A stretch of DNA of 57,308 nucleotides from contig WJOT01000043.1 of the NCBI GenBank assembly GCA_009619095.1, positions 1 to 57,308 of the forward strand, in the 5' to 3' direction. The position numbers and the translations under genes were made by a program. Shown here piece after piece: positions 1-57,308 of this stretch; position 1 is the stretch's first letter; every line of letters starts with the position of its first letter. This stretch comes from Clostridia bacterium (lineage in GTDB: Bacteria; UBA6262; WVXT01). The notes below the pieces were generated by a model. The model searched no databases. It was not told the origin of the DNA and worked only from the letters and a program-made list of their open reading frames with translations.

Positions 1-263
1 GTAATCAAGAGTAAGATCCCTGATGGCCATGCAATAATTGAAGGAAACTTCACCATGGAGGAAGCCAAGAACTTAGCTATTGTATTGAGGGCAGGTGCTT
101 TGCCTGCACCAGTTAACATCATAGAGAATAGAACCGTAGGTCCCAGTTTGGGAAGAGACTCAGTTCGTGCTGGAGTAGTGGCTACGGGAATTGGTCTTAT
201 TTGCGTAATGCTCTTTATGGTAATCTACTACAAGTTGTCTGGTTTGATTACTAACTTAGCACT
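1..263 (+). repeat. Partial duplicate of secD internal segment (copy of 797-1059, about 95% identical); probable assembly/chimera artefact
   Basis: By manual alignment 1-263 matches 797-1059 with 12 substitutions, then switches frame into the N-terminal part of secD at ...ttagcacttggttttggaa. Confidence 0.85.
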
Positions 264-1456
264 TGGTTTTGGAAGTTGATTTAAATAGACTTCCCCAAGG
301 AACTTCCCCCGGCGATGCTATGGAGAGAGCATTAGAGGTCATACGCAATCGTGTAGACCAATTCGGCGTGGCCGAACCATTAATTGCTCGTCAGGGAGAT
401 AGGTGGCTCGTTGTGGAATTACCTGGAGTGAAAGACCCCGAAAGAGCGATTGAACTTATTGGAAAGACGGCATTACTCGAGTTCAAATTGGTCAATGATG
501 GAATCAGAATAAGCGAGATATTAGATTCTGAAGGAAAAGTTGATCCTGGCAGGATTCCCCTTGGTTACGAAGTCCTGCCCGGGAAGAGAGAGGCATTATT
601 TTTAGTGAAAGAGGAGTCGGAAATTACTGGGGCAGCATTGACCAATGCCAAAGTAGAGATAGGTGGCCAGTATAATATGCCCTATGTAGCTATCGATTTC
701 AATAAGGACGGTGCCAAAAAATTTGCCAGGATAACAGAAATCAACATTGAGAGAAACCTGGCTATTGTTCTTGACGGGCGAGTGCAATCAGCTCCTGTAA
801 TCAAGAGTAAGATCCCTGATGGCCATGCAATAATTGAAGGAAACTTCACCATGGAGGAAGCCAAGAACTTAGCTATTGTATTGAGGGCGGGTGCTTTGCC
901 TGCACCAGTTAACATCATAGAGAATAGAACCGTAGGTCCCAGTCTGGGAAGAGATTCAGTTCGTGCTGGAGTAGTGGCCACGGGAATTGGTCTTATTTGC
1001 GTAATGCTCTTTATGGTAATCTACTACAGGTTATCTGGCTTGGTTGTCGACTTAGCACTCATCTTAAATTTGATTATACTTTTGGGAATGATGGCTTATT
1101 TTCGTGCAACTCTAACCTTGCCTGGCATCGCTGGCATCATCTTAATCATCGGCATGTCAGTAGATGCCAATGTTTTGATTTTTGAGAGGATCAGAGAAGA
1201 GTTAAGAGCAGGCAAAACGGTCAGAGTAGCAATTGATTCAGGATACCAGAAGGCATTCAGGACTATTATCGATTCCAACCTGACTACATTGATAGCAGCA
1301 GCTTTCTTGTTTCAATTCGGCACGGGCCCGGTAAAAGGTTTTGCGGTCACGCTTTCTCTAGGCATATTAATTAGCATGTTTACCGCCTTAGTGGTTACAC
1401 ATATGGTTTTCGATATGGTTTTAGTGGGCAAAAAAGTAGAGAAACTAAGCATATAG
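263..1456 (+). CDS. secD: Protein translocase subunit SecD (5'-truncated: first TM helix and GLDLxGG motif missing)
   Basis: [61 protein letters not shown] motifs; followed by secF. Confidence 0.95.
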
Positions 1457-1460
1457 AAAG

Positions 1461-1587
1461 GTAGCTGCAGAGCGCAAGCTTTGCATTGTAGGGGCGGTAC
1501 GCAGTTTATCCCGTACAAGCGGGGTGGCCGCCCAAAGGAAGGGACGGCATGCCGAAAAATCGGCATAAACTGCGTCCGTCCCCTACA
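1461..1587. repeat. Cluster of palindromic REP-like elements (GTAG-type inverted doublet)
   Basis: tgcagagc-gcaa-gctttgca hairpin (1466-1485); tgtaggggcggtacgcagtttat (1487-1509) pairs with ataaactgcgtccgtcccctaca (1565-1587), with internal hairpins. Confidence 0.75.
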
Positions 1588-1610
1588 GAGAGGCTAAATA
1601 GGAGAGAGGG

Positions 1611-2504
1611 ATGCAATTTTTTGGTAAAACGAACTTCAAGTTTATTGAAAAGAGAAAGAAAGCTTTTATCCTTTCGGGACTTATGATTTTGGTCTCAGGG
1701 TATGCCATCTTTCACAAAGGAGTAAATTTGGGGATAGACTTTACTGGTGGCACACTTGTACAAATAAATTTCTCCCAGGAAATCGCCGTAGGAGGGATGA
1801 GAGAAACACTGTCGAGACACGAGCTATCCGGAGCTACCATTCAGAAATTTCCCAATACCAATGTACTGATCATTAGAGTAAAAAGTTGGGATGTCGGACC
1901 TTTAGAGATTGTTCAAAAGTTAACTTCCATTTTCCAAGAAGAGTTTCCTCAAAATCAATTTACCATTGAGCGAAACGAGGTAGTGGGACCCGTGGTTGGT
2001 GAGTATCTTAAAAAACGTGGTATAAAGTCTTTCCTATTCGCCTTCTTGGGCATTATTATCTATGTCGCCTGGCGCTTCATAGGTGGTATCTGGGGCCTTG
2101 CTGGAGTAACAGCCTTAATTCACGATGTATTCATCACTTTTGGTATATTCACCATATTGGGAAAAGAGATTACTCTTCCCATTGTTGCTGCCCTCCTTAC
2201 ATTAGCTGGATATTCCATAAACGATACTATCGTGGTCTACGACAGGATAAGAGAGAATATCAGGCTGCAATATAAAAAGCCTTTGATTGAGGTAATAAAC
2301 TCAAGCATTAATGAGACATTATCCCGCACTACGATGACTTCCCTGACCACTCTGTTGGTAGTCTTATCAATATTCATTCTGGGTGGTCCTGTTATTCACG
2401 ATTTTTCTTTTGCAATTTTAATAGGGATATTTATCGGAACATATTCGTCTATATTTATAGCCAGTCCCCTCGTTTATGAGTGGAAGGTGAAAAAGAGTAG
2501 ATAA
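1611..2504 (+). CDS. secF: Protein translocase subunit SecF
   Basis: LGIDFTGG, HDV, GYSINDTIVVYDRIRE, TLSRT, GTYSSIFIA motifs; RBS ggagagaggg. Confidence 0.97.
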   Translation: MQFFGKTNFKFIEKRKKAFILSGLMILVSGYAIFHKGVNLGIDFTGGTLVQINFSQEIAVGGMRETLSRHELSGATIQKFPNTNVLIIRVKSWDVGPLEIVQKLTSIFQEEFPQNQFTIERNEVVGPVVGEYLKKRGIKSFLFAFLGIIIYVAWRFIGGIWGLAGVTALIHDVFITFGIFTILGKEITLPIVAALLTLAGYSINDTIVVYDRIRENIRLQYKKPLIEVINSSINETLSRTTMTSLTTLLVVLSIFILGGPVIHDFSFAILIGIFIGTYSSIFIASPLVYEWKVKKSR

Positions 2505-2513
2505 GAACATGTA

Positions 2514-3653
2514 ATGAGAAAGAAAATAATAGGCTTCTATCTAGCCTGCATAAATAACGAAAGAGGGAAAATCCATTCTCTTTTTCGTTCTTTATTTTTT
2601 ATCTTATCTCGATTCTACTATTTAGCGATTAAGATTCGTTGGCTCATCTACAAACTGGGAGTCATCCCTAAAACCAGGATACCCTGTGCTGTAATTAGTG
2701 TGGGTAATATTACATGGGGTGGCACAGGAAAGACTCCCGCTGTAATTATGATAGCTAAGCTGCTCAGAGGAATGGGAAAGAGAGTTACCGTTTTATCTCG
2801 AGGGTATGGAAGGAGGAAGGAAAAGGATAAAAAGAACAAGATATCGATAGTATCCAACGGAAAGAGGTTAATCCTCTCTTCCAGGGAGGCTGGGGATGAG
2901 CCTTATCTCCTTGCAAAAAATCTACCCGATGTTTCCATAATTGTAGGAAAAAATAGAATAAACAGTGGAAAATATGCAATAGAGAAATTTGCTACTGAAG
3001 TTGTGGTTTTAGATGATGGTTTTCAATACTGGTCATTGAACAGGGACATAGACATTGTAACCATAGATTGTTTAGATCCTTATGGTAATGGCTACTTAAT
3101 TCCTCGCGGGCCGTTAAGAGAACCTGTCTCACACTTATCCAGGGCAGACATCTTTCTTTTGACCAGAGCAAATCTTGTTTCCCGGGATGATTTACACAGG
3201 ATAATTAGCGATTTAGAAAGACTCAATCCTCACTGCACAATCCTGGAAAGCGTTCACCGGCCAAAATATCTACAAGGTTCTTTTTTTGGAGAGAAGAAAA
3301 GTTTAGATTTTATTAAGGATAGAAGAGTAGTTGCTTTTTCCAGTATCGGTAATCCTTATTCCTTTGAGAAGACATTAGAAGGGTTGGGCGCAGAAATCGT
3401 CAAAATTTTCCAATTTCCTGACCACCATGATTATCAGCGAAATGACCTCCGGAAAATAGAAACCGCCTGTAGAACTGACCTGGATAAAGGAGAAGTAATC
3501 GCAGTTACCACTGAAAAGGATGGAGTGCGACTGGAGAGAATTATTTCTCCAGAAGCCGACAGGGTTTTCTGGGAAATTTGGATATTGAAAGTAGAACTGG
3601 AGATTGTTCGAGGCAAAGAGGAATGGCAAAGAAAAATAGAATCATATATCTGA
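2514..3653 (+). CDS. lpxK: Tetraacyldisaccharide 4'-kinase
   Basis: VISVGNITWGGTGKTP, SRGYG, GDEP, LDDGFQ, PRGPLRE, FPDHH, TTEKD. Confidence 0.96.
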   Translation: MRKKIIGFYLACINNERGKIHSLFRSLFFILSRFYYLAIKIRWLIYKLGVIPKTRIPCAVISVGNITWGGTGKTPAVIMIAKLLRGMGKRVTVLSRGYGRRKEKDKKNKISIVSNGKRLILSSREAGDEPYLLAKNLPDVSIIVGKNRINSGKYAIEKFATEVVVLDDGFQYWSLNRDIDIVTIDCLDPYGNGYLIPRGPLREPVSHLSRADIFLLTRANLVSRDDLHRIISDLERLNPHCTILESVHRPKYLQGSFFGEKKSLDFIKDRRVVAFSSIGNPYSFEKTLEGLGAEIVKIFQFPDHHDYQRNDLRKIETACRTDLDKGEVIAVTTEKDGVRLERIISPEADRVFWEIWILKVELEIVRGKEEWQRKIESYI

Positions 3654-4381
3654 TTTTTATTCTTTTTCTCATTTTTTACAGTAGTTCAATAGATTGCTTG
3701 GCAAATTCTCTCTGGCGTAAAGTAGAAAATAGAGCTTTCCGAGTAGGAGAGAAATTAACCTATATAGTTAAGTGGAAAGGGGTAGTCGGCGGGACTGCGG
3801 TAATGCGAGTAAAGAAGATTGTGAAAATTTCTGGCAGAGATGCCTATTACGTAACCCTTTCTACTCGTAGCTCGAGATTTTTCGATATCTTTTACAAGAT
3901 TAGAGACCTTATAGAATCGTATATTGACAAACAAGGCATATTTACCTGGAAGCAGAGAAAGAAATTGAGAGAAGGCAAGTATCGCTCTAATAAGGAGACA
4001 ATTTACGACCAGGAAAAACATCAGGCTTTATATAAAGGGAAAAAGACTGATATTCCTGTTTATGTTCAGGATTCTTTATCCTCTATTTATTATTTAAGAA
4101 CACAGGAACTCAACAAGGGAGACTCACTAATTATAGACGCTAATGATGACGGCAAGAACTATTCAGTAGAAGTAAAAGTTATCGGGATTGAGAAAGTTGC
4201 CACTCCTTTTGGTAAATTTAAAGCACTTAAGACGGAAGTAATATGGAAGCGTGAAGGGAAAATTCACACAGAGACCTCCCAGATATGGCTCAGCAATGAC
4301 CAAAGGAAGATTCCGGTAAAAATAGAAAGGCAAAGCAAAACGGGAAAGATTACTATGCTTCTAAAGAAAGCGAAATTCTAA
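3623..4381 (+). CDS. DUF3108 domain-containing exported protein
   Basis: Signal-peptide-like N-terminus; GEKLTY, QDSLSSIYYLR, IWLSNDQRKIPVKI patterns; start taken at ATG 3623 after RBS gagga. Confidence 0.75.
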   Translation: MAKKNRIIYLIFILFLIFYSSSIDCLANSLWRKVENRAFRVGEKLTYIVKWKGVVGGTAVMRVKKIVKISGRDAYYVTLSTRSSRFFDIFYKIRDLIESYIDKQGIFTWKQRKKLREGKYRSNKETIYDQEKHQALYKGKKTDIPVYVQDSLSSIYYLRTQELNKGDSLIIDANDDGKNYSVEVKVIGIEKVATPFGKFKALKTEVIWKREGKIHTETSQIWLSNDQRKIPVKIERQSKTGKITMLLKKAKF

Positions 4382-5728
4382 ATGGAAAAACCTGTGAAAG
4401 GCAAGATTAAAAAGTTCGATTTTTTCTGGACTTTTTACCAGGTTCTTTTAGTTTTCTTCTTCTCTATCTTCTGGCCATTTTTTATTCAGAAAATAAAAAA
4501 AGGGCTAAAACAGAGATTAGGTTTTTTGAATGAAAGCATAAACAGAGCAAGAGATGAAAAGCTCATTTGGGCCCATGCCGCTTCAGTAGGCGAAGTGGTA
4601 GCGCTGGGGAATTTAATAAGAGCCATTAAAAAGGAATGCCCTGATTACAATTTTGTTATTTCCACATTAACCAGTACTGGTCAAGCTATGGCCAGAAAAG
4701 TAATTCCGGATGCCCGGGCATTCATCTATTTTCCTCTCGATTTCTCATGCATAGTGGGAAGAGTTCTCGATACCATCAAACCAAAACTGTTCATTATAAC
4801 CGAAACAGAACTCTGGCCGAATTTCATAAGGGAAGCAAAGAAAAGGACAATTCCCATAATGGTAGCTAATGGAAGGATTTCTACGGGCTCTTTTAGAAAG
4901 TATAAAATGGTTAAGTTCTTGATGAGGAGAGTTCTGGAAAATATCGACCTGTTTATTATGCAGAGCCGGATAGATGCAGAGCGAATTATCTTATTAGGCG
5001 CTAATTCCTCAACAGTCACTGTAACAGGGAATTTAAAGTTTGATGTAGGGACGGACATTCTTCTTCGCCCAGCAAATTCAAATTTAGGAAGCAATAGATT
5101 AATTTTTGTTGCCGGTAGCACGCATAGAGGAGAAGAAGAAACAATCCTCGATGTTTATGAAGAAATTAGGAAGTCTTATCCTCATATAGTTCTAATTCTT
5201 GCACCCCGTCATGTGCAAAGGGTAAGCGAAGTGGAAAAGTTGCTAAGTAGTAGAAATTTCAAATTCAGGAGAAGGTCAGAACTCTCCTCTCCATTTCAAG
5301 GTAACAATCTAAAGCAGATTATTCTCCTGGACACCATTGGAGAGCTCACTCATTTCTATGCTCTGGCAAGAATTGTCTTTGTGGGCGGAAGCATGGTCCC
5401 TGTGGGAGGACACAATATTCTCGAGCCAGCCAGTTTAGGAAAGGGGGTCCTCTTCGGCCCCTATATGGATAATTTTGAAGAAATAGCTCAATCCTTTATT
5501 TCCAAGGGAGCGGGGAGAGTAGTATCCAATAGAGAAGAGCTACTTAACAGTATCCTTAAGTTATTATCAAATCCCGAAGAATTAGAGAAAATGGGAAGGA
5601 CTGCTCTGGAAATAGTTAAGGCACATAAGGGAGCTGCCGAAAAGAGTGCCATATTAGCAAAAAACCTACTCAAGAAAAATGGGGTCAACTCTATTTTATT
5701 TTTTCTGGGGAAAGGTGAGAAGAATTAA
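4382..5728 (+). CDS. waaA: 3-deoxy-D-manno-octulosonic acid transferase
   Basis: WAHAASVGE, ETELWPN, GNLKFD, AGSTHRGEE, APRH, GGHNILEPA. Confidence 0.96.
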   Translation: MEKPVKGKIKKFDFFWTFYQVLLVFFFSIFWPFFIQKIKKGLKQRLGFLNESINRARDEKLIWAHAASVGEVVALGNLIRAIKKECPDYNFVISTLTSTGQAMARKVIPDARAFIYFPLDFSCIVGRVLDTIKPKLFIITETELWPNFIREAKKRTIPIMVANGRISTGSFRKYKMVKFLMRRVLENIDLFIMQSRIDAERIILLGANSSTVTVTGNLKFDVGTDILLRPANSNLGSNRLIFVAGSTHRGEEETILDVYEEIRKSYPHIVLILAPRHVQRVSEVEKLLSSRNFKFRRRSELSSPFQGNNLKQIILLDTIGELTHFYALARIVFVGGSMVPVGGHNILEPASLGKGVLFGPYMDNFEEIAQSFISKGAGRVVSNREELLNSILKLLSNPEELEKMGRTALEIVKAHKGAAEKSAILAKNLLKKNGVNSILFFLGKGEKN

Positions 5729-5734
5729 AATAAA

Positions 5735-6727
5735 ATGAAGAGAAAGAAAAAGAAAAAAAGTAAATTCAAAAAGAGATTTGAAAAAAACGCATCCTGGGTT
5801 ACATTCTTAATTATGCGCGTGTTGTTTACGGTTACGCCCGCAAAAGCATTTCCTCTTATTGCCCGCTACTTAGAGGTTATTTCTCGCCCGTTTACCAGGA
5901 AGCAACGAAAAATAGCTCTAGAAAACCTCACTTTGAGTTTAGGAAAGGAAAAGAGCAAGGAAGAAATCGAATATATTTATCGTGCTTGCTTGCGAGAAGT
6001 TACTCAGAGTTTTTGTGAATTGGTTTCGGCAACGAGTTCTCTTTTTGGGAATTCTTCACGCCTCGATCAATTTAAAGAACAGTTTGTCTTAGAGGGAGAA
6101 GAAAATTTGAAACAGGCACTATCCCGGGGGAAAGGGGTAATAGGACTTTGTGCACACTTTGGCAATTTTACACTGATGGGAACAGGACTTACTTCCCGGG
6201 GGTATCCATATGCATTGGTGGTGAGGCCAGCAGATGAGTCGAGAGTAGAAGAATACTTCCAGAAATGGAGAGACCAGTTGGGTTTCCATTCCATACCTGC
6301 CCGTCCCAGGTCGACAGCCGTACGTGGATCTCTCGGCGCTTTGCGTCAAAACAAGATACTCGCTCTATTTGCCGATCAAAACAAAGCAAAAGGCGGAGTA
6401 TTTGTCGATTTTTTTGGCCGTCCAGCAGGAACTGTTGTTGGACCTGCAGTCATGGCTTTAAAGACAGGTGCACCCATAGTTCCCATATTCAACGTGCGTC
6501 AGGGAGTGAATAAACATAAAGTTATTATCGGTCCACCGGTCGAATTTGAAATATCCGGTAATCAGGAGAAAGATGTTCTCACTGTCACAGCTAAGATTAC
6601 CAAAGTTATTGAAGAGTTTGTCCGGCAGTATCCCACACATTGGTGGTGGTTTCACAACAGGTGGAGAACTAAACCAAAGAAGGAAGAGGGAGTGGAAAAG
6701 CCGGAAGCTTCTACTCCGTTCCTTTAA
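5735..6727 (+). CDS. Lipid A biosynthesis acyltransferase (LpxL/HtrB family)
   Basis: AHFGN, ADQ, FVDFFG, WWWFHNRWR motifs; LPS context. Confidence 0.9.
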   Translation: MKRKKKKKSKFKKRFEKNASWVTFLIMRVLFTVTPAKAFPLIARYLEVISRPFTRKQRKIALENLTLSLGKEKSKEEIEYIYRACLREVTQSFCELVSATSSLFGNSSRLDQFKEQFVLEGEENLKQALSRGKGVIGLCAHFGNFTLMGTGLTSRGYPYALVVRPADESRVEEYFQKWRDQLGFHSIPARPRSTAVRGSLGALRQNKILALFADQNKAKGGVFVDFFGRPAGTVVGPAVMALKTGAPIVPIFNVRQGVNKHKVIIGPPVEFEISGNQEKDVLTVTAKITKVIEEFVRQYPTHWWWFHNRWRTKPKKEEGVEKPEASTPFL

Positions 6728-6733
6728 AAAGGT

Positions 6734-6872
6734 CTGGAGTCCTCCCGAAAGGGAGGGATGGAGTGTCAAGCGAAAGCTTGACGAGGTATCCCGACTCGTC
6801 GGGACGTTTTACACTCCGGGGGTTTGTAGGCAACCGTGCAAAAATGGAGTAGCGGAGCGGAAGCTCCGCGTT
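6734..6872. repeat. Composite cluster of palindromic repeats from several families
   Basis: ctggagtcctcccgaaagggaggg (6734-6757), ggagtgtcaagcgaaagcttgac (6760-6782), tcccgactcgtcggga, tttgtaggcaaccgtgca, ggagtagcggagcggaagctccgcg (6846-6870); each recurs elsewhere in the window. Confidence 0.8.
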
Positions 6873-6879
6873 TAGGGAA

Positions 6880-7926
6880 ATGGCTAAGATTTTAGTTAAG
6901 GGTGTAAATTGGATTGGAGATTCACTGTTTATGACCCCAGCTTTAGCTGCTTTAAGAAAAGGATTCCCCAATTCCCATATAAGCCTTCTAATCAATCCCT
7001 GGGTGAGAGAAATATTTGATGGCAATCCAAATGTAGATGAAATCATTATTTATGATGAGAGAGGCAAGGAGAAGACCTTAAAGGGGAAGAGTAGGTTTAT
7101 TCAGTCCCTAAGGAATAGAAATTTCGACATGGGCATAATTATGCAACCACGTTCCTATAAAGCTGCTCTTTTTGTCTATTTAAGTAGAATTCCCCAGCGA
7201 ATCGGCTATAGTCATTCACTGAGAAATCTACTTCTAACCAGAAGAGTAGAGCCTCCTACGGCACCTCTCCACGATATAGATATGTTCCTAAATATCGTCC
7301 TTTCCCTGGGAGTAGCACCGGCGAGGAAGGAACCCTATTTGCCTTTCAGCCCAAAAGCTGACGATTGGGCCGACAGGTTTTTAGAAGAACGGGGAGTTAA
7401 CAAAGGAGAATTACTGATAGGTATCAATCCCGGAGCATTTAAGCAATCGAAAAGGTGGCCAGAGCCAAGATACGCCGAGCTGTCCGATATACTGATTAAA
7501 GAATTCAAAGCAAAAGTTATCATTTTCCAGGGACCGGGTGAAGATGAAATTATAGAGAAAGTAGTAAGTTTAATGAGAGAAAAAGCCATAATAGTAAAGG
7601 CAGGTATCAAAGAACTGTCTGCGCTTTCCCGGAAATGCAAGTTATTCGTGGGTAACGATACAGGTCCTATGCATGTGGCTGCTGCCAGCGGTACTCCGGT
7701 AATTGCTCTATTCGGCCCTGCAGACCCCCAACGCAGCCGCCCCTGGGGCAGGGACCATGTGATAATAAAGAAAGACCTGCCGTGCAGTCCCTGTTCGAGG
7801 GTAGTTTGCAAAGAACCGACCTGTATGGAATCGATTACCGTGGAAGATGTCCTTCAGGCCGTTCAAAGCCAGCTTAAGAGAACTGAGAAGTCTAAAGGGG
7901 GAGCACTCGTCACTAACAGAGGTTAA
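6880..7926 (+). CDS. waaF: Lipopolysaccharide heptosyltransferase II (GT9)
   Basis: NWIGDSLFMTP, INPGA, KRWP, GNDTGPMHVAAA, ALFGP. Confidence 0.88.
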   Translation: MAKILVKGVNWIGDSLFMTPALAALRKGFPNSHISLLINPWVREIFDGNPNVDEIIIYDERGKEKTLKGKSRFIQSLRNRNFDMGIIMQPRSYKAALFVYLSRIPQRIGYSHSLRNLLLTRRVEPPTAPLHDIDMFLNIVLSLGVAPARKEPYLPFSPKADDWADRFLEERGVNKGELLIGINPGAFKQSKRWPEPRYAELSDILIKEFKAKVIIFQGPGEDEIIEKVVSLMREKAIIVKAGIKELSALSRKCKLFVGNDTGPMHVAAASGTPVIALFGPADPQRSRPWGRDHVIIKKDLPCSPCSRVVCKEPTCMESITVEDVLQAVQSQLKRTEKSKGGALVTNRG

Positions 7927-7934
7927 GAAAAAGG

Positions 7935-8792
7935 TTGGACAAGAAAATTCCGCCACAATTTGAGAAAGTAATGATAGGTAAAACTACTATATTGGTAAAA
8001 GATAAATATAGAGACCAGATATTAAGTCAAAAAGTGGCTCTTTCCAGAAAGATAAAAGAAGAAGGAGAATTGTTTCCAGGGGTTAGTCTACTCAAGGGCA
8101 GGAACATAATTCCCTGTATTCCGATTAAAGGTTCCAATGAAAGGATGCTCGTAAAACGCTATGAACATGGAGGATTATTTCGTAAAGTAACAAGAGACAT
8201 CCTCTTGGGAAATTCAAGACCATTTCGGGAACTGGCTATCCTGGAAGCAGCGTCCCAAAAAGGCATCCCTGTTCCCGAAGTCCTTGCTGCCAGAGTCGAC
8301 AGGATTTTTGGTCCATTCTATAAAGGAGAGATAGCTTATAAAGAGATTCCTGATAGTGCCAATTTGTTGGAATACCTGAAGGGGCTCAATGAGAGACCGC
8401 TGGAGGAAAAGATGTCTCTAAAGAGAGAGATAATTAACTCCTTAGCCCAAACCATTAAGAAAATGCACGCCTCAGGAATATACCATGCAGATTTAAATGT
8501 TAAGAATGTATTGATTCAGAATACAGGAAAAGGAACTCGAGTTTATCTCGTTGATTTCGATTGCTCAAAGATTAAGAAGAACCTCACCCTGAGAGTGAGG
8601 ATTAAGAATCTGGCTCGTTTTAATAGGTCTTGTGAAAAATGGAAAGCGCCGCTAACTACTACAGACAAACTCAGATTCTTCCTCTCCTATTTTAAAGGAA
8701 ATAGATTAGTAGAAGCGAATCTCAGAAAATATATTCGCAGATGCTCACATTTCCATTGGGGACATAGGCTCTACTGGAAACTTTTTGGATAA
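7935..8792 (+). CDS. Lipopolysaccharide/Kdo kinase (Kdo/WaaP family, KdkA-like)
   Basis: RYEHGGL, RPFREL, YHADLNVKNVL and VDFD kinase motifs; TTG start. Confidence 0.85.
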   Translation: MDKKIPPQFEKVMIGKTTILVKDKYRDQILSQKVALSRKIKEEGELFPGVSLLKGRNIIPCIPIKGSNERMLVKRYEHGGLFRKVTRDILLGNSRPFRELAILEAASQKGIPVPEVLAARVDRIFGPFYKGEIAYKEIPDSANLLEYLKGLNERPLEEKMSLKREIINSLAQTIKKMHASGIYHADLNVKNVLIQNTGKGTRVYLVDFDCSKIKKNLTLRVRIKNLARFNRSCEKWKAPLTTTDKLRFFLSYFKGNRLVEANLRKYIRRCSHFHWGHRLYWKLFG

Positions 8793-8831
8793 TGTCTCGA
8801 TTCTGGTTCAGAAGGGCCATAAAAGAATATA

Positions 8832-8858
8832 TTTGTAGGCACAATTTCAAATTGTGCA
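8832..8858. repeat. REP-like palindrome, TTTGTAGGCAC family
   Basis: tttgtaggcacaatttcaaattgtgca; related copies near 43987, 54780 (reverse), 54811, 24565, 29417. Confidence 0.7.
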
Positions 8859-8892
8859 GAGCAGAACAACGGAGATAGGGCGAGAAAAATAG

Positions 8893-9651
8893 ATGAATAG
8901 ACTTTCAGTAATTATCATTACTTACAATGAAGAAGAAAACATTAAGCACTGTTTGGAAAGTGTAAAGTGGTCAGATGAGATTGTAATCGTCGACTCTTTC
9001 AGTAATGACAAGACTGTAGAGATTGCCAGAGAATACACTTCCCAAGTATTCCAGAACAAATGGACCAATTTTTCTCAGCAAAAGAATTTAGCCTTAGAAA
9101 AAGCAAGTAGTGAGTGGGTATTAAATATAGATGCTGATGAAAGGATTACACCAGAATTGAAGAAAGAAATTCTCGCAGTTCTCAATTCCCAGTTCCAGTC
9201 CTTCAATGGTTATTATATACCCCGAAGAAATCACTATCTGGGGAGATGGATCAGACATTGTGGCTGGTATCCGGACTACAAATTAAGGCTCTTTCGAAGA
9301 AGCAAGGGAAGATTTAACGAGCGCATTGTACATGAATCTGTAGTAGTAGAAGGTAGGAAAGGACACCTTAAATCTTGTTTTAACCACTATTCATATAAAA
9401 ATTTATCCGACCATTTAAGTAGAATTGATAAGTTCACTTCACTGGCTGCTGAAGAGATGTTTACCAATGGTAAGAGAGCAAGCGTCTTCGATCTACTATT
9501 TCGCCCACTCGCTAAATTTGTCAAGATGTACCTGATAAAGAAAGGCTATCTGGATGGGATTTATGGACTCATTGTTTCCATTATGGGCAGCTTCTATGTG
9601 TTTACGAAATATCTGAAGCTCTGGGAACTCTCCAGGGGGAAAATCCATTGA
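8893..9651 (+). CDS. Glycosyltransferase family 2 (WaaE/KdtX-like)
   Basis: IITYNEE, VDSFSND, IDADE, WYPDY, VHE. Confidence 0.9.
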   Translation: MNRLSVIIITYNEEENIKHCLESVKWSDEIVIVDSFSNDKTVEIAREYTSQVFQNKWTNFSQQKNLALEKASSEWVLNIDADERITPELKKEILAVLNSQFQSFNGYYIPRRNHYLGRWIRHCGWYPDYKLRLFRRSKGRFNERIVHESVVVEGRKGHLKSCFNHYSYKNLSDHLSRIDKFTSLAAEEMFTNGKRASVFDLLFRPLAKFVKMYLIKKGYLDGIYGLIVSIMGSFYVFTKYLKLWELSRGKIH

Positions 9652-10625
9652 AAATAGCCGCTATACTTCCACATCTGGAAGTTTTTGGAGGGGTTAGAAG
9701 GTATATCGAGATAGGGAACAATTTTATAAAAAGAGGCCATTCCTTCAGAATCTACCACTCAGATGGAAGTCGTCCCACCTGGCTGGAGTTTTCTGGTGAG
9801 ACAAGACCTGTAGAACAGGTAACTTTAGAAGAGAACGACATTGTAATATCCAGTGATTACTCAGCTGTTCATTACTTAGAAAGAGCCAAGGCAAAGAAGA
9901 AAATTTTCTATTGCCTTCTTGAGCACAAAAACAATCAAAAAGTATGTGTCAATAGAAAATTGCTCGTTATGGGAAACTCTACCGGAATATGTGATATGCT
10001 GAGACGCAAGTATAGGAGAGAATGCATTGAGGGAATTGGTGGGATAAATTCCGAAATATTCCATCCTGTGGAAACAAAGAAGGACAACCACCAGATAAAA
10101 ATTCTCTGTTATGGGAGGATCTACAAAAAGAGGAAAGGAATACAAAAAGTCGTCAAAGCAGTAGAACTGTTAAATAAGAGATATCCTTCTTTAAGGCTCC
10201 TGCTATTCGATACCCCTGTGGGCAATCCTCGACTCGATGCCCGACAAATGCTTCAGAGCAGAGTTCCAGTTACATTTTATACTGCTCTGCCCCAGGAAAG
10301 AATGGCCGAGCTCTACTCTCAAGCAGATATTTTTGTTAGTGCTGAAAAGAGAGCTGGATGGTCCAATCCTTGTGCTGAAGCCATGGCTTGTAAAGTTCCG
10401 GTAGTCTGCTCTCCTTCGGGGACGAGAGATTTTGCTGCCGATGGAGAAACCGCCCTAGTTTTTCGTTTTAGATATCCTTTTCTAATTGCAAAAAAGATAA
10501 GAAGACTAATTGAAGATAAAAATCTAAAAGAGCGGATAACAGAGCAAGGCTATAGGAAAATTCAACAGTATACATGGTCGAATCTCGTGGACAAGTTAGA
10601 AAAAGAATTTAAGCAACTCCTCTAG
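9648..10625 (+). CDS. Glycosyltransferase family 4
   Basis: GGVR N-terminus, KRKG, GWSNPCAEAMAC C-terminal GT-B motif. Confidence 0.85.
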   Translation: MKIAAILPHLEVFGGVRRYIEIGNNFIKRGHSFRIYHSDGSRPTWLEFSGETRPVEQVTLEENDIVISSDYSAVHYLERAKAKKKIFYCLLEHKNNQKVCVNRKLLVMGNSTGICDMLRRKYRRECIEGIGGINSEIFHPVETKKDNHQIKILCYGRIYKKRKGIQKVVKAVELLNKRYPSLRLLLFDTPVGNPRLDARQMLQSRVPVTFYTALPQERMAELYSQADIFVSAEKRAGWSNPCAEAMACKVPVVCSPSGTRDFAADGETALVFRFRYPFLIAKKIRRLIEDKNLKERITEQGYRKIQQYTWSNLVDKLEKEFKQLL

Positions 10626-10626
10626 A

Positions 10627-10719
10627 AAAAAGGGGACAGGCTACTTTTTCGAAAAAAGAGAACTGTCCCTTTTTCGGCGGCGCACAGTGAGGGCAAAAAA
10701 AGTAGCCTGTCCCCTTTTT
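10627..10719. repeat. MITE-like element with 23-bp perfect inverted repeats
   Basis: aaaaaggggacaggctacttttt (10627-10649) and its exact reverse complement (10697-10719); single ends recur near 39457, 39611, 41849. Confidence 0.8.
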
Positions 10720-10730
10720 GAGGAAGGACG

Positions 10731-11822
10731 ATGAGAGTCTGTTTTTTTGGCGGTTATAATCCTAAATATATACGTAATGTAATCATTAAAAAAGGTCTTA
10801 TAAAAAATGGCGTGGAAGTGGTAGAATGCCATACAAAGTCAAAATTTAAATTCTGGCTCAGATATCCCATACTATTCTTTCAACATCTTAAATTTTTTCT
10901 TATAAAATATGACTTTATTTTTGTTCCTGCTTTTCGGCACAAAGATGTTCCTCTGGCCAAGCTTCTGGGACTTTTAACCAATAAGCCTGTAGTTTTTGAC
11001 CCATTAGTTTCCAGATATGAAACTAAAGTTGTCGACCAGAAGAAAGTGGCACCATATTCCATGCAGGCAAGACACAATTTTAGGATAGACAAATTGTCCT
11101 TTAAACTTGCGGACATAGTTCTGGCAGATACCTTTGCTCACGCAGACTATTATGCCAGGGAATTTGGCATAAAGAGAAATAAATTTAGTCGGGTTCCAGT
11201 AGGAGTGCCTGACGAACTTTTTTCTCTATTTAAAACTAGGGGCAAAGAGGAAAATAAAAAAGGAAACAATTTTCTCGTTCAATTTTATGGGTCCTTCCTT
11301 CCCTTGCAGGGAATAGAGCATATTGTGCAAGCAGCCAGGATAGTGGAGACGAAGGATAGGGCCATTCGCTTCGAATTGATAGGCTCGGGGCAGACCTTTC
11401 CTATGATTAAAAAGTTGGCCGAAGAACTGGGATTAAAAAATATAGTTTTACGAGACTGGGTTCCTTTTAACGAGTTACCAGAGGTAGTTTCCCGTGCCCA
11501 CATCTGCCTGGGAATATTCGGGAATACGGAGAAAGCATTGAGGGTAGTTCCTAACAAAGTCTTTCAATGCTTATCTTTAGAGAAGCCTGTAATTACTGGA
11601 AGAACTCCCGCTATTCTCGAATTTTTTGTGGATGGAGAGAACATTTTCCTCTGTGAAGGGGCAGATGCTGACTCTTTAGCCAAAGCAATTATGCTACTAA
11701 AAGATAATGAAGAATTGCGAAAAAAAATAGCCAAAAATGGATATAAATTAATTCAAGAAAACTTTACTTCAGAATTGATTGGCAGGCAAGTAAAAGAAAT
11801 CTTAACTAAGACTTTAGTGTAA
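10731..11822 (+). CDS. Glycosyltransferase family 4
   Basis: YGSFLPLQG, LGIFG, VVPNKVFQ GT-B motifs. Confidence 0.85.
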   Translation: MRVCFFGGYNPKYIRNVIIKKGLIKNGVEVVECHTKSKFKFWLRYPILFFQHLKFFLIKYDFIFVPAFRHKDVPLAKLLGLLTNKPVVFDPLVSRYETKVVDQKKVAPYSMQARHNFRIDKLSFKLADIVLADTFAHADYYAREFGIKRNKFSRVPVGVPDELFSLFKTRGKEENKKGNNFLVQFYGSFLPLQGIEHIVQAARIVETKDRAIRFELIGSGQTFPMIKKLAEELGLKNIVLRDWVPFNELPEVVSRAHICLGIFGNTEKALRVVPNKVFQCLSLEKPVITGRTPAILEFFVDGENIFLCEGADADSLAKAIMLLKDNEELRKKIAKNGYKLIQENFTSELIGRQVKEILTKTLV

Positions 11823-11827
11823 AAAGA

Positions 11828-12907
11828 TTGGATACTGTATTACATATCGATTCAGCAAAAACGTGGAGAGGTGGCCAGCAGCAAGTTCTCTATCTTGCGA
11901 AGAGGTTAACAGATTACGATAACGTAATTGCCTGTCCTCCTCAAAGCCCTCTGGCAGAAAGAGCAAAAGCTATAGGGTTAAAAGTTTTGCCAGTCCAGAT
12001 GCATGGAGAATGGGATCTCCTGGCAGTATGTAAATTAAAAAAGATAATAAGAAAAAACTCTATCGATATAGCTCATCTCCATTCTTCCCACGCGCACGCA
12101 TTGGGTCTTTTGGCAGCAAAAAGTAGTGGAAATTGCAAGGTTGTTCTCTCCCGGAGGGTAGACTTTCCCATTAAGAAGAATATACTCAGTCGAGCGAAGT
12201 ATTCAAACGTTGACAGGATAATAGCAATTTCTGAGAGAGTTAAAAGGGTTCTTGTGACTGATGGATTACCGGAAGAGAAGATCGATGTTGTTTATAGCGG
12301 GGTAGATATACAGCGATTCCAGAACGTAAAAGCGAACCGTCTTATTTCTGAATTAACGCCCAATAGAGACAAGTTAATCATAGGGAATATTGCCGCGCTT
12401 ACCTGGGATAAAGACCACAAAAGTCTTATTGAGGCAGCAAGAATTGTGGTAGATGAATTTTCTGAGGTAATCTTTTTAATAGCAGGAGAAGGCCCTCTTC
12501 GTAGAGAAATAGAGATTCTAATTAAAAAATTTAATTTAAAAGAAAAGGTGAAATTATTGGGATTTCGCCAGGATATTCCAGAAATTCTTTCTGTCCTCGA
12601 TCTGTTTGTGCTTTCTTCCAGCTGGGAAGGATTAGGCACTTCTCTCCTGGATGCCTTTGCTTCTCGAGTTCCTGTAGTGGCTACCAATGTAGGAGGAATC
12701 CCGGAGATTGTGAGAGACGGAGTAAATGGAATTTTAGTCCCCCCGGGAAATCCAGACGCTTTAGCTGGAGCCGTTATTTCTCTTCTGAAAAATAGAGACC
12801 TTGCACGACAAATGGCAGAAGAAGGTTTTCGACTGGTAAAAGAGAAGTTCAGTATAGAGAGGATGGTTGAGGAGACAAGAAAGATTTACGACCGTCTGGT
12901 CGCGTAG
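11828..12907 (+). CDS. Glycosyltransferase family 4
   Basis: WRGGQQQ, SRRVDF, EGLGTSLLDA, VGGIPE. Confidence 0.9.
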   Translation: MDTVLHIDSAKTWRGGQQQVLYLAKRLTDYDNVIACPPQSPLAERAKAIGLKVLPVQMHGEWDLLAVCKLKKIIRKNSIDIAHLHSSHAHALGLLAAKSSGNCKVVLSRRVDFPIKKNILSRAKYSNVDRIIAISERVKRVLVTDGLPEEKIDVVYSGVDIQRFQNVKANRLISELTPNRDKLIIGNIAALTWDKDHKSLIEAARIVVDEFSEVIFLIAGEGPLRREIEILIKKFNLKEKVKLLGFRQDIPEILSVLDLFVLSSSWEGLGTSLLDAFASRVPVVATNVGGIPEIVRDGVNGILVPPGNPDALAGAVISLLKNRDLARQMAEEGFRLVKEKFSIERMVEETRKIYDRLVA

Positions 12908-12911
12908 GGTT

Positions 12912-12934
12912 TGGAGTCCTCCCGAAAGGGAGGG
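12912..12934. repeat. GGAGTCCTCCC-GAAA-GGGAGGG hairpin repeat
   Basis: Identical to copies at 6734, 39496, 44638; variant at 45564. Confidence 0.8.
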
Positions 12935-12983
12935 TTAATGTACTGCAGGGCTTTATCCCCGTAATGGTTTTAGGAGAATTCCA

Positions 12984-13901
12984 ATGAACATCTTTCATTA
13001 CTACCCCAAGGTCTTACCTGTGAAAAAGTATGGAGGAACAGAGAGGATGGCTGTTAATTTAATGAAAGAACAGGTAAACAGGGGACATAAGGTATATCTA
13101 CTCACCCTGACCGGCACGCATTTACCTTCTATAAATGTCACCACAACAAAGAAACCCATACGAAATTTTGAAGATTATATTCCTGACAATATAGACATTG
13201 TTCAGCTATATAGCACACCACAAGAGCCTCCCACGAAACCCTATTTAGTCATGATTGGGGGAAATGGCAAGCCGGGGGAAAAGTTTCTACCCAATACAGT
13301 ATTTGTGAGTAGAAACCATGCTATTCGCCATGGGAGTAGACATTATATTTACAATGGAATCAAACTCGAGTATTTTACGTACAATGAGAAAAAAGAAAAC
13401 TATTTTCTCTTCTTATCAAAAGTCTCTTGGAAAGTTAAGAATGTAGATTTTGCCATAAGATTAGCGAAGATGATGGGATTCAAACTGATCGTTGCTGGAG
13501 GGTGGAGGCTCTCTTTTAGAAGGAACATCAAATTTGTAGGAGAGGTAGATGCTAAAGAGAAAGCAGAGCTTTTGGCAGGAGCAAAAGCCCTTATTTTTCC
13601 CACAAACTGGGAGGAACCATTTGGTCTGGTGACCATAGAAGCGTTGGCTTCAGGAACACCTGTTATCACCACTAATAAGGGAGCAATGCCTGAGTTAGTT
13701 ACTCCTGATGTTGGTTTTCGCTGTAACACCTTTGAAGAATTCCAGGAAGCCATAAACAGAGCTGATGAAATCAGTCCCAGAAAATGTAGAGAAAGAGTAG
13801 AGGAGAATTTTACAGCCGAAATCATGACCGGGAAGTATATAAAGGCATATGAGAAAATAATTCAAACGGGGAGCTTAGAAGGATTAGGAGAAGAAAATTG
13901 A
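12984..13901 (+). CDS. Glycosyltransferase family 4
   Basis: YGGTER, WEEPFGLVTIEALASGTPVI. Confidence 0.9.
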   Translation: MNIFHYYPKVLPVKKYGGTERMAVNLMKEQVNRGHKVYLLTLTGTHLPSINVTTTKKPIRNFEDYIPDNIDIVQLYSTPQEPPTKPYLVMIGGNGKPGEKFLPNTVFVSRNHAIRHGSRHYIYNGIKLEYFTYNEKKENYFLFLSKVSWKVKNVDFAIRLAKMMGFKLIVAGGWRLSFRRNIKFVGEVDAKEKAELLAGAKALIFPTNWEEPFGLVTIEALASGTPVITTNKGAMPELVTPDVGFRCNTFEEFQEAINRADEISPRKCRERVEENFTAEIMTGKYIKAYEKIIQTGSLEGLGEEN

Positions 13902-14776
13902 AGGTAAGCGGATTTACTTTTATGAAAGACGCTATAAAATTTTCATTTCCTGTAGTAGAGTCGATCAAATCCATACTACCCATCTGTGATGAGCTTATAG
14001 TAAATGTAGGGAAGTCTGATGATGGCACTTTGGATGCGATCAGTGCAATTAAGAGCGAAAAAATCAAGATAATCAAGTCGGAATGGGATGCAAACTTCAA
14101 GTATAAGGGCCGAATTCTGGCACAGCAAACAGACATTGCCCTGGCGAAATGTACAGGCGATTGGTGTTTCTACTTACAGGCTGATGAAGTAGTCCATGAG
14201 CGAGATCTAGACAGGATATTAAAACGCATGGAAGAAGAACTTTCCGATGAGAGAGTGGAAGGGCTTATATTTAACTGGATACATTTCTACGGAGATTACT
14301 CAACTTTCATAAACTCATACCACTGGTATCAACGCGAGGTGAGAATAATCAGGAATTTTCGAGGCATATCTTCCTGGAGCGATGCCCAGGGTTTCAGGCT
14401 CAATGGAAGGAAATTGAGGGTAAGAGATACTGGTGCTTACATCTACCACTATGGTTGGGTGCGACTTCCTAAAGCAATGGCAACAAAGAAACGCTATCAA
14501 GACTCCCTTTATCACGGGAACGGTTGGGAAAAGGAATATAAGGAAGAAAAGTTCGAATTTCTTAAACACATCGATCCCGCCATGCTCAAGAAGCATGAAG
14601 GCAACCACCCTAAAGTAATGGGGAAAAGAATCAATGAGTGGCAAGGAAAATTCGATATTTCAGATAGCACTCATAGATTGACATTTAAAGACATAAGAAA
14701 TAGGATTTCAGATTTCATTGCCAGGAGGACAGGCTGGAAGATCGGAGAGTACAAAAATTTTATTCTAATAAAATGA
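13898..14776 (+). CDS. Glycosyltransferase family 2
   Basis: KVSGFTF, SDDGT, YLQADE, HFYGDY, YHYGWVR. Confidence 0.88.
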   Translation: MKVSGFTFMKDAIKFSFPVVESIKSILPICDELIVNVGKSDDGTLDAISAIKSEKIKIIKSEWDANFKYKGRILAQQTDIALAKCTGDWCFYLQADEVVHERDLDRILKRMEEELSDERVEGLIFNWIHFYGDYSTFINSYHWYQREVRIIRNFRGISSWSDAQGFRLNGRKLRVRDTGAYIYHYGWVRLPKAMATKKRYQDSLYHGNGWEKEYKEEKFEFLKHIDPAMLKKHEGNHPKVMGKRINEWQGKFDISDSTHRLTFKDIRNRISDFIARRTGWKIGEYKNFILIK

Positions 14777-14802
14777 GGAGTAGCAGACTTCAGTCTGCGT
14801 TT
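14777..14802. repeat. GGAGTAGC-type REP hairpin
   Basis: ggagtagcagacttcagtctgcgttt; near-identical copies at 20294 and 26489. Confidence 0.75.
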
Positions 14803-14826
14803 CACCAAGTATAAAGGAGGGGTAAC

Positions 14827-15261
14827 TTGGCAGAGACATTGGGAAGTTTAGTTGACAAATTAACTATCAAGAACATTAGACTCAACAATTTAAGAAAAAA
14901 AGGGAGTAAGAAGAAGATAAATATAGTTCAGTCCCAGCGTAAAGAGTTGATTGAGGAAATGAATCAATTTTTAGCTCGGGCATTGAAGAGAAAAGTAAAG
15001 TTAAAAGATGAAAAGGTGAAGCTGTATAAACAGCCCAGGGTGGAAGAGAAGATTTTGGCAACGCTGGGAGCCTTAGTGGATCGTCTGTGTCAGAAAAATA
15101 TGCAGCTCTGGCATCTTGAAGACGAAGCCAGAAGGTCTGATGTGAATGACGCCTATATTGGAAGGATTAAGAGAAAAATAGACATCACTAATCTAAGTCG
15201 CAATGACCTCATTGACCGAATTGACGGATTGCTGGAGAGAAAAGTCAAGAAATCAGAATGA
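14827..15261 (+). CDS. DUF4254-like protein (two internal helical repeats)
   Basis: LWHLEDEARR..KRKID..N..RNDLIDRID and ETLGSLVDKL..QRKEL motifs; strong RBS aaggagg before TTG. Confidence 0.75.
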   Translation: MAETLGSLVDKLTIKNIRLNNLRKKGSKKKINIVQSQRKELIEEMNQFLARALKRKVKLKDEKVKLYKQPRVEEKILATLGALVDRLCQKNMQLWHLEDEARRSDVNDAYIGRIKRKIDITNLSRNDLIDRIDGLLERKVKKSE

Positions 15262-16292
15262 TATTACAAGAATTCCGGAGGATTTTGATTATAAGGTTAA
15301 GTGGGATAGGTGACATTGTACACACCCTTCCCCTTTTGGGAGCTTTGAGAAAAAGGTACCCCTATGCATATATTGCCTGGCTGGTCCAGAAAAAGGCAGA
15401 AGAGCTCCTCCTCGGACATCCCTACCTGGATGAAGTCATTACCTTTGACAGGGATAGGTGGATTAGTAGAGTGTGGCCGCTTATAAAGAAATTAAGGAAC
15501 AGGAAATTCGATCTTGTAGTAGATTCCCACGGCCAATTCCGCAGCGGACTATTTGCCTATATAACAGGCGCAAAGACGAGGCTCGGCTTCGATTCCAAGA
15601 ACGGCAGGGAATTCAACTCACTATTTATTAATTTTAAAGCTCCTCCATTTCCTGAAGATTGGCACGCAGTGGAGAGGTACCTCGCCTTAGCCAATCTTTT
15701 AGGAGCACAGATAGAAACGAAAGAATTTTTAATTCAAATTGGAGAACCTGAAAAGGAGTACGTGGAACGATTTTTAGAAGGAGAAGGGATAGAGAAAGAA
15801 GAATTTCTAATTGCTTTAAATCCTGGTTCAAGCTGGAAGAGCAAAATTTGGCCAAGCAAGAACTATGCTCACCTGGCAGATATTCTCATAAAAAAGTTTA
15901 AAGCGAAAACAGTATTCCTCTGGGGTCCTGGGGAAGAAAATCTAATTGAATCTATAAATAGTCTAATGGAAGAAAAACCCCTAATTGCTCCCAGGACAGG
16001 TCTCAAAGAATTAGCTTCTCTTATTTCCAGGTGCACACTGTTCATAGGGAGCGACAGCGCACCACTCCATATTGCTTCATCTTTCTCTATTCCTTCAATT
16101 GGACTTTATGGGCCCACCGATCCCCAAAGAAATGGCCCTTACGGTTCAGGGAATGTTGTCATCAAGAAAGACTTAAGTCTACTCTCCTGCCGCAGAAAGG
16201 GTTGTAGAAAATGCAAGATTCAGGATTGCATGGAGCTTATAACAGTGGAAGAAGTTGTAAAGCAGGTAAAAGATAAAATAAAAAAATTATAA
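15258..16292 (+). CDS. waaC: Lipopolysaccharide heptosyltransferase I-like (GT9)
   Basis: IRLSGIGDIVHTLP, HAVERYL, NPGSSW, GSDSAPLHIA, LYGPTDP..GPY. Confidence 0.75.
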   Translation: MILQEFRRILIIRLSGIGDIVHTLPLLGALRKRYPYAYIAWLVQKKAEELLLGHPYLDEVITFDRDRWISRVWPLIKKLRNRKFDLVVDSHGQFRSGLFAYITGAKTRLGFDSKNGREFNSLFINFKAPPFPEDWHAVERYLALANLLGAQIETKEFLIQIGEPEKEYVERFLEGEGIEKEEFLIALNPGSSWKSKIWPSKNYAHLADILIKKFKAKTVFLWGPGEENLIESINSLMEEKPLIAPRTGLKELASLISRCTLFIGSDSAPLHIASSFSIPSIGLYGPTDPQRNGPYGSGNVVIKKDLSLLSCRRKGCRKCKIQDCMELITVEEVVKQVKDKIKKL

Positions 16293-16309
16293 ATGGTAGA
16301 AAGTAAAAG

Positions 16310-16930
16310 ATGGATGTAGAAGAATACAAAAGAACCAGATATAAAGGTATTGACCAGAAGGTAGTTAACAAGAGGGAACGCAAGATACTGGAGAAAATTT
16401 TTGAGTCTATAGAAGAGAAGTCCATTTCAATACTGGACGTTCCCTGTGGCTATGGGCGCTTTTCCGAGTTGCTCCTGAAAAAAAGTCTCAATTTAACCAG
16501 TGCAGATGTCTCTTTTCCCATGGTTCTAACTACCAGAAAATATTCTCTTCCTACTAATTCCCCTCACCACTTCTTGGTAGGAGATATAAAGCACTTACCC
16601 TTAAAAGATAATTCCTTCGATTGCATCGTCACCATAAGATTATTCCAGCACATCCTTCATTCCAGCGCCCGATTTCAGATTTTAAAAGAACTTCACAGAG
16701 TGGCAAAAAAAATCGTCATACTCTCATTTTATCGCTATAATCTCTTACATAGTGTAGAAAGATGGGTGAGATGCCGGATTAAAAATGTCAACAAGAAGAT
16801 AAGCATGTTGCCCCTCGGTGCTTTTGAGAAGGAATTAAGTTCCATTGGATTTAAAGGCTTAAAGCTGTTTCCTGTGATGAGATACTTTCATGCTCATAAT
16901 ATTGTTTTATTACAAAAGTTTAAGCCATAA
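16310..16930 (+). CDS. Class I SAM-dependent methyltransferase
   Basis: ILDVPCGYGRF motif I; LPLKDNSFD. Confidence 0.85.
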   Translation: MDVEEYKRTRYKGIDQKVVNKRERKILEKIFESIEEKSISILDVPCGYGRFSELLLKKSLNLTSADVSFPMVLTTRKYSLPTNSPHHFLVGDIKHLPLKDNSFDCIVTIRLFQHILHSSARFQILKELHRVAKKIVILSFYRYNLLHSVERWVRCRIKNVNKKISMLPLGAFEKELSSIGFKGLKLFPVMRYFHAHNIVLLQKFKP

Positions 16931-16964
16931 GATGCTGTAAAATTTAATGGGGGGATGAGGGCGT

Positions 16965-17040
16965 GGAGTGTCAAACGAAAGTTGTAGGGGCGACATTTAT
17001 GACGCCCGATAATGCGGGTTCGATAAATCGAACCCCTACA
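16965..17040. repeat. REP cluster: GGAGTGTCAA remnant followed by GTAG-type inverted REP doublet
   Basis: ggagtgtcaaacgaaagt; tgtaggggcgac..gacgccc and gggttcgataaatcgaacccctaca. Confidence 0.75.
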
Positions 17041-17214
17041 AAGCAAAAAAGTCCCCCAAACTTCTTGACACTAACAAGCCATAATTTGTATTAGTAATTA
17101 TTTCAATTATATGCTAAAATAAAAGATTGAGTTTTGTGGAGATATGTTCCTTTTCGCTATCTCCTCTCCCTTGGGAGAGAGGGTGAGGGGGCATGAGGCA
17201 CTTTTAAAGAAAGA

Positions 17215-17958
17215 ATGAAAATTATAGGGATCATTCCAGCCCGCTACGATTCGAAGCGTTTTCCAGGTAAAGTATTAGCCGACATCCTCGGTAAACCCTT
17301 GATTCAGAGAGTCTACGAACAAGCAAAGAAGGCGGAACTTCTGAACGACATCCTGGTAGCCACAGATAACGAGGAAATTTTCAAAGTAGTTGAAAATTTT
17401 AGAGGCAAAGCAATAATGACCTCTTCTAACTGTAGAAGTGGTACTGACAGAGTAGCTGAAGTAGCCAAAGGGTTAAATGCAGATATCTTCGTAAACATTC
17501 AAGGGGATGAACCTCTGATTTCTCCAGAAGTTATATCAAAAGTGGCACAAGCATTAATTGAAGATAAAACTATCGATATAGCCACCGTTGCCCGGAAAAT
17601 AATTGCACAAGAAGAACTCAATAATCCCGATGTAGTTAAAGTGGTAATAGACAATGGTGGATTTGCTCTCTATTTTTCTCGTGCACAAATCCCCTATGTT
17701 AGGGATTCGTTAGAGTTGGAAAGTCTCGGTTCTGTCTGTTGCAAACACATCGGCCTCTATGCCTACAGGAGAGACTTTCTTCTAAATTTTGTCCAGATGA
17801 AACAGACCCCTTTAGAGAAAATTGAGGACTTAGAACAAATGAGGGCTTTGGAGAATGGATACAGAATAAAAGTAGTAATTACAGAGTGCGACTCCATTGG
17901 CGTGGACACTCGGGAAGACCTGGAAAAAGTCAGAAAAATATTGAAAAATTCTGGATAA
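17215..17958 (+). CDS. kdsB: 3-deoxy-manno-octulosonate cytidylyltransferase
   Basis: IPARYDSKRFPGK, SGTDR, NIQGDEP, HIGLYAY, LEQMRALE. Confidence 0.97.
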   Translation: MKIIGIIPARYDSKRFPGKVLADILGKPLIQRVYEQAKKAELLNDILVATDNEEIFKVVENFRGKAIMTSSNCRSGTDRVAEVAKGLNADIFVNIQGDEPLISPEVISKVAQALIEDKTIDIATVARKIIAQEELNNPDVVKVVIDNGGFALYFSRAQIPYVRDSLELESLGSVCCKHIGLYAYRRDFLLNFVQMKQTPLEKIEDLEQMRALENGYRIKVVITECDSIGVDTREDLEKVRKILKNSG

Positions 17959-17967
17959 GGAGGTTTT

Positions 17968-18138
17968 ATGGCCATTAACAAAGAGCTATTAGATATTTTA
18001 GCCTGCCCCAAATGCAAGGGCAACGTCCATTTAAATGAAAAAGAAGATGGGATAATCTGTGATGGCTGTAAACTGATGTATCCTATTAAAGACGACATTC
18101 CCATAATGTTAATCGATGGAGCTATTCCATTAAAATAG
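17968..18138 (+). CDS. Trm112/YcaR-like small protein (56 aa, not in the ORF track)
   Basis: Manual translation MAINKELLDILACPKCKG...CDGCKLMYPIKDDIPIMLI; RBS aggagg; usual neighbour of kdsB. Confidence 0.9.
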   Translation: MAINKELLDILACPKCKGNVHLNEKEDGIICDGCKLMYPIKDDIPIMLIDGAIPLK

Positions 18139-18195
18139 CACTTGGGTTTTTGTAGTGTAGGGTTTTATGCCCGTATTGTCTTTCAAGGAAATTAA

Positions 18196-19029
18196 ATGGT
18201 AAAAATAGTAAAAATCGGCCATATTGAAATCGGAGGAAACAGACCTCTGGTTCTGATTGCTGGGCCCTGCGTTATCGAATCGGAAGACCAGGTCAGAAAG
18301 ACAATAGAAGGATTAAAAGAGATTACAGGTGAAATAAACATCCCCTTTATTTTCAAGTCTTCTTACGATAAAGCCAATCGAACTTCCATCAAGTCCTATC
18401 GGGGTCTTGGATTGGACAAGGGATTGGAGATTTTAGAGAAAGTCAAAAGAGAATTCGATATTCCATTGCTAGTCGATGTTCATCAGATAGAAGAAGTTAA
18501 ATTGGTTAGCAAGGTAGCCGATATCTTACAGGTTCCGGCATTCTTATGCCGACAGACTGACCTTATCATATCCATAGCCAAGACAGGGAAACCAATAAAT
18601 GTAAAGAAAGGGCAATTCCTTGCCCCCTGGGATATGCAGAATGTAATAGAAAAAATAGAATCGACTGGAAACAAAAATATCCTGTTGACAGAAAGAGGAA
18701 GTTGTTTTGGTTACAATAATTTAGTTGTAGACATGAAATCTTTACCCATAATAAGGTCCTTTGGCTATCCTGTAGTTTTCGATGCCACCCACAGTGTTCA
18801 AAAACCAGGGGGAAAGGGAACCACCACTGCCGGGGAGAGAGAATATGTTCCTTTCCTTGCTCAGGCAGCAGTAGCAACAGGCATTGATGGACTTTTTTTA
18901 GAGGTTCATCCACAACCAGAGAAAGCTCTAAGCGATGGCCCAAATATGATTAGATTGAGTCGAGTAAAAGAGCTATTGGAAAGACTAATAAAAATAGATA
19001 AAGTAGTCAAGACAACCTGTAAAGAATAA
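18196..19029 (+). CDS. kdsA: KDO8P synthase
   Basis: [45 protein letters not shown]. Confidence 0.98.
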
Positions 19030-19045
19030 GACTCTGGAGGTACAT

Positions 19046-19231
19046 ATGCGTTGTCCAAAATGTGGGCATGACAACAAAGAGAATGCCAAATTTTGTGTAA
19101 AATGCAAAGCAGACATTAGACCTGTTCTGATAGAAGAACCAACCTGGAAATGGCATCTAAAAGTTTTAGCAATCATTTATGCTGTTTTAGGTATCGCTTA
19201 TATTTTGTTGCGAATATTCCTGAAAGATTAA
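19046..19231 (+). CDS. Zinc-ribbon membrane protein
   Basis: CPKCG..N...AKFCVKC plus C-terminal TM helix; RBS ggagg. Confidence 0.75.
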   Translation: MRCPKCGHDNKENAKFCVKCKADIRPVLIEEPTWKWHLKVLAIIYAVLGIAYILLRIFLKD

Positions 19232-19301
19232 TTTCCGATTCTGTAGGGCTGTGATGATAAATTCCCCTCTTTCCTTGGGGGAGAGGGAGAAGGGGTATCT
19301 T

Positions 19302-20264
19302 GTGGGAAGTATTGAAGAAGCAAAAAAGGTCTTAAAAATTGAAGCCAGAACTATAAAGAATCTTATCTCCACTATTGACCGTAATTTTGAAAAGGCTGTG
19401 GAAATAATAGCTTCCTGTAAGGGGAGAATTATAGTTATGGGCATGGGAAAGTCGGGATTGATCGGGAAAAAGATTGCAGCTACCCTGGCCTCTACAGGCA
19501 CTCCTGCATTTTTCCTCCACCCCGCAGAAGGGATTCTTGGTGACGTGGGAATGATGACTGAAGGAGACTTAGTTTTAGCTCTCTCACATAGTGGGGAGAC
19601 TGAAGAGATTGAGAAACTCTTGCCGCTGATAAGGAAAATGAATTTAAAGTTAATAACCATAACCGGAAAACCTAAATCGAAATTAGCAAAGAAAAGCGAT
19701 TTAGTCATTAATGTAAAAGTAGAAGAAGAAGCTTGCCCTTATAATCTTGTTCCTACAGCAAGCACAACAGCAATGTTAGCCATGGGCGATGCTTTAGCGA
19801 TTTCCCTGTTGAAAAGAAAGAAGTTCAAAAAAGAGGACTTTGCTCGTCTCCATCCTGGTGGAATCCTGGGCAAAAGGTTACTCCTTAAGGTTAAAGACAT
19901 AATGAGAAAAGGCAAAGATAATCCTGTAATCCATCAGGAAAAGACAGTTAGAGAAGCGTTATTAGTAATGACTAAAACGCGTCTCGGTGCAACGAGCGTC
20001 GTTGACGGTTCTGGTAAATTGGTGGGGTTCTTCACTGATGGGGATTTGCGACGTAGATTGCAGAAAGATGAAAAAATTCTAAACAAGAAAATTCATACCG
20101 TAATGACCAAAAATCCAAAGACTATTACCCATGACATACTGGCTATAGAGGCAGCAAAAATGATGCAGGAGAAGAAGTTCGATAATATACCTGTAATAGA
20201 TGGCAAGAACTATCCCATAGGAATTGTAGACGAGAGGGACCTTCTTTCCGAAGGCATTCTTTAA
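19302..20264 (+). CDS. kdsD: Arabinose-5-phosphate isomerase (KpsF/GutQ, SIS+CBS)
   Basis: GMGKSG, STGTPA, SHSGET, PTASTT, HPGG, TDGDLRR; start moved to GTG 19302 because the upstream ORF part is a palindromic repeat (19264-19295). Confidence 0.95.
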   Translation: MGSIEEAKKVLKIEARTIKNLISTIDRNFEKAVEIIASCKGRIIVMGMGKSGLIGKKIAATLASTGTPAFFLHPAEGILGDVGMMTEGDLVLALSHSGETEEIEKLLPLIRKMNLKLITITGKPKSKLAKKSDLVINVKVEEEACPYNLVPTASTTAMLAMGDALAISLLKRKKFKKEDFARLHPGGILGKRLLLKVKDIMRKGKDNPVIHQEKTVREALLVMTKTRLGATSVVDGSGKLVGFFTDGDLRRRLQKDEKILNKKIHTVMTKNPKTITHDILAIEAAKMMQEKKFDNIPVIDGKNYPIGIVDERDLLSEGIL

Positions 20265-20319
20265 GGAGTAGCTTCGATTCATCGGAGCGTTTAGGAGTAG
20301 CAGACTTTAGTCTGCGTTT
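20265..20319. repeat. Two tandem GGAGTAGC-type REP hairpins
   Basis: ggagtagcttcgattcatcggagcgttt and ggagtagcagactttagtctgcgttt. Confidence 0.75.
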
Positions 20320-20333
20320 TGAGGTATGGCGAA

Positions 20334-20867
20334 ATGGATGAAAAAATCAAAGCAAAAGCCCAAAATATAGAGATGATAGGGATGGACATTGATGGTGTGC
20401 TCACCCCGGGCGATATTGTAATTATGGAGTCTGGAGAGGAGATAAAGAGCTGGAACGTTAAAGACCGTCTGGGGTTTAATCTTGCTCGCCGTGCAGGAAA
20501 TTTGAGATTTGCCTGGATCTCCGGAAGAGGTTGTAAACAGGTGGAACAGAGAGTAGAGGATTTAAGGATAGAAGCCGTTCGTCTTAAAAGACTGGACAAA
20601 GGTAAAGCCCTTGAAGAGATTTTGCAAGAATTTAAGCTTAAGACGGAAAACTTTGCCTACATTGGAGACGACCTTGTGGACATACCGGTTCTGAAGAGGG
20701 CAGGACTATCTTTCTGTCCGAAAGATGCGCCAGAAGAGGTAAAACGGGTAGTAGATTGTGTAACCCAAACAGAAGGTGGTCGGGGTGTCTTGCGGGAAGT
20801 GGTTGAGCTGATACTGAAATTACAGGGGAAATGGGAAAAAGCTACTGGAGAGTATTGTAATAAATGA
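20334..20867 (+). CDS. kdsC: KDO8P phosphatase (HAD IIIA)
   Basis: DIDGVLT, ISGR, YIGDDLVD, GGRGVLRE. Confidence 0.93.
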   Translation: MDEKIKAKAQNIEMIGMDIDGVLTPGDIVIMESGEEIKSWNVKDRLGFNLARRAGNLRFAWISGRGCKQVEQRVEDLRIEAVRLKRLDKGKALEEILQEFKLKTENFAYIGDDLVDIPVLKRAGLSFCPKDAPEEVKRVVDCVTQTEGGRGVLREVVELILKLQGKWEKATGEYCNK

Positions 20868-21418
20868 ACAATAACATTATGGTGAAGAAGAATTTTTTCT
20901 GGGTATTTACTTTTCTCATTATTGTTAGTTTATCAAGTTGTGGAAAAGAGAAATCCGAAAAACCAAAAATTTCTGACAAAAAATCTTTTCCTGACCAGGC
21001 CATAGAAAATTTTACCCTCACCCACACAAATCAGGGAGAGAAGGAGTGGGAGTTGGAGGCAGATAGAGCGGAAATTTATAAGAAAGAAGGAAGGACAATT
21101 GTACAGAAACTCAAAATTAGGTTTTATGACCAGGGGAAAATTACTTCTATTCTAACTGCCAGGGAAGGGGAACTTCGTTCTCCATCAGGCGATATGGAAG
21201 TGAGGGGAGACGTAGTAGTTATTTCTGAAAAAGAAGGAATAACGTTAAAGACAGAAAGCCTGAAGTGGGATACCCAGCGAAAGAAAATAGTTACTGATGG
21301 TTTTGTTCGCCAGGAAAAGGGTGACACAATAATCACCGGGCAGGGATTAGAGTCAGATCCAGAGTTGGAGAAAATTGTTATAAAAAAGAACGTAAAAGTA
21401 ATCCATAAATCACCATAA
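20864..21418 (+). CDS. lptC: LPS export protein LptC
   Basis: N-terminal anchor, WELEADRA, LKTESLKW, GQGLESD; lies between kdsC and lptA. Confidence 0.88.
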   Translation: MNNNIMVKKNFFWVFTFLIIVSLSSCGKEKSEKPKISDKKSFPDQAIENFTLTHTNQGEKEWELEADRAEIYKKEGRTIVQKLKIRFYDQGKITSILTAREGELRSPSGDMEVRGDVVVISEKEGITLKTESLKWDTQRKKIVTDGFVRQEKGDTIITGQGLESDPELEKIVIKKNVKVIHKSP

Positions 21419-21422
21419 TAAC

Positions 21423-22082
21423 ATGAAAAAGAGTATTCTACTTTTTTTGCCATTCATTTTTGTAAGCGCAGTTTTTGCTGAGAAGCCCAAACAGCCAGTG
21501 AATATTACAGGGGAGAGGATGGAAGTATTGAGAAGGGGGGAAATTACCCGTTTTCTTGGAAACGTAAAATTGGTTAGGGGAAAAGATGTAATAACTTCCG
21601 ATATAATGGAACATTATGAGAAAAAGAACTATATAGTAGGAGAAGGGAATGTCCATCTTATAGCCTATCCAGAAGAATCTATAAAAATGGAAGCCTTTTC
21701 TGACCGATTAACTTACAATGTGGACAGCAAGAAAAGTACTTTAACTGGCAATCCAGAGCTCATCCGAATTGATGAGGAGAACCCCGAAGACAGAATAAAA
21801 TTGGAAGGAGAAGTAATAAAGTTATTGGACAATGGGAAAAAAGTTCATGTACAGGGTGATGCCAGGGTAGAACACGGAGAAATAACGGCTACAGGTGAGA
21901 TTCTTGACTACGATTATGAAATAAAAAAAATTGTTCTATCCGGAGGTTCTCCCTGTATTTACCAGGATAACGAACAAGCAAAGGCTAACTACTCGGCAGA
22001 AATCATTACTATATTTATCGATGAACAAAGAATCATTATGGAAGGAAATGTAAAGGCATCTATCTACCCCAAAAACTGGTAG
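21423..22082 (+). CDS. lptA: LptA/OstA family LPS transport protein
   Basis: Signal peptide, repeated beta-jellyroll GNV motifs; between lptC and lptB. Confidence 0.8.
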   Translation: MKKSILLFLPFIFVSAVFAEKPKQPVNITGERMEVLRRGEITRFLGNVKLVRGKDVITSDIMEHYEKKNYIVGEGNVHLIAYPEESIKMEAFSDRLTYNVDSKKSTLTGNPELIRIDEENPEDRIKLEGEVIKLLDNGKKVHVQGDARVEHGEITATGEILDYDYEIKKIVLSGGSPCIYQDNEQAKANYSAEIITIFIDEQRIIMEGNVKASIYPKNW

Positions 22083-22177
22083 TGTAGCCCTTTATGGGCG
22101 CCCCGATTTATCGGGGCGGGCATAAAGCTCCTGGGCGACCATCCCGATGTATCGGGATAAATTGCGGTCGCCCCTAC
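22078..22177. repeat. REP cluster with two nested CCCGAT-ATCGGG hairpins
   Basis: gtagtgtagccctttatgggc-gccccgatttatcggggc (22100-22117); gggcgacc-atcccgatgtatcgggat (22141-22158)-..ggtcgcccctac. Confidence 0.8.
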
Positions 22178-22208
22178 GCGACCAAATATTTCTATTGAAT
22201 GGTGGAAA

Positions 22209-22928
22209 ATGAGCTTATTAGCAAGTGGTCTGGTTAAAACATATTCACATCGCAAAATTGTTGATGATGTAGAAATAGAAATAAACCCGGGTGAAATTGT
22301 AGGTCTGCTTGGTCCAAACGGGGCTGGTAAAACAACTACCTTTTATATGATTGTGGGCCTCCTTCGTCCCGACAAAGGCAGGATATTCTTGGAGGGAAGG
22401 GACATAACAGAGTTACCGATGTATAAGCGAGCTAGGCAAGGGATTGGTTATTTATCCCAGGAACCTTCCATATTCAGGCGACTTTCAGTCAGGAAAAACA
22501 TAGAGGCTATTTTGGAAACAACCAAACTAACTCAGTCCGAAAAGAAAGAAAAATTGAAAAGTCTACTTCGAGAGTTGGGAGTGGAACATTTAGCAGAAAA
22601 TAAGGCCTGCTTACTATCCGGAGGAGAAAAGAGAAGGGTAGAGATTTCCCGAGCCCTGGTAATCACTCCTCAATACATTCTTTTGGATGAACCATTTGTA
22701 GGCATTGATCCCATAACCACTGTGGAAATTCAACAGATTGTTGCCCGGCTCAAAAATAATGGATTGGGAGTGCTGATTACAGACCATAATGTTAGAGAGA
22801 CACTGGAAATCATCGATAGAGCCTATATTATGTATGAGGGAAGAATTTTGCTCTCGGGAACTGCTAAAGAGTTGTTGGAATCAGAAGAAGCGCGCAAAGT
22901 TTACTTAGGCGAAAAATTCAAGATGTAA
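22209..22928 (+). CDS. lptB: LPS export ABC transporter ATP-binding protein
   Basis: [44 protein letters not shown]. Confidence 0.97.
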
Positions 22929-22932
22929 AAAC

Positions 22933-23026
22933 GTAGTCGCTCCGATTCATCGGAGCGTCTTAGGAGTAGAAAATTGGAGTAGCACTGCTTGCGGTGCGTT
23001 AACGCGAAACAAGTTTCGCTACTCCA
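22933..23026. repeat. REP cluster (GTAG/GGAGTAGC families)
   Basis: cgctccgattcatcggagcg (22938-22957); inverted doublet tggagtagc...gctactcca (22975-23026). Confidence 0.75.
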
Positions 23027-23040
23027 GAAAATTCTGGTAA

Positions 23041-23069
23041 TTGACAAAATTATTAAAATGTAGTTTAAT
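23041..23069 (+). promoter_or_regulatory. Sigma70-type promoter for the PTS cluster
   Basis: TTGACA-17bp-TTTAAT upstream of ptsN. Confidence 0.6.
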
Positions 23070-23121
23070 TATAAAGCAAAAATAATGAAAAAAAGACCAT
23101 TTTGCATAAGAGGAGAAAAAG

Positions 23122-23586
23122 ATGAAGATTATGGGGTTTCTTTGCAAAGATGCCATTGAAGTAGATTTACAAGCAATCAAAAAGAAAGAGACGCTGAAAG
23201 AGTTAATTGATAAGTTGGTGGTTGCCAAGAGGATAAAAGAAAATGCAAAAGAAAAAATACTTCAGGCTCTATTGGATAGAGAAAAATTAGGTTCCACCGG
23301 GATTGGACAGGGGGTAGCAATTCCCCATGCTAAAACAGATAAAGTAACAGAAATCATCTGTGCATTTGCCACATCCAGAAAGGGAATAGAATTTGATGCT
23401 TTAGATGGAGAAAAGGTATATATAATTTTTCTCCTGATCGCTCCCCAAGACTCGGCAGGGATGCATCTGAAAGTATTGGCAAAAATATCCCGGCTTCTTA
23501 AGGATAAGTTCTTTCGCCAGGCACTACGAGAAGCAAAAGCCCCAAGTGAAGTAGTTAAAATTATCAAGGAAGAAGATGTATATTAG
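23122..23586 (+). CDS. ptsN: PTS EIIA (Ntr/fructose-type)
   Basis: REKLGSTGIGQGVAIPHAK, FDALDG, HLKVLAKISR. Confidence 0.88.
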   Translation: MKIMGFLCKDAIEVDLQAIKKKETLKELIDKLVVAKRIKENAKEKILQALLDREKLGSTGIGQGVAIPHAKTDKVTEIICAFATSRKGIEFDALDGEKVYIIFLLIAPQDSAGMHLKVLAKISRLLKDKFFRQALREAKAPSEVVKIIKEEDVY

Positions 23587-23622
23587 TTAGTGCAATGGTG
23601 AACAAATAAGAGGTCAATCACA

Positions 23623-24567
23623 ATGGTAAAGCTTCTGGTTGAAGAATTACTTAAACAGAAAAAGGCAGAGTTAGATTTGCAGCTTGTGGCTGGAAAGGAA
23701 GGTTTAAATCGGAAAATAACCAGCTGGGAAGTTCATCGTCTTGGCCTTGCGTTATCTGGCGAGGCAGATATTTTACCTCCTGGTCAACTCCAGATTTTAG
23801 ACCGGGAAGAACTAGATTATTTAAAGAAGTTAGACATCAAGGGAAAAGCCACTGTGTTAAGCGGGATTTTCTCCAAGGGAATCCCATGTTTTATTGTTAC
23901 CAGCAATTTTGCTCCTCCTAAAGAATTTATAAAAATGGCGCAGAAAGCGAAAATTCCGGTCTTTAGAACCTCCATTTCTATTTCTACATTCGTAAATCGC
24001 CTTTCGCCTTTTTTAGAGGATAGACTTACACTCACTAAATCTGTTCAAGGAGTGATGGTTGAAGTTTACGGTCTTGGGATTTTGATATTAGGAGTGACTG
24101 GCATTGGCAAAAGCGAGTGTGCCCTAGAACTTATCGATAGAGGACATCGTTTAATTGCTGGAGAAGTAGTAGAAATTAAACAGCGTAGGAGCAACATTCT
24201 TATTGGCTTTGCCAAGGAACCGATCCGCTACTATTTAGAAGTCCAAGGACTGGGAATAATAGATGTTGAAAAATTGTTTGGAGCAAGTGCGGTAAGAAAT
24301 TCGGCAAAAATTGATCTGGTAATTAGACTTGAAGAGTGGGACAAAACCAAAGAGTACGAACTACTTGGTTTCGACCAGAAATATACAACGATTCTGGAAG
24401 TTAATGTTCCGGAATTAGTAATCCCGATTCGTCCTGGAAGGAACATAGCGAGTATTATTGAGGTAGCAGCTATGAATCAGCGACTAAGAAGAGAGGGATA
24501 TTCCGCAATTAGTGAGTTGGATAAGGAAATAATAAAAATCACCCAGCGAAAGAGGGAAAAAAAATAG
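23623..24567 (+). CDS. hprK: HPr(Ser) kinase/phosphorylase homolog with divergent active site
   Basis: GVTGIGKSECALELIDRGHRL, LEVQGLGII, PIRPGRN, IEVAAMN; canonical ADD is AGE here. Confidence 0.9.
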   Translation: MVKLLVEELLKQKKAELDLQLVAGKEGLNRKITSWEVHRLGLALSGEADILPPGQLQILDREELDYLKKLDIKGKATVLSGIFSKGIPCFIVTSNFAPPKEFIKMAQKAKIPVFRTSISISTFVNRLSPFLEDRLTLTKSVQGVMVEVYGLGILILGVTGIGKSECALELIDRGHRLIAGEVVEIKQRRSNILIGFAKEPIRYYLEVQGLGIIDVEKLFGASAVRNSAKIDLVIRLEEWDKTKEYELLGFDQKYTTILEVNVPELVIPIRPGRNIASIIEVAAMNQRLRREGYSAISELDKEIIKITQRKREKK

Positions 24568-24627
24568 GCACAATTTTCCCGATTGAAAATCGGGATGCAG
24601 AATGTAGCCGCAGAGCGAAGCTCTGCT
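24565..24627. repeat. Nested REP cluster overlapping the hprK stop
   Basis: taggcacaatt-tcccgattgaaaatcggga (24577-24595)-tgca; gtagccgcagagcgaagctctgc. Confidence 0.75.
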
Positions 24628-24661
24628 TCAATCCTCCCCAGAGGAAGGAAAATAGAAATAT

Positions 24662-25531
24662 ATGGCCAAGGGTAACTTTGTCATAATAACAGGGCTTTCA
24701 GGAGCAGGGAAAAGTACAGCCTTAAAGAATTTTGAGGACTTGGGATATTTCTGCGTAGATAATTTACCTACTACCCTGATACCTAAATTTGCTGAAATTT
24801 GTTTACAGTTGAAGTATAAAATAAAGAAAGTCGCTTTAGGCATTGACATTCGAGAAGGAGACTTTTTAGATGACCTTTTTAGTTCATTAGAAGAACTCGG
24901 TAAAATGGGATTCAGCCACCAGATTCTCTTTTTAGAAGCCAGTAATTCTGTCCTGGTGAGAAGATATAGTGAAACGCGCAGGAAACATCCCCTGGATAAG
25001 GAAGGAAGAAGTATACTTGAGGTTATCATCAAAGAGAGAAAGAGACTTATGGGAATAAAAGAACGAGCTGATAAGATCATTGATACTACAACTCTCACGC
25101 CTCAGGAGTTTAAGCAAGTGGTCTTTTCTAGTTTCAGAGAGGTACCGGAACTGGATACGATGAATGTCAGCCTAGTTGCTTTTGGCTATAAATATGGTAT
25201 CCCGGTTGACGCCGATCTGGTAATCGACACTCGTTTTCTACCTAATCCCCATTATATAGAAAAACTGAGACCATTAACCGGAAACAATCCAGAAGTTTCC
25301 CGATTTGTTTTGAAATCCTCTGTTACCCAGAAGTTTTTGAGGAAATATTCTGGGTTGTTGAAATTTCTAATTCCTTACTATATTAGAGAAGGGAAATCTT
25401 ATTTGACCATAGCTGTGGGGTGCACGGGAGGGCGCCATCGTTCAGTAATTGTTGTGAATGAATTGAATAAGTTTCTGGGAAAGAAGTACCCTGTTAAAAC
25501 TCAGTACCGTGACATTGAAAAATCGGCATAA
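24662..25531 (+). CDS. rapZ: RNase adapter RapZ (YvcJ family)
   Basis: GLSGAGKS, CVDNLP, RRYSETRRKHP, FGYKYG, RFLPNP, GCTGGRHRSV. Confidence 0.96.
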   Translation: MAKGNFVIITGLSGAGKSTALKNFEDLGYFCVDNLPTTLIPKFAEICLQLKYKIKKVALGIDIREGDFLDDLFSSLEELGKMGFSHQILFLEASNSVLVRRYSETRRKHPLDKEGRSILEVIIKERKRLMGIKERADKIIDTTTLTPQEFKQVVFSSFREVPELDTMNVSLVAFGYKYGIPVDADLVIDTRFLPNPHYIEKLRPLTGNNPEVSRFVLKSSVTQKFLRKYSGLLKFLIPYYIREGKSYLTIAVGCTGGRHRSVIVVNELNKFLGKKYPVKTQYRDIEKSA

Positions 25532-25575
25532 AAAAAGCATTATAGGAGTAGCTCCGATTTATCGGAGCGTATCAA

Positions 25576-26001
25576 ATGATTGGATTCATTATTATAACTC
25601 ACGGCGATTTTGGTCGGCAGTTAGTTAAAGCAGTGCAGGTTATTTTAGGAGAGCAGAAGGAAGTATGGGCATTATCTTTACATGAGAATGATGGGTTGGA
25701 CACATTAAGTGAAAAGGTAGGAAAGATACTAAAGGAAGGGAACGAACAATCGGAAGGGAAAATCATTTTCGTGGATATGTTTGGAGGTACACCGGCAAAC
25801 GCCAGCCTCAAGTTTGTTAATGATGAGAAAGTTGAAATTATTAGTGGAGTTAATTTGCCGATGCTAATTACTGGTATAAACTATCGTCAGGCTCTCCCTT
25901 TGAAAGAATTGACTCGTCTTATCCGCCAAAAGGGTGAACAGAGCATTCTTGATGTCAAACAGAAGTTTCTTGATAAAGTCTCAAAGGCGAAAAATAAATA
26001 A
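25576..26001 (+). CDS. PTS mannose/fructose/sorbose family EIIA
   Basis: ITHG (phospho-His), DMFGGTP, SGVNLPML. Confidence 0.92.
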   Translation: MIGFIIITHGDFGRQLVKAVQVILGEQKEVWALSLHENDGLDTLSEKVGKILKEGNEQSEGKIIFVDMFGGTPANASLKFVNDEKVEIISGVNLPMLITGINYRQALPLKELTRLIRQKGEQSILDVKQKFLDKVSKAKNK

Positions 26002-26489
26002 TGGGCATGGTTCTAGTGCGAATTGATGACCGGTTAATTCACGGTCAAGTAGTTGAAAACTGGATGAAATTCCTGAAAATTAATCATGTGATTGTAGTCA
26101 ACGACTTTGTTGCCAATGACCGAATGCAAAAAACCCTGTTTTCAATGGCAGTTCCAGACCACGCCAAGATATCCATTTTGACTATAACTCAAGCGAAAGA
26201 GGCGATACTGAATGGTCAATTTGAAGGGGATAAGACGATGCTTCTTCTCGTCTCACCCCAGGATGTTCTGAATTTAATCAATAAAGGAGTGAGAATAAAA
26301 GAAGTAAATGTGGGGGGAATGCATTATTCTCCTGATAAGAGACAAATTCTCAAAGCTATTTCAGTCAGCAAAGAAGACATTCAAGCTTTTCAGGAACTGG
26401 ATAAACTTGGAGTCTACTTGGAAGCGAGAATGGTTCCTAATGATGAAAAGATTGATATAATGAAAATTATCAAGAGAGAAATAACGTAG
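26001..26489 (+). CDS. PTS mannose/fructose/sorbose family EIIB
   Basis: RIDDRLIHGQV, VNVGGM. Confidence 0.93.
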   Translation: MGMVLVRIDDRLIHGQVVENWMKFLKINHVIVVNDFVANDRMQKTLFSMAVPDHAKISILTITQAKEAILNGQFEGDKTMLLLVSPQDVLNLINKGVRIKEVNVGGMHYSPDKRQILKAISVSKEDIQAFQELDKLGVYLEARMVPNDEKIDIMKIIKREIT

Positions 26490-26549
26490 GAGTAGCAGAC
26501 TTTAGTCTGTGTACACAAATTTCAAGCCCCTCTGGGAAATCTTGAGAAT

Positions 26550-28730
26550 ATGAAAAAAATAAACTTCGCATTTGGTATTCATAACCATCAGCCAGTTGGT
26601 AATTTTGAAACCATTTTTGAGGAGGCTTACCAGAAGGCGTACCTTCCCTTCCTGGAAGTTCTGATAAAACATCCTGGCATAAAAGCGACTTTCCATTTTA
26701 GCGGTATCCTTCTGGAGTGGATTGTTAAACATCACCCAGAATTTATTTCAATGATAAAGAATCTTTTACAAACCGAGCAAATTGAACTTATGACCGGTGG
26801 CTACTATGAACCAATTTTAGCTATGTTATACGACCGTGATAGGATTGGTCAAATAATGAAATTGAGCAAATATATCAGGGACTTGTTTGATTACGAACCA
26901 AAAGGTATGTGGCTGGCAGAACGTGTCTGGGAGCCACATTTAGCAAAGTCAATTTCTCAGGCAGGTGTAGAATATACTGTCATTGACGATTTGCCTTTCA
27001 AATCTGCCGGGCTTTTTGAGGAACAACTTTTTGGGTATTATCTTACCGAGGAACAGGGTTATCCTCTCAAAGTTTTTCCTATTAGTGAAAAGCTACGATT
27101 TCTCATACCTTTCCATCCCGTAGAAGAAGTCATTAAGTATTTTAAATCCCAGGCAACGGAGAAAGAAGAGAGACTGGTAGTAATGGCTGATGACGGAGAG
27201 AAGTTTGGTATCTGGCCAGGCACCTATGAGCTAGCCTATAAACAGAATTGGCTTGAGCAGTTCTTTACCGAATTAGAAAGAAATAAAAAATGGATTAGAA
27301 CAGTTACTTTTTCCGAATGCATTGCCCAGTTTGAACCTAAAGGAAGAATATATCTTCCCACAGGTTCCTATTCCCAAATGATGGAATGGGTTTTACCCAC
27401 TAAGGCGAGAAAGGAATTTACTGATATCCAGAGGAAAGTTGAAAAATTGCCTCAGTCCGAACGATATGCAAGGTTTCTGAAAGGAGGCTTCTGGCGAAAC
27501 TTCTTTGTGAAATACACCGAGAGTAACTGGATGCAGAAGAAGATGCTGTTAGTTAGCAACAAGATTTTCAAAGCAGCTAAGAACATACACGCCTCGGAAA
27601 GAGGGAGTAATAAAAAAGGAAATGTAGAACTTCCAGATTGGTTGGGAAAAGCGAGGGATGAACTCTGGAAAGGCCAGTGCAATTGCGCTTACTGGCATGG
27701 CGTTTTCGGAGGACTCTATTTTCCCCATCTTAGAAAAGCGATTTATAAACATCTGATTAATGCAGAAAAAACTGTTGATGGTAAGAACCAAACAGGTTCT
27801 AAATGTATAGAAACAGAGGAATTCGATTTCGACCTGGATGGAAATCCAGAGGTTTTGGTCAGTACCCCCTTACTCAATGCCTACTTTAAACCATTTATGG
27901 GAGCATCTCTGTTCGAATTAGATTATAAGCCACAAAACTTAAATCTGCTAACTACTCTGACTCGAAGGAAAGAAGCTTACCACGAAGAGATTATTCGAGC
28001 CAGTCTCTTTGATTCTAAATCCGATATGGAAAATAAAAGTGTAAAATCAATTCATAATATGGAAAAAGTAAAAGACAAGAACTTGGTGAAATATCTTCAC
28101 TATGATTGGTATGAAAGGGCCTCCTTGGTAGACCATTTCTTACATCCTGATACAGAGATCTTTGATTTCTCAACTTGCCAGTATGGAGAACAGGGAGATT
28201 TCGTCGACCAATCTTATATGTATAGAATTGAACCGAGCGGAATAAACTTCGTTAGAGAAGGATTTGTCTGGGTAGGAGATTTTCAGCAACCCATAAAAGT
28301 GGAAAAGAAAATAACAGTATCAGCGAACTCGGCGGAAATTATCATTATTTATCAAATTGTCAATAAAGGAGAGAACCACGCAGAATTATGGTTCGGTTCT
28401 GAATTTAACTTCTCCTTTTCTTCATCAGAAGATAAAAAATGTTATTATTATGTTCCCGATAAAAAGGAGAAAAAAGATTTCTCTTCATTTGGAGAAATTT
28501 CTGATTTGAAGGAAATTGGTATGCACGACGAGCATTATGGAATAAATATAACTTTGGAATTCAACCCACATTGTTGTTTGTGGCATTTTCCCATAGAAAC
28601 AATCTCAGAAGGAGATGCAGCTTACGAGCGTATGTATCAACAATCAGTTGTATTTCCCCACTGGAAGTTAAATCTAAAACCCAAAGAGAAACAGACTATC
28701 ACTTTGAAATTAAAAATCACAGATATATGA
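26550..28730 (+). CDS. GH57 alpha-amylase/4-alpha-glucanotransferase (DUF1925/DUF1926 domains)
   Basis: HNHQPVGN, GGYYEPIL, WLAERVWE, DDGEKFGIWP, YWHGVFGGLY. Confidence 0.93.
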   Translation: MKKINFAFGIHNHQPVGNFETIFEEAYQKAYLPFLEVLIKHPGIKATFHFSGILLEWIVKHHPEFISMIKNLLQTEQIELMTGGYYEPILAMLYDRDRIGQIMKLSKYIRDLFDYEPKGMWLAERVWEPHLAKSISQAGVEYTVIDDLPFKSAGLFEEQLFGYYLTEEQGYPLKVFPISEKLRFLIPFHPVEEVIKYFKSQATEKEERLVVMADDGEKFGIWPGTYELAYKQNWLEQFFTELERNKKWIRTVTFSECIAQFEPKGRIYLPTGSYSQMMEWVLPTKARKEFTDIQRKVEKLPQSERYARFLKGGFWRNFFVKYTESNWMQKKMLLVSNKIFKAAKNIHASERGSNKKGNVELPDWLGKARDELWKGQCNCAYWHGVFGGLYFPHLRKAIYKHLINAEKTVDGKNQTGSKCIETEEFDFDLDGNPEVLVSTPLLNAYFKPFMGASLFELDYKPQNLNLLTTLTRRKEAYHEEIIRASLFDSKSDMENKSVKSIHNMEKVKDKNLVKYLHYDWYERASLVDHFLHPDTEIFDFSTCQYGEQGDFVDQSYMYRIEPSGINFVREGFVWVGDFQQPIKVEKKITVSANSAEIIIIYQIVNKGENHAELWFGSEFNFSFSSSEDKKCYYYVPDKKEKKDFSSFGEISDLKEIGMHDEHYGINITLEFNPHCCLWHFPIETISEGDAAYERMYQQSVVFPHWKLNLKPKEKQTITLKLKITDI

Positions 28731-28780
28731 TTTAGCCCAGGTGTTTGAACCTGTCAATATATCTACGTTGGACCGTTCTA

Positions 28781-29419
28781 ATGATTGTTGAAATCCTTGT
28801 AGTTAGTTTTATTGGAGGATTGTTAAGTTTAGATGTAAGTGCTTGGGGACAAATAATGGTCTGCCGGCCTATTGTCTGTGGACCCCTCATAGGTTTATTA
28901 TTAGGAGACCTCAAGACAGGACTCATTATTGGTGTTCTTTTAGAACTCATTTGGATAAATGTGATATCTATGGGTGCAGCTATTCCTCCTGATGCAACAA
29001 TAGTAGCAGTAACTTGCACAACTCTGATAATGTTGACCGAGAGAATGCTCCCCCTGGGTAATAATTTTCAGGGTTCTTACAGAATAATCGTCCTGGCACT
29101 TACGATGCCTCTGGGAGAAATTTTTACGCGCATAGATATTAAGCAAAGAAAACTAAATGCACATTTCGTGCACTACTTAGATCGAGAAATCCCCAAAGGT
29201 AATTTAAAAGCCTTAGGAAAAGTTAATTATTTTAGCTTATTTCTGTTTTTTCTTAAAGGATTCCTTTTCTCTCTGATTGCAATTAGTGCAGGAGTATATT
29301 TTCTGCCCAAATTATTTTCCTGTTTACCGTATGGCATATTGACAGGTCTGAATTTTGCATATAGGCTGTTACCTGCTCTGGGTTTAGCAATAGCTTTTAA
29401 TACCTTCAGAGATTTATAG
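28781..29419 (+). CDS. PTS mannose/fructose/sorbose family EIIC
   Basis: QIMVCRPIV, LELIW, GAAIPPD, LPALG; start uncertain (28745-28781). Confidence 0.88.
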   Translation: MIVEILVVSFIGGLLSLDVSAWGQIMVCRPIVCGPLIGLLLGDLKTGLIIGVLLELIWINVISMGAAIPPDATIVAVTCTTLIMLTERMLPLGNNFQGSYRIIVLALTMPLGEIFTRIDIKQRKLNAHFVHYLDREIPKGNLKALGKVNYFSLFLFFLKGFLFSLIAISAGVYFLPKLFSCLPYGILTGLNFAYRLLPALGLAIAFNTFRDL

Positions 29420-29434
29420 GTACAAATTTCCCGA

Positions 29435-30220
29435 TTGAAAATCGTGATGTATAATCCAATGGACAATAGAATAATCAAGAAACTCGATTTATATCGACTT
29501 TGCTGGAGGTCCTTTTGTGTGCAAGCTGTATGGAATTTCGAGCGGATGCAAAACTTGGGATTTCTTTACATGTTGGCACCAGTTCTGAATAAGCTCTATC
29601 CTGAAAAAGAGAAAAGGATCCAGTCTTATAAAAGACATTTAGAATTTTTCAATACCCATCCATACTTTGCAAATGTGTTAGTAGGGATAGTCGCGCGTCT
29701 GGAAGAAGAAATGGCAAAGGGAGGAGAGGTCAAACCGGAAGAAATTAGCGCAGTAAAGATGAGTATGGGCGGAGCATTCGGAGGTATTGGCGATTCACTA
29801 TTTTGGGGAGCGTGGCGACCCTTTACTGCATTGGTAGCTTGCGTTCTGGTGATTATATATTTAAAGAAGTGGGAAGGCGCCTGGCTGGCGCCACTAATTT
29901 TTCTGTTTCTCTATAATTTTCTGCACTTTCATACTCGCATTAAGGGAGTGCTGGAAGGTTATGAAAAGAAGACTAAAGTGGTAAGACTTCTTGAGAAAAT
30001 GCATTATCTTCGTACAATATGGAGTAGCCATCTTATTGGTTTAGCTCTTGTTTTACTCACTATTGTAGTATTACTGTTTCGGGACTGGAGAGCGATAGAA
30101 AGACTATACTTTTTAGCGTTCTTCCTTTCGGTTGTCTTACTTAATCGCTGGCGAATTTCTTCCGCAAAGCTTTTGTATTTGCTTATTGGAATTTCCTGCG
30201 TAGGAGCCTATATATTCTGA
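29435..30220 (+). CDS. PTS mannose/fructose/sorbose family EIID
   Basis: QAVWNFERMQNLGF, HLEFFNTHP, GIGDSLFW; true start probably ATG 29447 or 29459. Confidence 0.92.
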   Translation: MKIVMYNPMDNRIIKKLDLYRLCWRSFCVQAVWNFERMQNLGFLYMLAPVLNKLYPEKEKRIQSYKRHLEFFNTHPYFANVLVGIVARLEEEMAKGGEVKPEEISAVKMSMGGAFGGIGDSLFWGAWRPFTALVACVLVIIYLKKWEGAWLAPLIFLFLYNFLHFHTRIKGVLEGYEKKTKVVRLLEKMHYLRTIWSSHLIGLALVLLTIVVLLFRDWRAIERLYFLAFFLSVVLLNRWRISSAKLLYLLIGISCVGAYIF

Positions 30221-30235
30221 TATTAGGAATGTTTA

Positions 30236-30502
30236 ATGATAGAAAAAAATTTTAAAATCAAGAATAGATTAGGTCTACATGCAAGACCTGCGGCACTTCT
30301 TGCCCAGACTGTCGCTAAGTTCCAATCAAAAGTAGCCATAATTAAAAATGGCCAGGAAGTTGACGGAGATAGCATTTTGGGAATTATGATGTTGGCAGCA
30401 GAGTTCGGTTCTGAGATAACAGTAATTGTTAATGGAAAAGATGAAAAAGAAGCCATAGAAAAAATAGAAGAGTTATTTGCAAAAAAATTTGATGAGGAGT
30501 AG
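30236..30502 (+). CDS. ptsH: Phosphocarrier protein HPr
   Basis: GLHARPA (His15), DSILGIM (Ser46 region). Confidence 0.95.
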   Translation: MIEKNFKIKNRLGLHARPAALLAQTVAKFQSKVAIIKNGQEVDGDSILGIMMLAAEFGSEITVIVNGKDEKEAIEKIEELFAKKFDEE

Positions 30503-30507
30503 AAGTT

Positions 30508-32226
30508 ATGTTAAAAGGAATTGCTGCTTCGCCTGGTATTGTGATTGGACGAGCTTTCCTTCTCGAAAAGGAAGAATTCTATATTTCCAAAAGAACAATT
30601 GACCCTGCTGATATAAAACAGGAAATTATTCGCTTTCGCAAAGCAGTTGCTGAGACAAGGGAGGAGATGGACGGAATAAGGCAGAAAGCTTTGAAGCAGC
30701 TTGGCAAGAGACACGTACGTCTTTTTGATGCTTATCTCCTAATTTTGCAGGACCCTATTATTCGAAATGACGTCACAAAAATGGTTACGGAGCAAAAAGT
30801 AAATGCCGAATACGCTCTCCAGACGGTATTTGATAAAATAACAAAGACTTTCAATATAATCGATGACGGATACCTACGGGACCGTGGTCGTGACATTCTG
30901 GATGTGGTGAAAAGAGTATTGAAGCGCCTACTTGGCCGGGAAAGGGAAGAACTGGCTACTCTCCCATCGCCAGTAATTGTAATCGCTCATAATCTTACTC
31001 CTGCCGACACAATTGCTATGCGCAAAGAGAATGTGATAGGATTTGCTACAGATATTGGAGGAAGGACTTCGCATACCGCGATTATGGCACAATCTTTAGA
31101 GATTCCTGCTGTAGTAGGTTTGAAAAATATAACTAAGAAAGTCAAGCTAGGTGACACAATAATCATAGACGGAATAGAAGGAATTGTTATTATCGATCCC
31201 GATTCAGAAACAGTGGAGAATTATGAACGCCAGAAACTAAAATATTCCAATGTTGAAGAAGCATTGAAGAAACTGACAGACCTTCCAGCAGTCACAGCTG
31301 ATGAGCATAACGTTGAATTACATGCAAATATTGAAGTCCCGGAAGAAATTCCCTCGGTTCATGCTCACGGTGCAACAGGAATTGGATTATTCCGTACCGA
31401 GTATATCTATTTAAATCGAGCCGATCTACCATCGGAAGAAGAACAATATCAACAGTATGCCTCTGTAGCTCGAAAAATGATGCCTTATCCGGTGATAATC
31501 AGGACAATGGACCTGGGAGCAGATAAGTTTGTGGGTGAATTTGGCATTTCTCCAGAGCGCAATCCTTTTATGGGCTTGAGGGCAATCAGGCTCTGCTTTA
31601 GATATCCTTATGTTTTTAAAACCCAATTAAGGGCTATTCTTCGCGCCTCAGTAGAAGGGAATTTGAAGATAATGTATCCCATGATATGTTGTGCAAAGGA
31701 ACTGAGACATGCCAATGAGTTGCTCGAAGAAGTAAAGAATGAATTAAGAAAAGAGGAAATCTCTTTTGATGAAAATATAGAAGTAGGAGTAATGATTGAA
31801 ACTCCTTCCTCTGCTTTAATTGCAGATATTCTAGCCCGAGAAGCCGATTTCTTAAGCATTGGAACAAACGATTTAATCCAATATACCTTAGCAGTAGACC
31901 GCGTTAACGAAAATGTCGCGCACCTTTACAAACCATTGCATCTATCCATTTTGCGACTGATCAAAAGGATAATAGATGCTGGACATCAAGTGGGCAAGCA
32001 CGTGGGAATGTGTGGGGAAATGGCTGCAGACCCTTCTTTTACAAAGATTCTCCTTGGTATGGGTCTCAATGAGTTCAGTATGTCCCCATTATCCATACCT
32101 AAGATTAAGAAAATTGTTCGTTCGACGAGCTTAACTACAGCTCGGGAACTGGCCAACCAGGTTTTGGCTACTTCAAAAGAAGAAGAAGTAAACAAAATTA
32201 TAGAGAAATTCGAAGCCTTACCATAA
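30508..32226 (+). CDS. ptsI: PEP-protein phosphotransferase (enzyme I)
   Basis: GGRTSHTAIMA, GLFRTE, NPFMGLRAIR, SIGTNDLIQY, MCGEMA. Confidence 0.97.
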   Translation: MLKGIAASPGIVIGRAFLLEKEEFYISKRTIDPADIKQEIIRFRKAVAETREEMDGIRQKALKQLGKRHVRLFDAYLLILQDPIIRNDVTKMVTEQKVNAEYALQTVFDKITKTFNIIDDGYLRDRGRDILDVVKRVLKRLLGREREELATLPSPVIVIAHNLTPADTIAMRKENVIGFATDIGGRTSHTAIMAQSLEIPAVVGLKNITKKVKLGDTIIIDGIEGIVIIDPDSETVENYERQKLKYSNVEEALKKLTDLPAVTADEHNVELHANIEVPEEIPSVHAHGATGIGLFRTEYIYLNRADLPSEEEQYQQYASVARKMMPYPVIIRTMDLGADKFVGEFGISPERNPFMGLRAIRLCFRYPYVFKTQLRAILRASVEGNLKIMYPMICCAKELRHANELLEEVKNELRKEEISFDENIEVGVMIETPSSALIADILAREADFLSIGTNDLIQYTLAVDRVNENVAHLYKPLHLSILRLIKRIIDAGHQVGKHVGMCGEMAADPSFTKILLGMGLNEFSMSPLSIPKIKKIVRSTSLTTARELANQVLATSKEEEVNKIIEKFEALP

Positions 32227-32241
32227 TTTTATTTCAACGTA

Positions 32242-32330
32242 GGAGTAGCGAAGCAAAACTTCGCGTTCTGGCACTCTGAAGAGTGCCCCCGATACATCGG
32301 GGTCGCCCTTTAGGGTGGCGGGGAGTAGCG
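32242..32330. repeat. REP cluster including a CCCGAT-ATCGGG hairpin
   Basis: ggagtagcgaagcaaaacttcgc; gcactctgaagagtgc; ccccgatacatcgggg (32287-32302); tcgccctttagggtgg. Confidence 0.7.
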
Positions 32331-32333
32331 AAA

Positions 32334-33350
32334 ATGAATGAAATGCTTAAATATCTGGAAGATTTTCCCGTTCAATGTGAACAGGCAGTGCAAATTACCA
32401 AGAAATATCCCATTGATGTGAAAAGATACGACTCCATCCACCAGGTGGTGGTCTGTGGAATGGGAGGCTCAGCAGCAGGTGGTGACCTGTTAAAGTCCTA
32501 TCTCCAGAGAGAGGCAAATATTCCTATTGAAGTCAACAGGGATTATCTCCTTCCACAGTATGTAGGAGAGAATACCTTAGTCTTCGCCATCAGCTATTCG
32601 GGCAATACCGAGGAGACTCTATCTGCCTATCAGGATGCTCTCTCTCGTTCTGCAAAGATCATAGCTATTACCAGTGGGGGAAAGTTAAAAGAACTATGTC
32701 AGAAAGATGGCATCGATATAATTGAAATTATAGGAGGCATGCCACCACGGGCAACTTTTGGGTATTTATTTTTTCCCATGGTTACTCTTCTGGAAAGGGT
32801 GGGATTAATTGGCTCTAAAGAAGAGGAGATTCGAGAGACAATTCAGAATTTGCAACTCTTGTGTAAACAGTATAACCCCCGGAGTAAGGCCAATTTAGCA
32901 AAGGAGCTGTCGGAAAGAATAAAGGGGCATTTTCTACTCATATATGCTCCTGAGCATCTGGCTGCCTGTGCTGTCCGCTGGAAGAACCAATTCAATGAAA
33001 ATAGCAAGAGCATAGCTTTCTTCAGTCTATTGCCAGAAATGAACCATAATGAAATTGAAGTTTGGGCCAGTGGTAGCGAATTTACGAAGAAATTCTACCT
33101 AATTTTCCTGAGGGACAGTGCTGAAAACGAAAGAATTAAACAGAGAATCATAATAACAGAAAGTATTCTAAAAGACAAGGTAGCAGGAGTCCAGCATGTA
33201 ACTTCCAGCGGGAAATCTCTCCTGTCTCGCCTCCATTCTCTCGTATATCTTAGTGATTGGGTCAGCACCTATTTAGCGTTGATAAGTTCTGTAGACCCCA
33301 TTCCCACCCCAATGATCAACTTGCTGAAAAAGAGACTCTCTCAGATATAG
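32334..33350 (+). CDS. Bifunctional phosphoglucose/phosphomannose isomerase
   Basis: GMGGSA, SYSGNTEET, PPRA, RWKNQFNENSK, PEMNHNEI; start at ATG 32334. Confidence 0.93.
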   Translation: MNEMLKYLEDFPVQCEQAVQITKKYPIDVKRYDSIHQVVVCGMGGSAAGGDLLKSYLQREANIPIEVNRDYLLPQYVGENTLVFAISYSGNTEETLSAYQDALSRSAKIIAITSGGKLKELCQKDGIDIIEIIGGMPPRATFGYLFFPMVTLLERVGLIGSKEEEIRETIQNLQLLCKQYNPRSKANLAKELSERIKGHFLLIYAPEHLAACAVRWKNQFNENSKSIAFFSLLPEMNHNEIEVWASGSEFTKKFYLIFLRDSAENERIKQRIIITESILKDKVAGVQHVTSSGKSLLSRLHSLVYLSDWVSTYLALISSVDPIPTPMINLLKKRLSQI

Positions 33351-33372
33351 TAGTTCCGAGCACATTTTTCGC

Positions 33373-33401
33373 TTGACAATTTGACTTTTCTGTAGTATAA
33401 T
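33373..33401 (+). promoter_or_regulatory. Consensus sigma70 promoter for the HIT-rpsU-...-dnaG-rpoD operon
   Basis: TTGACA-17bp-TATAAT, perfect consensus. Confidence 0.8.
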
Positions 33402-33442
33402 TAAAGGTTGATATTTTGTCCAAAGTATGCTCTGGAAGAAAA

Positions 33443-33787
33443 ATGGAAGAATGTCTCTTTTGTAGTATCGTAAACAAAAAGGTTCCCGCGAATATCGTTT
33501 ATGAGGATGAGCAAGTTATAGCTTTCAGGGATATCAATCCACAGGCTCCGGTACACCTTTTAATCGTGCCTAAAAAGCACATTCCCACAATTGTGGATTT
33601 GACTTCAGAAGACAAGGATTTAATAGGAGAGATTTACTTAGTTGCTCAAAAACTGGCTTCTCAAGAGAGCATTGCCCAATGTGGCTTCCGTATTGTAGCA
33701 AATTGCAATGCCGATGCTGGCCAAGCAGTGTTTCACATACATTTTCACTTGTTGGGTGGTCGAAAATTAGGCTGGCCTCCAGGTTGA
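33443..33787 (+). CDS. hinT: Histidine triad nucleotide-binding protein (HINT)
   Basis: CLFC, DINPQAPVH, HIHFHLLGGR, WPPG. Confidence 0.93.
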   Translation: MEECLFCSIVNKKVPANIVYEDEQVIAFRDINPQAPVHLLIVPKKHIPTIVDLTSEDKDLIGEIYLVAQKLASQESIAQCGFRIVANCNADAGQAVFHIHFHLLGGRKLGWPPG

Positions 33788-33809
33788 TAGGTAGCGAAGT
33801 AAAGAACGT

Positions 33810-33875
33810 CCCCCGATGTAAATCTGGGGGAACACAGGTTGATTCATCCAGCCCCTGTGTAGGGGCTGGATTCAC
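33810..33875. repeat. REP cluster
   Basis: ccccgatgtaaatctgggg; atccagcccctgtgtaggggctggat (related copies near 46700 and 48001). Confidence 0.7.
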
Positions 33876-33893
33876 GTAAGGCGGTGAAAAGAT

Positions 33894-34109
33894 GTGACTG
33901 AGGTAAAGCTTAGAGAAAATGAGTCTATAGATGCGGCTTTACGGCGATTTAAACGCGAATGCGAAAGAGCAGGACTTATGACGGAAATAAAGAAAAGGGA
34001 ATATTATGAAAGTCCCAGTGTTCGCAGAAAGAGAAAGGCCGCCGAGTCAAAAAGGAAACAGAGGAGAAGGCAACTAAAGCTTTTAAGTCGTTTCAACAAA
34101 AAAAGATAA
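33894..34109 (+). CDS. rpsU: 30S ribosomal protein S21
   Basis: [21 protein letters not shown]. Confidence 0.96.
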
Positions 34110-34742
34110 TTGATAAGTAAACTGTCAAAAAAATTCTATTCCCGCAAGACAAAAATCGTTGCTCAAGAACTGTTAGGTAAAACCCTCGTTCATAAAATGG
34201 ATGAGGGTATAATTTCGGGTAAAATTGTAGAAACAGAAGCCTATCTTGGACAGAGAGACCCCGGAAGCCATGCTTATCGGGGAATTACCCAACGTAACAG
34301 GATAATGTTTGGGCCAGCAGGGAAAGCGTATATCTACTTCGTATATGGCAACCATTACTGCTTTAATGTTGTTACAGAAAAGGATGGCGTAAGCGGGGCT
34401 GTTCTGATCAGGGCCTTAGAACCCCAGGAAGGCATAAAACTAATGAAAAAACACAGAAGAATAGATGGACCCTTAGCTCGTCTTACCAATGGCCCTGGCA
34501 AATTGACCAAGGCTTTAGGTATTACGGGGTCGATGAACGGGGCTGACTTAACGGGAAACAAACTATTTATTATCTCCCGGATTGCTTCCAGAAAGAAGGA
34601 AATCCTTTCTAAGGACTTCAGCATCGTCAATACGGGGCGTATAGGAATAAAGGAAGGTAGGAACCTTCCTTATCGCTATTATATTGAGGGAAGTAAATTC
34701 GTATCTCGAACCACCCCCGTTAGAAAACAGGGTTGCGGATAA
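34110..34742 (+). CDS. mpg: DNA-3-methyladenine glycosylase (AAG/MPG family)
   Basis: IVETEAY, YFVYGNHYCFNVV, AVLIRALEP, GPGKL, RIGI. Confidence 0.94.
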   Translation: MISKLSKKFYSRKTKIVAQELLGKTLVHKMDEGIISGKIVETEAYLGQRDPGSHAYRGITQRNRIMFGPAGKAYIYFVYGNHYCFNVVTEKDGVSGAVLIRALEPQEGIKLMKKHRRIDGPLARLTNGPGKLTKALGITGSMNGADLTGNKLFIISRIASRKKEILSKDFSIVNTGRIGIKEGRNLPYRYYIEGSKFVSRTTPVRKQGCG

Positions 34743-34823
34743 AAATTTGTCTTTGCGCAAAATCCATTCCCCAAGGGTAGTGATGAATGCTCTAAAGGGG
34801 AGGACCGGAAAGGAAATGATAAA

Positions 34824-35777
34824 TTGAACCTTACTGAATTTTACAAATTCGTTATAGAAGAAGGAGTTTCTCACGACCCTCGTGGGGTAGAAAGGGTTAA
34901 ACTGGAGATAAAAAGGAAAAAAGAAGAGTTTGAAAAAATGGAAGCAGCAAAAAAAAGAGAGTTTGATCAGGAAACCCTTAGTAACCCTTATAGTGATACC
35001 AGGATATTGAACGACACTAAAAAAGAAATAAAAAACATCCTTGTAGGAATTGATATCGAGACCCCGGAACTGCTTTTAGCCGACCGCTTAAAATCGCAGG
35101 GGAAAAAGATTGAATTAGTCCTTGCTCACCATCCCCAAGGTCGTGCTTATGCTAATTTCTATGAAGTTATGGGTATGCAAGCAGACATCCTGAACAAGTA
35201 TGGTGTTCCCATAAATATAGCAGAAGACCTTCTGGCAAAGAGGATAAAGGATGTTAGCCGCAAGGTGATGCCGGTAAACCACTTCCGGGCAGTAGATGCA
35301 GCAGAGTTGCTCGATATTTCCTTTATTTGTGTGCATACTCCAGCAGATAATTGTGTAACTACATATCTGCAAGAATTGTTAGATAAGAAGAGACCAGAAC
35401 GAGTGGAAGATGTATTTGGGCTGTTGAAGGAGATACCGGAGTATAAACAAGCTACCGCGAGAGGCAGCGGACCGAAAGTTATAGTTGGTTCTGAAAAGAG
35501 GCGGGCAGGAAAGATATTCGTTGATATGACTGGTGGCACTGAAGGGTCAGAGGAAGCCTTAGAGAAACTTAGCGATTCAGGAGTCGGCACAATAGTGGGA
35601 ATGCACATGAGCGAGAAACATTACCAGAATGCAGAAAAGTTCCATATAAATGTGGTAATTGCCGGTCATATGGCCTCCGATACTTTAGGGCTCAACCTCC
35701 TATTAAATCAAGCTATAAAGAAGTTTAGCCCTCTAAATATTATTTCTTGTTCGGGTTTTTACCGCGTTAAGAGATAG
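34824..35777 (+). CDS. NIF3-like (NGG1p interacting factor) metal-binding protein
   Basis: DPRG, AHHPQG, HTPADN, DMTGGTEG, GHMASD. Confidence 0.8.
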   Translation: MNLTEFYKFVIEEGVSHDPRGVERVKLEIKRKKEEFEKMEAAKKREFDQETLSNPYSDTRILNDTKKEIKNILVGIDIETPELLLADRLKSQGKKIELVLAHHPQGRAYANFYEVMGMQADILNKYGVPINIAEDLLAKRIKDVSRKVMPVNHFRAVDAAELLDISFICVHTPADNCVTTYLQELLDKKRPERVEDVFGLLKEIPEYKQATARGSGPKVIVGSEKRRAGKIFVDMTGGTEGSEEALEKLSDSGVGTIVGMHMSEKHYQNAEKFHINVVIAGHMASDTLGLNLLLNQAIKKFSPLNIISCSGFYRVKR

Positions 35778-35894
35778 TCTTTCTAAGATGAAAGTTCCCT
35801 TTCCTCTTTGAGGAGAGGGTTAGGCCTGCCCATTCTGGGCCTTAACGGCCAGGGTGGCACGAGCCACGGCCAGGGATGAGAGGAAGGAGTTACT

Positions 35895-37724
35895 TTGGCT
35901 ATTCCAGGCTACTTAATAGACCAAATACGGCAGAGCAATAATATTGTGGAGGTCATTTCTGGATATTTGCCTCTAAAGAAAATAGGAAGTAATTTTAAGG
36001 CGCTCTGTCCATTCCATCAGGAAAAGACACCTTCTTTCATCGTTTCACCGCAAAAAGAGATATTTCATTGCTTCGGTTGCGGAGAAGGAGGAAATGTCTT
36101 CAATTTCCTGATGAAGCATGAGAAGATAAGTTTTATAGAGGCTGTAGAAAGGTTAGCTGAGCGGGCAGGGATTTCTCTTCCCAAAGATAGAGCCAGCCGG
36201 GAGGAATCCTCCAGAGTCTCTCAAGAGAGAAAGAGTCTCTTTGAAATCAATCGTCATGCAGCCGACTTTTTTCACAGGTGTTTAAAGAATTCCATATCCG
36301 CTCAAAAGGCACGGGAATATCTCAACAAGAGAGGATTGAAAGAAGAAGTTATTGACAAATTTGGACTTGGCTATGCCCCTGGTTCGGGGAGGGGGTTGTT
36401 AGAGGCTGCTGTAAATAAAGGTTATTCGAAGGAGCTCTTAGAAAAAGCTGGATTGATCACTTTTTCCGAAAAGAGAAACGATTATCGCGACCAGCTTTTC
36501 GATCGGATTATTTTCCCGATTTCTGATGTTCAGTCCAGAATAATTGCATTTGGTGGAAGAGTTTTAGGAGAACGATTACCCAAATACCTGAATTCTCCCG
36601 AGACAGCGGTTTTTTATAAAGGAAAGATTCTTTACGCACTCAATCTCGCTAAGGAATCTATTCAGAAAAAGAATCAAATTATAATCTTGGAGGGATATAC
36701 AGATGTTCTAACTTGTCATCAATTTGGAGTAGAGAACAGCGTGGCCACTCTGGGAACTGCTTTGACCAGAGACCATGTTTCCATAATATCGCGGTATGCT
36801 GAAGAGGTAGTAATAGTATACGATGCTGATACCGCCGGGGTTAAGGCCGCATTAAGGGGATTAGACCTATTGATAGGGAGTGGACTGAAAGTGAAAGTAG
36901 TGGCATTGCCTCAAGGCACTGACCCTGATGATTTCCTTCGCTCTCAGGGGGCAGAAAAATTTCAAAGAGAAATTTCCCAATCACTCTCTTTAGTTGATTA
37001 TCGCATTAAGTTAGTTTCACAAACTACCGATTTGAATACTTCTGAAGGAAAAGTTGCCGTAGTAGAAGAGGTTTTGCCCACCATTGCCAGAATAAAGAAT
37101 CTGATAGAGCAGAAAGAAGAAATTAAAAAGTTATCCCGGTTAATTTCCGTAGATGAAGAAACATTACTTTTAGAGCTGGGAAGGATAAACAGAAAGACTT
37201 ACCAGTGGCAAGAACCCTCTTACAGAGAGGAACTCGCCAGAGACTTTCGCGACCCTACTTCTCAGCAAGGTGTTCTCAAGGCAGAGAAGGGGCTGGTGCA
37301 GGTAATGATCAATTATCCTGAGGAAATTGAAACAATCAGGGCAGAAGTCACACCTGAAGACTTCCTTATAAACGACCTTTCCAGGGTTGTGAAGGTTATA
37401 TACGAATTATATGACAAGAAGAAATCTATAGACCCAGCAATAGTTATGGATAGGATTTACAGTGAGGATTTACAATTTTCAGCCAAGGTCAATCAAATTA
37501 TCGCTTCCCTGGCTATCGAAGAGAAAAAAGCAGAATTCTCACCAGGGATAGTCAACGCATTGGTTAATGAAGTAAAAACGCACAAGTCAGAAAAGAAAGA
37601 AAGAAAAATGAGAGAAGAACTTGCCTCTCTGGCAGATAGAGGCTTGCCAGTACAATCTGAGAAGATAGAAAAGTTTCAAAAACTGAGAAAGCAACTTAAA
37701 GGAAGTAAAAATGAAAGAGTATAA
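35895..37724 (+). CDS. dnaG: DNA primase
   Basis: [15 protein letters not shown] zinc finger, [24 protein letters not shown]. Confidence 0.98.
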
Positions 37725-39435
37725 AGAAAAAATTTCTGAGTTAATTGAACAAGGAAAAGAGACAGGAAAACTGACCTATCAAGAGATAAACGAGCAACTT
37801 CCTGAAAGCATAATCGATTCCGACGAAATAGACGATATCCTTACCAAGCTGGACGAGCTGGGAATCGATGTAGTTGATAAAATTGCCATAATTGAAAGGC
37901 CGGAGAAAGCCGAGGAGGAAAAGGGAGGCTTAGTCCCCATAACTCCCACCACTGAAATAGAAACAAGCGATTCCATAAAGATGTACCTGAACGAAATGGG
38001 TAAGGTTTCTCTTCTTAGTCGGCCTCAGGAGATGTATTTAGCCAAGAGCATAAAAGATAATGAAAAGAAGCTGAAACAGATAGCGTTAGAGTCCCCCATA
38101 GCTTTGAGAGAAATAAGGCAGATGGGTAAGATGCTAGAGAGACGTGAGATTACTCCTAAGGAGTTAATGCCTCGAGGTCGAAAGACTAACGCAGCTTTAG
38201 CCAGAATGAGACAGAAGATGAAAAGGGTAGTTCGGGAAATTACTAAAAGCGAGAAGAAAATCCTTGCCTGCGAGAAGAGATTAACGGCAAAGAGAATTAC
38301 TCCCAAGTCAAAAGAGAAGGTCGAGAAATTATTGAGCCAGGAAAAGAAGAAAATTCTACAACAAATTCTCGATTTGAACTTAAAATCAGAGAAAGTTAAA
38401 AAAATAATTACAAAAATAAAACAGACAGGTCTAAAGTTAAAACAACTGGAAAAGGAAAGCAATTACTATCAGCGAAAACTTAAACTCCCCTTCGCTGAAG
38501 CTAAAAAGCTCTGGCGAAGAGCTAAGGCAAAGAAAATCTCCCGCTCAGAATTCAAGAAGAAAACGGGAGTAACTTTAAAAGAGATTGAAGGAATACACAA
38601 AAATTTAAAAAACATTTCTCAGCGCCTCCTCCAGCTTCAGCGAACCATGGGAATGGACTTCTTAGCCATAAAGAAGCTGTACAATCAGGTTACTCAACTC
38701 GAGTCAGAAATTCTCGACAGTAAACTGAAACTGGTTAAGGCAAACTTAAGACTGGTGGTAAGTATTGCCAAAAAACATATCAACCCCAACCTCTCTTTGT
38801 TAGATTTAATTCAGGAAGGCAGTATCGGCCTGATGAAAGCAGTTGACAAATTTGAATATAAGAGAGGGTTTAAGTTTTCCACCTATGCAACCTGGTGGAT
38901 TAGGCAATCTATAAATCGGGCAATAGCCGACCAAGCTCGCACCATCAGAATTCCCGTACATATGAAAGAGATTATTAGTAAATTGACCAAAATTGCTCGT
39001 CGCTATCGCCAGAAATATGGACGGGACCCTCTCATTGAAGAATATGCTAAAGAAATGAAGATGGCACCAGAAAGAATACGCGCCGTATTAAAGATAATGC
39101 AAGAGCCGATATCCTTAGCTACTCCTATTGGTGAAGAAGAAGAAAGCCATCTGGAAGATTTCATCGAAGACCGCGATAACCTCTCTCCGGTCAATGTCGC
39201 CTTAGATGTTTTGCGCCAAAAGGAGATAGAGAAAGTGTTATCAACTTTGACCGAACGGGAGGCAAAGATTATCAAATTGAGATTTGGAATTGGAGTGGGG
39301 TATCCCCGCACTTTAGAAGAGGTAGGTCATATATTTAATGTAACCAGGGAAAGAGTAAGACAAATCGAGGCAAAAGCGATAAGAAAACTGCGACATCCCT
39401 CAAGAAGCAAGTATTTAAGAGAATACGTTGAATAA
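37711..39435 (+). CDS. rpoD: RNA polymerase primary sigma factor
   Basis: Region 1.1; [48 protein letters not shown]; Lys-rich non-conserved insertion. Confidence 0.97.
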
Positions 39436-39495
39436 TTCCATAGGAAAAAGGTGACAAAAAAGGGAACAGGCTACTTTTTTGCCCAGCAATCGACT

Positions 39496-39519
39496 CTGGA
39501 GTCCTCCCGAAAGGGAGGG
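39496..39519. repeat. GGAGTCCTCCC-GAAA-GGGAGGG hairpin repeat
   Basis: Identical to copies at 6734, 12912, 44638. Confidence 0.8.
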
Positions 39520-39526
39520 TTAATAG

Positions 39527-39577
39527 AATCCCTGAGTTTTAGGGAAACCATTTTTCTCTAAACTCAGGGATTTTTTT
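39527..39577 (+). terminator. Rho-independent terminator after rpoD
   Basis: aatccctgagttttag...ctaaactcaggga stem followed by T7. Confidence 0.65.
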
Positions 39578-39743
39578 GTTGATTATTTTCTGAAAAAAAG
39601 TTAAATTAGAAAAAGTGACAGGTACTTTTTTGCCCAACAGAGCGAAACTTTGCTTTAAAATGGAGTAGCGGAGCGTCAGTATAAGAGCGACTTGCAAATT
39701 GCCCGCCAAGGCAGGTTGCTCGCCCAATCAGTAAGAGGACAGA

Positions 39744-41849
39744 ATGGTAACGAAAATTCGCAAGAGGGATGGCAGGATAGTAAATTTTGACCAGAATAAG
39801 ATTACCAGGGCTATTGAAAAATCTATTCTTGCAGTAAAGGCAAAGAACAGGGCCCTGGCAGAACGACTATCCCGCCAGGTCATAAAGATAGTCAAGCAGA
39901 AATTTGTGGGAAAGATTCCAGGTGTTGAGGATATACAGGATATCGTAGAGAATGTTTTGATTAAAAAGGGACTTACCAGAGTGGCAAAGGCATACATCCT
40001 CTATCGCCAGAAGCGAAAAGAGGTTCGTGAAGCCAAAGGAATCTTTGGTATAGAAGATGATTTGAAATTGCCGGTGAATGCCATAAGAATTCTAGAGAAG
40101 AGGTACTTATTAAAAGACGAATCGGGTAATCTAATCGAAACTCCTAAGAAAATGTTCCAGAGAGTAGCCAGAAAGGTAGCCAGTGCCGACCATCTCTATG
40201 GGAAAAAATTTAATGCAGAAAAGACAGAAAGAGAATTCTACAGGGTAATGTCGAATCTGGAATTCATTCCCAATAGCCCTGCTTTGATCAATGCGGGGAC
40301 TAGGATGGGTCAATTATCTGCTTGTTTTGTCTTACCTGTTGAAGATTCTATGAAATCAATCTTTGAAGCAGTAAAAGATATGGCTTTAATTCATCAGTCA
40401 GGTGGGGGAACAGGGTTCTCATTTTCCAAACTGAGACCAAAAGGAGATTTAGTCAAGTCAACTAAAGGAATTGCTTCCGGTCCTGTTTCGTTTATGAGTG
40501 TGTTCGATATGGCAACAGATATAATCAAACAGGGAGGCAGGAGAAGAGGAGCAAATATGGGAATCTTGAGAGTAGACCACCCCGATATCCTGGAGTTCAT
40601 CACAGCCAAAATCAGGGAAGGCGCCTTTACTAATTTCAATCTCTCAGTTGCCATTACAGATAAGTTTATGAGATTGCTTGAGGCAGACAAGGAGTATGAG
40701 CTAATAAATCCCAGAACAGGAAAACCTACCAGAAAATTAAGGGTCAGAGATATATTTAACTTGATAATAGCGACAGCCTGGAAGACAGGAGATCCAGGTC
40801 TCGTATTCATTGACCGAATAAACAAATACAATCCCACGTCCCATATTGGAAAAATAGAGAGCACTAACCCGTGTGGTGAAGAGCCCTTGTTGCCGTACGA
40901 ATCCTGCGTTTTAGGTTCAATAAATTTATCAAAAATGGCTAAGAGAAGGAAGATAGACTGGCAAAAATTGAGGGACATAATAAGAACAGCCGTCCATTTT
41001 CTGGATAACGTTATTGATATCAATAAATATCCGCTCCCTCAGATAGAGAGAATGACAAAGGGGAACAGAAAAATTGGCCTGGGAGTTATGGGATTTGCCG
41101 AAATGCTAATTAAACTGGGCATTCCCTATAATTCCCAAGAAGGAATCCGTATTGCTGAAAAGACTATGAAATTTATCGCCAGAGAAGCGAGAGAAAAATC
41201 GAAAAGACTAGCAAAGCTGAGAGGAGTCTTTCCAAACTTCAAAGGAAGTATCTGGGCTAAGAGAAAGGTCAGGGTGCGAAATTCCGCTTTAATCACAATT
41301 GCGCCCACAGGGACAATAAGCACAATTGCAGGTTGTTCCAGTGGCATAGAACCTCTATTTGCTATATCATACGTTCGCAGGATACTGGAAGGCACACAAT
41401 TTCTGGAGACCAATAGTTTATTTGAAGAAGTAGCGATGGAAAAGGGATTTTATGATAAGAAATTAATGATGGAGATAGCAAAGAAGGGTTCAATACAACA
41501 TATGAAGAAGATTCCCCAATCGATAAGGAAGATATTCGTGACAGCTTTTGATATCTCACCTGAATGGCATGTGAGAATGCAGGCGGCTTTCCAGAAGTAT
41601 ACAGACAATGCTGTATCAAAAACAGTCAATCTTCCGTATGAAGCCACAGTGGAAGAAGTGGGAAAAGTTTACAAACTCGCCTATCAACTTGGATGCAAAG
41701 GAGTTACCGTCTATCGGTATGGAAGCAAACCCCAGCAGGTACTCTATCTCGGTTCTATCCCTAAAGAGGCAGGGGAAGAGGCACCTGGATACGTAAGTGT
41801 AGATTCAGAGTATGCTGGAGGTTGCCCAGTCCCCTACTGCCTCTTCTAA
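39744..41849 (+). CDS. nrdJ: Class II (adenosylcobalamin-dependent) ribonucleotide reductase with N-terminal ATP cone
   Basis: KRDGR ATP cone, QLSACFV, RRGANM, TNPCGE, IAPTGTIS, C-terminal CxxxxC; no nrdB nearby. Confidence 0.93.
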   Translation: MVTKIRKRDGRIVNFDQNKITRAIEKSILAVKAKNRALAERLSRQVIKIVKQKFVGKIPGVEDIQDIVENVLIKKGLTRVAKAYILYRQKRKEVREAKGIFGIEDDLKLPVNAIRILEKRYLLKDESGNLIETPKKMFQRVARKVASADHLYGKKFNAEKTEREFYRVMSNLEFIPNSPALINAGTRMGQLSACFVLPVEDSMKSIFEAVKDMALIHQSGGGTGFSFSKLRPKGDLVKSTKGIASGPVSFMSVFDMATDIIKQGGRRRGANMGILRVDHPDILEFITAKIREGAFTNFNLSVAITDKFMRLLEADKEYELINPRTGKPTRKLRVRDIFNLIIATAWKTGDPGLVFIDRINKYNPTSHIGKIESTNPCGEEPLLPYESCVLGSINLSKMAKRRKIDWQKLRDIIRTAVHFLDNVIDINKYPLPQIERMTKGNRKIGLGVMGFAEMLIKLGIPYNSQEGIRIAEKTMKFIAREAREKSKRLAKLRGVFPNFKGSIWAKRKVRVRNSALITIAPTGTISTIAGCSSGIEPLFAISYVRRILEGTQFLETNSLFEEVAMEKGFYDKKLMMEIAKKGSIQHMKKIPQSIRKIFVTAFDISPEWHVRMQAAFQKYTDNAVSKTVNLPYEATVEEVGKVYKLAYQLGCKGVTVYRYGSKPQQVLYLGSIPKEAGEEAPGYVSVDSEYAGGCPVPYCLF

Positions 41850-41922
41850 AAAAGGTGACAGGTACATTTTTAACGAGACCGGAGTGTCAAACGAAAGTTT
41901 GACTCACAACTTGGAATTCCTG

Positions 41923-42150
41923 TTGAAAGTAAATGTAAAATTATTTGCCAGTGTTCGTAAGTTTTCCCGGAGAGACAATCTGGAGATAAATATCGAAGAA
42001 GGTTCTATCGTAAAAGATCTACTTTCCAAAATAGGGATACCCCAGAATGAACCTCTTCTTGTTATCGTCAATGAGTCTACCCAAGGAAAAGAGACTCCCC
42101 TTCAAGAAGGGGACACCCTTTGTCTCTTCCCGATAATTGCTGGAGGATAA
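41923..42150 (+). CDS. MoaD/ThiS family sulfur carrier
   Basis: VKLFA...FPIIAGG C-terminal di-Gly; start at TTG 41923 (upstream ORF part is repeat sequence). Confidence 0.85.
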   Translation: MKVNVKLFASVRKFSRRDNLEINIEEGSIVKDLLSKIGIPQNEPLLVIVNESTQGKETPLQEGDTLCLFPIIAGG

Positions 42151-42151
42151 G

Positions 42152-43888
42152 ATGTTTGGTTGGAACGGGAAGATAGCAAAAGTTTACTTAACTGAAAAGA
42201 AAATAGAGCCCATTCCATTAGGCAAAGAATTCCTCGCCGACTACCTGGGAGGCCGTGGTCTAGGGGTGAAACTCGTCTATGATTTAGTGAAGCCTGGTGT
42301 CGACCCACTCTCTTCGGAAAATATCCTCGTGTTTGCTGCCGGACCCCTCACTGGTACTACTTGCCCCACTTCCGGACGATATGCCACTGTTTCTAAATCT
42401 CCACTAACCGGCACCATATTCGATTCTAACAGTGGCGGGAGCTTTGGCCCCGAATTAAAGTTTGCCGGGTTTGACGGATTAGTAGTATTCGGGAAAGCAG
42501 AGGAACCAGTATACATAGAGATTCATAACGGCAAAATCTCCATAAAAGATGCAAAGCATCTCTGGGGCAAAAATACCCGGGAAGTCACCCGGGAATTATC
42601 GAAATTCGGGAGAGTTGCCTGTATAGGCAGAGCGGGAGAAAAAGGAATAAGGTTTGCCAACATAATGAACGACTATACCCATACCTGTGGTCGTGGCGGA
42701 TTGGGAGCTGTGATGGGCAGCAAGAATTTAAAAGCAATTGTAGTGAAAGGAAATAAGAAAATACCCATCTTTGACAGGGATAGATACAAAAAGTATTTTC
42801 AGGACATAACCAGGCTCCTTGTAGCTAGCCCCGTATCTTCCAAAGGTCTTAACCAGTATGGAACAGCAGTTCTGGTCAATTTGATAAACTATATGAGGAT
42901 TCTTCCCACGGGGAATTTCAGGTTTTCCCGGTTTGATTTTGCAGAGGAAATTTCTGGAGAGAAGATAAATTCGGTTTTTCCCATAAAAAAGACACCCTGC
43001 TATGCTTGTCCCATAGCCTGCAAGCGTGAAGTCAGGGACACGGAAATGGAAATACCTGAATATGAGACCATAAGTATGTTCGGTTCCTCTTGCATGATTT
43101 CCAACATTCAGACAATAATGAAAGCAAATAGACTCTGCAATGATTATGGTATGGATACCATTACTGCCGGAAGCACAATTGCCTGCTATTTGGAACTGAA
43201 CGGAAAGCAACTCACAGATGAAAAATTATTAAAGTTAGTCGAACTAATTGGTGAGAGAAAAGAGATTGGTCAAGAATTATCCGAAGGCTCGATGAGATAT
43301 GCCAGAGTCAACAAAAACCCCGATATAAGCATGCAGGTTAAAGGTCTCGAGTTACCCGGCTATGACCCGAGAGGAGTTTTAGGATTGGCTTTAGGATATG
43401 CCACTTCCAATAGAGGAGGATGCCATCTGAGAGCATATATGATTGGTCCAGAGATTTTCGGTAAACCCAAACTAGTAAACAGACTTACTTTCTCAGGAAA
43501 ATCTGGTCTTGTGCAGGTTATTCAGAATCTGTTCACCGCAGTCGATTCTCTGGTAGTTTGTAAATTTGCCCTTTTCAGCGTGGGAGAAGAAGAGTGGGCA
43601 AATATTCTAAGTGCAGTGACCGGAATAGATTTTGTCTCAGAAAGACTGCTTGAGATAGGAGAGCGAGTCTGGAATATAGAGAAATTGTTCAATCTGAAAG
43701 AGAAATTCAGTAATAAAGACGACACCCTCCCGGAAAGGTTTTTCCAAGAGGATGGAGGAGTGGAGGGCAGGAATATTAAGAAAGACGAGTTTCTGGCATC
43801 TCTTCTGGAATACTATCGATTCCGGGGATGGAGTGAAAAGGGCATACCCACAAAAGAGAAACTGGCACAACTCAACATTCAAATGTAG
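42152..43888 (+). CDS. Aldehyde:ferredoxin oxidoreductase family (tungstopterin) protein
   Basis: YLGGRGLG, KSPLTG, GRGGLGAVMGSKNLKA, CYACPIAC, PEYET, DxxGMD, RGGCHLR; RBS ggagg. Confidence 0.95.
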   Translation: MFGWNGKIAKVYLTEKKIEPIPLGKEFLADYLGGRGLGVKLVYDLVKPGVDPLSSENILVFAAGPLTGTTCPTSGRYATVSKSPLTGTIFDSNSGGSFGPELKFAGFDGLVVFGKAEEPVYIEIHNGKISIKDAKHLWGKNTREVTRELSKFGRVACIGRAGEKGIRFANIMNDYTHTCGRGGLGAVMGSKNLKAIVVKGNKKIPIFDRDRYKKYFQDITRLLVASPVSSKGLNQYGTAVLVNLINYMRILPTGNFRFSRFDFAEEISGEKINSVFPIKKTPCYACPIACKREVRDTEMEIPEYETISMFGSSCMISNIQTIMKANRLCNDYGMDTITAGSTIACYLELNGKQLTDEKLLKLVELIGERKEIGQELSEGSMRYARVNKNPDISMQVKGLELPGYDPRGVLGLALGYATSNRGGCHLRAYMIGPEIFGKPKLVNRLTFSGKSGLVQVIQNLFTAVDSLVVCKFALFSVGEEEWANILSAVTGIDFVSERLLEIGERVWNIEKLFNLKEKFSNKDDTLPERFFQEDGGVEGRNIKKDEFLASLLEYYRFRGWSEKGIPTKEKLAQLNIQM

Positions 43889-44011
43889 GGGCTCAATTCA
43901 TTGAGCCCGTATTGTGGTTTTGAACGCGTAGGGGTCCCGATATATCGGGATGGTCGCCCGGTAGACATTGGTTAGGTTGAAAATATTTGTAGGCACAATT
44001 TCAAATTGCAC
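43884..44011. repeat. REP cluster overlapping the AOR stop
   Basis: tgtaggggctcaattcattgagccc; gtagggg-tcccgatatatcggga (43935-43950)-tggtcgccc; tttgtaggcacaatttcaaattgcac. Confidence 0.75.
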
Positions 44012-44044
44012 AAGGACACTTTAAGAGCCCTTCAAGGAGTCATA

Positions 44045-44599
44045 ATGTGGAGAGAAATTAGCAAATTTGGCAAAAAGATGGTTCAGTGTGGATTGGCCCA
44101 TTCCCATTTCGGCAATATCAGCGTGAGAGTAGGAAACAAACTCATAATTACCAGAAGCGGTAGTATGCTCGACGAGATCGATGAGAATATGGTAGTAGAG
44201 TTAGACCTGGATAAGCCCAGTAGTTTCGACACCATAGCTTCCTCAGAAACAATAGTCCATAGGCATATTTACAAAGAGACTTCCGCTTTAGCCATAATCC
44301 ATGCCCATTCTCCATTTGCCATAGTGCAATCGATGATTTCTTCCACAAACCTGTTAATCCCTTCCGACTGTGAAAGCAAATACTTCCTACACGAGATTCC
44401 TATCATAACAGGAGGAGTAGGGTCGAAAGAGCTTGCCCAAAACGCAGCGAATGTACTTAAAGACCACAAAGGCGCGATAATAAAAGAACACGGACCTATT
44501 GCTATCGGAAAGATTGTCGAGGAAGCGTTCGTAACGATATGTTCTATCGAGCATGCTTGCAAAGTTAAGTATTTTGCAGACCTTTTTTCTCGGAAGTAG
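44045..44599 (+). CDS. Class II aldolase/adducin family protein
   Basis: GNISVR, SSETIVH, IHAHS, EHG metal-binding motifs; RBS aaggag before ATG 44045. Confidence 0.9.
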   Translation: MWREISKFGKKMVQCGLAHSHFGNISVRVGNKLIITRSGSMLDEIDENMVVELDLDKPSSFDTIASSETIVHRHIYKETSALAIIHAHSPFAIVQSMISSTNLLIPSDCESKYFLHEIPIITGGVGSKELAQNAANVLKDHKGAIIKEHGPIAIGKIVEEAFVTICSIEHACKVKYFADLFSRK

Positions 44600-44661
44600 A
44601 TGCAGAGCAAAGCTCTGCATCTTTGATGAAATCGGCTCTGGAGTCCTCCCGAAAGGGAGGG
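44596..44661. repeat. REP cluster
   Basis: gtagatgcagagcaaagctctgcatct; ctggagtcctcccgaaagggaggg (44638-44661). Confidence 0.75.
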
Positions 44662-44680
44662 TTGATAGAAGGAGGAAACA

Positions 44681-44935
44681 ATGGTCTCTGGGTTGGTTTT
44701 TGTCCGGCTATTATCAGGACATGAAGAAGCTGTTATGGAAGCATTAAGGCAAATTAGTGGAGTCCAGAAAGTTATTGCTGTTTTTGGCCGGTGGGACCTC
44801 GTAGTTAACGTGCAAGTAGGAGATACAGATGAACTTGCCTCGCTTGTGATTAATAAGATAAGGGCAATTCCAGGTACTACCGCAACAGAAACACTAATTA
44901 CCGTAGGACTCAAAAAACCAAAAATTTTCATCTAG
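44681..44935 (+). CDS. Stand-alone Lrp/AsnC ligand-binding (RAM) domain protein
   Basis: VFGRWDLVV..V...DELASLVINKIRAIPGTTATETLI; no HTH; RBS aggagg. Confidence 0.88.
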   Translation: MVSGLVFVRLLSGHEEAVMEALRQISGVQKVIAVFGRWDLVVNVQVGDTDELASLVINKIRAIPGTTATETLITVGLKKPKIFI

Positions 44936-45013
44936 TCACTGTCAGAGCATCCTTTTCCAATCCCGTCCCTGTTTTGGGATGGGGTAGGGCGCTGAAAGTA
45001 GAATAAAATTTTC

Positions 45014-45042
45014 TTGACGTTTTATTTATTTACTAATATAAT
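45014..45042 (+). promoter_or_regulatory. Sigma70 promoter for the tRNA/GIY-YIG transcript
   Basis: TTGACG-17bp-TATAAT, about 30 nt upstream of the first tRNA-like copy. Confidence 0.75.
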
Positions 45043-45071
45043 AAATTCACTCATAGCATAAAAACACAATT

Positions 45072-45128
45072 GGGCCCATAGCTCAGCTGGTTAGAGCATC
45101 CCGATACATATCGGGAGAGTCCTAGGTT
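45072..45128 (+). pseudogene. Truncated tRNA-Ile2 copy with anticodon arm replaced by a CCCGAT hairpin
   Basis: GGGCCCA TA GCTC AGCTGGTTA GAGC A [TCCCGATACATATCGGGA] GAGTC CTAGG TT, then breaks into the GIY-YIG gene. Confidence 0.85.
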
Positions 45129-45132
45129 ATTA

Positions 45133-45387
45133 ATGTTTTACGTATATATATTAAGAAGCCTCAAAGATGGGAGTTATTACGTAGGTAGCACGTCCAAATT
45201 AGGGAAAAGAATACATAGACATAACAAAGGTCATTCCACTTCAACAAAAGGCAAAAAACCTTTAATTTTAGTCTATAAGAAAGAATATAAGCTAAGATCA
45301 GAAGCAGTAAAGGAAGAGAGAAGAATTAAGAGTCAAAAGAGTAGGATATATATTAAAAATTTAATAAAAACACAATTGGGCCCATAG
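45133..45387 (+). CDS. Small GIY-YIG nuclease family protein
   Basis: YVYIL..YYVGST..RIHRHN..EA..EERRIK motifs; about 31% GC by manual count; stop codon lies inside the tRNA gene. Confidence 0.93.
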   Translation: MFYVYILRSLKDGSYYVGSTSKLGKRIHRHNKGHSTSTKGKKPLILVYKKEYKLRSEAVKEERRIKSQKSRIYIKNLIKTQLGP

Positions 45388-45451
45388 CTCAGCTGGTTAG
45401 AGCACCTGACTCATAATCAGGGAGTCCTAGGTTCAAATCCTAGTGGGCCCA
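45378..45451 (+). tRNA. tRNA-Ile2 (CAT anticodon, lysidine type; elongator Met less likely)
   Basis: Full cloverleaf GGGCCCA/TGGGCCC, D-stem GCTC/GAGC, anticodon arm CCTGA-CTCATAA-TCAGG, T arm CTAGG-TTCAAAT-CCTAG; C4:G69 and C5:G68 TilS determinants; CCA not encoded. Confidence 0.95.
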
Positions 45452-45461
45452 TTTTTCATTT

Positions 45462-45537
45462 TAGGCCATAAATTAACTGGTTAGAGCATCCCGATACATA
45501 TCGGGAGAGTCCCCCGATTCATATCGGGGTGGGCCCA
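45462..45537 (+). pseudogene. tRNA-like copy with both anticodon arm and T arm replaced by CCCGAT hairpins
   Basis: taggcca ta aatt aactggtta gagc a [tcccgatacatatcggga] gagtc [ccccgattcatatcgggg] tgggccc a tttt; colinear with the real tRNA. Confidence 0.85.
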
Positions 45538-45856
45538 TTTTTTATTTCCGGTCATCTCTAAAGCTGGAGTCCTCCCGATAGGGAGGCTGACGACCAGAGA
45601 CCTTGCTTTCGCAAGGACTCCCAACCTTCTTGGAGTTCTCCCCGAAAGGTGGTTGTAGTGAGACCGAACTCGAAGAGGAAAAACACAGATATACATTGTG
45701 TAATCGAGAAATATCTCAAGGAGAATATGAAGAATTTAATGGGCTTTGTCAGCATTGTAAAGGAGGCCGATTCAACGAGGATTCCCTTCGCCAAAGGGTT
45801 TTCCGAAGATTTGATAACTGCGAGTTTCTCTTTAAATTTAGCAGAAAGGTGACGGG

Positions 45857-46096
45857 ATGCTTTTAAATGTCAAGGTGATTCCCAATGCCGGAAGGAACGA
45901 AATTAAAAGGGAAGGAAATTGCTGGAAAGTTCACCTGAGGGCACCAGCGGAAAAAGGAAAGGCGAATAAACTTTTGATTAAATTATTCTCTCAAGAATTC
46001 AAAGTGAAAAAGAACCAGATAAAAATAGTTCAGGGAGAAAAATCGAGACACAAAATTGTGCAGATTGGAAAGAACATTAGTGACAGTTGGTTATAA
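45857..46096 (+). CDS. DUF167 (YggU/UPF0235) family protein
   Basis: VKVIPNA, APAEKGKAN, GEKSRHK. Confidence 0.9.
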   Translation: MLLNVKVIPNAGRNEIKREGNCWKVHLRAPAEKGKANKLLIKLFSQEFKVKKNQIKIVQGEKSRHKIVQIGKNISDSWL

Positions 46097-46104
46097 TTTT
46101 ACAC

Positions 46105-46133
46105 TTGATTTTTTTCTATGGACGTAGTATAAT
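46105..46133 (+). promoter_or_regulatory. Sigma70 promoter, probably giving a leaderless transcript
   Basis: TTGATT-17bp-TATAAT, ATG begins 7 nt after the -10. Confidence 0.6.
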
Positions 46134-46139
46134 AATAGT

Positions 46140-46580
46140 ATGGAAAAAAAGGTGCTAAGAATACTAGCAATAGATGATGAAGAAGGCGTCCTGACACTTC
46201 TTAAGTTCAGACTGGGGAAGTTTGGACACGAAGTGATTACCTCTAATAATGGAATAGATGGAATTAGAAAAGCAAGGATGTTTGAGCCAGACCTTATCCT
46301 TTTAGACCTGGTTATGCCCGGGATGAGTGGCTTCAGGGTTTGTGAGTTACTCAAGTCTTATAAGAAGACAAAAGATATTCCCATTTTCATATTTACCGCT
46401 TTAGACCGGTTAGAAGATGTTGAGCGTGCTTTTGAGAAAGGAGCAGATGACTATATTGTGAAGCCATTCGAAGTTGTAACGATTAATAATACCATTGAGA
46501 ATAAATTCAGCATGTTTATTGAAAAAGCCGAATATAAGGCGGATTTTCAGGAAAGGCGTAGAGAAACTTCTGAAGAGTAA
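46140..46580 (+). CDS. Stand-alone response regulator receiver protein
   Basis: AIDDE, LLDLVMPGMSG, TA, GADDYIVKPF. Confidence 0.92.
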   Translation: MEKKVLRILAIDDEEGVLTLLKFRLGKFGHEVITSNNGIDGIRKARMFEPDLILLDLVMPGMSGFRVCELLKSYKKTKDIPIFIFTALDRLEDVERAFEKGADDYIVKPFEVVTINNTIENKFSMFIEKAEYKADFQERRRETSEE

Positions 46581-46616
46581 TTTTTGAAGATATTTTTAAT
46601 TTAAAGTATTGAAGTT

Positions 46617-46644
46617 AATCTTCCCAGACGGGAAGATTTTTTTT
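46617..46644 (+). terminator. Rho-independent terminator
   Basis: aatcttccc-agac-gggaagatt followed by a T run. Confidence 0.7.
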
Positions 46645-46791
46645 ATTTGATTTTTTATCGAGAAATCTATTATAATTACTTCACCGTCGTAGGGGTTCGA
46701 TTCACCCCGCCCCTGTGTAGGGGCTGGGTGAACCCGCAGAAACGGACTCAATAAATTGAGCCCCTGCAGTCTCTTTGGGAGAAGAGTAAAT

Positions 46792-47997
46792 ATGCACGAC
46801 TTAATAATCTTGATTGTTTCTCTGGCAATTATTCTGATTCTTTTCAAATGTAAATTGAATCTGACTCTGACTATGATAATAGCGGCGCTCTTTCTGGGTA
46901 TTGCTTACAGGTTTAGCTTAACAGAAATTTTAAAAACTTTTTACGCTGCTTGCCTGTCAAGGGAGACTCTGGAGATTGCTGCCATTCTTTTTCTTGTAAT
47001 TGTATTCAACCTATCTATGAATGCAGCATATACTTTTAAGAAAATAATCAGTAACATGAAAAAAATGCTTTTAGACATAAGGTGGGTTATCGCCGTTATC
47101 CCGGCAGTGATCGGTTTTCTTCCCATGTTTGGCGGAGCGCTCGTTTCTGCTCCAGTGGTAAAGGAAATTACTCAGGAGATGGGCATATCCAATGAGCGAA
47201 AGACCTTTCTCAATTTTTGGTTTAGACATATCTGGGAGTATACTCTCCCACTCTATCCGGGAATCATACTTGCCGCTGGCATTCTGGGCGTGCCTGTTTA
47301 TAGAATAATTGCAAGCAATAGCATTTTGACAGCGAGTGCAATTATTATAGGAATAATTTGGGGTACAGGGAGACTGAAATGGAGACCTGAACATTCGGGA
47401 GAAGCTCTTTCCGGGAAAGGCCGGGCAATCCTGAATTTTCTCTTCAACCTATCGCCAATTATTCTGGTAATGGTTCTGGTCCTCGTTTTTAGGTTAAGAG
47501 TTTTATACGCTCTCCTTGTGGCAATAGTGTTCACAATCATCAGCAATCAGATTTCTATTAGAACAGTTTTGCGCTCTCTGGCAAAAGGGAAGTATGGGAT
47601 GATTCTTATGGTTTTTGGTATTATGATTTTTAAGGCGATGTTAGGAACTACAGGAATGATAGAACGCCTGCCTCTTTTCTTTAACACTGCGGGTATTCCC
47701 CGATACTTAGTTATTTCTTTTCTCCCTTTCATTGTAGGCTTTTTGACGGGAATGACGATGGCTGCAGTGGGTATCACTTTCCCTGTTATTCTGCCCCTTT
47801 TTGAAGGTAAATTGTCACTTATGACTTTTTCTTTTATGTGTGGTTTTGCCGGGGTCTTGCTGACACCTGTCCACTTTTGTCTATCATTAACCAGAGAATA
47901 TTTCCAGGCTGATTGGCTGAAGCTTTACCGTAAAGAATTGATTCTTCCAGTATTTCTGATGATAATGATTGGATTTATTTATACAGTAATAATGTAG
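46792..47997 (+). CDS. DUF401 family membrane protein
   Basis: GFLPMFGGALVSAP, NFWFRHIWE, LTPVHFC..TREYF; multi-TM; start at ATG 46792. Confidence 0.85.
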   Translation: MHDLIILIVSLAIILILFKCKLNLTLTMIIAALFLGIAYRFSLTEILKTFYAACLSRETLEIAAILFLVIVFNLSMNAAYTFKKIISNMKKMLLDIRWVIAVIPAVIGFLPMFGGALVSAPVVKEITQEMGISNERKTFLNFWFRHIWEYTLPLYPGIILAAGILGVPVYRIIASNSILTASAIIIGIIWGTGRLKWRPEHSGEALSGKGRAILNFLFNLSPIILVMVLVLVFRLRVLYALLVAIVFTIISNQISIRTVLRSLAKGKYGMILMVFGIMIFKAMLGTTGMIERLPLFFNTAGIPRYLVISFLPFIVGFLTGMTMAAVGITFPVILPLFEGKLSLMTFSFMCGFAGVLLTPVHFCLSLTREYFQADWLKLYRKELILPVFLMIMIGFIYTVIM

Positions 47998-48082
47998 TCC
48001 CGATGAATCCAGCCCCTGCAAAAATCGAAGCTTAGAGGCTAGATGAGTCGGGACGCTTTGCTGCTACAAAAAGGAGAAAAAA

Positions 48083-49180
48083 ATGATGAAGAAAAAGCAA
48101 GTCATATTAAAAAAAGAATTACTGGAAGATTTCGTGACCGAAGTTTTCAAAAAATTAGGAGTGGACAGTTCAGATGCCAGAATAGTGGCTAATATTCTGG
48201 TTGCTGCTGACTTAAAAGGATTTAGTTCACATGGAGTTTCTCGTCTAAAAAGATATGTGGATGGGATAAAGGCAGGAGGCATTGAACCTGTTACTAAAAT
48301 AAAGGTAGTAAAAGAGACAGCGGTGAGTGTTTTAATTGATGGCGGAAACGGTTTGGGTCAGGTAGTAGCGTACAAGGCTATGAGGAAATGTATCGAAATT
48401 GCTGAAAAGACTGGAATGGGTTTTGTTGGCGTGAAAAATAGCAACCACTTTGGGATCGCTGGTTACTATTCAACAATGGCTTTAGAGAAAGATATGATTG
48501 GTATTTCTCTCACTAATGCTCGTTTCTCGGTCGCTCCCACTTTCGGAGTGGAGCCTGTTCTGGGAACGAATCCTATAAGTGTGGCTGTACCTACTGGTGG
48601 ACCATTTCCCTTTGTCCTGGATATGGCAACGAGTATTATCCAGAGAGGAAAACTGGAAGTCCTGGAGAGGGAAAATAAAGAGATGCTCTCAGGCTGGGCA
48701 ATAGATGAAAACGGCAAGACCCTCACCAATCCCAAAAAGGTTACTGAAGACATCGCTACAAAAAAAGCGGCTCTTCTTCCTCTGGGAGGAATAGGAGAAG
48801 AGTTGGGTGGGCATAAAGGATATGGACTAAGTCTGCTTGTAGATATTCTATGCGCTTGCCTCACAGGAGCCGATTATGGTTTACATCTTTCACGATTTAA
48901 AAAGGGAGGGTATAATCTTGGCCATTTCCTGGGAGCAATTAAGATAGAACTTTTCCGTCCACTCGATGAATTTAAGAAAACGATAGATTCCATGTTCAAG
49001 GAAATAAAAAGTTCTAGGAAATTTCCCGGGAAAGAAAGAATCTATATTGCCGGGGAAAAAGAATTTGAGATGGAAAATCGGAGAAAAAAAGAAGGGATTC
49101 CAGTACACCCTGAGGTATTTGAATATATGAATTCCCTGAAGGAAACGCTTAAAATAGAGAGATTCGACATTCAAGCATAG
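48083..49180 (+). CDS. Ldh_2 family oxidoreductase (malate/L-lactate dehydrogenase, AllD/ComC-like)
   Basis: SHGVSRL, NSNHFG, GTNPI, LDMATS, GHKGYGL. Confidence 0.92.
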   Translation: MMKKKQVILKKELLEDFVTEVFKKLGVDSSDARIVANILVAADLKGFSSHGVSRLKRYVDGIKAGGIEPVTKIKVVKETAVSVLIDGGNGLGQVVAYKAMRKCIEIAEKTGMGFVGVKNSNHFGIAGYYSTMALEKDMIGISLTNARFSVAPTFGVEPVLGTNPISVAVPTGGPFPFVLDMATSIIQRGKLEVLERENKEMLSGWAIDENGKTLTNPKKVTEDIATKKAALLPLGGIGEELGGHKGYGLSLLVDILCACLTGADYGLHLSRFKKGGYNLGHFLGAIKIELFRPLDEFKKTIDSMFKEIKSSRKFPGKERIYIAGEKEFEMENRRKKEGIPVHPEVFEYMNSLKETLKIERFDIQA

Positions 49181-49225
49181 TTTTTTTGGTTGATTATTTG
49201 AGAAAAAGAGTATAAACTATTATAA

Positions 49226-50620
49226 ATGTACAAGAATATCAAAATAAAACAAAAAGTTTCCTTTTCGATTTTTATAGCTATTTTCTTCTTCCTTCCATTA
49301 ATCTTCCAATCTGTAAATAGCTCTCCTTCACCTATTCAGGAAAAAATAGAATCTTTAAGGCAGGTAATTAAAGAGACAGAAAACCTCTATAATCAGGCAG
49401 TTATAGCCTACGAAGAAGGAAAGATTGATCTCGCAGAGAATCTTTATAAACGAGCTTTGAAAAAATTGGCGAAGTCCAATCTGGATGCTGTTCTGAACTA
49501 TCAATTGAAGGAGGAATACGATAATCTCTTTGGCAAATTGGATGTGCTTCTGGATGAGATGGAGAGAAATTCCCAATCGATTCTTGACGTTTCTAAGGAA
49601 GAGCTGAAAGGAACAGAAAATCTGGAAGCAGAGGAAATAAAAGGAAATTATACCATACCCATAGATATTGAAAATAGTTTAACAAAGAAATATATGCAAC
49701 TTTATACTAAAGGAAAAAGAAGAAAAGCAATTGCTGAAGCACTGGAAAGGTCGGGAAGATACCAAGAGATGATTTTTGGAGTTCTGGAAGAATACGACCT
49801 TCCTCAAGAACTGGTCTATTTACCTGTAGTGGAGAGTCTTTATAAAGTGAGTGCCTATTCTCGGGCTCGGGCAGTGGGTCTATGGCAGTTAATGGAAACT
49901 CCTGCCAGAAACCTGGGATTGGTTATTAATTACTGGATAGACGAGAGGAGAGATCCGGAAAAGTCTACCCGTGCTGCCCTTAAATTCCTCAAAGACCTCC
50001 ATGCCTGGTTTAATGACTGGCATTTAGCTCTAGCCGCTTATAATCGGGGACAAAGTGGAATTGGTCGTGATTTAAAATTTTCTAAGTCTGTTGACTTTAA
50101 CCAGTTAGTAGAGAGAAAAGCTCTGCCCAAGGAAACGGAAAACTTTGTTCCCAAATTTATGGCTTGTGTAAGTATTGGAGAAAATTATCAGGATTACGGT
50201 TTCCCCTTAAATTTTGAAGAGCCTTTAAGTTATGATGAAGTAGTTTTAGATAAAGTAATTGACCTGGAAGTTATTGCCAAGTGTGTGGGCACAACAGAAG
50301 CTAAGATAAAAAAACTGAATCCTGCTCTACGAGTCTGGTGCACTCCCAAGAACTATCCCAATTTTAAGTTAAAGCTTCCTCCCGGCACAGAGGAGAAATT
50401 TTTTACTAATATCGTCAAGGTAAAGGATTTAACTCCGGGAAGGGGATTTATTCGCTACAAGGTGAAAAGGGGAGATGTTTTGGGAAGAATTGCTCGAAAA
50501 TACTATACTACCGTCTATGCAATAAAAAGAGGCAATAAAATAAGAAATATCAATAAAATCAGGCCAGGACAGCTCTTGATTATAAGACCTGGAAGAAAAT
50601 ACTTCCGTAAGAAAAAATAA
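49226..50620 (+). CDS. MltD-like lytic transglycosylase (SLT plus LysM)
   Basis: LPVVES, AVGLWQ, DERRDP, ALAAYNRG, ETENFVPKF, C-terminal LysM YKVKRGD. Confidence 0.92.
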   Translation: MYKNIKIKQKVSFSIFIAIFFFLPLIFQSVNSSPSPIQEKIESLRQVIKETENLYNQAVIAYEEGKIDLAENLYKRALKKLAKSNLDAVLNYQLKEEYDNLFGKLDVLLDEMERNSQSILDVSKEELKGTENLEAEEIKGNYTIPIDIENSLTKKYMQLYTKGKRRKAIAEALERSGRYQEMIFGVLEEYDLPQELVYLPVVESLYKVSAYSRARAVGLWQLMETPARNLGLVINYWIDERRDPEKSTRAALKFLKDLHAWFNDWHLALAAYNRGQSGIGRDLKFSKSVDFNQLVERKALPKETENFVPKFMACVSIGENYQDYGFPLNFEEPLSYDEVVLDKVIDLEVIAKCVGTTEAKIKKLNPALRVWCTPKNYPNFKLKLPPGTEEKFFTNIVKVKDLTPGRGFIRYKVKRGDVLGRIARKYYTTVYAIKRGNKIRNINKIRPGQLLIIRPGRKYFRKKK

Positions 50621-50668
50621 ATTCAATGGAGTCCCCCGATGAAATCGGGGGTAGTTTGAGGGGTTGAA

Positions 50669-51433
50669 ATGATGACTCAACATACTCAAAACGAAGGGAT
50701 GAAGCCAGTATATATCGAGGCGTTCGACCTCGACGATGCCTGGTTCCAGTGTCTCTCAGCAATACTGGAGAAGGGACAAGTCTACACGATTACCAGGGGT
50801 AGCTATAAGGGTCAGAAGAGGCTCGAATTCGACTTCATTACCCTCAGAGTTAAGAAACCTTCCCATCAGATAATACCCCTCATTCCCGAAGGTTCAGGCA
50901 TTCCTCCCCCAACCACCATGGAGTACGTTCAGGGCTATCTGCAATACCTTTTGACCGGAGCCAAGACAGAAACCGAAGACTATACCTATGGTGAAAGGCT
51001 GGTTGACCCCAAGGTGAGAATAGAGGAAAATGTTGAGGGAAAGAAGATGATGAGAGAGATTCCCCTTAATGTCAACCAGGTAGAAGAAATTATAAAGATG
51101 TACAAGACAGAGGGATATGGCACAAATCAGGCGATAATGGAGATTGGAATGCCTTCTGACGTTAGTTTAAAAGACCCTCCCTGTTTGAGATTAATAGACA
51201 CCAGAATCAGGTATGGCAAACTCCATTTCATACCTTATTTTAGGTCCTGGGATTTATGGGGAGGTTTTCCCTCAAACCTTGGAGGACTGCAACTGGTAAA
51301 ACAGTATATGGCAGAAGAGATTGGAGTTGAAGACGGAGAAATTATAGCAATAAGTAAAGGGCTCCACTTGTACGATTATACCTGGGAGTGGGCTAAGCAA
51401 AGAACAACAAAATACGACAAGAAAATAGAGTGA
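50669..51433 (+). CDS. Thymidylate synthase family protein (archaeal-type ThyA-like)
   Basis: YTYGERL, DPPCL, FRSWD, FPSN, LHLY. Confidence 0.85.
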   Translation: MMTQHTQNEGMKPVYIEAFDLDDAWFQCLSAILEKGQVYTITRGSYKGQKRLEFDFITLRVKKPSHQIIPLIPEGSGIPPPTTMEYVQGYLQYLLTGAKTETEDYTYGERLVDPKVRIEENVEGKKMMREIPLNVNQVEEIIKMYKTEGYGTNQAIMEIGMPSDVSLKDPPCLRLIDTRIRYGKLHFIPYFRSWDLWGGFPSNLGGLQLVKQYMAEEIGVEDGEIIAISKGLHLYDYTWEWAKQRTTKYDKKIE

Positions 51434-51478
51434 ATTAATAATACATTTTTCTATTTAAACGGAATTGAACTCAAAAGA

Positions 51479-53575
51479 GTGGTGGAAAAACTTTTCAACC
51501 CTAAATCAATAGCAGTTATCGGTGCTTCCCGCCAGGAAGGGAAAGTTGGCCATAGCGTTTTGAAAAATCTCCTCCAATATGGCTACCCAGGAAAGATTTA
51601 TCCCATCAATCCAAAAGCAAAAGAAATTTTGAGAACAAGAACATATTCCACAATTTTTGCTGTAGAAGGGGAGATAGACCTCGCTGTGGTTGCCATTCCT
51701 TCTCAATTTGTTCCTTCTATCCTTAAAGATTGCGTGAACAGAGGAATCGGCGCAGTAGTTATTATTTCAGCCGGCTTCAAAGAATCTGGTAAACAGGGTT
51801 CGCAACTCGAAAGAGAATTAGTTGAAACTATCAAAAACTCAAGTATAAGGGTACTCGGTCCGAATTGTCTGGGAATTATCGATACTGCTTCAAGCCTCAA
51901 CGCCTCTTTTGCCGCAGGTATGCCTTCCCCAGGAAATATTGCCTTCTTTTCCCAATCTGGCGCTCTATGTACTGCCGTTTTAGATTGGGCACTTGGGGAA
52001 GATGTCGGATTTTCAAAATTCATTAGCCTGGGAAACAAAGCAGATATCGACGAGGTGGACCTGTTGCTTACCCTGGCTGATGACCAGGAAACCAAAGTCA
52101 TCCTTGGCTATCTGGAAGGAATAGAGGATGGGGTCAGATTTATGGAAGTAGCTAAAGAGGTTTCCCGAAAAAAACCTGTTATTATTATCAAATCTGGACG
52201 GACACAAGCCGGTGCAAGAGCTGCCTCTTCACACACAGGAACCTTGACAGGTTTGGACACCGCCTATGAAGCAGCTTTTAGACAATGTGGGATAATCAGA
52301 GCTGAGACAGTACAAACTCTTTTTGATTACGCTATTGCCTTTGCCTATCAACCTCTTCCCCGAGGACCAAATCTTGCTATTCTGACCAATGCCGGTGGTC
52401 CGGGAATTATTGCCGCTGATGCAGTAGAAAATTCTATTCTCCAGATGGCTTCTTTCAGGGAAAACACAATTAGTAAACTCCGAAAAGAACTTCCCTCTAA
52501 CGCTTCCATATATAATCCAGTTGATGTGATTGGCGATGCAGGAGCAGATCGTTATGAGAAGGCAATGAAAACCATCGTTAATGACCCGGGAGTTGATAGT
52601 CTTACTGTAATTTTGGCTCCTCAAGCGATGACTAAGATAAAAGAAACGGCAGAAGTTATAAGCAAGATTTCCTCAGCAGTCTCTGACAAACCCATTGTCT
52701 CTTCCTTTATGGGACGGTTGGAAGTTAAACAGGGCATAAGGATTTTGCGTTCGGGAAAGATACCTAATTATTCTTACCCGGAGCGTACTATTTCTGCTCT
52801 GGAGGCTATGGTTAAATACCGAAAGTGGAAAGAGACACCTTTTGGCAAGATTCTGTCTTTTGAGGTAAATAAGAAGAAAGCAGAGAAGATTTTCACAAAA
52901 GCAAAAGAAAAAAGCGAAGCGAATTTGACTACCGAAGAAACAAGAGAAGTGCTCTCAGCCTATGGTTTTTCTCTTCCCCAGAGAATCGTTACTGAGACTT
53001 CGCGTGAGGCAATCTCTGCGGCGAACTCCCTCGGTTATCCAGTGGTGATGAAGATTGTCTCACCAGATATTTTACACAAATCTGATGTAGGGGGAGTTAA
53101 GGTGGGAATCACTGAGAAGTCTCAAGTTGCCAGAAGCTTTGAAGACCTCATCTCAAATGCAAAGAGATTTATGCCAGAAGCGTTAATCATGGGAGTAACT
53201 GTAGAAGAGATGATTGTACCAGGGAAAGAGGTAGTATTAGGCTCCTCCAGAGATCCGTCCTTCGGTCCTCTTCTTATGTTCGGGCTTGGTGGAATCTATG
53301 TAGAAGTCCTTAAAGACGTATCTTTCAGGATTGCACCATTAACTTTCAATGAAGCAGAGTTAATGATAAAAGAAATTCGTTCATACCCAATTCTTAAAGG
53401 AGTGAGAGGAGAAGAACCTTCTGACTTAATAGCAGTTAGAGAGTCTCTGTTAAGACTGTCTCAACTGGTTACAGATTTTTCCGAAATTTTGGAGATTGAT
53501 ATAAATCCATTAATGGTTTTACCTGCGGGGAAAGGAGCTGTGGTAATAGATTCACGATTAACAATAAAAATTTAA
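51479..53575 (+). CDS. Acetate/acyl-CoA ligase (ADP-forming), fused alpha-beta
   Basis: IAVIGAS, GPNCLG, SQSGA, SSHTG (phospho-His), NPVDV, HKSDVGGV, DINPL. Confidence 0.93.
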   Translation: MVEKLFNPKSIAVIGASRQEGKVGHSVLKNLLQYGYPGKIYPINPKAKEILRTRTYSTIFAVEGEIDLAVVAIPSQFVPSILKDCVNRGIGAVVIISAGFKESGKQGSQLERELVETIKNSSIRVLGPNCLGIIDTASSLNASFAAGMPSPGNIAFFSQSGALCTAVLDWALGEDVGFSKFISLGNKADIDEVDLLLTLADDQETKVILGYLEGIEDGVRFMEVAKEVSRKKPVIIIKSGRTQAGARAASSHTGTLTGLDTAYEAAFRQCGIIRAETVQTLFDYAIAFAYQPLPRGPNLAILTNAGGPGIIAADAVENSILQMASFRENTISKLRKELPSNASIYNPVDVIGDAGADRYEKAMKTIVNDPGVDSLTVILAPQAMTKIKETAEVISKISSAVSDKPIVSSFMGRLEVKQGIRILRSGKIPNYSYPERTISALEAMVKYRKWKETPFGKILSFEVNKKKAEKIFTKAKEKSEANLTTEETREVLSAYGFSLPQRIVTETSREAISAANSLGYPVVMKIVSPDILHKSDVGGVKVGITEKSQVARSFEDLISNAKRFMPEALIMGVTVEEMIVPGKEVVLGSSRDPSFGPLLMFGLGGIYVEVLKDVSFRIAPLTFNEAELMIKEIRSYPILKGVRGEEPSDLIAVRESLLRLSQLVTDFSEILEIDINPLMVLPAGKGAVVIDSRLTIKI

Positions 53576-53583
53576 TTTAAATT

Positions 53584-53638
53584 GGTAGTGTAGGGGCTTG
53601 TCCCCGTAAAAATTACGCCCATAAAAGGCTACACTACC
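53584..53638. repeat. GTAGTGTAG-type inverted REP doublet
   Basis: ggtagtgtag...ctacactacc; related single copies near 22078, 18152, 12940. Confidence 0.65.
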
Positions 53639-53687
53639 TACAACTTAACTCTTGGCACTGCTACATTTTTGAATGAAGGAGGATGAA

Positions 53688-54758
53688 ATGGTTTCTCTAT
53701 ATGTAGGTTCTACTTCCGAATATTCCGGAAAGACTCTGGTTTGTATAGGTTTGGGAAAGAGGTTTCAAAACGATGGTATATCTGTTGCCTATTTTAAACC
53801 TCTGGGAAAACTTCCTGTTAGAGTAGGAAAGGTATTAACTGACGAAGACGGAGTCTCCATGAAGGAAATTTTGGGACTCCGGGACCCACTCGATTTAGTT
53901 TGCCCGGTTGTTTTGACTCAGGACCTCACCATTCAAGCCTATACGAAAAAAATAAAAAATATCGAGGATAAAGTGATTGACGCTTATAATAAAATTTCTA
54001 AGGGTAGAAATTTGGTTCTAATAGGAGGAGCGGGTAATCTCAACGAAGGTTCATTCTTAGGTATCCCCGGAAAAAAACTAATTAAAAAAATGAAAGCAAA
54101 AACCGTATTAATTAACAAATGCGAAACAGATATTTCAGTAGACCCTATTCTTGCTGCCAGCGAGCTTCTGGGAGACAGTTTTATAGGTGTCGTTCTAAAC
54201 CGCGTAGCCTCAGACAGGATTGACTACTTTAAAAGAAGAATAGTCCCTTTTTTAAAGAGAGAGGGAATCGAAGTTTTGGGCATGATTCCTCAAGATACCT
54301 TATTAAATGCTATTAGCATTGGCGAACTCTGTGATAACCTGGGAGGAGAAGTTCTCTGTTGCGATGATAAACTGGATGAGCTAGTGGAACATTTTATGAT
54401 AGGGGCTATGAATGTCGAAGGGGCTTTAAAGTATTTCCGAAAAGTTCAAAACAAAGCGGTTATTACCGGAGGTGACCGCCCGGACATCCAGCTTGCTGCT
54501 CTGGAAACTTCGACGAGATGCATTATTTTGACAGGCAACCTTTTCCCCGGCGATATTATAATTTCTCGAGCAGAAGAACGGCAAGTACCGATGATATTGG
54601 TTAAAGAAGACACACTCACAACGGTTAAAAAAATAGAAAGTCTACTGAGACACTTGAGGGTTAGCGGGAAAAAGAAAGTAGCCAGAGCAGTAGAACTGGT
54701 TAATCGGGAGATAAATTTCCGGTCTTTATATGATAAATTAGGTATCAAGGCAAAATAA
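53688..54758 (+). CDS. Phosphotransacetylase-family N-terminal-like protein (AAA_26/BioD-like plus DRTGG)
   Basis: SGKT, FKPLG, GAM, ITGGDRPDIQLAALE; no PTA_PTB catalytic domain; RBS ggagg. Confidence 0.88.
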   Translation: MVSLYVGSTSEYSGKTLVCIGLGKRFQNDGISVAYFKPLGKLPVRVGKVLTDEDGVSMKEILGLRDPLDLVCPVVLTQDLTIQAYTKKIKNIEDKVIDAYNKISKGRNLVLIGGAGNLNEGSFLGIPGKKLIKKMKAKTVLINKCETDISVDPILAASELLGDSFIGVVLNRVASDRIDYFKRRIVPFLKREGIEVLGMIPQDTLLNAISIGELCDNLGGEVLCCDDKLDELVEHFMIGAMNVEGALKYFRKVQNKAVITGGDRPDIQLAALETSTRCIILTGNLFPGDIIISRAEERQVPMILVKEDTLTTVKKIESLLRHLRVSGKKKVARAVELVNREINFRSLYDKLGIKAK

Positions 54759-54779
54759 AATGTTGCCGCAGACGATCTA

Positions 54780-54870
54780 TGCACAAATTGAATTTGTGCC
54801 TACAATGACATTTGTAGGCACGGTTTCAACCGTGCAGAAAAAGGGAAGCAAAGTTTACGTTTTGCTGCTA
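54780..54870. repeat. TTTGTAGGCAC-family REP pair plus GCTGCTAC remnant
   Basis: tgcacaaattgaatttgtgcctacaa and tttgtaggcacggtttcaaccgtgcag. Confidence 0.65.
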
Positions 54871-54893
54871 CAAAAAATAAATATAGAACAAAA

Positions 54894-55583
54894 ATGATTC
54901 CACTTAAAGACACCATACCATCAGAAAGATATCCCATTACCACCGTATTTCTAATTGTGGCAAACATTTCTGTCTTTTTTTATGAGATTAGTCTCGGTCG
55001 ACAATTGCCAGAACTTGTGAAATTTGCCGGTGTGGTGCCCGCGCGCTTTTTTGATTCTCACCTCTATGTATCTCAAGGACTCCTTAGGAGTTACTTTCCA
55101 ATATTCACTTCCCTTTTCCTACATGGAGGATGGGTTCATCTTCTGGGCAATATGTTGTATCTCTGGATTTTTGCTGATAATGTAGAGGATAGATTGGGAC
55201 ATTTTAAGTTCCTGATTTTCTATCTTCTTTGCGGATTGGGGGCAAGCTTAGCTCATATCTTTGCCAATCCCACTTCTTCTGTGCCCTCAATTGGTGCCAG
55301 TGGGGCTATTGCTGGGATTTTGGGTGCATACTTTATCCTCTATCCTAAATCCCGGGTCATCACTCTTGTGCCAATCTTTTTCTTTTTCCAGATAATTAAG
55401 CTACCTGCTTTCATATTTTTAGGAGTTTGGTTTTTAATGCAGTTTTTCAGCGGAATGTTAACCTTAGGGCCGGGGACTGCCCAGGCAGGAGGAATTGCCT
55501 GGTGGGCACATATTGGCGGATTTTTAAGTGGAATATTTTTTATTCTACTCTTAAAAGGCAAAAAACATCCCAAAAGAAAGTAG
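54894..55583 (+). CDS. Rhomboid family intramembrane serine protease
   Basis: FLHGGWVHLLGNM, GASGA, AHIGGF. Confidence 0.95.
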   Translation: MIPLKDTIPSERYPITTVFLIVANISVFFYEISLGRQLPELVKFAGVVPARFFDSHLYVSQGLLRSYFPIFTSLFLHGGWVHLLGNMLYLWIFADNVEDRLGHFKFLIFYLLCGLGASLAHIFANPTSSVPSIGASGAIAGILGAYFILYPKSRVITLVPIFFFFQIIKLPAFIFLGVWFLMQFFSGMLTLGPGTAQAGGIAWWAHIGGFLSGIFFILLLKGKKHPKRK

Positions 55584-55598
55584 ATAGAATTTTTTGCT

Positions 55599-56864
55599 AT
55601 GTATAAAAAATATCTAATAGATAACGGTTTGAAAATCATAACAGCTCCAATGAAAGGGACGCGAGCAGTCACTGTTTTGATTTTAATTGGAATAGGGTCT
55701 CGCTATGAATCTGAGCAACTGAACGGCATTACCCATTTTTTGGAGCATATGCTCTTTAGGGGAACGAGCAAGCGTCCAAGTGCCAAAACCATTTCCGAAA
55801 CTATTGATAGAGTAGGAGGAGAACTAAACGCTTATACCAGCGAAGAGACCACTGGCTTTTTCATTCACTTAGCCAGTCCTCACCTGGAGCTCGCTCTCGA
55901 TGTTCTTTCAGATATGTTACTTAGTTCCAAATTTGAAAGAGAAGAGATTGAAAAGGAAAAAGGCGTGATTTTGGAAGAGATTAATATGCATCAGGATAAA
56001 CCAGATATTCAGGTTGTAAATATTTATAAATCTCTACTCTACGGCAACCAGCCCCTGGGCTGGGAAGTAATCGGAAAGAAGGAGGTAGTTAAAAATATCG
56101 ATCGGGAAAAATTATTGGCTTATGGGAAGAAGAATTTTTCTTCCAATAATACTGTAGTTTCCATTGCTGGTGATGTCCAGTCTGGAAAGACTTCGGCTTT
56201 GGTTAAGAAGTATTTAAGAAGATGGAAAAACAGAAAAAAACCTTCTTACCTGCCTTTAGAAGAAAAACAGACCGCCCCTGCTACAACTCTTCAATATAGA
56301 AAGACTGACCAGGCTTATCTATGTCTGGGAGTAAGGACTTTTGCTTATAAACATCCCGACTATTATGTGCTCAGGGTTTTAAATACGATTCTGGGAGGAA
56401 TGGTAAGTTCCCGGCTCTTCGTTAGGCTTCGAGAAGAAGAAGGTATAGTTTATTCAGTTGATTCTTTAAGGGAATCTTATCTGGATGGGGGGAACCTGCG
56501 TGTCAATGCGGGAGTGGAGATAAACAAAACAGAAATTGCCATTACGACCATTTTGGAAGAGTTTAAAAGAATGTGTCAAGAAATTGTTGGAAAAGAAGAA
56601 TTGGGAAAAGCTAAAGAATACTTGAAAGGCAGACTGACTCTGGAACTAGAGCTTTCTCCAGGGGTAGCAAGTTTTCTGGGCCATCAAGAACTTCTTTTAG
56701 GAGAAATTAAACTGCCGGAAAAACAAATGAAAGAAATTGAAAAAGTTACTTCAGACGACATAAACAGAGTAGCCAAAAAGATTTTCGTTAAGGAGCACCT
56801 TAATCTGGCAGTAGTTGGTCCTTTTACAGACAAAGAAAAATTTGTAAAATTATTGAAATTTTAA
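55599..56864 (+). CDS. M16 family (pitrilysin) peptidase
   Basis: HFLEH inverted zincin motif, NAYTS, EKGVILEE, SSRLF..LRE. Confidence 0.94.
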   Translation: MYKKYLIDNGLKIITAPMKGTRAVTVLILIGIGSRYESEQLNGITHFLEHMLFRGTSKRPSAKTISETIDRVGGELNAYTSEETTGFFIHLASPHLELALDVLSDMLLSSKFEREEIEKEKGVILEEINMHQDKPDIQVVNIYKSLLYGNQPLGWEVIGKKEVVKNIDREKLLAYGKKNFSSNNTVVSIAGDVQSGKTSALVKKYLRRWKNRKKPSYLPLEEKQTAPATTLQYRKTDQAYLCLGVRTFAYKHPDYYVLRVLNTILGGMVSSRLFVRLREEEGIVYSVDSLRESYLDGGNLRVNAGVEINKTEIAITTILEEFKRMCQEIVGKEELGKAKEYLKGRLTLELELSPGVASFLGHQELLLGEIKLPEKQMKEIEKVTSDDINRVAKKIFVKEHLNLAVVGPFTDKEKFVKLLKF

Positions 56865-56872
56865 TTTTTCGC

Positions 56873-56901
56873 TTGATGAACAGCCCATTTATGTATATAA
56901 T
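56873..56901 (+). promoter_or_regulatory. Sigma70-type promoter
   Basis: TTGATG-17bp-TATAAT. Confidence 0.55.
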
Positions 56902-56922
56902 TCTATGGTGAAAGGACAAACA

Positions 56923-57308
56923 ATGCGTAAAATAAAAAAACCTCTACCAGTAAAGTTAATAATTGGTATGATATCTCCGAATGTAGACCTTTTCGACCAG
57001 CTAACACAAATTTTAGTTGAGAAATTTGGGCCGGTAGATTTGAAAAGCAATGTATTCAACTTTGACAAGACCGATTACTACGAAGAAGAGATAGGCAAAA
57101 ATTTAAAGAGACGATTTTTAAGTTTTTGCGAGTTAATTGAACCAAGGGGGTTAGTAGAGATTAAATTATTTACCAACAGTCTGGAAGAAAAGTTTTCGCT
57201 TTCCAAAGATGAACCAAGCCGTCTTATTAATCTTGACCCGGGTTATCTCGATTGTACAAAGCTGGTCTTAGCCAACACTAAAGATTCACCAAATAGAATT
57301 TATTTAAG
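56923..57308 (+). CDS. DUF4416 family protein (3'-truncated by window end)
   Basis: Manual translation: ...TDYYEEEIG..LKRRF..IKLFTN..RLINLDPGYL...KLVLANTK...RIYL. Confidence 0.85.
   Translation, partial: MRKIKKPLPVKLIIGMISPNVDLFDQLTQILVEKFGPVDLKSNVFNFDKTDYYEEEIGKNLKRRFLSFCELIEPRGLVEIKLFTNSLEEKFSLSKDEPSRLINLDPGYLDCTKLVLANTKDSPNRIYL

What the first reader, a model, noticed from the sequence alone, without database searches (positions are those of the whole stretch)
45014..45451. Minimal GIY-YIG nuclease cassette embedded in a tRNA-Ile2 transcription unit
Seen: promoter (45014-45042), then tRNA leader and 5' tRNA up to the TT of the T loop (45058-45128), then 4 nt and an 84-aa GIY-YIG ORF (about 31% GC), then the same leader and the intact tRNA. 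The first 41 bp of the duplication are exact, at a period of 306 bp. The nuclease has no stop of its own: its last residues (IKTQLGP*) are read from the tRNA leader and acceptor stem, with TAG at tRNA positions 8-10. No integrase, transposase or RT is present. Established: integrase-driven islands typically duplicate the 3' part of a tRNA, and homing GIY-YIG genes typically sit in group I introns; neither pattern fits. Inference: this is a minimal tRNA-targeting selfish element of about 300 bp that inserts at the T loop with a roughly 70-bp duplication, uses the tRNA promoter, and could expand or contract as a tandem array. RNase P processing of the tRNA would cut off the stop codon of the mRNA.
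Basis: partly seen in the sequence, partly recalled or inferred. Interest (0 to 1): 0.85.

Follow-up and report, generated by a model that had tools for sequence, protein, structure and literature searches.

The report
Hairpin-nuclease cassette nested in tRNA gene
A tiny nuclease gene sits between a broken, hairpin-bearing copy of a tRNA gene and the working tRNA gene, and the same layout recurs at many different tRNA genes in many bacterial phyla, so it looks like a very small selfish DNA element that lives inside tRNA genes.

Summary
Promoter, 5' tRNA copy, 84-aa GIY-YIG ORF and intact tRNA-CAT are all there. The repeat is 41 bp exact at period 306, and the stop is TAG at tRNA positions 8-10.

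- The upstream copy has an 18-nt hairpin, TCCCGAT-ACAT-ATCGGGA, in place of the anticodon arm.
- A third tRNA-derived piece carrying the same hairpin lies at 45477-45537.

That hairpin type occurs 287 times in this genome against 11 for a control.

Two same-genus genomes have clean empty sites. Two relatives carry the cassette, one of them as a tandem pair.

Among the 80 best homolog loci:
- 58 have a same-strand tRNA within 100 nt, and none has one on the opposite strand.
- 48 have a TCCCG..CGGGA-type hairpin beside the ORF, against 0 in reversed flanks.
- The hairpin usually replaces one tRNA arm exactly.

Cassettes 87-88% identical sit in unrelated flanks of MAGs labelled as different phyla.

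The closest known system is the Ssn family of hairpin-specific ssDNA nucleases (PMC11893778). Its main text never mentions tRNA.

Verdict: a real, selfish-looking, tRNA-nested, Ssn-like cassette. It is a new variant of a known kind; the mechanism is inferred.

The parts
45014..45042 (+). Sigma-70-like promoter, TTGACG-17-TATAAT. It also lies directly upstream of the tRNA in the empty-site genomes.
   Evidence: 11 of 12 matches; the same promoter stands before the bare tRNA in G003 and G002.
45058..45071 (+). tRNA leader, first copy. It is 14 nt and is repeated exactly at 45364-45377.
   Evidence: 41-bp exact run from 45058 at period 306.
45072..45128 (+). 5' pseudo-tRNA (T*5): tRNA positions 1-27, then the hairpin instead of the anticodon arm, then 12 nt of variable loop and T stem up to the TT of the T loop.
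   Evidence: G005 and G007 have the same build.
45099..45116 (.). Hairpin TCCCGAT-ACAT-ATCGGGA, with a 7-bp stem. It belongs to a genome-wide hairpin repeat family and resembles the Ssn-related motifs.
   Evidence: (287 against 11 control).
45133..45387 (+). 84-aa single-domain GIY-YIG nuclease gene, Ssn-like. Its last codons are read from the duplicated leader and tRNA positions 1-10.
   Evidence: Y5, Y16, G18, R26, H30, E62 invariant; UPF0213 structures, E 1e-17; dN/dS 0.06-0.15.
45326..45354 (+). Weak promoter-like site inside the ORF 3' end (9 of 12 matches). It may be a decayed copy of the tRNA promoter -10 region.
   Evidence: repeat family D6.
45378..45451 (+). Intact tRNA with anticodon CAT, probably tRNA-Ile2.
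   Evidence: By elimination among the three CAT tRNAs of the genome.
45452..45476 (+). Spacer. Its start resembles the native 3' flank of the tRNA: 79% identity over the 38-nt repeat D3, which spans the tRNA 3' end and its flank.
   Evidence: repeat D3.
45477..45537 (+). 3' pseudo-tRNA (T*3): 12 nt of D loop and stem, the same hairpin (45489-45506), GAGTC, a second hairpin (45512-45529) in place of the T arm, and the acceptor 3' strand TGGGCCCA. It is joined to the native downstream flank.
   Evidence: The flank after it equals the flank after the tRNA in G003. It is 98.6% identical to the G007 copy while the flanks are 79-82% identical.

Best explanation
This is a minimal selfish cassette nested in the tRNA-Ile2(CAT) gene.

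Components:
- A single-domain GIY-YIG nuclease of the Ssn-like kind. In the published Ssn family such enzymes bind a DNA hairpin in single-stranded DNA and cut a few bases 5' of it.
- The nuclease's cognate TCCCG..CGGGA hairpins.
- tRNA-derived sequence that serves as both scaffold and homology.

Layout: the resident tRNA gene is split into two dead halves, T*5 and T*3, in which a tRNA arm is replaced by the hairpin. A full working tRNA copy lies inside the cassette, so the insertion costs the cell nothing.

Shown:
- the anatomy
- an intact catalytic motif set and purifying selection
- the genome-wide hairpin family
- empty and filled alleles
- tandem copies
- recurrence of the same build at 16 tRNA identities in many phyla
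- near-identical cassettes in unrelated flanks

Inferred:
1. The protein cuts ssDNA next to the hairpin on either strand. This sets the ends of the tRNA fragments about 10-14 nt from the hairpin and creates the hairpin-centred direct repeat that flanks ORF plus tRNA.
2. Spread to new genomes uses the conserved tRNA sequence at both cassette ends as homology arms, which keeps each nuclease lineage at one tRNA identity for a while.
3. The gene is transcribed from the tRNA promoter as part of the tRNA precursor. RNase P cleavage at tRNA +1 would then leave a stop-less message, keeping nuclease levels low.
4. Recombination between the repeats gives precise loss and tandem expansion.
For: Anatomy and gene:
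- Layout of the locus.
- GIY-YIG domain with invariant Y5, Y16, G18, R26, H30, E62 across 12 homologs.
- dN/dS of 0.055-0.151 among the three orthologs.

Hairpin:
- 287 copies in G000 against 11 for the backwards control.
- Consensus G-T-CCCGA..TCGGG-A-C.
- Enriched through family f1 and in G013, at 345 against 23.

Empty and filled sites:
- G003 is empty, with flanks 97% and 93% identical. G002 is also empty.
- G005 and G007 are filled.
- G006 has a different GIY-YIG (36% identity) at the same tRNA with a 23-nt 5' tRNA duplicate.
- In run X5 the ORF unitig has depth 17.9 against 109-120 for the flanks, and one contig joins the intact T arm directly to the native downstream flank.

Survey of the best 80 of 561 confirmed homolog loci:
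- 58 of 80 have a same-strand tRNA within 100 nt: 26 downstream, 26 upstream, 6 both. None of 80 has one on the opposite strand.
- Rfam adds tRNA or tmRNA pieces in 4 more.
- Partial tRNA copies lie on the other side of the ORF in most.
- A hairpin motif lies beside the ORF in 48 of 80, against 0 of 80 reversed flanks and 5 of 79 distal windows.
- The hairpin replaces the anticodon arm in 32 of 44 mapped cases, part of that arm plus the variable loop in 4, and the T arm in 4.
- 3'-type fragments keep only 7-14 nt (median 11) 5' of the hairpin in 14 of 16 cases. 5'-type fragments keep 7-23 nt (median 13) 3' of it in 21 of 30 cases.

Mobility:
- L134/L141 are 87.8% identical over 426 nt, and L097/L108 are 86.7% identical over 391 nt. 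Each match runs exactly from the start of T*5 to the tRNA 3' end, and almost nothing in the flanks aligns.
- tRNA identity changes 26 times on the protein tree, against 33-39 in 200 shuffles.
- Phylum labels change 24 times, against 23-26 in shuffles.

Literature:
- Ssn enzymes are about 94-aa single-domain GIY-YIG ssDNA nucleases. They bind a TTCCCGCG..CGCGGGAA hairpin repeat and cut upstream of it. Their genes are flanked by the repeat on both sides in 42% of homologs (PMC11893778: Results part 1 and sections 12 and 17 read).
- L125 carries a canonical NTS next to its cassette.
Against: - No activity was tested, and membership in the Ssn clade (CDD cd10448) could not be tested here.
- The published degenerate SRM pattern is not met: 0 hits in the window, 8 in G000 against 3-8 in simulated genomes, and 3 of 80 loci against 2 reversed controls.
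- The closest solved relatives by sequence are UPF0213 proteins, not a named Ssn.
- Within the window's own bacterial family the cassette is about as diverged as its flanks: G000-G005 is 86.2% across the whole region, and the ORF has dS 0.7-1.2. No recent jump is seen, and the empty sites may simply be losses.
- 22 of 80 loci have no called tRNA within 100 nt.
- Among weaker homologs from relatives, 18 of 28 loci have no tRNA at all in about 3 kb. The tRNA link therefore holds for a clade, not for all small GIY-YIG genes.
- 9 of 30 5'-type fragments and 2 of 16 3'-type fragments show no tRNA homology on the short side.
- The 80-column protein tree is poorly resolved, with 31 of 75 forks open. 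MAG taxonomic labels can be wrong.
- No RNA evidence: the one RNA run laid covers only the upstream gene, up to 45052.
Confidence: 0.6

Rival explanations
1. Domesticated host gene. The small GIY-YIG protein is a resident hairpin-specific nuclease with a host function, for example control of recombination or of incoming single-stranded DNA, as proposed for Neisseria SsnA. It is inherited vertically beside the tRNA. The tRNA fragments and arrays are by-products of breaks and slippage at the hairpins, not traces of mobility.
For: - Cassette divergence is about equal to flank divergence within the family.
- Strong purifying selection.
- Hundreds of hairpins genome-wide, but only two small GIY-YIG genes.
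- The Ssn paper argues for domestication (PMC11893778, section 12).
Against: - The cassette is absent from G003, whose flanks are 97% identical to G000.
- Cassette-limited similarity of 87-88% between MAGs labelled as different phyla, with almost no aligning flanks.
- Phylum labels are scattered at random on the protein tree.
- Two different nuclease lineages sit at the same tRNA within one bacterial family.
Confidence: 0.25
2. Classical free-standing homing endonuclease, like phage T4 SegB. The protein would cut the double-stranded intact tRNA gene of cassette-free genomes, and repair would copy the cassette in.
For: - GIY-YIG domain next to a tRNA gene.
- Presence/absence alleles.
- SegB is a GIY-YIG enzyme in the T4 tRNA gene cluster that drives preferred inheritance of that region (PMC2330249; search listing and start of abstract only).
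Against: - The protein is 84 aa, and Pfam matches residues 1-71 only. It has no DNA-binding extension of the kind homing GIY-YIG enzymes use.
- The cassette keeps an intact copy of the presumed target inside itself.
- The conserved cis feature is a hairpin that the intact tRNA lacks.
Confidence: 0.1
3. Assembly or binning artefact: the repeated tRNA pieces are a collapsed or chimeric assembly of a MAG.
For: - The genome is a 132-contig MAG.
- G007 has a run of N inside its repeat.
- Unitigs break at the repeats, so no single contig laid spans the whole structure.
Against: - An identical 301-nt unitig across both ORF junctions occurs in two runs of different studies, and a near-identical one in a third.
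- The same structure is seen in independently assembled G005 and G007 and in dozens of other assemblies, including complete chromosomes.
Confidence: 0.03

Closest known systems
Ssn family of site-specific single-stranded DNA nucleases with NTS/SRM hairpin repeats (Chenal et al. 2025, PMC11893778)
   Same: - Single-domain GIY-YIG protein of about 85-95 aa.
- Gene flanked by a hairpin repeat.
- The hairpin core TCCCG..CGGGA resembles the NTS core TTCCCGCG..CGCGGGAA.
- Hundreds of hairpin copies in the genome.
- One relative (L125) has a canonical NTS beside it.
   Different: - Here the hairpins are built into tRNA-gene fragments, replacing a tRNA arm, with an intact tRNA inside the unit.
- The published SRM pattern is not matched.
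- The word tRNA does not occur in that paper's main text. Its supplements could not be read.
- Clade membership (cd10448) was not testable here.
Phage T4 SegB and other free-standing GIY-YIG homing endonucleases
   Same: - GIY-YIG nuclease gene lodged among or next to tRNA genes.
- Presence/absence polymorphism.
- Selfish logic.
   Different: - Seg and I-TevI-type enzymes carry a separate DNA-binding domain, cut double-stranded DNA and live in phage genomes or introns (recalled).
- This protein is the bare catalytic domain, sits in bacterial chromosomes and comes with hairpins and tRNA fragments.
Integrase-driven genomic islands at tRNA genes
   Same: - A tRNA gene is the site.
- A partial tRNA duplicate marks one end, and an intact tRNA is regenerated.
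   Different: - No integrase is present.
- The unit is about 0.3-0.45 kb.
- Fragments may be 5' or 3'.
- An arm is replaced by a hairpin.
- G008 shows a classical integrase-type split of the same tRNA for contrast.
IS200/IS605 elements and REP/RAYT systems
   Same: - Hairpin-defined ends.
- Hairpin repeats amplified through the genome.
- A likely single-strand DNA stage.
   Different: - No Y1 transposase or TnpB is present.
- A GIY-YIG hydrolase cannot by itself carry out strand transfer (established chemistry, recalled), so host repair or recombination must complete any move.
UPF0213 proteins (BH0048, PDB 1zg2; EF2693, PDB 1ywl)
   Same: They are the best sequence matches among solved structures, with E 1.3e-17 and 2.4e-13 against a profile of the clade.
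   Different: They are structural-genomics entries without a known function. Whether they have any hairpin or tRNA context was not examined here.

Membership tests
Ssn (GIY-YIG_unchar_3, cd10448) | Single-domain GIY-YIG protein of roughly 90-100 aa with intact catalytic residues | tested here: met
   84 aa. PF01541 covers residues 1-71 with E 6e-15. Y5, Y16, G18, R26, H30, E62 are invariant in 12 homologs.
Ssn (GIY-YIG_unchar_3, cd10448) | Falls in the cd10448 clade together with Neisseria SsnA | not testable with these tools
   No CDD search is available and no SsnA sequence could be reached. NCBIfam gave nothing specific. The PDB gave UPF0213 and SLX1.
Ssn (GIY-YIG_unchar_3, cd10448) | Gene flanked by the published SRM pattern HGTCWYN(0-2)YYVSBRHN(0-5)WNVSBRGN(0-2)RNCYNB | tested here: not met
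   0 hits in the window. 8 in G000 against 3, 6 and 8 in simulated genomes. 3 of 80 homolog loci against 2 of 80 reversed controls.
Ssn (GIY-YIG_unchar_3, cd10448) | Gene flanked by a hairpin repeat related to NTS, in a relaxed sense | tested here: met
   Identical hairpins at 45099-45116 and 45489-45506. A TCCCG..CGGGA-type hairpin lies beside the ORF in 48 of 80 loci, against 0 of 80 reversed and 5 of 79 distal windows; it is on both sides in 8.
Ssn (GIY-YIG_unchar_3, cd10448) | Cognate hairpin amplified to hundreds of copies in the genome | tested here: met
   287 against 11 control in G000. Counts are 35-259 in the eight other genomes of family f1.
Ssn (GIY-YIG_unchar_3, cd10448) | Cuts single-stranded DNA only, beside the hairpin, on one strand | not testable with these tools
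   Needs a biochemical assay.
GIY-YIG homing endonucleases (I-TevI, Seg proteins) | Separate DNA-binding domain that reads a long double-stranded target | tested here: not met
   84 aa in all. No second Pfam domain above cut-off.
GIY-YIG homing endonucleases (I-TevI, Seg proteins) | Sits in a group I intron or free-standing in a phage genome | tested here: not met
   No Rfam intron match in 44500-46200. The neighbours are ordinary cellular genes.
Integrase-type tRNA islands | Tyrosine or serine recombinase gene within the element | tested here: not met
   None among the seven ORFs scanned between 42137 and 47994. The unit is about 0.45 kb.
tRNA-Ile2 (CAU, lysidine) | CAT anticodon, and distinct from initiator and elongator tRNA-Met | tested here: inconclusive
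   The genome has three CAT tRNAs. My own reading of their sequences, using recalled identity rules, is as follows. C37 has initiator features (mismatched 1:72, three G-C pairs in the anticodon stem). C87 looks like elongator tRNA-Met. The window's tRNA resembles tRNA-Ile(GAT) in the acceptor and D arms. TilS determinants were not tested.

The most novel reading that the evidence does not exclude
The cassette may be an autonomous transposon-like element that works with nothing but an 84-aa hydrolytic nuclease.
- The enzyme would cut each strand about 10-14 nt 5' of a hairpin.
- This would give a staggered break whose fill-in creates the roughly 40-bp hairpin-centred direct repeat around [nuclease gene + working tRNA].
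- tRNA arms preceded by GTC would be the natural proto-targets, from which the genome-wide hairpin repeats (and Ssn-related motifs in general) arose.
- The element would carry its own copy of an essential tRNA, so that excision through its outer repeats leaves a dead tRNA. That would be a built-in addiction device.
Probability: 0.25. Interest if true: 0.9.

Novelty: new variant of a known kind. Interest (0 to 1): 0.72.

Why it matters
The Ssn nucleases were described in 2025 as hairpin-specific ssDNA cutters, with an unexplained IS-like repeat-gene-repeat layout and no known role outside Neisseria.

This locus and its relatives show a large clade of such small nucleases that lives inside tRNA genes. 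Its features are:
- tRNA arms swapped for the hairpin
- fragment ends at a fixed distance from the hairpin
- tandem arrays of pseudo-tRNAs
- cassette-limited similarity across phyla

Consequences:
- It gives a concrete, testable model of how these elements and their repeats spread.
- It explains many 'extra' or odd tRNA calls in genome annotation. ARAGORN calls some hairpin-bearing copies as tRNA-Asp or as tRNA of undetermined anticodon.
- It points to what may be one of the smallest selfish DNA elements with a protein gene.
- A stop codon borrowed from the tRNA couples nuclease synthesis to tRNA processing. This can be tested directly.

Tried and rejected
- Own-genome search: only one other small GIY-YIG gene (C130) and UvrC-like C14 were found. 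There is no second tRNA-linked copy.
- No other tRNA fragment in G000 lies next to a hairpin: 1 of 11 fragments, the window's own.
- NCBIfam gave only sub-threshold matches. The ESM Atlas gave only generic GIY-YIG clusters.
- The published SRM pattern found nothing, so I used a relaxed hairpin motif of my own. Its enrichment partly reflects how I defined it after seeing examples.
- A hairpin family around the C130 paralog (CCACACCAA/TTGGTGTGG) is only weakly repeated, at 20 and 23 against 11 and 4.
- The RNA run X20 covers only 44800-45052 and a 23-nt repeat, so it says nothing about expression.
- Parts of the stretch lacking cover in some runs are not evidence of anything.
- Depth ratios in X5 and X7 come from contigs and may include other strains. 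I use them only as a hint, together with the loose end that shows the empty-site junction.
- I considered the hairpin as an intrinsic terminator or attenuator. The first hairpin has no T run after it, and the scan found one terminator-like site, at the tRNA 3' end. Rejected for T*5.
- I considered a split or permuted tRNA gene. Rejected, because an intact tRNA is present and the outer halves lack an anticodon arm.
- Literature searches for a description of tRNA-nested small GIY-YIG genes found only T4 SegB and the Ssn paper. The 2006 superfamily survey mentions tRNA only for a TrmH fusion (passages only).
Supplementary Data 3-5 of the Ssn paper may list gene neighbourhoods that bear on novelty.
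- Not run: structure prediction, complex prediction, viral and metagenome contig scans.
Full report
**1. The observation**

The locus reads as follows.
- A strong promoter-like site, TTGACG-17-TATAAT, lies at 45014-45042.
- From 45058, 41 bases are repeated exactly 306 bases further on.
- The first copy holds 14 nt of leader and the tRNA from position 1 (45072) to the TT of the T loop (45128).
- Four bases later the ORF starts: 45133-45387, 84 aa, Pfam GIY-YIG with E 6e-15 and GC 30.6% against 40.5% for the window.
- The ORF ends with TAG at positions 8-10 of the intact tRNA-CAT at 45378-45451.
- The seven neighbouring ORFs scanned are ordinary genes, or have no family, with no recombinase.

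The tRNA is probably tRNA-Ile2. The genome has three CAT tRNAs. By my reading of their sequences, one looks like an initiator and one like an elongator tRNA-Met. The window's tRNA resembles tRNA-Ile(GAT) in the acceptor and D arms.

**2.

The upstream copy (T*5) does not carry the tRNA's anticodon arm. At 45099-45116 it has an 18-nt hairpin, TCCCGAT-ACAT-ATCGGGA.

The same hairpin recurs at 45489-45506 in a third tRNA-derived piece, T*3 (45477-45537). T*3 consists of:
- 12 nt of D loop and stem
- the hairpin
- GAGTC
- a second similar hairpin in place of the T arm
- the acceptor 3' strand

After T*3 comes the native downstream flank.

This hairpin type is a genome-wide repeat:
- CCCGA-N(2-8)-TCGGG occurs 287 times in the 2-Mb genome, against 11 for the pattern read backwards.
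- The consensus is G-T-CCCGA..TCGGG-A-C.
- It often sits inside larger nested-hairpin repeats.

**3. Close relatives**

| Genome | Relation | State of the tRNA-Ile2 locus |
|---|---|---|
| G005 | same genus | T*5 with hairpin, ORF (79% aa identity), 12-nt leader repeat, tRNA; no third piece |
| G007 | other genus, same family | Two tandem units separated by a run of N, the tRNA, and a T*3 |
| G003 | same genus; flanks 97% and 93% identical to the window | Clean empty site: promoter, leader, tRNA, native flank |
| G002 | same genus | Clean empty site |
| G006 | same family | A different GIY-YIG (36% identity), a 23-nt 5' tRNA duplicate and other hairpins |

- The three orthologs are under purifying selection, with dN/dS of 0.055-0.151.
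- Their divergence is close to that of the flanks. G000-G005 is 86.2% identical across the whole region. For G000-G007 the flanks are 79-82% and the ORF 86.5%.
- Within this family the cassette is therefore mostly inherited vertically, and the empty sites can be precise losses by recombination between the repeats.
- T*3 is 98.6% identical between G000 and G007, far above the flanks. This suggests constraint on it or recent exchange.

**4. Reads**

Only assembled unitigs were available.
- A 301-nt unitig covering 45093-45393 is identical in X1 and X5, which come from different studies. A 285-nt unitig with 5 differences is in X7. The hairpin-ORF and ORF-tRNA junctions are therefore real.
- In X5 the ORF unitig has depth 17.9 against 109-120 for the flanks and the tRNA.
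- One X5 contig joins the intact T arm directly to the native downstream flank. That is the empty-site allele in the same sample. Contig depth is only a hint.
- The RNA run laid says nothing about the ORF.

**5. Wider survey**

A pattern scan of one genome per species confirmed 561 relatives, and the best 80 loci were kept.

*tRNA linkage*
- 58 of 80 have a same-strand tRNA or tRNA-like call within 100 nt of the ORF: 26 downstream, 26 upstream, 6 on both sides. None of 80 has one on the opposite strand.
- Of the 22 others, Rfam finds a cut tRNA, a partial tRNA, a tRNA-like piece or a tmRNA close by in 4. Several of the rest sit at contig ends.
- 16 tRNA identities are involved.
- In 22 of 32 downstream cases the ORF ends inside the tRNA, 7 of them at positions 8-10 or 9-11.
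- The other side of the ORF usually holds a partial copy of the same tRNA.

*Hairpin*
- A TCCCG..CGGGA or TTCCG..CGGAA hairpin lies within 100 nt upstream or 80 nt downstream of the ORF in 48 of 80 loci. The figure is 0 of 80 for reversed flanks and 5 of 79 for windows 800-900 nt away.
- 44 hairpins had tRNA homology on both sides. Of these:
  - 32 replace the anticodon arm exactly
  - 4 replace its 3' half plus the variable loop
  - 4 replace the T arm

*Fragment ends*
- 3'-type fragments keep only 7-14 nt (median 11) of tRNA 5' of the hairpin in 14 of 16 cases. In 12 of them the homology starts at tRNA position 16-21.
- 5'-type fragments keep 7-23 nt (median 13) 3' of the hairpin in 21 of 30 cases; 9 keep none.

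*Arrays*
- L075 has a tRNA-Pro, 11 units of 107 nt (full pseudo-tRNAs with the hairpin), the ORF and one more pseudo-tRNA.
- L074 has a tRNA-Asp and 12 units of 96 nt.
- L121 has three ORF-tRNA units.
- L095 and L099 each have two ORFs.

**6. Evidence for movement**

- L134 (labelled Omnitrophota) and L141 (Planctomycetia) are 87.8% identical over 426 nt.
- L097 (Aminicenantia) and L108 (KSB1) are 86.7% identical over 391 nt.
- In each pair the match runs exactly from the start of T*5 to the 3' end of the tRNA. Almost nothing in the flanks aligns.
- On the protein tree, tRNA identity changes 26 times against 33-39 in 200 shuffles. Lineages therefore stay with one tRNA for a while, yet switch often.
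- Phylum labels change 24 times against 23-26 in shuffles, which is no host signal at all.
- Caveats: the tree rests on 80 columns and is poorly resolved, and MAG labels can be wrong.

**7. What is known**

Chenal et al. 2025 (PMC11893778) describe the Ssn family. I read Results part 1, sections 12 and 17, and searched passages.
- Ssn proteins are single-domain GIY-YIG proteins of about 94 aa (CDD cd10448).
- They bind a hairpin repeat, NTS, with core TTCCCGCG..CGCGGGAA. They cut only single-stranded DNA, upstream of the hairpin, on one strand.
- By my reading of their oligonucleotide description, the cut lies about 3 nt 5' of the 28-nt NTS. That is roughly 9 nt 5' of the TCCCG.
- Their genes are flanked by the repeat on both sides in 42% of homologs, which the authors call IS-like.
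- 81% of genomes with more than 200 repeats have the gene.
- The word tRNA does not occur in their main text.

How the present clade compares:
- It shares the protein build, the hairpin core, the flanking layout and the genome-wide amplification.
- L125 even has a canonical NTS beside its cassette.
- The published degenerate motif is not matched.
- I could not place the protein relative to SsnA. The nearest solved structures by sequence are UPF0213 proteins.

I therefore say it works like an Ssn element and leave membership open.

**8. Most likely mechanism (inferred)**

- The nuclease recognises its hairpin in single-stranded DNA and cuts a fixed short distance 5' of it.
- Because the hairpin is a palindrome, both strands offer a site. 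Cuts would then fall about 10-14 nt to either side.
- This matches the ends of T*3 (12 nt before the hairpin in the window) and T*5 (12 nt after it). It would also make the hairpin-centred direct repeat that flanks [ORF + tRNA].
- Between genomes the outer tRNA sequence can serve as homology arms against the cognate tRNA gene. In the window these arms are positions 1-27 on the left and the tRNA 3' part on the right.
- This fits the cassette-limited similarity and the partial fidelity to one tRNA identity.
- The internal intact tRNA keeps the cell alive.
- The hairpin breaks the homology between T*5 and the tRNA, which should slow loss.
- Recombination between the 41-bp repeats gives precise loss (G003, G002) or tandem gain (G007, L121).
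- Expression from the tRNA promoter, and loss of the stop codon on RNase P cleavage, follow from the anatomy but are untested.

**9. Rivals**

- A domesticated host nuclease, with the tRNA debris as a by-product (0.25).
- A classical dsDNA homing enzyme like T4 SegB (0.1).
- An assembly artefact (0.03).

The evidence for and against each is given in its own section.

**10. Novelty**

The hairpin-nuclease pairing is known. In the seven literature searches I ran I found no description of:
- the nesting in tRNA genes
- the arm replacement
- the distance rule
- the pseudo-tRNA arrays
- the borrowed stop codon

I rate it a new variant of a known kind, of high interest. The supplements of the Ssn paper were not readable, and no experiment supports the mechanism.

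Noticed in passing
window 45564-45650: A roughly 60-85-nt nested-hairpin repeat just downstream of T*3 is dispersed through related genomes. Most of the 51 matches in G003 fall on this stretch, and there are several in G004 and G008. One X7 contig skips 66 nt (45572-45637), so it is an insertion polymorphism, MITE-like.
   Followed up: partly
G000 contig C130 (L002 1381-1668, minus strand): The second small GIY-YIG gene of the genome (95 aa, no tRNA nearby) is flanked by CCCCCACACCAA-type inverted repeats. It carries an 11-aa in-frame insert encoded by a palindrome, CCACCACCAAT..ATTGGTGTGG. A like palindrome occurs on C61.
   Followed up: partly
L053 (G008 C11) 830-880 and L061 (G008 C58) 1503-1577: In G008 the same tRNA-Ile2 site is split in the classical way. 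A 5' tRNA part cut in the anticodon loop remains at the syntenic site. The intact tRNA lies on another contig, right after what I read as the 3' end of an integrase-like ORF; this was not scanned against any family.
   Followed up: no
L135 948-1372 and ORF at 1501: In a Latescibacterota MAG the homologous GIY-YIG gene lies about 130 nt downstream of tmRNA rather than a tRNA.
   Followed up: no
G000 genome-wide: The CCCGA..TCGGG hairpins fall into several composite repeat families with conserved flanks. Examples are TAGGCACAGATTTCCCGATTGAAAATCGGGATGCA and GGAGTGT..GTCCCGACAAGTCGGGACACTCC. They are often clustered.
   Followed up: partly
G000 C18 51598-51844, C14 44020-44759, C65 10872-10903: Other partial tRNA copies without hairpins. 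tRNA-Gly(CCC) is flanked by its own 53-73 and 1-52 pieces. There are two 3' parts of tRNA-Thr(CGT) and one 3' part of tRNA-Arg(CCT). They may be att sites of other elements.
   Followed up: no
window 45445-45455: The tRNA-CAT gene does not encode the 3' CCA. The other two CAT tRNAs and tRNA-Ile(GAT) of the genome do.
   Followed up: no
window 45603-45866: An 87-aa ORF with cysteine pairs and no Pfam match lies between the repeat region and the DUF167 gene.
   Followed up: no
L075, L078, L088, L108, L120: ARAGORN calls hairpin-bearing pseudo-tRNAs as tRNA-Asp, or as tRNA with an undetermined 2- or 4-letter anticodon. Such elements can therefore inflate or confuse tRNA counts in annotations.
   Followed up: partly

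What the first reader, a model, noticed from the sequence alone, without database searches (positions are those of the whole stretch)
45072..45537. tRNA mimics whose arms are precisely overwritten by an 18-nt CCCGAT-N4-ATCGGG hairpin
Seen: in copy 1 the 17-nt anticodon arm CCTGACTCATAATCAGG is replaced exactly by TCCCGATACATATCGGGA (45099-45116), and the flanks are unchanged. In copy 3 (45462-45537) the same replacement is present (36 bp identical, 45087-45122 vs 45477-45512). The 17-nt T arm CTAGGTTCAAATCCTAG is also replaced, by CCCCGATTCATATCGGGG (45512-45529), while the variable loop GAGTC, the 3' acceptor strand TGGGCCC-A and the trailing T run are kept. The new loops resemble the old ones (CATA; TTCATAT vs TTCAAAT). 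Point-mutation drift is unlikely to convert two different stems to one genome-wide motif. Inference: a process that swaps or rewrites stem-loops, perhaps linked to the adjacent GIY-YIG nuclease. The products could be element ends, nuclease-immune or decoy targets, or tRNA-like RNAs co-transcribed with the nuclease. I know of no named system with this signature.
Basis: partly seen in the sequence, partly recalled or inferred. Interest (0 to 1): 0.88.

Follow-up and report, generated by a model that had tools for sequence, protein, structure and literature searches.

The report
Nuclease cassette with hairpin-rewritten tRNA copies
A tiny nuclease gene has settled at a transfer-RNA gene, flanked by broken copies of that gene whose arms were swapped for the cassette's own hairpin; the same layout recurs beside tRNA genes in many bacterial phyla, and I found no description of it.

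Summary
An intact tRNA(CAT) gene (45378-45451) lies between two partial copies. In both, the 17-nt anticodon arm is replaced by the 18-nt hairpin TCCCGATACATATCGGGA. In the 3' copy the T arm is also replaced, by CCCCGATTCATATCGGGG. An 84-aa GIY-YIG gene under purifying selection sits between copy 1 and the intact tRNA.

Two sister genomes have an empty site with one intact tRNA. Two others carry the cassette with the same hairpin.

The layout is general. Of 80 homologous small GIY-YIG loci from many phyla, 47 have a tRNA within about 1.5 kb, and 53 of those 57 tRNAs are on the same strand. Many also hold partial copies of that tRNA whose anticodon arm is replaced or interrupted by a GC-rich hairpin. 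Hairpin type follows the nuclease phylogeny.

The CCCGAT hairpin is also dispersed: 223 copies here, including rRNA helix tips, and 7-28 in unrelated genomes whose cassette carries it.

Best reading: a tRNA-gene-associated selfish GIY-YIG cassette, akin to phage SegB, whose flanking tRNA fragments carry a cassette-borne hairpin where the arm was. Cleavage, immunity and the way the hairpin is installed are inferred, not shown. My literature searches found no description of this.

The parts
45014..45042 (+). Sigma-70-type promoter (TTGACG, 17-nt spacer, TATAAT). It would drive copy 1, the nuclease gene, the intact tRNA and copy 3.
   Evidence: Matches 11 of 12 consensus positions. The same sequence precedes the single tRNA at the empty site in G003.
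45058..45071 (+). 14-nt 5' flank of the tRNA (U). It is repeated exactly at 45364-45377 in front of the intact tRNA.
   Evidence: Read; part of repeat family D1.
45072..45128 (+). Copy 1: a 5' fragment of the tRNA gene (positions 1 to about 55) with the anticodon arm replaced. It breaks off in the T loop.
   Evidence: Not detected by Rfam tRNA at E up to 10. The same fragment is present in G005 and G007.
45099..45116 (+). Hairpin hp1 (TCCCGATACATATCGGGA) in place of the 17-nt anticodon arm.
   Evidence: Folds with 7 base pairs and a 4-nt loop at -9.1 kcal/mol. Identical in G007, and differs by one loop base in G005.
45133..45387 (+). 84-aa stand-alone GIY-YIG nuclease gene. Its stop codon lies inside the 5' end of the intact tRNA.
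   Evidence: ORF. Pfam GIY-YIG E 6.1e-15. Nearest solved relatives are the UPF0213 proteins 1zg2 and 1ywl. dN/dS is 0.07-0.19 against G005 and G007.
45364..45377 (+). U': an exact repeat of the 14-nt 5' flank.
45378..45451 (+). Copy 2: the intact tRNA(CAT), probably tRNA-Ile2.
   Evidence: ARAGORN. Rfam tRNA 75.2 bits. On the antisense strand it resembles the Plastid-ycf2 family at 54.2 bits, below the gathering score; that this family lies antisense to trnI-CAU is my recollection.
45452..45476 (+). D': a diverged copy of the tRNA's 3' flank (17 of 25 positions match 45538-45562).
   Evidence: Repeat family D3; the count is by eye.
45477..45537 (+). Copy 3: a 3' fragment of the tRNA gene, from the D loop to the 3' end, with both arms replaced.
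   Evidence: Conserved in G007 next to that genome's own 3' flank. One contig in run X5 spans it.
45489..45506 (+). Hairpin hp1, second copy, in place of the anticodon arm.
45512..45529 (+). Hairpin hp2 (CCCCGATTCATATCGGGG) in place of the 17-nt T arm.
   Evidence: Folds at -11.1 kcal/mol. G007 has a variant with one stem mismatch.
45538..45562 (+). Ancestral 3' flank (D). In the empty-site genome G003 it directly follows the single tRNA.
   Evidence: A loose end in run X5 joins the native T arm directly to this flank.
43936..43949 (.). Dispersed copy of the same hairpin. It overlies an older palindrome that is intact in G003.
22102..22156 (.). Two dispersed copies of the hairpin, each in the loop of an older palindrome. 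G001 and G003 lack them there.

Best explanation
This is a small selfish cassette built around a minimal stand-alone GIY-YIG nuclease (84 aa, UPF0213/Slx1-like). It lives at tRNA genes.

In this genome it occupies the single tRNA(CAT) locus. The order is: 5' tRNA fragment with hairpin, nuclease gene, an intact tRNA with its own short flanks, then a 3' tRNA fragment with hairpins.

Shown here:
- The cassette is present or absent at the same site among congeners.
- The nuclease gene is under purifying selection.
- The hairpin is conserved far beyond neutral expectation.
- The same three-part layout, with breakpoints in the D loop and T loop and a hairpin at the anticodon-arm position, recurs on many different tRNAs in many phyla.
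- Hairpin type follows nuclease phylogeny.

Inferred:
- The nuclease breaks the intact tRNA gene, probably in or near the anticodon arm, which is the part that is always replaced or interrupted.
- Recombinational repair against a cassette-bearing copy duplicates parts of the tRNA and copies the nuclease gene.
- Out-of-register repair produces the tandem arrays.
- The hairpin is a cassette-borne module that removes the native arm from the flanking fragments. That would make them uncuttable and non-functional as tRNA, and would shorten the homology that could otherwise delete the cassette.
- An intact tRNA has to be kept because it is essential.
For: **Empty and filled sites.**
- G003 (flanks 92-97% identical) and G002 have one intact tRNA between the same neighbouring genes.
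- G005 has copy 1 with the hairpin, then the nuclease gene, then the tRNA.
- G007 (another genus) has two tandem copy 1-nuclease units, the tRNA, and copy 3 with both hairpins.
- In run X5, a loose end joins the native T arm directly to the ancestral flank, which is the empty allele in a population.

**The gene.** Pfam GIY-YIG E 6e-15; UPF0213 structures are the nearest solved relatives; dN/dS 0.07-0.19.

**Hairpin conservation.** hp1 is identical at 18 of 18 positions in G007 and 17 of 18 in G005, while dS of the adjacent ORF is 0.58-0.96.

**Generality across 80 homologous loci** (one search found 115 relatives; the best 80 were kept).
- 47 loci have a tRNA in the flanks; there are 57 tRNAs and 53 are on the same strand.
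- In 13 loci the tRNA starts within -24 to +20 nt of the ORF end.
- Partial copies of the adjacent tRNA, 100% identical in the retained segments, lie on the other side of the ORF.
- The anticodon arm is replaced or interrupted by a hairpin in L018, L019, L023, L024, L027, L032, L035, L038, L041, L043, L049, L068, L069, G013 and G015.
- Tandem arrays occur in L020, L024, L027 and L032 (9 copies on the 5' side and 4 on the 3' side).

**Hairpin families.**
- 26 of 80 loci have one of four hairpin families within 350 nt of the ORF.
- TCCCG...CGGGA gives 29 hits in 19 of 80 loci, against 2-13 for seven controls.
- On a tree of 79 nuclease proteins, 17 of the 18 rows in the window's clade carry a hairpin.
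- Hairpin type needs 17 changes on that tree, against 23-27 in the 20 printed of 200 shuffles.

**Precedent.** Phage SegB, a GIY-YIG homing endonuclease, cuts inside tRNA genes, is enriched beside tRNAs, and drives recombination-dependent segmental amplification of tRNA plus segB (PMC13096335, sections 9 and 10 read).
Against: - The intact tRNA inside the cassette is identical to the presumed target, so self-immunity by arm replacement is incomplete. How the carrier avoids cutting its own essential tRNA is unexplained.
- The protein has no DNA-binding domain, which site-specific homing endonucleases normally have.
- Replacement is arm-precise in only about half of the loci I read. In others the hairpin sits in the anticodon loop or the D region.
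- In G015 the 3' fragment keeps its T arm, so T-loop removal is not general.
- 52 of the 79 tree rows have none of the four hairpin families.
- 33 of 80 loci have no tRNA in the flanks.
- Three family members (G001, G003, G008) hold 28-83 hairpins with no hit to this nuclease. Dispersal of the hairpin therefore does not need a resident copy now.
- No cleavage, binding or transfer was observed.
- MAG assemblies around repeats can be wrong. L017 is the same contig as G007:C44, and related genomes are not independent.
Confidence: 0.55

Rival explanations
1. The hairpin is the primary mobile unit and the cognate site of the nuclease, in a REP/RAYT-like partnership that uses a GIY-YIG enzyme instead of a HUH transposase. 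The nuclease, which is structure-specific like Slx1, would act on hairpin or cruciform DNA and install its hairpin in or over existing stem-loops: tRNA arms, rRNA helix tips, other palindromes. The rewritten tRNA fragments would be just the sites that lie next to the gene.
For: **Co-occurrence of the dispersed hairpin with the cassette.**
- CCCGAT hairpins number 223 in G000 and 28-240 in its family.
- They number 24 in G013, 17 in G018, 7 in G015, 28 in G031 and 19 in G033. In G013, G015, G031 and G033 a CCCGA-stem hairpin lies at a GIY-YIG locus (in G013 the 3' half is TCGGG, not ATCGGG). In G018 the link is weaker: it has five nuclease hits and one hairpin directly beside a tRNA.
- Most other genomes have 0-5, and the backwards control gives 0-3.
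- The other hairpin families are also dispersed in their genomes: CCTGCC 13-17 against 0-1, and TCCGCC 5-30 against 0-6.

**Hairpins in or over older stem-loops.** In G000 the hairpin sits in the loop of, or over part of, older palindromes that are intact in G001 and G003.

**rRNA.**
- Four variable 23S helix tips carry the hairpin in this family.
- 10 of the 28 differences between the G000 and G003 23S genes lie in or next to these tips. One paired change moves G000 towards the motif relative to both G003 and G008.

**Nuclease ORFs inside long inverted repeats.** Seen at C130, in L029 (inside a 23S rRNA gene) and in L037.
Against: - G001, G003 and G008 hold 28-83 hairpins with no detectable copy of this nuclease. 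They are 92-96% complete.
- Several G000 hairpin sites belong to larger repeated composites, so gene conversion among repeats could explain the differences from sister genomes.
- At the tRNA locus the hairpins are old and inherited, not fresh insertions.
- G021 has three nuclease hits and no CCCGAT hairpin.
- No target-site signature was found.
Confidence: 0.25
2. The hairpin-bearing tRNA fragments work as RNA. Co-transcribed with the nuclease mRNA from the tRNA promoter, they could serve as processing or stabilising structures. Alternatively they could act as decoys or antitoxin-like repeats for a nuclease that acts on tRNA.
For: - One strong promoter precedes the whole unit.
- The hairpin usually lies 16-50 nt upstream of the start codon or just after the stop (coordinates).
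- Tandem arrays of fragments beside the gene recall repeat antitoxins.
- One fusion of a prokaryotic Slx1-like domain to a TrmH-type tRNA methyltransferase is reported (PMC1564403, passages read).
- The full-length hairpin-bearing copy in G013 is called a tRNA by ARAGORN.
Against: - Copies 1 and 3 lack a partner strand for the acceptor and D or T stems.
- They are not found by the Rfam tRNA model at E up to 10.
- Copy 3 does not fold as a cloverleaf.
- GIY-YIG enzymes with a known function act on DNA (PMC1564403).
- This reading does not explain the empty-versus-filled polymorphism or the conserved D-loop and T-loop breakpoints.
- No RNA data bear on it: the one RNA run covered only the upstream gene.
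Confidence: 0.1
3. Coincidence of two unrelated things: a local tandem duplication of a tRNA gene that decayed, and a lineage-specific REP-like hairpin that invaded the dead copies. On this reading the GIY-YIG gene is an unrelated passenger.
For: - The genome is full of nested palindromic repeats and has 11 hits to IS200/RAYT-type Y1 transposases.
- Hairpins are commoner near tRNAs in general: 11 of 223 lie within 150 nt of a tRNA, against 1.6 expected from coverage alone.
Against: - The same architecture, with hairpins at the same tRNA position, recurs beside homologous nucleases in unrelated phyla and on other tRNAs.
- Hairpin type tracks nuclease phylogeny.
- Of the 9 Y1 transposase loci examined, 8 have no CCCGA hairpin within 900 nt and one has one.
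- The retained tRNA segments are unchanged, which decay would not leave.
Confidence: 0.07

Closest known systems
SegB, the free-standing GIY-YIG homing endonuclease of T4/T6 phages in their tRNA gene cluster (PMC2330249, abstract only; PMC13096335, sections 9 and 10 read)
   Same: It has a GIY-YIG catalytic domain and the gene sits among tRNA genes. It cuts inside tRNA genes, with a preferred motif that resembles the conserved T-loop sequence (the resemblance is my own comparison). It drives recombination-dependent tandem amplification of a tRNA together with the nuclease gene. It is associated with many tRNA isotypes.
   Different: SegB is phage-borne, longer, and has a C-terminal part whose truncation alters its effect. 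Here the protein is the 84-aa catalytic domain alone, in bacterial chromosomes. The sections of those papers that I read describe no hairpin-substituted partial tRNA copies and no dispersed cognate hairpin.
Prokaryotic stand-alone Slx1-like / UPF0213 GIY-YIG proteins (PMC1564403, passages read; PDB 1zg2 and 1ywl)
   Same: They are the best sequence matches among solved structures (E 2e-7 and 3e-7), and are minimal single-domain proteins of 80-110 aa.
   Different: That family is described as vertically inherited with a predicted repair function. The passages I read mention no link to tRNA genes, partial tRNA copies or hairpins.
REP/REPIN elements with RAYT transposases (PMC3116915, passages read)
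   Same: Short dispersed extragenic palindromes in tens to hundreds of copies, nested into composites and linked to a single-copy enzyme gene.
   Different: RAYTs are HUH Y1 enzymes flanked by their own REPs. Of the 9 Y1 loci examined here, 8 have no CCCGA hairpin within 900 nt and one has one. The gene that carries the hairpin in its flanks is a GIY-YIG gene.
Small dispersed repeats of cyanobacteria (Elhai et al. 2008). I saw this only as a citation in PMC3116915; the content is recalled.
   Same: As I recall it, these are hairpin-forming elements of 21-27 nt that sit in or replace stem-loops, including in structural RNA genes.
   Different: The sequences and lineage differ, and I recall no associated enzyme. 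The paper was not available, so this is a lead and not a test.
Integrase-borne islands at tRNA genes (attL/attR repeats of a tRNA 3' part)
   Same: A tRNA gene is the target, an intact tRNA is restored, and a partial tRNA copy is left at the far end.
   Different: There is no integrase. The extra DNA is only 392 nt (466 nt against 74 nt at the empty site), with a single 84-aa ORF. The fragments overlap from the D loop to the T loop and have rewritten arms.

Membership tests
Free-standing GIY-YIG homing endonuclease (Seg-like) | GIY-YIG catalytic domain | tested here: met
   Pfam PF01541, E 6.1e-15, 55.7 bits against a cut-off of 22.6, covering residues 1-71.
Free-standing GIY-YIG homing endonuclease (Seg-like) | Additional DNA-binding domain or domains giving long-site specificity | tested here: not met
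   The ORF is 84 aa and the catalytic domain fills residues 1-71. The NCBIfam group I intron endonuclease model matches only residues 4-39, at 22 bits against a cut-off of 56.
Free-standing GIY-YIG homing endonuclease (Seg-like) | Presence or absence at one conserved site among close relatives | tested here: met
   G003 and G002 have an empty site. G000, G005 and G007 have a filled one.
Free-standing GIY-YIG homing endonuclease (Seg-like) | Cleavage of the cassette-less allele and immunity of the carrier | not testable with these tools
   Needs biochemistry. The carrier keeps an unchanged intact tRNA, which argues against simple immunity.
UPF0213 / prokaryotic Slx1-like GIY-YIG | Closest sequence relatives are UPF0213 proteins, and the protein is single-domain and about 80-110 aa | tested here: met
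   1zg2 at E 2.2e-7 and 1ywl at E 3e-7 are the only PDB matches at E up to 0.01. The protein is 84 aa.
UPF0213 / prokaryotic Slx1-like GIY-YIG | Absence of the C-terminal Asn typical of the UvrC/homing endonuclease lineage (PMC1564403) | not tested
   I made no structure-guided alignment.
REP/RAYT system | A HUH Y1 transposase flanked by the repeat | tested here: not met
   There are 11 Y1_Tnp hits in G000. Of the 9 loci examined, 8 have no CCCGA hairpin within 900 nt and one has one.
REP/RAYT system | Many dispersed extragenic palindromes of one family | tested here: met
   223 copies against 3 for the control.
Integrase-mediated tRNA-gene island | A tyrosine or serine recombinase gene inside the insert | tested here: not met
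   The only ORF with a family assignment in the insert is the GIY-YIG gene.
Group I intron in a tRNA anticodon loop | Ribozyme core | tested here: not met
   No intron family appears in Rfam scans of the window at gathering threshold, or of 44900-45700 at E up to 10.
tRNA or tRNA-like RNA (copies 1 and 3) | Cloverleaf recognisable by a tRNA covariance model | tested here: not met
   The only RF00005 hit is copy 2. The minimum-free-energy fold of copy 3 pairs the two hairpins with each other.

The most novel reading that the evidence does not exclude
A minimal GIY-YIG nuclease and a short cognate hairpin (stem TCCCG.../...CGGGA and sister families) form a previously unrecognised, cross-phylum mobile system. 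The nuclease would recognise stem-loop DNA and replace native stem-loops with its own hairpin. This would happen first in tRNA genes, where the system duplicates the gene to survive. In some lineages it would spread genome-wide, into rRNA helix tips and other palindromes. That would be a GIY-YIG counterpart of REP/RAYT that edits structured-RNA genes.
Probability: 0.25. Interest if true: 0.92.

Novelty: new variant of a known kind. Interest (0 to 1): 0.8.

Why it matters
Small 'GIY-YIG nuclease family' genes are annotated in very large numbers and have no known role.

If they are tRNA-gene cassettes, that would give this subfamily of them a biology. It would explain many partial or odd tRNA calls and tandem tRNA-fragment arrays in bacterial genomes and MAGs. 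It would also extend the SegB principle, in which a nuclease cuts tRNA genes and recombination amplifies them, from phages to chromosomes across phyla.

The hairpin substitution is a compact, recognisable signature that can be searched for. If the hairpin turns out to be the enzyme's cognate site, the system would be a new way for short palindromes to spread and to overwrite helices in tRNA and rRNA genes. It would also be a very small structure- or sequence-directed nuclease worth characterising.

Tried and rejected
**HUH/RAYT transposases as the agent.** PF01797 gives 11 hits in G000. Of the 9 loci examined, 8 have no CCCGA hairpin within 900 nt and one has one. I rejected this as the explanation for this hairpin, though it may serve other repeat families in the genome.

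**Copies 1 and 3 as tRNA-like RNAs.** Rfam at E up to 10 finds only copy 2. Folding gives no cloverleaf for copy 3.

**Group I intron or an integrase.** Neither was found.

**Loop resemblance (CAT kept in hp1; TTCA.AT kept in hp2).** Cassettes on other tRNAs do not keep their anticodon, so I treat this as possibly coincidental.

**Horizontal-transfer hint.** The 3' flank of the internal tRNA in G007 matches the resident flank of the window's genus at 40 of 49 positions (by eye). About 21 of those positions belong to a genome-wide repeat, so the evidence is weak.

**Sequencing runs**.
- All four runs laid were contigs.
- The single RNA run covered only 44601-45052, so nothing can be said about transcription of the cassette.
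- Contig depth over the nuclease gene (17.9, 10.4, 15.2) is lower than over the upstream gene (about 109, 23, 180-470). This could mean a mixed population, but such depths sum other organisms, so I do not use it.
- The 'skips about 935-940' joints come from a separate repeat present at both 44640-44660 and 45565-45600.

**The second GIY-YIG gene in G000** (C130:9102-9269; 46-48% identity over the 54-56 residues that align). It is not at a tRNA and is flanked and interrupted by a different palindrome. It was not pursued further.

**Literature.** Six searches found no description of bacterial small GIY-YIG genes with hairpin-substituted tRNA fragments. This covers only the open-access and bioRxiv library. 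Supplements were not consulted.

I ran no structure prediction, complex prediction, protein-database search or protein-atlas search, because none would have decided between the readings.
Full report
**1. What is at the locus.**

The region 45014-45562 reads, in order:
- a strong promoter, TTGACG-17-TATAAT, matching 11 of 12 positions;
- a 14-nt leader, U;
- copy 1 (45072-45128);
- four bases and then an 84-aa ORF (45133-45387);
- an exact repeat of U;
- the intact tRNA(CAT) (45378-45451), found by ARAGORN and by Rfam at 75.2 bits;
- about 25 nt that resemble the tRNA's own 3' flank;
- copy 3 (45477-45537);
- the 3' flank, D.

Copy 1 keeps tRNA positions 1-26, the variable loop and the 5' strand of the T stem unchanged. 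It carries TCCCGATACATATCGGGA where the 17-nt anticodon arm should be.

Copy 3 starts in the D loop. It carries the same hairpin, then CCCCGATTCATATCGGGG in place of the T arm, then the unchanged 3' acceptor strand.

The repeat finder groups the three copies. Each hairpin alone folds with 7 pairs and a 4-nt loop.

**2. The motif is not chance.**

CCCGAT-N2-8-ATCGGG occurs 9 times in the window, against a mean of 0.01 in 100 shuffles. It occurs 223 times in the 1.99-Mb, 132-contig genome, against 3 for the pattern read backwards. The flanking bases are Y and R (T or C in 222 of 223; A or G in 221 of 223). The stem is therefore 7 bp, exactly the 18-nt unit seen in the tRNA copies. Loops vary and stems do not.

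**3. The ORF.**

It is a GIY-YIG catalytic domain and nothing else (Pfam E 6.1e-15, residues 1-71 of 84). The only solved relatives by sequence are two UPF0213 proteins, 1zg2 and 1ywl. The GIY-YIG phylogenomic study places these among the stand-alone prokaryotic Slx1-like proteins (PMC1564403, passages). No NCBIfam model reaches its cut-off.

Against its orthologues in G005 and G007, dN/dS is 0.07-0.19 and dS is 0.58-0.96. The gene is maintained by selection.

**4. Empty and filled sites.**

A DNA search of 30 relatives, followed by reading the loci, gives:
- G003 (same genus; flanks 92-97% identical) and G002: one intact tRNA between the same Lrp/AsnC-like and DUF167 genes, followed directly by flank D.
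- G005: copy 1 with the hairpin (one loop base different), the nuclease gene, U' and the intact tRNA, but no copy 3.
- G007 (another genus): two tandem copy 1-nuclease units (part of the second is withheld as N), the intact tRNA, a spacer, and copy 3 with both hairpins next to that genome's own 3' flank.

The extra DNA in G000 is therefore a cassette that is present or absent at one site. Its hairpins are shared across genera. The 18-nt hairpin is identical in G007 even though synonymous sites have diverged by more than half a substitution per site. The hairpin is under constraint and was inherited, not written in locally.

Independent contigs from three other runs span hairpin-nuclease-tRNA start with 0-5 differences. 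One contig spans copy 3. One loose end joins a native T arm directly to flank D, which is the empty allele.

**5. The layout is general.**

A protein-pattern scan of one genome per species found 115 relatives, of which the best 80 were kept. They come from Bacteroidota, Ignavibacteriota, Patescibacteria, Planctomycetota, Acidobacteriota, Pseudomonadota and others. One of them, L017, is the G007 contig itself.

- ARAGORN finds a tRNA in the roughly 1.5-kb flanks of 47 of 80 loci. There are 57 tRNAs, 53 of them on the nuclease strand.
- In 13 loci the tRNA begins within -24 to +20 nt of the ORF end, as here.
- In 9 loci a tRNA ends within 70 nt upstream of the start.
- At the tRNA density of G000 (45 in 1.99 Mb), about 7% of such loci would hold one. 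That figure is my estimate.
- blastn-short shows partial copies of the adjacent tRNA on the other side of the ORF. They are usually 100% identical in two segments separated by a gap.

Reading the loci shows that the gap is a GC-rich hairpin.

| Locus | tRNA | Change at the tRNA copy |
|---|---|---|
| G015 | tRNA-Phe | 17-nt anticodon arm to 17-nt CCCCGAT...ATCGGGG, in both a 5' and a 3' fragment |
| G013 | tRNA-Asp | 5' fragment, nuclease, intact tRNA, then a full-length copy with a TCCCGAT... hairpin |
| L032 | tRNA-Pro | nine 5' and four 3' fragments, arm replaced 17 for 17 by a TGGCGCC... hairpin |
| L041, L027, L019, L069 | various | arm replaced |
| L023, L068, L049 | various | palindrome inserted in the anticodon loop |
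| L018, L035, L038, L043 | various | neighbouring segments replaced |

Breakpoints repeat. The 5' fragments end at the start of the T loop and the 3' fragments start in the D loop. Tandem arrays are common (L020, L024, L027, L032). G037 holds a 17-copy, roughly 110-nt-period run of its hairpin, whose content I did not read.

**6. The hairpin belongs to the cassette.**

- One of four hairpin families (TCCCG...CGGGA, TCCGC/GC...GG/CCGGA, CCTGCC...GGCAGG, TGGCGC...GCGCCA) lies within 350 nt of the ORF in 26 of 80 loci.
- TCCCG...CGGGA gives 29 hits in 19 loci, against 2-13 for seven control patterns.
- I built a quick maximum-likelihood tree of 79 nuclease proteins: the window plus 78 loci. L057 (205 aa) and L087 (39 aa) were left out.
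- On it the window falls in an 18-row clade (SH-aLRT 92) of which 17 rows carry a hairpin.
- Hairpin type needs 17 changes, against 23-27 in the 20 printed of 200 label shuffles.
- The tree has few columns, and close relatives inflate such contrasts.

**7. The hairpin is also dispersed.**

| Genome(s) | CCCGAT hairpins |
|---|---|
| G000 | 223 |
| Other eight genomes of its family | 28-240 |
| G013 | 24 |
| G018 | 17 |
| G015 | 7 |
| G031 (the genome of L027) | 28 |
| G033 (the genome of L094) | 19 |
| Small Parcubacteria genome of L029 | 1 |
| Remaining 19 genomes of the relatives panel | 0-5 |
| Backwards control | 0-3 |

The other families are dispersed too: CCTGCC 13-17 against 0-1, and TCCGCC 5-30 against 0-6.

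Against a strict dependence, G001, G003 and G008 have 28-83 hairpins and no hit to this nuclease. G021 has three nuclease hits and no CCCGAT hairpin.

In G000, 11 of 223 hairpins lie within 150 nt of a tRNA, against 1.6 expected from coverage. This is confounded by their shared intergenic location.

**8. Hairpins in and over other stem-loops.**

The 23S rRNA gene is 3090 nt against a 2925-position model and holds four of the hairpins. An alignment with 11 other genomes shows them at variable helix tips. G003 and G008 share related tips, while other lineages have unrelated or shorter ones.

G000 and G003 differ at 28 positions in 3090. Ten of these lie in or next to the four tips. They include two paired changes: CCCGAT/ATCGGG against CCCGAC/GTCGGG, and CCCGAT/ATCGGG against CCTGAT/ATCAGG. 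For the first pair, G008 agrees with G003, so G000 moved towards the motif.

Four intergenic sites were compared between sister genomes:
- At two, G000 has the hairpin in the loop of an older palindrome that G001 and G003 keep with a 3-nt or 8-nt loop.
- At one, 16 nt of hairpin replace 10 nt (the 5' strand and loop) of a palindrome that is intact in G003.
- At one, it is part of a roughly 75-nt composite insertion.

Several of these composites are themselves repeated, so conversion among repeats is an alternative route.

Nuclease ORFs elsewhere sit inside long inverted repeats. Examples are two at C130 in this genome, L037, and L029, where the ORF lies inside a 23S rRNA gene that also has a TCCCGAT hairpin at a helix tip.

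**9. Mechanism.**

The closest studied system is phage SegB. It is a GIY-YIG homing endonuclease in a tRNA cluster that cuts within tRNA genes. It is statistically linked to tRNAs of many isotypes, and its nuclease activity plus homologous recombination drive tandem amplification of tRNA plus segB (PMC13096335, sections 9 and 10; PMC2330249, abstract).

By analogy, and from the anatomy, I infer the following:
- The nuclease breaks intact tRNA genes.
- Repair against a cassette-bearing template uses the conserved tRNA segments on either side as homology. This copies the nuclease gene and leaves overlapping partial tRNA copies.
- Out-of-register repair gives the arrays.
- The part that is always lost from the fragments is the anticodon arm, and here the T loop as well. 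That marks where recognition or cleavage probably lies.
- The hairpin fills that place. It is conserved and travels with the nuclease lineage even when the tRNA changes.

None of this was observed directly. The main difficulty is that the carrier keeps an unaltered, essential tRNA, one of three CAT tRNAs in the genome and probably tRNA-Ile2. That tRNA should still be a target.

The chief rival is that the hairpin itself is the enzyme's cognate site and is actively installed into stem-loops. This would also explain its dispersal and its presence in rRNA tips.

**10. Novelty.**

Six full-text searches found SegB and the GIY-YIG phylogenomic study. They found nothing on bacterial minimal GIY-YIG genes with hairpin-substituted tRNA fragments or a dispersed cognate hairpin. 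The cyanobacterial small dispersed repeats (Elhai 2008) are the nearest recalled parallel for hairpins replacing stem-loops, but that paper was not available.

I rate the finding a new variant of a known kind: a free-standing GIY-YIG element at tRNA genes. There is a real chance that it is a new kind of hairpin-installing system.

Noticed in passing
G000 contig C130:8800-9600 and 10600-11000 (locus L003): A second small GIY-YIG gene (46-48% identity over the 54-56 residues that align) is not at a tRNA. It is flanked and interrupted by a different palindrome family (CCCCACACCAA...). About 1.5 kb away, an N-terminal GIY-YIG remnant lies inside a 12-bp inverted repeat.
   Followed up: partly
G000 contigs C37:1200-1500, C78:28200-28450 and C18:51540-51920 (locus L004): tRNA-Trp and tRNA-Gln are each followed by a 130-180-nt insert bounded by a direct repeat of the tRNA 3' end. 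The two inserts share a GC-rich core. tRNA-Gly(CCC) has a duplicated leader plus positions 1-52 upstream, and a repeat of positions 53-73 downstream. No ORF is involved.
   Followed up: no
G000 contig C45:40600-41200 (locus L002): Upstream of a tRNA-Arg/Lys/Leu cluster lie about five tandem units of roughly 140 nt. Each contains a TCCCGA...TCGGGA hairpin followed by a conserved AT-rich block. The last hairpin ends 5 nt before the tRNA.
   Followed up: no
window 44636-44662, 45565-45600 and 45630-45650: A different repeat family (GGAGTCC TCCC-GAAA/GATA-GGGAGG ... GGACTCC) brackets the tRNA locus. It causes the spurious 'skips about 940' joints when metagenome contigs are laid.
   Followed up: partly
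L029:1280-1900 (Parcubacteria MAG record): A homologous GIY-YIG ORF lies inside a 23S rRNA gene and is flanked by 20-nt inverted repeats, like an ORF-bearing intervening sequence. A TCCCGAT hairpin sits at a helix tip about 150 nt upstream.
   Followed up: no
Coded genome G037, contig C2:236363-238032: Seventeen tandem copies, with a period of about 110 nt, of the hairpin TCCGCCGCAGGCGGA. This is the same hairpin that replaces part of the tRNA-Arg copy beside the GIY-YIG gene of that genome (L035). The content of the units was not read.
   Followed up: no
G000 contig C6:22430-25223: A roughly 2.16-kb direct duplication carries tRNA-Ser(CGA) and tRNA-Arg(GCG). Each tRNA-Arg is preceded by the same palindrome with a nested CCCGAT hairpin.
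   Followed up: no
L009 (G008:C11:780-960) and L012/L106 (G006:C1): In two other genera the orthologous site holds only a tRNA(CAT) fragment. In G008 it is cut after the anticodon loop. In G006 it starts in the anticodon stem. The intact G006 gene lies elsewhere, on the opposite strand just upstream of a more distant GIY-YIG gene.
   Followed up: partly
window 45603-45866: An 87-aa ORF with four Cys and no Pfam match lies just downstream of the cassette, overlapping repeat-rich sequence. It may not be a gene.
   Followed up: no
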